Of a DNA stretch of 20,691 bases, positions 1-20,691 are shown in pieces (within the stretch, counting starts at the first letter, position 1; each line of letters starts with the position of its first letter). Origin of the DNA: Octopus sinensis (taxonomy: Eukaryota); NCBI RefSeq assembly GCF_006345805.1, contig NW_021823866.1, positions 1-20,691 of the forward strand. Reading direction: 5' to 3'. The position numbers and the translations under genes are program-made. A model generated the notes under the pieces. It was not told the origin of the DNA, made no database searches, and saw only the letters and a list, made by a program, of their open reading frames with translations.

Positions 1-452
1 CACACAACGCATACACACACACACGAACACACACACATCCAAACTTGCATACACACACACACCCACGTATGTCTGCGTGTATCTAATTCTATTCAAATTT
101 TCCCTCCCTTCCCTTTAAGTATTTCTCTTTTCCTTTCTTTCCTCTTCTTTATTATCGTCTGTTTTTTCTTAGAAAATTTACTCCATTCTTCTTAAAATCT
201 AGAAAATTTCTCTTTCAGTTTCCGTTTTCGCTTCTCACAATATTTCTTCTCCAAGTCTCACTCTCACCACATCTGTGCCTATCCTCTCCGTTTTACTCAC
301 ACAATTTCCCTCACTTCTTCTTTTAGACTAATCATTCTATTGTACGATGGTGAGACCGAGCGAAGGATAGGTCACAACAATCAGCCTTGTCGCGCTCGTG
401 TTCTCTTTAAAATCACATCGCTAACGGCCTTGTCAACGATGATACACTATTT

Positions 453-1119
453 GGATCTGAAGGCGGCGAGCTGGCAGAACCGTTAGCACGCCGGGCGAAA
501 TGTGTAGCCGTATTTCGTCTGCCGCTACGTTCTGAGTTCAAATTCCGCCGAGGTCGACTTTGCCTTTCATCCTTTCGGGGTCGATTAAATAAGTACCAGT
601 TACGCACTGGGTCGATGTAATTGACTTAATCCCTTTGTCTGTCCTTGTTTGTCCCCTCTATGTTTAGCCCCCTGTGGGCAATAAAGAAATAGATACACTT
701 TTCGGTTTGAACGGCAGTTTTTAAAAATAATTTCCACGTAACTAAACACTTTTAAACTTCGTATACTGGTAGAATGTGTTTATAAAACATCTTTTTCTCT
801 TGGCTTTATTGAGAAAATTCTGTAGTTTGTAAGATATTTGTTGTTTTTTTCTTCAATTTCTGCAATTTCAACCAATCAATGACGTCTATTGAGGTGAAAA
901 AACATTGTGCCGTATGGATATGTCCCTCGTTTAAGAAACAGATTGGGTTTATTTACATTTGTGAAGAAAAAAATATACCCTCCCCCCATCCCTAACCCTA
1001 ACTAACCCTAACCCTAAAACAGATTGAAATGCAATAGATCGATACTGGGGTCATAATTATGGGTGACAATTTTATATGACACCGCTAGAAAAAAACTGCC
1101 GTTCAAACCGAAAAGATCC
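453..1119. mobile_element. Non-autonomous TIR DNA transposon (MITE) with 8-bp TSD and GG...CC termini (possibly Merlin-like); left TIR interrupted by a SINE
   Basis: Right TIR AAAAACTGCCGTTCAAACCGAAAAGATCC (1091-1119). Its reverse complement is split into GGATCT (453-458) and TTTCGGTTTGAACGGCAGTTTTT (700-722). Identical CACTATTT at 445-452 and 1120-1127. Superfamily is inference. Confidence 0.85.
462..691 (+). mobile_element. Full-length tRNA-derived SINE, family A (Nin/Deu-like central domain)
   Basis: Head GGCGGCGAGCTGGCAGAA, B-box-like GAGTTCAAATTCC (534-546), central GCCTTTCATCCTTTCGGGGTCGATTAAATAAGTACCAG (562-599), tail AATAAAGAAATA. Near-identical copies at 17720 and 20123. Confidence 0.9.
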
Positions 1120-1217
1120 CACTATTTTCTTCGAAAAAAACTTTTACGTTCGGGTTCCATATATAAATGAAAGAATGGAGTCGAACGATGATTTAACAAA
1201 ATTCCTTTATTCTCGAC

Positions 1218-1460
1218 ATCAGTGACGTCTATTGAGGTAAAAAAAACATTCTGTGCCGTATGAATATGTCCCTCGTTTAGGAAACAGTTTGGGTTTATTT
1301 ACATTTGTGAAGAAAATAAAGATACCCTTCCCCCCACCCCTAACCCTAACCCTAACCCTAAAACAGATTGAAATGCAATAGATCGATACTAGGGTCATAA
1401 TTATGGGTGACAATTTCATGACATCGCTAGAAAAAACTGCCGTTCAAACCGAATAGATCC
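1218..1460. mobile_element. Second, one-ended copy of the MITE (right half with right TIR)
   Basis: Direct repeat of 875-1119 ending in AAAAAACTGCCGTTCAAACCGAATAGATCC; contains (CCCTAA)4 at 1338-1361. Confidence 0.9.
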
Positions 1461-1578
1461 TATGTATGTATGTATGTATGTATATGTATATATGTATGTA
1501 TGTATGTATATGTATGTATGTATATATATGTATGTATGTATACGTATGTATGTATGCGTATGTATGTATGTATGTATA
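1461..1578. repeat. (TATG)n microsatellite
   Basis: Direct reading. Confidence 0.97.
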
Positions 1579-1579
1579 T

Positions 1580-1722
1580 CGCGCTTCTTTCGGTTTGTGT
1601 CAACCATATCACCTGCCAAAGATTTTGTCAGCCCAGGGTACACAAGGCGTCACGCAGTGTGACTGAACCCTGAACCCGGAACCAAGGCATGTTGTTTGGG
1701 AGCAACAGACACGCCTGCATGT
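1580..1722 (-). mobile_element. Degraded 5' half of family B SINE
   Basis: GCTTCTTTCGGTTT...CAAGGCGTCACGCAGTGTGACTGAACCC...GGAACCA resembles the reverse complement of 5763-5925. Confidence 0.65.
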
Positions 1723-2503
1723 AGAGGTATAAACACACACATACACACATATATATATATGTATGTATATACATACCAACATACATGTGTAGATGTGTGT
1801 ATAAGGAATTTGTGTATTTGTTCAGTTAGTCTCTATACACGCCACTCCTTATGGCCCCCACCCTAAATAACACAGGAAAGTCACCTGTAAACAGAGCCCC
1901 TTTTCTATTGGTTTGTCATCATACAAATTCAACCATTTTCGACCCAATCGGGCGAGAATGTTTAGGGTTTTTAGGGGACAAATAAATCCGGGTAGAAAAA
2001 AACACCCCGTTTAAGAAAAAAGAAAAAAAACAACAAAAGATAAAGGAAAAAAACTTTGAAATTTAATACTTTTATTTCGTACCCCTTCTTTACCCGTCAT
2101 TAATTATTTGTATTTTGTTTTGTTTTGTATGCTTGTGTCTGTGTGTGTTTTCTTTTTCGTCGTCACGGGGGTGCGTCAGGCGAAGGAGAAGCTTCGAGGG
2201 TGAGGAAGGAGTGTTTTGTATGTATTTATATATTTATTTATTTATGCAGATTTTATCGAAGGTTTTTTTTTTCTCTCACTAAAGAAACTTGTAAGATATA
2301 TTTTTAGACACAAACACACATGCATGAACACACTCACATACACAGGAGTACAGACAGATACAGTTAAGCAAAAATCTATCTATTTGTCTATCAATCTATC
2401 CCTCCATCCATCCATCTATCTACCAACAACGAGATCTATCTATCAGTCTATCTATCCATCTATCTACACACACACATACACATACATACATATGTACAAT
2501 ATA

Positions 2504-2562
<59 letters not shown>

Positions 2563-2683
2563 ATATATATATATAATATAAAGTTAATCCAAACATGAAA
2601 ACACAAAGAGAAAACACAACAACGCGAGGACGTGGAACAAGTACAGTGTTATTGGACGCTCAGGAAGGAAGGGAAGAAGGAGG

Positions 2684-2718
2684 GTTTTACGTTTCGAGCG
2701 GAGCTCTTCGTCAGAAAC
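2684..2718 (-). ncRNA. Minimal type I hammerhead ribozyme (Penelope-like style)
   Basis: Minus strand reads GUUU-CUGACGA-A-GAGC-UCC-GCUC-GAAA-C-G-UA-AAAC: canonical core, 4-bp stem II, loopless palindromic stem III, GUA triplet, 4-bp stem I. Confidence 0.75.
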
Positions 2719-2799
2719 ATAGGAAAAGGAAAGATCCAGAGAAAGGAAGACGGAGGGAAAAAAATCGCCAACGGTACACACGAGGTCACATTTTGAATG

Positions 2800-2945
2800 G
2801 TAAATGTAATATGTGACAATTATTCGGTAGCCATGACAAAACTCCGACTTTCGGATGCCGGGGTGGAAAACCCCAGCCACCGGAAAAAGTGCGAAACTCG
2901 GAGTTTTATCATGCCTACTGAATAATTGTCACATATTACATTTAC
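2800..2945. repeat. Foldback inverted repeat with 54-bp arms
   Basis: 2800-2853 pairs with 2892-2945 with 4 differences; 38-bp GC-rich spacer. Confidence 0.95.
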
Positions 2946-3486
2946 ATTTAGATCAGAGCAGACTTCCACCTTTCTCTTCTTCAAATCGAATATCAGCTGC
3001 CGAGGAGGGACTCACATTCCCTACACACATTTTACGATACTCAAACTCTTCCACCGTTTTCCGTAATGCATTCTGATCAGAGTCCAGTTGTGCGGAAAAA
3101 CCACGGGTTTACAACTCGTGTGTCTCAGCGCGAATCAATCTCTCCGCTCTCTGGTAGTTCGTGTCAGCGGTCCCTAGCACCGGATCAACCATTTCGCAAT
3201 ATAAACACGTGCTTAGGACATCAAGGGTAGGAGTGGGGCCCCCACCAAAATGGTAAATGGTTTATGTCACAAAAGCAATCACTTTAAACTTGCTAGAATA
3301 ATATTCGGGACGCCTTATCTCTTGCTAAGTACAGAAGCAGATGCGTTACATAAGATTAATTCTGAGACCCTGATCAAAGAGTCTACAATTAAGAAAAAAT
3401 GTAGAAGACTTTCCGAATATAAATAAAGTGGTTGGATACTAAAACAAACATTCTTTTCCATCTTACTGGTGGTTTTGTCCGTCCTT

Positions 3487-3772
3487 GTGTGTGTGTGTGT
3501 GTGTGTGTGTGTAGCTTGTGTGCATGTGTGCGTGAGTTGCTTGTCTATGTGTGTTGCATGTGTGTGTGTGTGTGTGTGTGTGTGTTCCTTGTGTGTATGT
3601 GTGAGTTCCTTGTGTGTATGTGTGTGTTCCTTGTGTGTGAGTGTGTATGTTCCTTGTGTGTGTGTGTGTGTGCGTGTGTGTGTGTGTGTTTGTGTTGCTT
3701 GTCTGTCTGTGTTGCATGTGTGTGTGTTCCTTGTGTGTGTGTATATGTTCCTTGTGTGTGTGTGTGTGTATG
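3487..3772. repeat. (TG)n microsatellite with recurring GTTCCTT interruptions
   Basis: GTTCCTTGTGTG recurs several times at about 22-bp spacing within the TG tract. Confidence 0.95.
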
Positions 3773-4039
3773 TAAATAGTATTCAAAGTGGTTTATGTTA
3801 TCAGAAATGTAATGTCGAAGTGCCCATGTTATCATAGTGAGAATCTGCTCAAAGGCTTGGCAATTAAAATTTTTAAAAAACAGTCGAAACGTTTTGAAAT
3901 CTAAATAAAGTGGAAGTCTACAAAAATAAACATTATTTCCCATTTTCCATTTTACTATTGTTTTGTTTTGTTTCATTTCGAAAAATAAACTAAAAATTAA
4001 TTTTGTGTGTCAGTAATTGTTTATATTTTGTATCCCACA

Positions 4040-4132
4040 TACGAGGGAGCGGCGAAAGGTTCCTAGATCCAAGGTGTCGCGAAAGACCTGGCGATCCGTT
4101 GTTTCCTTGAGCAAAACACTTCATTTCATTGC
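4040..4132 (+). mobile_element. Possible mariner-like TIR remnant joined to a CORE-like SINE fragment
   Basis: TA-CGAGGG...GAAAGGTTCC resembles mariner termini (from memory); TTCCTTGAGCAAAACACTT resembles ACCTTGGGCAAGTGTCTT of family B. No partner TIR. Confidence 0.3.
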
Positions 4133-4232
4133 GCCTACGTTGCAAAATTAATTTTAATTTTTTTAAAACACATCTTTCAGTAATTTAGATCGCAATTCAA
4201 ATCTATAAAATGTTTCAATTTTCTTTAAACCG

Positions 4233-4507
4233 TTTTACTCTCTTTTACTCTTTTACTTATTTCAGTCATTTGACTGCGGCCATGCTGGAGCACCGCCTTT
4301 AGTCGAGCAACTCGACCCCGGGACTTATTCTTTTTTTGTAAGCCCAGTACTTATTCTATCGGTCTCTTTTCCCGAACCGCTAAGTGACGGCGACGTAAAC
4401 ACACCACCATCGGTTGTCAAGCAATGCTAGGAGGACAAACACAGACACACAAACATACACGCACATACATATATATACATATATACGACGGGCTTCTTTC
4501 AGTTTCC
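4233..4507 (-). mobile_element. 3' half of family B SINE
   Basis: Reverse complement of about 5905-6175, including the (GAGTAAAA)n tail. Confidence 0.92.
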
Positions 4508-4939
4508 AAGGCAACACCAATGTCCTCTCAACGATTAGCCAGAGATGATTTTTAAAATGAGAATATCTGAAATAAACTTGACTACTCTCACAAATGAGAA
4601 TACTAAAAATGAACCTGATCACTCTCAAAAGTTAAGTAAAAAAAAACAGGAAAATATTCCAGAATCCTTGTCTGGTACCGGATCGATCCCAAAATCTAAT
4701 CAGTTCGTGCCAGTTATGAGGTCAAACATCCCTGAAAGTTTCATATGAATCCATCGAGCGGTTCTTGAAATATCTTGTCCATGGACAAACAGACACGACA
4801 CCAAGGTAACACCAATGTCCTCTCAACGATTAGCCAGAGATGTATTTTAAAATGAGAATATCTGAAATAAACTCGACTGCTCTCACAAACGAGAACACTA
4901 AAAATGAACTCGACCTCTCTCAAAAATTAAGTAAAAAAA
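4506..4939. mobile_element. About 1.5 units of a 295-bp tandem element, HINE/DINE-1 (non-autonomous Helentron)-like
   Basis: 4506-4644 repeats at 4801-4939. The intervening CCGGATCGATCCCAAAATCTAATCAGTTC...AAGTTTCAT..AATCC...GAAATATCTTG...ACAAACAGAC resembles HINE cores (from memory). The repeat is certain; the family is tentative. Confidence 0.6.
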
Positions 4940-5121
4940 TACACGCTCTTATTATTATTATCAGTTATTTTGTCCTGCAATTCTCTGGTTCACTGATAGT
5001 TGCTGTTGGAAAATGTGAACTACATTCCGCTGCTAATTGGGTTAGTTATTGCAACAGCAGTCCCAGATAGATCTTTGCACTATTAAACATGCCAAATAAT
5101 TGTTGCCTTGGTGGAGATTTG

Positions 5122-5183
5122 CTCTCTCTCTCCTCCTCTCCTCCTCATCTCCATCTTCCTCTTTCTCGCCTCTCCTCTCTCTC

Positions 5184-5239
<56 letters not shown>
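5122..5239. repeat. (CT)n microsatellite / pyrimidine tract
   Basis: Direct reading. Confidence 0.95.
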
Positions 5240-5243
<4 letters not shown>

Positions 5244-5301
5244 GTTCTTGTTTATTTATATATTGCGAACTGAGACGGATGACTGCCATGTTTAGCAGAC
5301 A

Positions 5302-5362
5302 GGTGTCCAGTACTGAGGAAGGGTAAGACCCTGAAACCAGTTCTGCTCTACTGGTCGTCACC
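5302..5362 (+). ncRNA. Type I hammerhead ribozyme with extended, bulged stem I
   Basis: GGUG-U-CCAGUA [CUGAGGA 5313-5319] AGGGU-AAG-ACCCU [GAAA 5333-5336] CCAG-UU-CUGC-UC | UACUGG-UCGU-CACC. Predicted cleavage after C5348; one C-C mismatch in stem III. Confidence 0.75.
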
Positions 5363-5511
5363 GCTGGATAGGAAGTTGTTTGCAATATAACGGACACAGA
5401 TATTGTGTCGTTAACCAGCTGGAACAAGTGTCCTCCTGGGGCTAAAGAGAGTAGTGGCATTGTCCTCAATGGAACGACCACGTTGAGGTGGCCAACAGCC
5501 ATTGCTTTTAA

Positions 5512-5760
5512 CTCTCTCTCTTTACTCTTTTACTTGTTTCAGTCATTTGACTGCGGCCATGCTGGAGCACCGCCTTTAATCGAGCAACTCGACCCCGGGA
5601 CTTATTCTTTTGTAAGCCCAGTACCTTATTCTGTCGGTCTCTTTTGCCGAACCGCTAAGTGACGGGGACGTAAACACACCAGCATCGGTTATCAAGCAAT
5701 GCTAGGGGGACAAACACAGACACACAAACACACACACGCATATATATGTATATACATATA
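5512..5760 (-). mobile_element. 3' half of family B SINE, inverted relative to the adjacent full copy
   Basis: Near-perfect reverse complement of 5927-6179. Confidence 0.93.
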
Positions 5761-5762
5761 TA

Positions 5763-6179
5763 GGCGCAGGAGTGGCTGTGTGGTAAGTAGCTTGCTTACC
5801 AACCACATGGTCCCGGGTTCAGTCCCACTGCGTGGCACCTTGGGCAAGTGTCTTCTACTATAGCCTCGGGCCGACCAAAGCCTTGTGAGTGGATTTGGTA
5901 GATGGAAACTGAAAGAAGCCCGTCGTATATATGTATATATATATATGTATGTGTGTATATGTTTGTGTGTCTGTGTTTGTCCCCCTAGCATTGCTTGACA
6001 ACCGATGCTGGTGTGTTTATGTCCCCGTCACTTAGCGATTCGGCAAAAGAGACCGATGGAATAAGTACTGGGCTTACAAAAGAATAAGTCCCGGGTCGAG
6101 TTGCTCGATTAAAGGTGGTGCTCCAGCATGGCCGCAGTCAAAATGACTGAAACAAGTAAAAGAGTAAAAGAGAGAGAGT
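5763..6179 (+). mobile_element. Full-length tRNA-derived SINE, family B (CORE-like domain, internal TA/TG tract; resembles octopus OR-type SINEs)
   Basis: A-box-like TGGCTGTGTGG (5773-5783), B-box-like GGTTCAGTCCC (5816-5826), CORE-like ACCTTGGGCAAGTGTCTTCTACTATAGCCTC (5837-5867), 3' GGTGCTCCAGCATGGCCGCAGTC..TGACTGAAAC and GAGTAAAA tail. Many copies in the window. Confidence 0.93.
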
Positions 6180-6539
6180 ATTCCGGGGACTTTTTGGAAC
6201 CACCTGTTAAAATGAGATCCGTAAACAGCAGCTTGGAGGTTTCTTCTGGAAGAACAAGGAACATAAAATGGTAATGGAAAAATAAGGCCTCGTTTGTACA
6301 AAAAAAAATTTGGACCTGGTGTTTGGGATCCCTAAGCAAATTTCGTTCCCCGGAGTCAATGCCATCACCAACACCATGAACATCACTATAGCAACCACCA
6401 CCATCATCGAATAACACCTCCGCCACCTCCACCACCTCAACTGTGACGGTCAGTTTACCTCCCACTACTACTCTCTTTTCTCTCCCCCGTTTCACACTTG
6501 CTCCGTCACTTCGACCATATAACAAAATCAAAGACATTT

Positions 6540-6707
6540 GAAAGGGACGGAGAGGGAGAGGGGCAAGGAGCGAGTTAGGGAGGGAGGATGAGAAGGGGAG
6601 GGAGAGAGAGAGGGAGAGAGAGAGAGAGAGTGTGTGTGTCTGGTTACCATGGCAAAATGGGGTCATTTGTATTCAGAGTACGTATAAATGTGGTTGTACT
6701 TATATAA

Positions 6708-6751
<44 letters not shown>

Positions 6752-7320
6752 GGGGTAAGAAAAAAAGAGAGAGGGGGAGCGTGAGTATGTGTGTGCGCGT
6801 GAGAGAGAGAGAGGGGGTGAGAAAGAAAGAGAGAGAGAAGGAACGTGAGTGAGCGTCGGTGTGTGTTGTGAGAGGGAGAGAGACAGAGAGAGAGGGTAAG
6901 AGAGAAAGAGAAAGAGAAAAGGGAGAGCACGCGCGTGTGTTCTACCGTGTTTGTGTGTGTGTGTGCTACTGTGTGTGTGTGTGAGCGTGTATGTGTACGT
7001 GAGCGTCGGAGTGTGCGTGAGAGTGTATGTATGTATTTGTCTATGTAGGAATATGTATGTATATATGTGTTTGTATGTCTACGTAGAAGTATATGCATAC
7101 ATATTTGAAGGTATGTCTGTATGTGTATATACAGTTCTGTGTGAGTGTTACTATGTGTATATATACATATATCACTATAGATACACCACTATCAATATAT
7201 ACATATGCACACACCTTCAAGCTCTCTCTCTCTATATATATATATATATAGGGAGAGAGAGAGAGAGAGATACAGACAATTGTATGTATGTATATATATA
7301 TACTGTATATATATAAATTA
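6540..7320. repeat. Compound GA/TG/TA low-complexity region
   Basis: Direct reading. Confidence 0.9.
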
Positions 7321-7517
7321 GAGATAAAACCACTATTAGGCAAACAGTGAAAAACATAAACCAAAACATCGAAATAAAATTAATTAATATAATTTACAAA
7401 ATAATAAATATAAAATTCAAAATTTAATTATTTAAATTTAAAGTTAAAATAAAATAAAAATTCTTTTTTTAATATTAATTATATATATATATATATAATA
7501 TATATATATATAATATA

Positions 7518-7557
<40 letters not shown>

Positions 7558-7934
7558 CTATATGGCTGTGTATATTTGTGTGTATACGCATGTCTGTGTG
7601 AATGTAGGTGTATACGTATTATGTGTCTATAACATGAATGTATTTGAATATATTAAACATGGTGTCCATGTGAAATTGCGCTGCTTTTCCGACCCGATTT
7701 TTTTCCCTCTCTGTTCGTGCTTTAGTTGCACGTGCTGGTTCGGTTGCACTTTCCATCGTTGTTATGGCAACCGCTGTCACTGCCGACCCAGGTGTTGTTC
7801 TTGCTTGTAGTAAACAGGTGGTTGTGTCGTTGCTGTTGGAATTCCATTGAGCCAGAGGAACCATCTTAAATAGAATTAGTAGTGAGCATGGGATTGTAAA
7901 GGATTTGGTTGTTATTACTAGCGATCAGGTGACC

Positions 7935-8098
7935 TATATATATAATATAATAATATATATCTATATATATATATACTATATATATATACACATTATATAT
8001 ATATACAAATAATATATATATATCATATATATATTATATATATATTATATTATATATATATATATATTTTATATATATAATATTAGTATATACTATAT

Positions 8099-8138
<40 letters not shown>

Positions 8139-8144
8139 ACTATA
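7935..8144. repeat. Imperfect (TA)n microsatellite
   Basis: Direct reading; similar tracts at about 2495-2580, 7478-7562, 8333-8428, 8662-8840 and 11070-11338. Confidence 0.95.
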
Positions 8145-8332
8145 TTTATTTTAAAAGCAGCAGAAAATTCAACAAACCTGTCCGACGACGGAAACGTGAA
8201 ACTCAGAGTAACATTTTGTTGAATTTTCTGCTGCTTTAAATAAAGCATATTACTCTACCCCTGGTATTTGAGTACTCTTTTTTTCCACCTTGTTTCACAT
8301 TTATGTGTTTACCAGTTACCCTTATATATCCG
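8145..8332 (+). mobile_element. Small foldback element in (TA)n containing a degenerate hammerhead; probable Penelope-like terminal remnant
   Basis: Perfect 23-bp IR (8154-8176 / 8215-8237) enclosing UGU-CCGACGA-CG-GAAA-CG-U-GAAA-CUC-A-GAG-UA-ACA (8179-8213); AATAAA at 8239-8244. Confidence 0.6.
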
Positions 8333-8342
8333 GTATATATAT

Positions 8343-8376
<34 letters not shown>

Positions 8377-8390
8377 ATATATATATTATA

Positions 8391-8429
<39 letters not shown>

Positions 8430-8579
8430 TGCAGCGTGGTGGAAGGTGTTGGGTTTGTAAGCCATTTAGAAACACACAAAGCCGTTAGATTCACTTCAAC
8501 ATATGAATTAAATTTGTCCGAATATTTTCGTCGCTTTGAGACCGCGACCTCTGCACTGATAAAGCTTCGTGCTGCATAT

Positions 8580-8665
8580 AAAAAAAGTCCGTTTCCTTTG
8601 TTTGATTTTATGTTTTCGTCTCTCGTTGTGTTCTACTTTTATTGTGTGGTGTCCTGTACTCATAT
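8580..8665. repeat. Diverged dispersed repeat, second copy at about 9011-9095
   Basis: AAAA.GTCC.TTTCCTT.GTTTGATTT.ATGTTTTCGT.TCTC.TTGTGTTC.AC...CCTGTAC.CATATA is shared by both. Confidence 0.75.
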
Positions 8666-8721
8666 AATATATAAATATCTATATTAATATATATATATAT
8701 ATATATATATTATTATATATA

Positions 8722-8759
<38 letters not shown>

Positions 8760-8781
8760 TTATATATACATGTAGATGTAA

Positions 8782-8850
<69 letters not shown>

Positions 8851-8956
8851 AATATGCATATAACAGGAAGCTTAACGAAAATAAACAAAAGACGAAGTAG
8901 GTGGAGTACAACACACAATTGTATTGGTATGCATATATTTTATTTAATTATTATAT

Positions 8957-8999
<43 letters not shown>

Positions 9000-9131
9000 T
9001 CGTTGTTTAAGAAAAATGTCCATTTTCCTTGGTTTTGATTTATGTTTTCGTTTCTCATTGTGTTCGACGTTTTTTTGGGGGGCCTGTACCCATATATGCA
9101 TGTATATATACATGTAGATGTAGGTACGTAC

Positions 9132-9134
<3 letters not shown>

Positions 9135-9164
<30 letters not shown>

Positions 9165-9213
9165 TGTATGTATGTATGTATGTATGTATGTATGTATGTA
9201 TGTATGTATGTAT
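9135..9213. repeat. (TATG)n microsatellite
   Basis: Direct reading. Confidence 0.97.
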
Positions 9214-9268
9214 TTATATGTTTTATTTTTTAATTTGTCATCAATTATATATATATATATATAGATAT

Positions 9269-9393
9269 AAAATCCATTCACATGCCTGTTGTTATACTAC
9301 AAGGCACGAACCCGGGGTGCCGCGCCCTGGAACTGAACTCGAAACAACACGTGACAAAATGAATTTGGTAATCACACACCCGTGTCTGCGCCT
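9269..9393 (-). mobile_element. Degraded 5' half of family B SINE
   Basis: AAATCCATTCACA...GGTGCCGCGC..TGGAACTGAACTCGAAAC...CTGCGCCT matches the reverse complement of the family B head. Confidence 0.65.
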
Positions 9394-9906
9394 AAATATG
9401 CATTCTTCTGCCAGACTATTTCGAGTTCGTTTCCTAGGTGAGTTCGAGTGCACAATAACGACAGACAGTAAAAACTGCTAAACGACAATATATCGTTCGC
9501 GTTCATTTTCGGGGTGGTTTCGTTTCGCTTAGTTTTGAAGTATACCGTGTTTCTTTTTAACACTTATATGTCTTAAAGCGACATCTCTGAGACGAAATAC
9601 TGCAGCTTTTGTAACGTTTCACAAACACAAATCCACTAAATATGTGATATTTGTTAATGTTTACAATATTGAGCTGCTTCTAACATAAACTTTGAATTTT
9701 GTTCTACTTGCGCGGCTATAGTGCACATCAGCAAATAGACTTTAAACTCTTTGTATATAATTCTAGATGGCTATTTCGAATTCTTTTCGAAGGTGGGGCG
9801 AGTACATGATACCGATGAGCAGATATATACCGTATAAATGACTATTAAAAACTGTACAGATGTTTTATTTTCCCTATGTATTTGACACACACACATGTAT
9901 GTGTGT

Positions 9907-10264
9907 GTTCATTCCCACTGCGTGGCACCTTCGGCAAATGTCTCCTACTATAGCTATCAGGACGACCAAAGCCTTATGAGTAGATTTGGTAGACAGAAAC
10001 AGAAAGAAGCCCGTCGTATTTATGTATGTGTGTGTATATGTTTGTGTGTCTGTGTTTGCCCCCCCCCCCAACATCGCTTGACAACCGATGGTGGTGTGTT
10101 TACGTCTCTGTAACTTAGCGGTTCGGCAAAACAGACTGATAGAATAAGTACTAGGTTTACAAAGAACAAGTTCTGGGGTCGATTTGCTTGACTAAAGGCG
10201 GTGCTCCAGCATGGCCTCAGTCAAATGACTGAAACAAGTAAACGAGTAAAAGAGTAAAAGAGTA
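9907..10264 (+). mobile_element. Family B SINE, truncated at the B box
   Basis: Colinear with 5817-6175; ends in (GAGTAAAA)n. Confidence 0.92.
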
Positions 10265-10382
10265 TATATATGCATAAGTATACATACGCATGTGTATGTA
10301 CGAGTATGTATGTATGTATGTGTATATGCATATATGTATGTATATATAAACGTACATATACATGTAAATATACAAATATGTA

Positions 10383-10418
<36 letters not shown>

Positions 10419-11089
10419 TGTATGTATGTATGGTATGTATGTGTGTGTATATATTTTAAAAACCAGTTTATCTACAGCCATATTATAGAGTACATAGTTC
10501 CCAATCCTCCAAAATATCAAATTTAAATTCATATATACCCAAGATAAAATAAATGTTTAATAAAATCAAGCCAATAAATTCAACCGTCTACACATTAAAT
10601 CTCTCGGGATATTTTGAAACTCGATACAGCAATCGCCCTCAGAACGGTTATGGCTGTTTTATAATGCATTTGGCAGTGAATTCTTCTGGAATTTCACCGA
10701 GATTCGTTACTGATACCTTGGTTTTATTGCCGAGAGTTTATTTAATCCGGCAAAAAAAAAAAAAAAAAATGGCGGTTGACCTTCTTTTCGTTTTTCTTAG
10801 GGTAGAAACCGCGTGACTGTACTTCGGTTGTTGTTTTGTCGGTTTCGCTACGTCAGCCATTTTTTTCATTTTTATTTTTCTTCTTTTGCAGTAACACGAG
10901 AGTGTTCAGTACACTCGCAGACTGTTCTCTTGGAATGCATTTCCGTGTGTGCGTATATGTGTGTGACTGTGCGCGTGTATGTGTGTGTGTGTTTACGTAT
11001 TTTTCTAATATTATATACACACACACAATGAGATTCTGTGAAATTCAGCAACTTATTTATAACTAATTTTATATATATACATATACATA

Positions 11090-11174
<85 letters not shown>

Positions 11175-11205
11175 ATTATATATTATATATATTAACATAT
11201 ATATA

Positions 11206-11246
<41 letters not shown>

Positions 11247-11596
11247 TATATGTATGTGTATATATACATACATATATATATTATACTACATATATATATA
11301 TATACACACACACACACAACACACATATATATATATATTAGCTTTTGAAAGTTATACGCCAACAAACGAGTGGAGACGAGAGTGTATTTACCAAAGGTTT
11401 ATTACTTTACGTACATCAGGACTGAAATTGTCAATTATTTCTGTTTTGGTCACTCAAATTCGTTTAACACTCGCTGTTGACATTCTTTTGTTTTTCTTCT
11501 CCGACCGGAAGTCCCTTTCGCTGCTGACCAACTTCCTAGCCAGTCCGCAGCGAAGTTCCTGTCTACAGTTCTTCTGTCATGAATCCTGCCCTACAA

Positions 11597-11609
11597 TATA
11601 TATGTATGA

Positions 11610-11642
<33 letters not shown>

Positions 11643-11872
11643 TGTATGTATGTATGTATGTATGTATGTATGTGTGTGTATGTATGCGTGTATGTATGTA
11701 TGTATGTATGTATGTATGTATGTAGTATGTATGTACGTATGTATGTATGTATGTATGTATGTATGTATGTATGTGTGTGTATGTATGTATGTATGTATGT
11801 ATGTAGTATTATGTCGTATGTATGTATGTATGTACGTATGTATGTATGTACGTATGTATGTATGTATGTATG
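11597..11872. repeat. (TATG)n microsatellite
   Basis: Direct reading. Confidence 0.97.
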
Positions 11873-12119
11873 TCCCTACCTTCGTAACGCGGAGTAGATA
11901 AAACAGGGGACATCTGATGAAGGGAATGTTCTTTATGTTGCCTGTCTCGTTTCTCTGTTTCTTTCTTTCTTTCTTTCTTTCGTTGTTCGAAAAAAGTTCG
12001 TTTTCTATGTTACTGTTCCACAATTAGAAACTGATTAAATCGAAATTTAATTAAGTGAAACTAAACGAATCCTGGAATTCATATGACCAATGAACAAGCA
12101 CCACCCTCACCAAAACTGG

Positions 12120-12218
12120 ACGATAGAATAAGCAGCAGTCTTTGAAACAGAATAATTCTTTAAGGCGGTGCTCCAGCATGGCCGCAGTCTAATTACTGAA
12201 ACAACGAAGAGATAAAAG
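12120..12218 (+). mobile_element. 3' end fragment of family B SINE
   Basis: CGATAGAATAAG...AAGGCGGTGCTCCAGCATGGCCGCAGTC..TACTGAAACAA. Confidence 0.75.
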
Positions 12219-12223
12219 TTAAG

Positions 12224-12272
12224 TGTCTTTGGCGGTAAATACCTTGTCTTTGGCGGCAAATACCTTGTCTTT
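12224..12272. repeat. 21-bp tandem repeat, about 2.3 copies
   Basis: TGTCTTTGGCGG(T/C)AAATACCT at 12224 and 12245, partial at 12266. Confidence 0.92.
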
Positions 12273-12304
12273 CGCCCGCCAAAAAATAGTAATGATAACT
12301 GAAT

Positions 12305-12978
12305 CTAGAAACGGTAGAACATTAGTACCATTTCTCTATCTTCAGGTGAAATATGGGAGGTTTGTCTGCCGCAGCTTGTATGTACAGTGTTTGACAGTTA
12401 ATGCCTTTTGTAACCGAAGCCCCGACTAAATGCAAAGTTTATATCTGTCAAAAGCACTATTATTGAAACGAAAAAAAAAAACCGTAGGAATGTGGATACA
12501 AGAAGCCACCATTAATATCTTTCTCACTCCATTATCAAAACAACTACGATCATACAAAATATGGGACGTTTTTTTGCCACCCGATGTATATACAGAGTTT
12601 GACAGCTTATGAATACAAATATCAAAGCAAAAATTATAAAAACTAGAAACGGTAGACAATTAGATACAGGAAATCATCATTACCATCTCTCCAGCTTTAC
12701 TAGCACTACACCTACGACGGCGTAAAATATGAGCCTTTTTTCTGCCGCAACCTGTATATAGGGTTCGCCTATGGTAAATATTTCCTTTCTGGTACTTTCA
12801 TTATGGATCACAACTAGCTTTTAACCTAAACCTTGGTTGAATATTGCAAGCAAAATTACAGAAACTAAAAACGGTGGAACATTAGCTAAACGAAGCTATC
12901 ATCACCATTTCTCTAACTTCAGTAGCACCACTCCTACGGCGGCGTAAAACATGGTAGGTTTTTCTGCCGCAACCTGTA
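12305..12978. repeat. Diverged 4-unit tandem array (about 170-220-bp period)
   Basis: Recurring order AAACGGT(A/G)G..ATTAG ... ACCAT ... AAA(T/C)ATG ... TTT.CTGCCGCA.C.TGTA, starting near 12305, 12477, 12643 and 12865. Confidence 0.75.
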
Positions 12979-13704
12979 GGCAGCGTGATACACGAATACA
13001 AACACCTTCGTTCGGGTTGTCTCGTTCCGGATCACCACCTGCTTGTAACCTACACCTTGACCTTGTATTTCTGAGGCATTTTAAGGCGGGAACGGCAAGG
13101 TGCGCCTCGCAAACTGTGCTAAATTTATCAGTGCTAAACCAGGGTACGATTCTTATCTCTTTTGTCGATGCACCCGATTCGTCTTTCTGTCTCTATCTGC
13201 TTTTTTCCTCTACACTCCTTACAAAGATGTATATATACAGATGAATGCGTGTGTGTGTGTATGTGTATATGTGTGTGTGTGACTGAGTGAGTGGATGTGT
13301 GTCTGTGCGCGCTGGAGTGTTTCCACATGTACGAATACCTGTGTGTATATATGCTTATATATATATTAACACGTGTTTGTGTGTGTATATATATATATAC
13401 TCTTTTACTCTCTTTTATATGTAAATTTATATATATATATATATGTATATACACACACATATATATATGTATGTAGCTATATATGTGCATATATATATAT
13501 ATACATCTACCTATCTGTTTATCTGTATGTCTATCTAACTATCTATCTGTCTGTCTGTCTGTCTGTCTATACGTAAGTATGTTTATACGCACACGTGTAT
13601 ATATTATATATGTACATATATATGTTTATGTGTGTGTGTCTGTGTAAATATATGTGTGTGTACAAACATACATACAGAGAAATAACAGACAGACTGACAG
13701 GTAG

Positions 13705-13705
13705 T

Positions 13706-13759
<54 letters not shown>

Positions 13760-13862
13760 TAGATAGATAGATAGATAGATATAGATAGATAGATAGATAG
13801 ATATAGATAGATAGATAGATAGATAGATATAGATAGATAGATAGATATATAGATAGATAGAT

Positions 13863-13893
<31 letters not shown>

Positions 13894-13918
13894 TAGATAG
13901 ATAGATAGATAGATAGAT

Positions 13919-13952
<34 letters not shown>

Positions 13953-13953
13953 T

Positions 13954-13984
<31 letters not shown>

Positions 13985-14072
13985 TAGATAGATAGATAGA
14001 TAGATATAGATAGATAGATAGATGATAGATAGATAGATATAGATAGATAGATATAGATAGATATAGATAGAT

Positions 14073-14104
<32 letters not shown>

Positions 14105-14110
14105 GTAGAT
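13705..14110. repeat. (TAGA)n microsatellite, about 400 bp
   Basis: Direct reading; periodic TATAGA variants. Confidence 0.98.
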
Positions 14111-14454
14111 AAACGTACGCATATGTATATACATATATATGTATTATACTGGTTTGTGTGTATACCTGTCTATTTGTGTGTATGTATAAGTATGTGTACG
14201 TGTATATATATTTGTGAATATACATATGTATGTGTTTAAATGTTGTGTACAAACCTATATCTGTGAATATATATATGTGTGTATGTATGTATATATATAT
14301 ATGCGCGTTGTATGTTTGTGTGTGTGCCTCTGTGTGTTATAGGTAATGATTGCACGAGGGATGGGTAAATAAAAACAAAAGATAACTAACGTATACACAT
14401 GCAGACATGAACAAACACACACACATACACACTGTATACGTGATCCTGAATGCG

Positions 14455-14507
14455 TATTCTGTTATTCGTTTCAGCCATGCGGCTGCGGCCAGGCCGGAGC
14501 ACCACCG
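14455..14507 (-). mobile_element. Short 3'-end fragment related to family B SINE
   Basis: GTTTCAGCCATGCGGCTGCGGCCAGGCCGGAGCACCACC versus GTTTCAGTCATTTGACTGCGGCCATGCTGGAGCACCGCC. Confidence 0.65.
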
Positions 14508-14543
14508 TGTATGAATATGTTTATGTGTCGGTATGCTAACGCA

Positions 14544-14786
14544 CTCTTTTTCTTCCCTCGTTTGTTTACAAGTCATTTGACTGCGGCCATGCTGTAACAC
14601 CGCCTTTAGTCGATCAAATCGATCCCAGGACTTATTCTTTGTAAGCCTATACTTATTTTTATCGGTCTATTTTGCTGAAACAATAAGTTACGAGGACGTA
14701 AACACACCAGCATCGGTTGTCAAGCAATGGTGGGAAGACAAACACAGACACCCACAAATATACATATATATTATATATATATATAT

Positions 14787-14852
<66 letters not shown>

Positions 14853-15047
14853 ATGTACGTATGTATGTAATATATATATATAAACGACAGGCTTGTTTCA
14901 GTTTCCGTCTTCCAAATCCATTCACAAAGCCTTGGTCGGCCCGAGGCTATTGTAGAAGACACTTGCCCAAGGAACCATGCAGTGGGACTGAACCCGGAAC
15001 CATGTGGTTGGTAAGCAAACTACTTACCACACAGCCACTGCTACGCC
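14544..15047 (-). mobile_element. Full-length family B SINE with expanded internal (TA)n
   Basis: Reverse complement is colinear with 5763-6175. Confidence 0.92.
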
Positions 15048-15506
15048 TGTATGTACGTATGTATGTATGTATGTATGTATGTATGTATGTATGTATGTGA
15101 TGTATGTAGTATGTATGTGTATGTATGTTGTATGAGTGTATATGTATGTATGTATGCATGTATGTATGTATGTATGCATTAATTTATGTATGTATGTATG
15201 CATGTATGTGTGTGTGTGTGTGTGTGTATGGTTGGATGGATGGATGTGTACGTAAATGTTGATGAGCCTAGGGAGGTGTTTTGAAAGTGCTCGTCAGTGG
15301 GAGGGGGTGAGATAGGGTATTGAAATCAATTGGGAGGATGGAAGGGTAGGTTTTGCGGGGAGGGCGGTAATTCAAGACACGAAGTCAGTGAAGCGTGCAA
15401 GAAACAACAGCCAGCGAGAAGTGACACAGTTGTCACAGGAAGTCTGGCACCAGTCACTATCAGAGGTCAACACAGACCTACATTAAACACAAAATACTTA
15501 TACACA

Positions 15507-15915
15507 CTCTTTTACTCTTTTACTTGTTTCAGTCATTTGACTGCGGCCATGCTGGAGCACCACCTTTAGTCGAGCGAATCGACCCCAGGACTTATTCTTT
15601 TGTAAGCCCAGTACTTATTGTATCGGTCACTTTTGCCGAACCGCTAAGTAACGGGGACGTAAACACACTAGCATCGGTTGTCAAGCAATGCTAGAGGGAC
15701 AAACACAGACACACAAACATATACACACACACACATATATATATATACATATATACGATGGGCTTTCAGTTTCCGTCTACCAAATCCACTTACAAGGCTT
15801 TGGTCGGCCCAAGGCTATAGTAGAAGACACTTGCCCAAGGTGCCACGCAGTGGGACTGAACTCGGAACCATGTGGTTGGTTAGCAAGCTACTTACCACAC
15901 AGCCACTCCTGCGCC
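15507..15915 (-). mobile_element. Full-length family B SINE
   Basis: Reverse complement is colinear with 5763-6175; head ends ...CTCCTGCGCC. Confidence 0.93.
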
Positions 15916-15939
15916 TATACGTACGTAAATAAATACGTC

Positions 15940-16333
15940 GGCTGTGTGGTAAGAAGCTTGCTTCCAAACCACGCGGTTCTGGGTTCAGTCCCACTAAGTG
16001 GAACCTTGGGCAAGCGTCTTCTACTATAGCTTATACTGGAGGTTGACCAAAACCGCGTGAGTGGATTTGGTAGACGGAAACTGAAAGAAGCCCGTCGTAT
16101 ATATGCATGTGTATATCTATGTGTGTGTCTGTGGCTGTATTTGTGCTCCCCCTCGCAGCTTGACAACCAGTGTTGGTGTGTTTACGTCCCTGTAAACTTA
16201 CCGGTTCATCAAAACAGACCGATAGAATAAATACAAGGCATGTAAAATAAATCCTGGGGTCGATTTCTTTGACTAAACCCCATCAGTGTGGTGCTCCAGC
16301 ATGGCCACAGTTAAACGACTGAAACGAAAGAAT
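15940..16333 (+). mobile_element. Near full-length, more diverged family B SINE
   Basis: Colinear with 5774-6160. Confidence 0.9.
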
Positions 16334-16837
16334 ATAAAAATACATTCTTTTATTTATTTGCAGGCTATAGTTTTGTGACACCCCCCCACCCGACCTGGTC
16401 ACCACAGCCGTCTTAGCCCTATGCCACTATGGTTAAACCTCCATGTCTATAAAGTGGGATCAGATTGCATTGGCTAACTCTCACTTTAGAACTATTGAGT
16501 GCAGAAAACAAGAAAAGCACTTCAGCGCCAAGGATCGGTTTACACGGCCGTGTGAGGGCGTGCCTCTCTCCCTCGTGATCATCGGACATGAAGAAACTGT
16601 CTTCATGTGTATATGTATATCAGGTCACTCTTAGTGCTACCGGTAATATGTAAGCTTATAGCTTATATGACTGGCCTGTTGGTGGCTAAACCGGCAACCT
16701 TACCAGCCTGCGTCGTAAGCTTTCATTAAATATCCTGCAGGACGGAAAACGTATCCTGTCCAAAAACGGATGTACTAAGTAAAATTAACTAAATAAAACC
16801 CAACAGCTGGAAGTGCGAGGCCAGAGACATTTAGTGT

Positions 16838-17049
16838 ATAGATTGGCATATTTCGGTCATATTATGCGGAGAGAATCCCTGGAGAAGGACATCATGCTCG
16901 GAATGGTCAGTGGCAAGAGAGGAAGAGGCCGACCAAGAACCTGCTGGCTTAACACCATCAGGAGTAATACCGGAATGGACATGGCCAATCTGAAGGAAAG
17001 GACACTGATCCAACGAATGACCGAGAGTCGACTTCGACTGAGCGGATAG
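16838..17049 (+). pseudogene. RTE-clade LINE ORF C-terminal fragment, copy 1 (internal deletion)
   Basis: RLAYFGHIMRRESLEKDIMLGMVSGKRGRGRP...RMTESRLRLSG*; lacks about 24 bp present in copy 2. Confidence 0.9.
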
Positions 17050-17100
17050 AGAAATAGAAAGTGTGTGTATATATATATATATATATGTATATGTTTGTGT

Positions 17101-17454
17101 GCATTCGAGCTTTGGTGTTGGAGAAGACTTTTATGGATTCCATGGACAGCGAGGCTCACAAATGGAGAAGTTCTTAAGCAGATCCGGCCGAAAATGTCAC
17201 TAGAAGCCAGGATCAACCAACATAGATTGGCATATTTTGGTCATATTATGCGGAGAGAATCCCTGGAGGACATCATGCTCGGAATGGTCAGTGGCAAGAG
17301 AGGAAGAGGCCGACCAAGAACCCGCTGGCTTGACACCATCAGGAGTGATACTGGAATGGACAAGGCCAGTCTGAAGGATGCGGCCCAGGATAGAATTGAC
17401 TGGAGGACACTGATCCAACGAGTGACCGAGAGTCGACTTCGACTGAGCGGATAG
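17101..17454 (+). mobile_element. 5'-truncated RTE-clade (BovB-like) LINE, C-terminal domain downstream of RT, copy 2
   Basis: AFELWCWRRLLWIPWTAR.TN.EVL...RLAYFGHIMRR.SLE..MLG.V.GKR.RGRPRTRWLD.I...AAQDR..WR is the characteristic RTE C-terminus; 3' GAGTCGACTTCGACTGAGCG stem-loop. Confidence 0.95.
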
Positions 17455-17501
17455 AGAGATAGATAGTGTGTGTATATATATATATATGTATATGTTTGTG
17501 T

Positions 17502-17539
17502 GCATTCGAGCTTTGGTGTTGGAGAAGACTTTTATGGAT
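17502..17539 (+). mobile_element. Start of a third RTE unit
   Basis: Identical to 17101-17138 and preceded by the same TG/TA linker. Confidence 0.88.
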
Positions 17540-17719
17540 AGATCCAAATTTTTGACTTCCCTTCGTATATATTTATATATGTATTTATGTGTGTATGTAT
17601 GTGTGTATTTATCTATGTATGTAGGCAAGCAGGTAGTTTGTTTGGTAGGCAGGCAGGCAGGCAGGTAGGTATGTATGTACGTATGTTTGTAGGTAGGTAG
17701 GTATATATATATATACCTG

Positions 17720-17880
17720 TGAGTTCAAATTCCGCCGAGGTCGACTTTGCCTTTCATCCTTTCGGGGTCGATAAATTAAGTACCAGTTACGCCCTGGGGT
17801 CGATGTAATCGACTTAATACCTATGTCTGTCCTTGTTTGTCCCCTCTGTGTTTAGCCCCTTATGGGTAATAATGAAATAG
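17720..17880 (+). mobile_element. Family A SINE, 5'-truncated at the B box
   Basis: Colinear with 533-691. Confidence 0.92.
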
Positions 17881-18368
17881 GTATATATATATATAGGTAG
17901 GTACAAGCGCGCACACACACAGAGGAAGATCCAGAAGAAGCAAGAATGGTCGTGGCTTGATTGTCTTTTGATCAAAGCTAAACCGGGGGTTAAACGACAA
18001 CAACCACAGCATCAGCAGCAAGCCATACTATACACAGGGCGCACTCAAGCGCAAACGGCCGACATGCGCCTCTTTCTGTCTATCGCATCGCAATGACGCG
18101 TAACCGGATCCGCAATGGTTACACGTTGTTGGGTCAGGTTTCCAGATCGTGTATCGTTTCACCTGTACGTCTCAGATTCTCCTTTGAAACCCTACTCACC
18201 TTTCGGCCGGTCGTTTACAAAAGCGAATCCATTCAGGTTTGAATGGATTTGTGTTCCAGCGTTGAGTGAATGCTGTTCCAATGACCAAATAAATGGCGTA
18301 AATGGCGCCCTTGTTGAACGAACAATGAAATTTGGTCAGCGGTGCAGAGGAGTTTGTGCGACTCGAGA

Positions 18369-18451
18369 CGCTCGTCAGTTTCCTCGTCAGCTGTGCGATC
18401 CGGGGCGCTCGTCAGTTTCCTCCTCAGCTGTGCGATCCGGGGCGCTCGTCA
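18369..18451. repeat. 37-bp GC-rich tandem repeat, about 2.2 copies
   Basis: CGCTCGTCAGTTTCCTC(G/C)TCAGCTGTGCGATCCGGGG at 18369 and 18406, partial at 18443. Confidence 0.95.
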
Positions 18452-18525
18452 ATATGTACGTGTGAATCTTGGTGTGTGTGCGTGTGTGTGTGGTGGGGAA
18501 TTAGTGTGTGTGTGTGTGTGCGTGC

Positions 18526-18557
<32 letters not shown>

Positions 18558-18781
18558 GTGTGTGGAAATATATATATATATATAATTTTGATATATTTTG
18601 ATAGGTTTCGGCCAGTATAAGGCCAGTCCATGTTTAACTTAATAGCACCACCCATATTTTAGTCATAAATGGGACACCATGGCCCATTCTAGCAATTGCT
18701 GGAGACGTATCCGGGTGCAGGAGGTTGGTCCGGAAATTTTTGAAGGAATTTATATATATATATAATATTCGAAGTGTACAC

Positions 18782-18995
18782 TATTATATATCCATCATGG
18801 CCGATCTGCCTAATCAGTTTCGCGCTAGGATTACTACGGAGTGTTAGGTGACAATCCGATTATATAATCCTACGCTCATCAGAGGTAGTCGATATGGAAT
18901 GTTATAGGATTATATAATTGGATTGTTACCTGACATTCCGATGTACCCATTGCGTGAAACGGATTTGGAAGATCGGTTGTGATAGGTATATAATA
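18782..18995. repeat. Diverged foldback inverted repeat (about 91-bp arms, 32-nt loop)
   Basis: 18837-18872 pairs with 18905-18940 (36 bp, 4 G-U); 18782-18825 pairs with 18952-18995 (5 G-U, 4 mismatches). Confidence 0.93.
18801..18892 (-). ncRNA. Type I hammerhead ribozyme with long stem II and degenerate stem III
   Basis: Minus strand: UCGA-CUACCU [CUGAUGA 18882-18876] GCG-UAGGAUUA...UAAUCCUA-G-CGC [GAAA 18821-18818] CUGA-UU | AGGCAG-A-UCGG. Confidence 0.65.
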
Positions 18996-19085
18996 CTCTA
19001 CATTTCGGATAATATACACGCTCTATTGACAGATATACGAGTGCATGTTTTGCCCTGACTTATGGACTTTTAGACGACTTACACG

Positions 19086-19119
<34 letters not shown>

Positions 19120-19359
19120 ATACACACGTGATACACACACACCGACATATAAAGGAAGTGTGCATGAGTCAGTGTATGTACGTATGTTTTTATGTATGTA
19201 TTTATGTATGTGTGTTTGTAGTTATGTATGCATGTACGGTTGTATGTATGTTTATATATATATATGTGTGTGTGTATTTTTGTGGTAAATTTGTAAAAAA
19301 AATAGAAAGTGACACATACAAATATAATGCTGTGTAATACGGAAACGTACTTACATATA

Positions 19360-19790
19360 CAAATACAGACACACACACACATACATACATACACAGTCAC
19401 ACAGACGCATACACACACACACACTTACACACACACTCTCTCACACACTCACACATACATACATACATACATACATACATACATACATACACACATACAT
19501 ACATACACACATACATACACACATACATACATACATACATACATACACACATACAAACATAAATACATACATACACACATACACACATACATACTCATAC
19601 ATACACCCACACACACATACATACATACATACATACATACATACATACATACAGACATACATACATACATACATACATATATACATATATACATACATAC
19701 ACACACATACATACATACATATACATACACACATACATACATACACAGACATACATACACGGACACACAGACACACAAATACACACACAA
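19360..19790. repeat. (TACA)n/(CA)n microsatellite
   Basis: Direct reading. Confidence 0.97.
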
Positions 19791-19869
19791 TACAACTCGT
19801 CATTGCTCCGACTCTCAGACGAAGATTTCTGATTCTTTAAAGGTCAGAATTTGTCACCGGGTCATGATG

Positions 19870-20106
19870 ACAACTGCAACAACTCCAAGAACAACAAGAA
19901 GAAGAACAACAATAACAACAACAATAACAATAACAGCAACAACAACAACATCGTCAACAACAACCAGGACAAGAACGAAACAAAAAAAAAACAACCATAA
20001 AAAAGGAAACTATTATATCAACAATTGATCCAATAACAGCAACATCAACATCATGAATATAAAAAAAATATCAAAAAGTAAAACAACAACAACAACAATA
20101 ACAATA
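19870..20106. repeat. Degenerate (AAC)n low-complexity tract
   Basis: Direct reading. Confidence 0.85.
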
Positions 20107-20122
20107 ATATTGACTACATAAT

Positions 20123-20353
20123 GGCGGCGAGCTGGCAGAAACGTTAGCACGACGGACGAAATGCTTAGCAGGTATTTCGTCTGCCGTTACGTTCTGAGTT
20201 CAAATTCCGCCGAGGTCGACTTTGCCTTTCATTCTTTCGGGATCGATAAATTAAGTACCAGTTGCGAACTGAGGTCGATATAATCGACTTAATCCGTTTG
20301 CCTGTCCTTGTTTGTCCCCTCTGTGTTTAGCCCCTTGTGGGTAGTAAAGAAAT
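20123..20353 (+). mobile_element. Full-length family A SINE
   Basis: Colinear with 462-691. Confidence 0.92.
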
Positions 20354-20399
20354 ATATATATAGAGAGAGAGGGGAGGAGATAGATAAATATACATACAT

Positions 20400-20405
20400 A
20401 CAGAC

Positions 20406-20480
<75 letters not shown>

Positions 20481-20558
20481 CTGAGATATATAGACACACA
20501 GACAGACAGTCGGACGAACAGATAGCTAGTCAAACACACACACATACACACTCACACA

Positions 20559-20610
<52 letters not shown>

Positions 20611-20632
20611 GTTACTGCTACTACTACTACTA
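20400..20632. repeat. (TAGA)n followed by (CTA)n microsatellites
   Basis: TAGA at about 20406-20480; CTA at about 20560-20632. Confidence 0.95.
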
Positions 20633-20691
20633 TTGCTGGAGCGCTTCGCAGACATTCCCTCAGTGATAATTGCGATAAATAAACGCCGGAG

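What the first reader, a model, noticed from the sequence alone, without database searches (positions are those of the whole stretch)
5240..5510. Retrozyme-like 270-nt structured island around the best-formed hammerhead
Seen: besides the HHR (6-bp stem I, internal loop, 4 more bp), the same strand pairs 5259-5270/5378-5389 and 5242-5247/5392-5397 around it, plus 5464-5471/5481-5488 and 5450-5458/5498-5506; non-Watson-Crick positions in these helices are G-U. An alternative fold offers GUC at 5354-5356 with stem III 5337-5341/5350-5354. Established: metazoan retrozymes are short, structured, non-coding units with type I HHRs that form circular RNAs. Inference: a solo retrozyme unit; the C5337-C5346 mismatch may weaken it.
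Basis: partly seen in the sequence, partly recalled or inferred. Interest (0 to 1): 0.75.

Follow-up and report, generated by a model that had tools for sequence, protein, structure and literature searches.

The report
Decayed copy of Penelope-driven retrozyme
This is an old, truncated and mutated copy of a scattered 353-base non-coding repeat that carries a hammerhead (self-cutting RNA) motif; this copy is predicted to be inactive, and the ends of its sister copies indicate that the family was likely pasted into the genome by a Penelope-type retrotransposon enzyme.

Summary
Window 5251-5509 is about three quarters of a 353-nt, circularly closed, non-coding repeat (roughly 1,000 segments, about 85% like their majority sequence). 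The family carries a type I hammerhead with a palindromic stem III at the tip of a long rod with compensatory changes. C5346 is a decay mutation (G in 23 of 27 other loci); two deletions further disfavour the active fold. 5240-5250 belongs to a different, Helentron-type element, and the 3' hairpins are private to this copy. Sister copies show a Penelope footprint: 3' ends at two sites about 60 nt apart (90 of 126), scattered 5' ends, back-to-back arms, microsatellite flanks, and read-through across the cleavage site. A young relative (352 nt, 93-99% alike) shows the same ends. No partner element, cleavage or RNA circle was shown. The scan reported this kind of element and footprint several times before on other DNA of this genome. 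Verdict: dead copy of a new family of a known kind.

The parts
5251..5509 (+). Remnant of the 353-nt retrozyme unit (monomer positions 258-353 and 1-171; position 1 = first base after the cleavage site)
5259..5270 (+). 5' strand of the helix at the base of the long rod (pairs with 5378-5389); compensatory changes between subfamilies
5307..5312 (+). Hammerhead stem I, 5' strand
5313..5319 (+). Hammerhead core box C3-A9, intact
5320..5332 (+). Hammerhead stem II and loop 2
5333..5336 (+). Hammerhead core box G12-A15.1, intact
5337..5346 (+). Stem III / loop 3; palindromic in the family; C5346 replaces the family's G16.2 and breaks the C15.2 pair
5347..5348 (+). U16.1 and C17; predicted cleavage would fall after 5348
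   Evidence: hammerhead numbering as in PMC4209133 Fig. 1 legend and recalled
5349..5354 (+). Hammerhead stem I, 3' strand; in this copy predicted to be captured by 5337-5341 instead
5356..5376 (+). Two deletions against the subfamily majority (2 nt at 5357, 11 nt at 5376) that damage the rod below the hammerhead
5378..5389 (+). 3' strand of the rod-base helix
5393..5409 (+). Family-conserved 6-bp hairpin (92.6% of cells paired), shared with lineages B and C
5450..5506 (+). Long 3' hairpin private to this copy; relatives form two short hairpins here
5500..5509 (+). 3' end of the insertion, at the family's first preferred end site (monomer 164-171)
5101..5250 (+). 3' end of a high-copy Helentron-type non-autonomous element, with a (CT)n expansion at 5122-5239; forms the left edge and is not part of the retrozyme
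5510..5600 (.). Short CT run, then an unrelated very high-copy repeat from about 5521; right flank

Best explanation
Window 5251-5509 is a truncated, mutated copy of a dispersed 353-nt non-coding repeat with a type I hammerhead, predicted to be inactive in this copy and likely inserted long ago by a Penelope-type reverse transcriptase/endonuclease. Shown: the unit closes on itself, encodes no conserved frame, keeps one fold across lineages only 51-61% alike, and its copies end at two fixed sites with variable 5' ends, back-to-back arms and microsatellite flanks. Inferred: active ancestors were transcribed as more than one unit; two palindromic stems III paired to give a double hammerhead that cut out monomers; a host ligase closed these into circles; the borrowed enzyme nicked TA-rich DNA, started copying about 170 or about 228 nt after the cleavage site and ran through that site for 0.2-1.7 laps. 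This copy began at the first site. Later a Helentron-type element inserted into its T-rich tract and the part upstream was lost, and point changes and two deletions accumulated.
For: Family: 44 matches from 40 scored of 530 candidates; a 19-mer gives 558 matches against 0 for the control. Unit 350-358 nt in six subfamily majorities. Circular fold z -5.2 to -8.5 (60 shuffles each); family structure 86.8% of cells paired, 47 cells with both sides changed against 26.0 +/- 4.0. Stem III is a palindrome of 8, 10 or 12 nt in different subfamilies, the dimer-type design described in PMC4209133. 3' ends: 90 of 126 type A segments in two windows covering 12.5% of the unit, 5' ends 11 of 126; 42 of 46 adjacent pairs are back to back, 19 with one arm at each site, 2 with both at the same site; microsatellite after the end in 43 of 63 and 35 of 61 against 18% background. 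PMC11167929 ties such a 'tail' to two internal start sites of a Penelope enzyme. 113 of 176 segments cross the cleavage site and 7 start near it (8.0 expected). Young lineage C: 42 of 46 ends at two sites, up to 3.2 units in a row. This copy: active fold 11.1 kcal/mol above ground state against 1.4-2.8 in intact type A relatives, stem III self-duplex -6.2 against -14.8; ordinary age (8% non-CpG divergence).
Against: No cleavage, transcript or circle was observed. No autonomous partner shares sequence with the family. Types A and B never reach two full units in the sample (longest 603 and 621 nt; 44 of 176 segments exceed one unit), unlike the tandem arrays that define retrozymes. Read-through of the cleavage site fits an uncut multimer as well as a circle, and PMC11167929 found cleavage unnecessary in vitro. 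Both strands fold about equally well in z terms. The number of pairs with a change on both sides is not above shuffles (12 against 11.0) and relatedness inflates the cell count. The two end windows were drawn after seeing the data; 21 of 42 back-to-back pairs have an arm at neither site; one pair (L023) is counted twice. One subfamily has C at core position 4 and its active fold is predicted 5.6 kcal/mol up. Rfam does not see the hammerhead.
Confidence: 0.82

Rival explanations
1. The sequence is the pseudo-LTR of an autonomous Penelope-like element, left as a 5'-truncated fragment.
For: Same insertion footprint; Penelope pLTRs carry palindromic hammerheads (PMC4209133); locus L116 joins a decayed GIY-YIG-bearing frame directly to a type B segment.
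Against: The unit closes on itself at 353 nt with no extra sequence; 23 Penelope protein pieces hit 5 of 116 family loci and only L116 is joined; 0 of 29 other copies of that Penelope family carry family sequence; the Penelope elements examined have their own, different hammerheads.
Confidence: 0.08
2. An intact solo retrozyme that still self-cleaves and makes a circular RNA from this locus.
For: Both core boxes, stem I and stem II are intact; rod still folds (z -3.30).
Against: One hammerhead only, 86 nt of the unit missing, G16.2 lost, two deletions, active fold 11.1 kcal/mol above ground state.
Confidence: 0.03
3. The family is Penelope-mobilised, but the template was an uncut linear multimer and the hammerhead served a role other than making circles.
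For: No 5' end pile-up at the cleavage site; hammerhead cleavage not needed for insertion in vitro and no reads ending at the cut site in PMC11167929; a core variant is fixed in one subfamily.
Against: Helices that close across the unit junction and a constant 350-358 nt length across lineages 51-61% alike are easiest to explain by a circle; a multimer template needs long arrays, not seen for types A and B; related units are shown circles in coral, mussel and axolotl (PMC7229834). This is a variant of the best explanation and not exclusive of its other steps.
Confidence: 0.25
4. A chance structured stretch, or a host-conserved functional ribozyme.
For: No Rfam match; modest z on both strands.
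Against: Hundreds of dispersed homologues; divergence typical of neutral decay.
Confidence: 0.02

Closest known systems
Metazoan non-LTR retrozymes (Cervera and de la Pena 2020, PMC7229834: passages and sections 14 and 17 read; Li, Clavereau and Pollet, bioRxiv 10.64898/2026.07.22.740005: parts 1-3 of 5 read)
   Same: Non-coding unit of about 350 nt (mussel 350-390, axolotl 330-350), about 45% GC, type I hammerhead with 6-bp helix I, 4-5-bp helix II and short palindromic helix III, strongly self-paired as a circle, co-existing with Penelope elements; solo 'monomer' derivatives are described in the preprint.
   Different: Types A and B occur as dispersed 0.2-1.7-unit insertions, often two-armed, not as tandem arrays; this copy is under one unit and mutated. 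The parts of those papers that I read do not describe fixed end sites or inverted arms. No homologous pLTR was found, unlike 21 Penelope matches for Xenopus families in the preprint.
Penelope-like elements and their pLTR hammerheads (PMC11167929: parts 1-2 of 4 read; PMC8557442: passages; PMC4209133: parts 1-2 of 4 read)
   Same: Partial tandems, inverted 5'-truncated arm, optional 'tail' between two 3' end sites, (TA)n targets, palindromic helix III, start sites downstream of the hammerhead.
   Different: No open reading frame; tail about 60 nt in type A (about 45 in C) against 30-40 described; helix sizes are those of the canonical metazoan hammerhead, not the minimal pLTR form (helix II 7-8 bp, helix I 4-5 bp).
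HINE / DINE-1 non-autonomous Helentrons (PMC4067079: passages) - for the left flank only
   Same: Subterminal inverted repeats, T-rich target, no duplication evident, high copy number.
   Different: Only the 3' end is kept at 5101-5250; no autonomous partner was sought.

Membership tests
Metazoan non-LTR retrozyme | Type I hammerhead with canonical helix sizes | tested here: met
   Family majority and intact natural copies; in this copy G16.2 is lost. Of 78 type A hammerhead regions 14 kept both boxes and the triplet, 5 passed the script's strict helix filter.
Metazoan non-LTR retrozyme | Unit of about 170-400 nt that closes on itself | tested here: met
   350-358 nt; this copy keeps 267 of 353 positions.
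Metazoan non-LTR retrozyme | Tandem arrangement with two or more hammerheads | tested here: inconclusive
   Not met by this copy. 44 of 176 type A/B segments exceed one unit, none reaches two; relative C reaches 3.2 units. Sample was 114 loci of some hundreds.
Metazoan non-LTR retrozyme | No protein coding | tested here: met
   No frame shared by the six majorities; one 117-codon frame in a single subfamily only.
Metazoan non-LTR retrozyme | Low GC (under 45%) and high self-pairing | tested here: met
   GC 0.44-0.45 (borderline), 64-68% of bases paired, z -5.2 to -8.5; this copy 0.47.
Metazoan non-LTR retrozyme | Self-cleavage | not testable with these tools
   Only folding energies.
Metazoan non-LTR retrozyme | Expression as circular RNA | not testable with these tools
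   Only contigs of runs not on record as RNA were available.
Metazoan non-LTR retrozyme | No LTR, primer-binding site or polypurine tract | not tested
   No dedicated search; variable 5' ends argue against LTR structure.
Penelope-like element (autonomous) | RT plus GIY-YIG open reading frame between pLTRs | tested here: not met
   None in the window or joined to type A copies; one type B chimera among 116 loci.
Penelope-like element (autonomous) | Insertion footprint: two 3' end sites, inverted arm, 5' truncation, microsatellite target | tested here: met
Penelope-like element (autonomous) | Sequence shared with a pLTR of this genome | tested here: not met
   No match in 30 + 30 + 14 Penelope loci other than inserted type B/C copies; a small sample of 5,029 GIY-YIG candidates.
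HINE / non-autonomous Helentron (left flank) | Subterminal inverted repeats and insertion next to T residues | tested here: met
   Full copies of 306-524 nt with matching 5' and 3' repeats and T-rich flanks; window 5101-5129 matches their 3' end at up to 27 of 29 bases. Empty sites and an autonomous partner not tested.

The most novel reading that the evidence does not exclude
This copy is a fossil of one stage in a long succession of roughly 352-nt RNA circles (lineages A, B, C; 51-75% alike) that kept unit length, fold, a palindromic dimer hammerhead and two fixed copying start sites, and the L116 chimera records a template switch that names a Neptune-type Penelope enzyme as their carrier; together a genomic record of rolling-circle reverse transcription of retrozyme circles, testable with the young lineage C and the intact 775-781-residue Penelope frames in the same genome.
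Probability: 0.3. Interest if true: 0.6.

Novelty: new member of a known kind. Interest (0 to 1): 0.3.

Why it matters
The locus itself is a dead repeat. The family matters modestly: the papers read only propose that Penelope elements mobilise metazoan retrozymes, from co-occurrence and pLTR likeness; here the insertion ends give independent, mechanistic evidence, and old and young lineages supply natural covariation for the RNA features that the enzyme recognises. No description of a cephalopod retrozyme family was found (the giant squid paper PMC6962438 only counts 235 Rfam hammerhead hits; 2 passages read); supplements of PMC7229834 and of the preprint were not seen and may list such elements. 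The scan has already reported the same kind of element and footprint on other DNA of this genome, so this adds an older family rather than a new principle.

Tried and rejected
ADAR-editing origin of this copy's A-to-G changes (7 A>G against 2 T>C): no family-wide strand asymmetry, 407 of 10,053 against 471 of 11,420, ratio 0.98. A distinct young subfamily behind the 3' hairpin: no sampled copy shares it (best 85% over that region among 143) and the copy's age is ordinary; position 5464 has the family T in run X7. Alternative GUC at 5354-5356 as a second ribozyme: no stem I. Window copy and L002 as duplicates because both have the Helentron-type element at the same position: 77% identity and different diagnostic sites; 28 of 30 junction matches are that element in other T-rich targets, so independent insertions are more likely. 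Lineage B or C as pLTR of neighbouring Penelope frames (L090, L144, L187): separated by microsatellites or opposite in orientation. The 115-codon minus-strand frame at 5182-5529: not kept in majorities. RNAalifold on 34 decayed copies gave only 10 pairs. Rfam: no hammerhead match. No tRNA gene. No RNA holder listed; run X24 is RNA only by guess and was not used. A paper search for the effect of losing the 15.2-16.2 pair found nothing, so that point rests on recalled knowledge and folding energies. Earlier-finding look-ups by sequence and near this place were blank. Rows left out: 7 overlapping loci from the 123 family loci, segments under 80 nt, 4 of 30 lineage C loci as overlapping or duplicate.

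Full report
Setting. The window is contig C337 of a 2.72-Gb animal genome, rich in microsatellites and repeats. Earlier scan notes call the genome an octopus; I did not test this.

Observation. 5240-5510 folds at z -2.90 on the plus and -2.54 on the minus strand. The signal is in 5251-5400 (z -3.30), not in 5401-5510 (z -1.50). The hammerhead boxes are at 5313-5319 and 5333-5336, with cleavage predicted after 5348. Rfam does not detect it.

The family. A DNA search gave 530 candidates and 44 matches from 40 scored, 73-80% alike over most of the length. A 19-mer has 558 matches with at most one mismatch against 0 for the control. Nine of 27 DNA-found loci match that well and 47 of 77 assignable exact hits are type A, so about 1,000 type A segments is a rough estimate. 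Beyond the window's 3' end, relatives continue for about 85 nt and re-enter the window's 5' part: the unit closes on itself at 353 nt. Five type A subfamilies and a sister lineage B have units of 350-358 nt, and copies are 81-87% like their majority. A young lineage C has a 352-nt unit, 2,046 candidates and copies 93-99% alike. A, B and C are 51-75% alike. No reading frame is shared.

RNA structure. As circles the six majorities fold at z -5.2 to -8.5, the reverse strands at -5.1 to -8.0. Stem III is a palindrome whose length differs among subfamilies, which PMC4209133 describes as the dimer-type design.

State of this copy. It keeps positions 258-353 and 1-171 and lacks 86 nt. 5346 is G in 23 of 27 other loci (one other copy, L152, also has C) and in most contig depth of three runs; C is confirmed for this copy in runs X4 and X2. 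It also has 2-nt and 11-nt deletions. The active fold lies 11.1 kcal/mol above the ground state, against 1.4-2.8 for L004 and three type A majorities and 5.6 for a fourth; with the family base at 5346 the gap is still 5.4. These are secondary-structure energies without magnesium or tertiary contacts and only rank the sequences. Divergence is ordinary: 8% at non-CpG sites, 3 of 17 CpG positions decayed, medians 10% and 15% over 111 segments. With one hammerhead it could not release a monomer even if active.

Edges. 5101-5250 is the 3' end of a high-copy element (3,914 candidates) with subterminal inverted repeats and T-rich targets, the features PMC4067079 gives for non-autonomous Helentrons; its CT run has expanded. 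L002 holds a whole copy at the same retrozyme position with upstream retrozyme-like sequence beyond it. No other family sequence lies in the window. The right edge at 5509 is the family's first end site.

How the family moved. Of 126 type A segments, 42 end at positions 158-176 and 48 at 216-240, windows covering 12.5% of the unit and chosen after seeing the data; 11 of 126 begin there. Forty-two of 46 adjacent pairs are back to back; 19 use one site each, 2 the same site, 21 have a clipped or other end; L023 is counted twice. Microsatellites follow 43 of 63 and 35 of 61 ends against 18% background. In lineage C 42 of 46 ends fall at 173-174 or 216-219 and 13 of 17 back-to-back pairs use one of each (counted by eye; the query favoured the second site). 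PMC8557442 describes inverted arms, a one-sided tail and (TA)n targets for Penelope elements, and PMC11167929 shows that the tail lies between two internal start sites. 113 of 176 segments cross the cleavage site and 5' ends do not gather there (7 against 8.0), so the template was a ligated circle or an uncut multimer, not a cut linear monomer. Forty-four of 176 segments exceed one unit; none of types A or B reaches two; one C locus has 3.2.

Partner. GIY-YIG matches are abundant (147 of 150 scored, 5,029 candidates), with intact frames of 775-781 residues whose flanks carry their own hammerheads. None shares sequence with the family. Penelope protein pieces hit 5 of 116 family loci; only L116 is joined, a decayed frame running in sense directly into a type B segment at stem III, absent from 29 other copies of that element. 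One case could be a template switch or an insertion plus deletion. The label Neptune-type rests on the CxxC linker seen by eye and a passage of PMC8557442; the reverse transcriptase domain was not scanned.

Verdict. It works like a Penelope-mobilised retrozyme. The family meets the sequence-level features of non-LTR retrozymes, with tandem organisation only partly met and cleavage and circles untested. This copy is a dead fragment. I reached the two-site reading before consulting earlier notes; those notes report the same pattern for other copies or families in this genome and are not independent support. Interest 0.3.

Noticed in passing
window 2675-2725, minus strand: A second, minimal hammerhead (both core boxes, 4-bp stem II, no loop 3, 4-bp stem I); a similar motif occurs in L179. 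Looks like a Penelope terminal-repeat type.
   Followed up: no
window 18355-18451: 37-nt tandem (2.6 copies) that on the minus strand repeats hammerhead-like core boxes without a stem II between them.
   Followed up: no
window 4506-4943, minus strand: Two partial tandem copies of the Helentron-type element, about 90% like the whole copy in L002 and opposite in orientation to the 3' end at 5101-5250.
   Followed up: partly
window 16789-17454: Two tandem fragments of a reading frame resembling the C-terminus of an RTE-type LINE (label recalled, not scanned).
   Followed up: no
window 5625-6065: 138-nt inverted arms around a 165-nt core of very high-copy SINE-like repeats, with further copies near 4328-4485, 14870-15099 and 15584-15919 (SINE label recalled).
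   Followed up: no
L116:2930-3818, minus strand: Decayed Penelope frame fused in sense to a lineage B segment at the hammerhead stem III; single case.
   Followed up: yes
L044, L047, L121, L122, L126, L129 and others: A whole subfamily has C at hammerhead core position 4 and an A-A mismatch at the base of stem II, yet spread widely.
   Followed up: partly
L258-L287: Young lineage C (352 nt, 93-99% alike, mostly intact hammerheads, sharp two-site ends); the best material for experiments.
   Followed up: yes
L186:1174-4874: A young Penelope family with a 479-residue frame upstream of and overlapping the 781-residue frame.
   Followed up: no
L121: The two arms of one insertion share private substitutions, as if copied from one variant RNA (seen by eye).
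   Followed up: no
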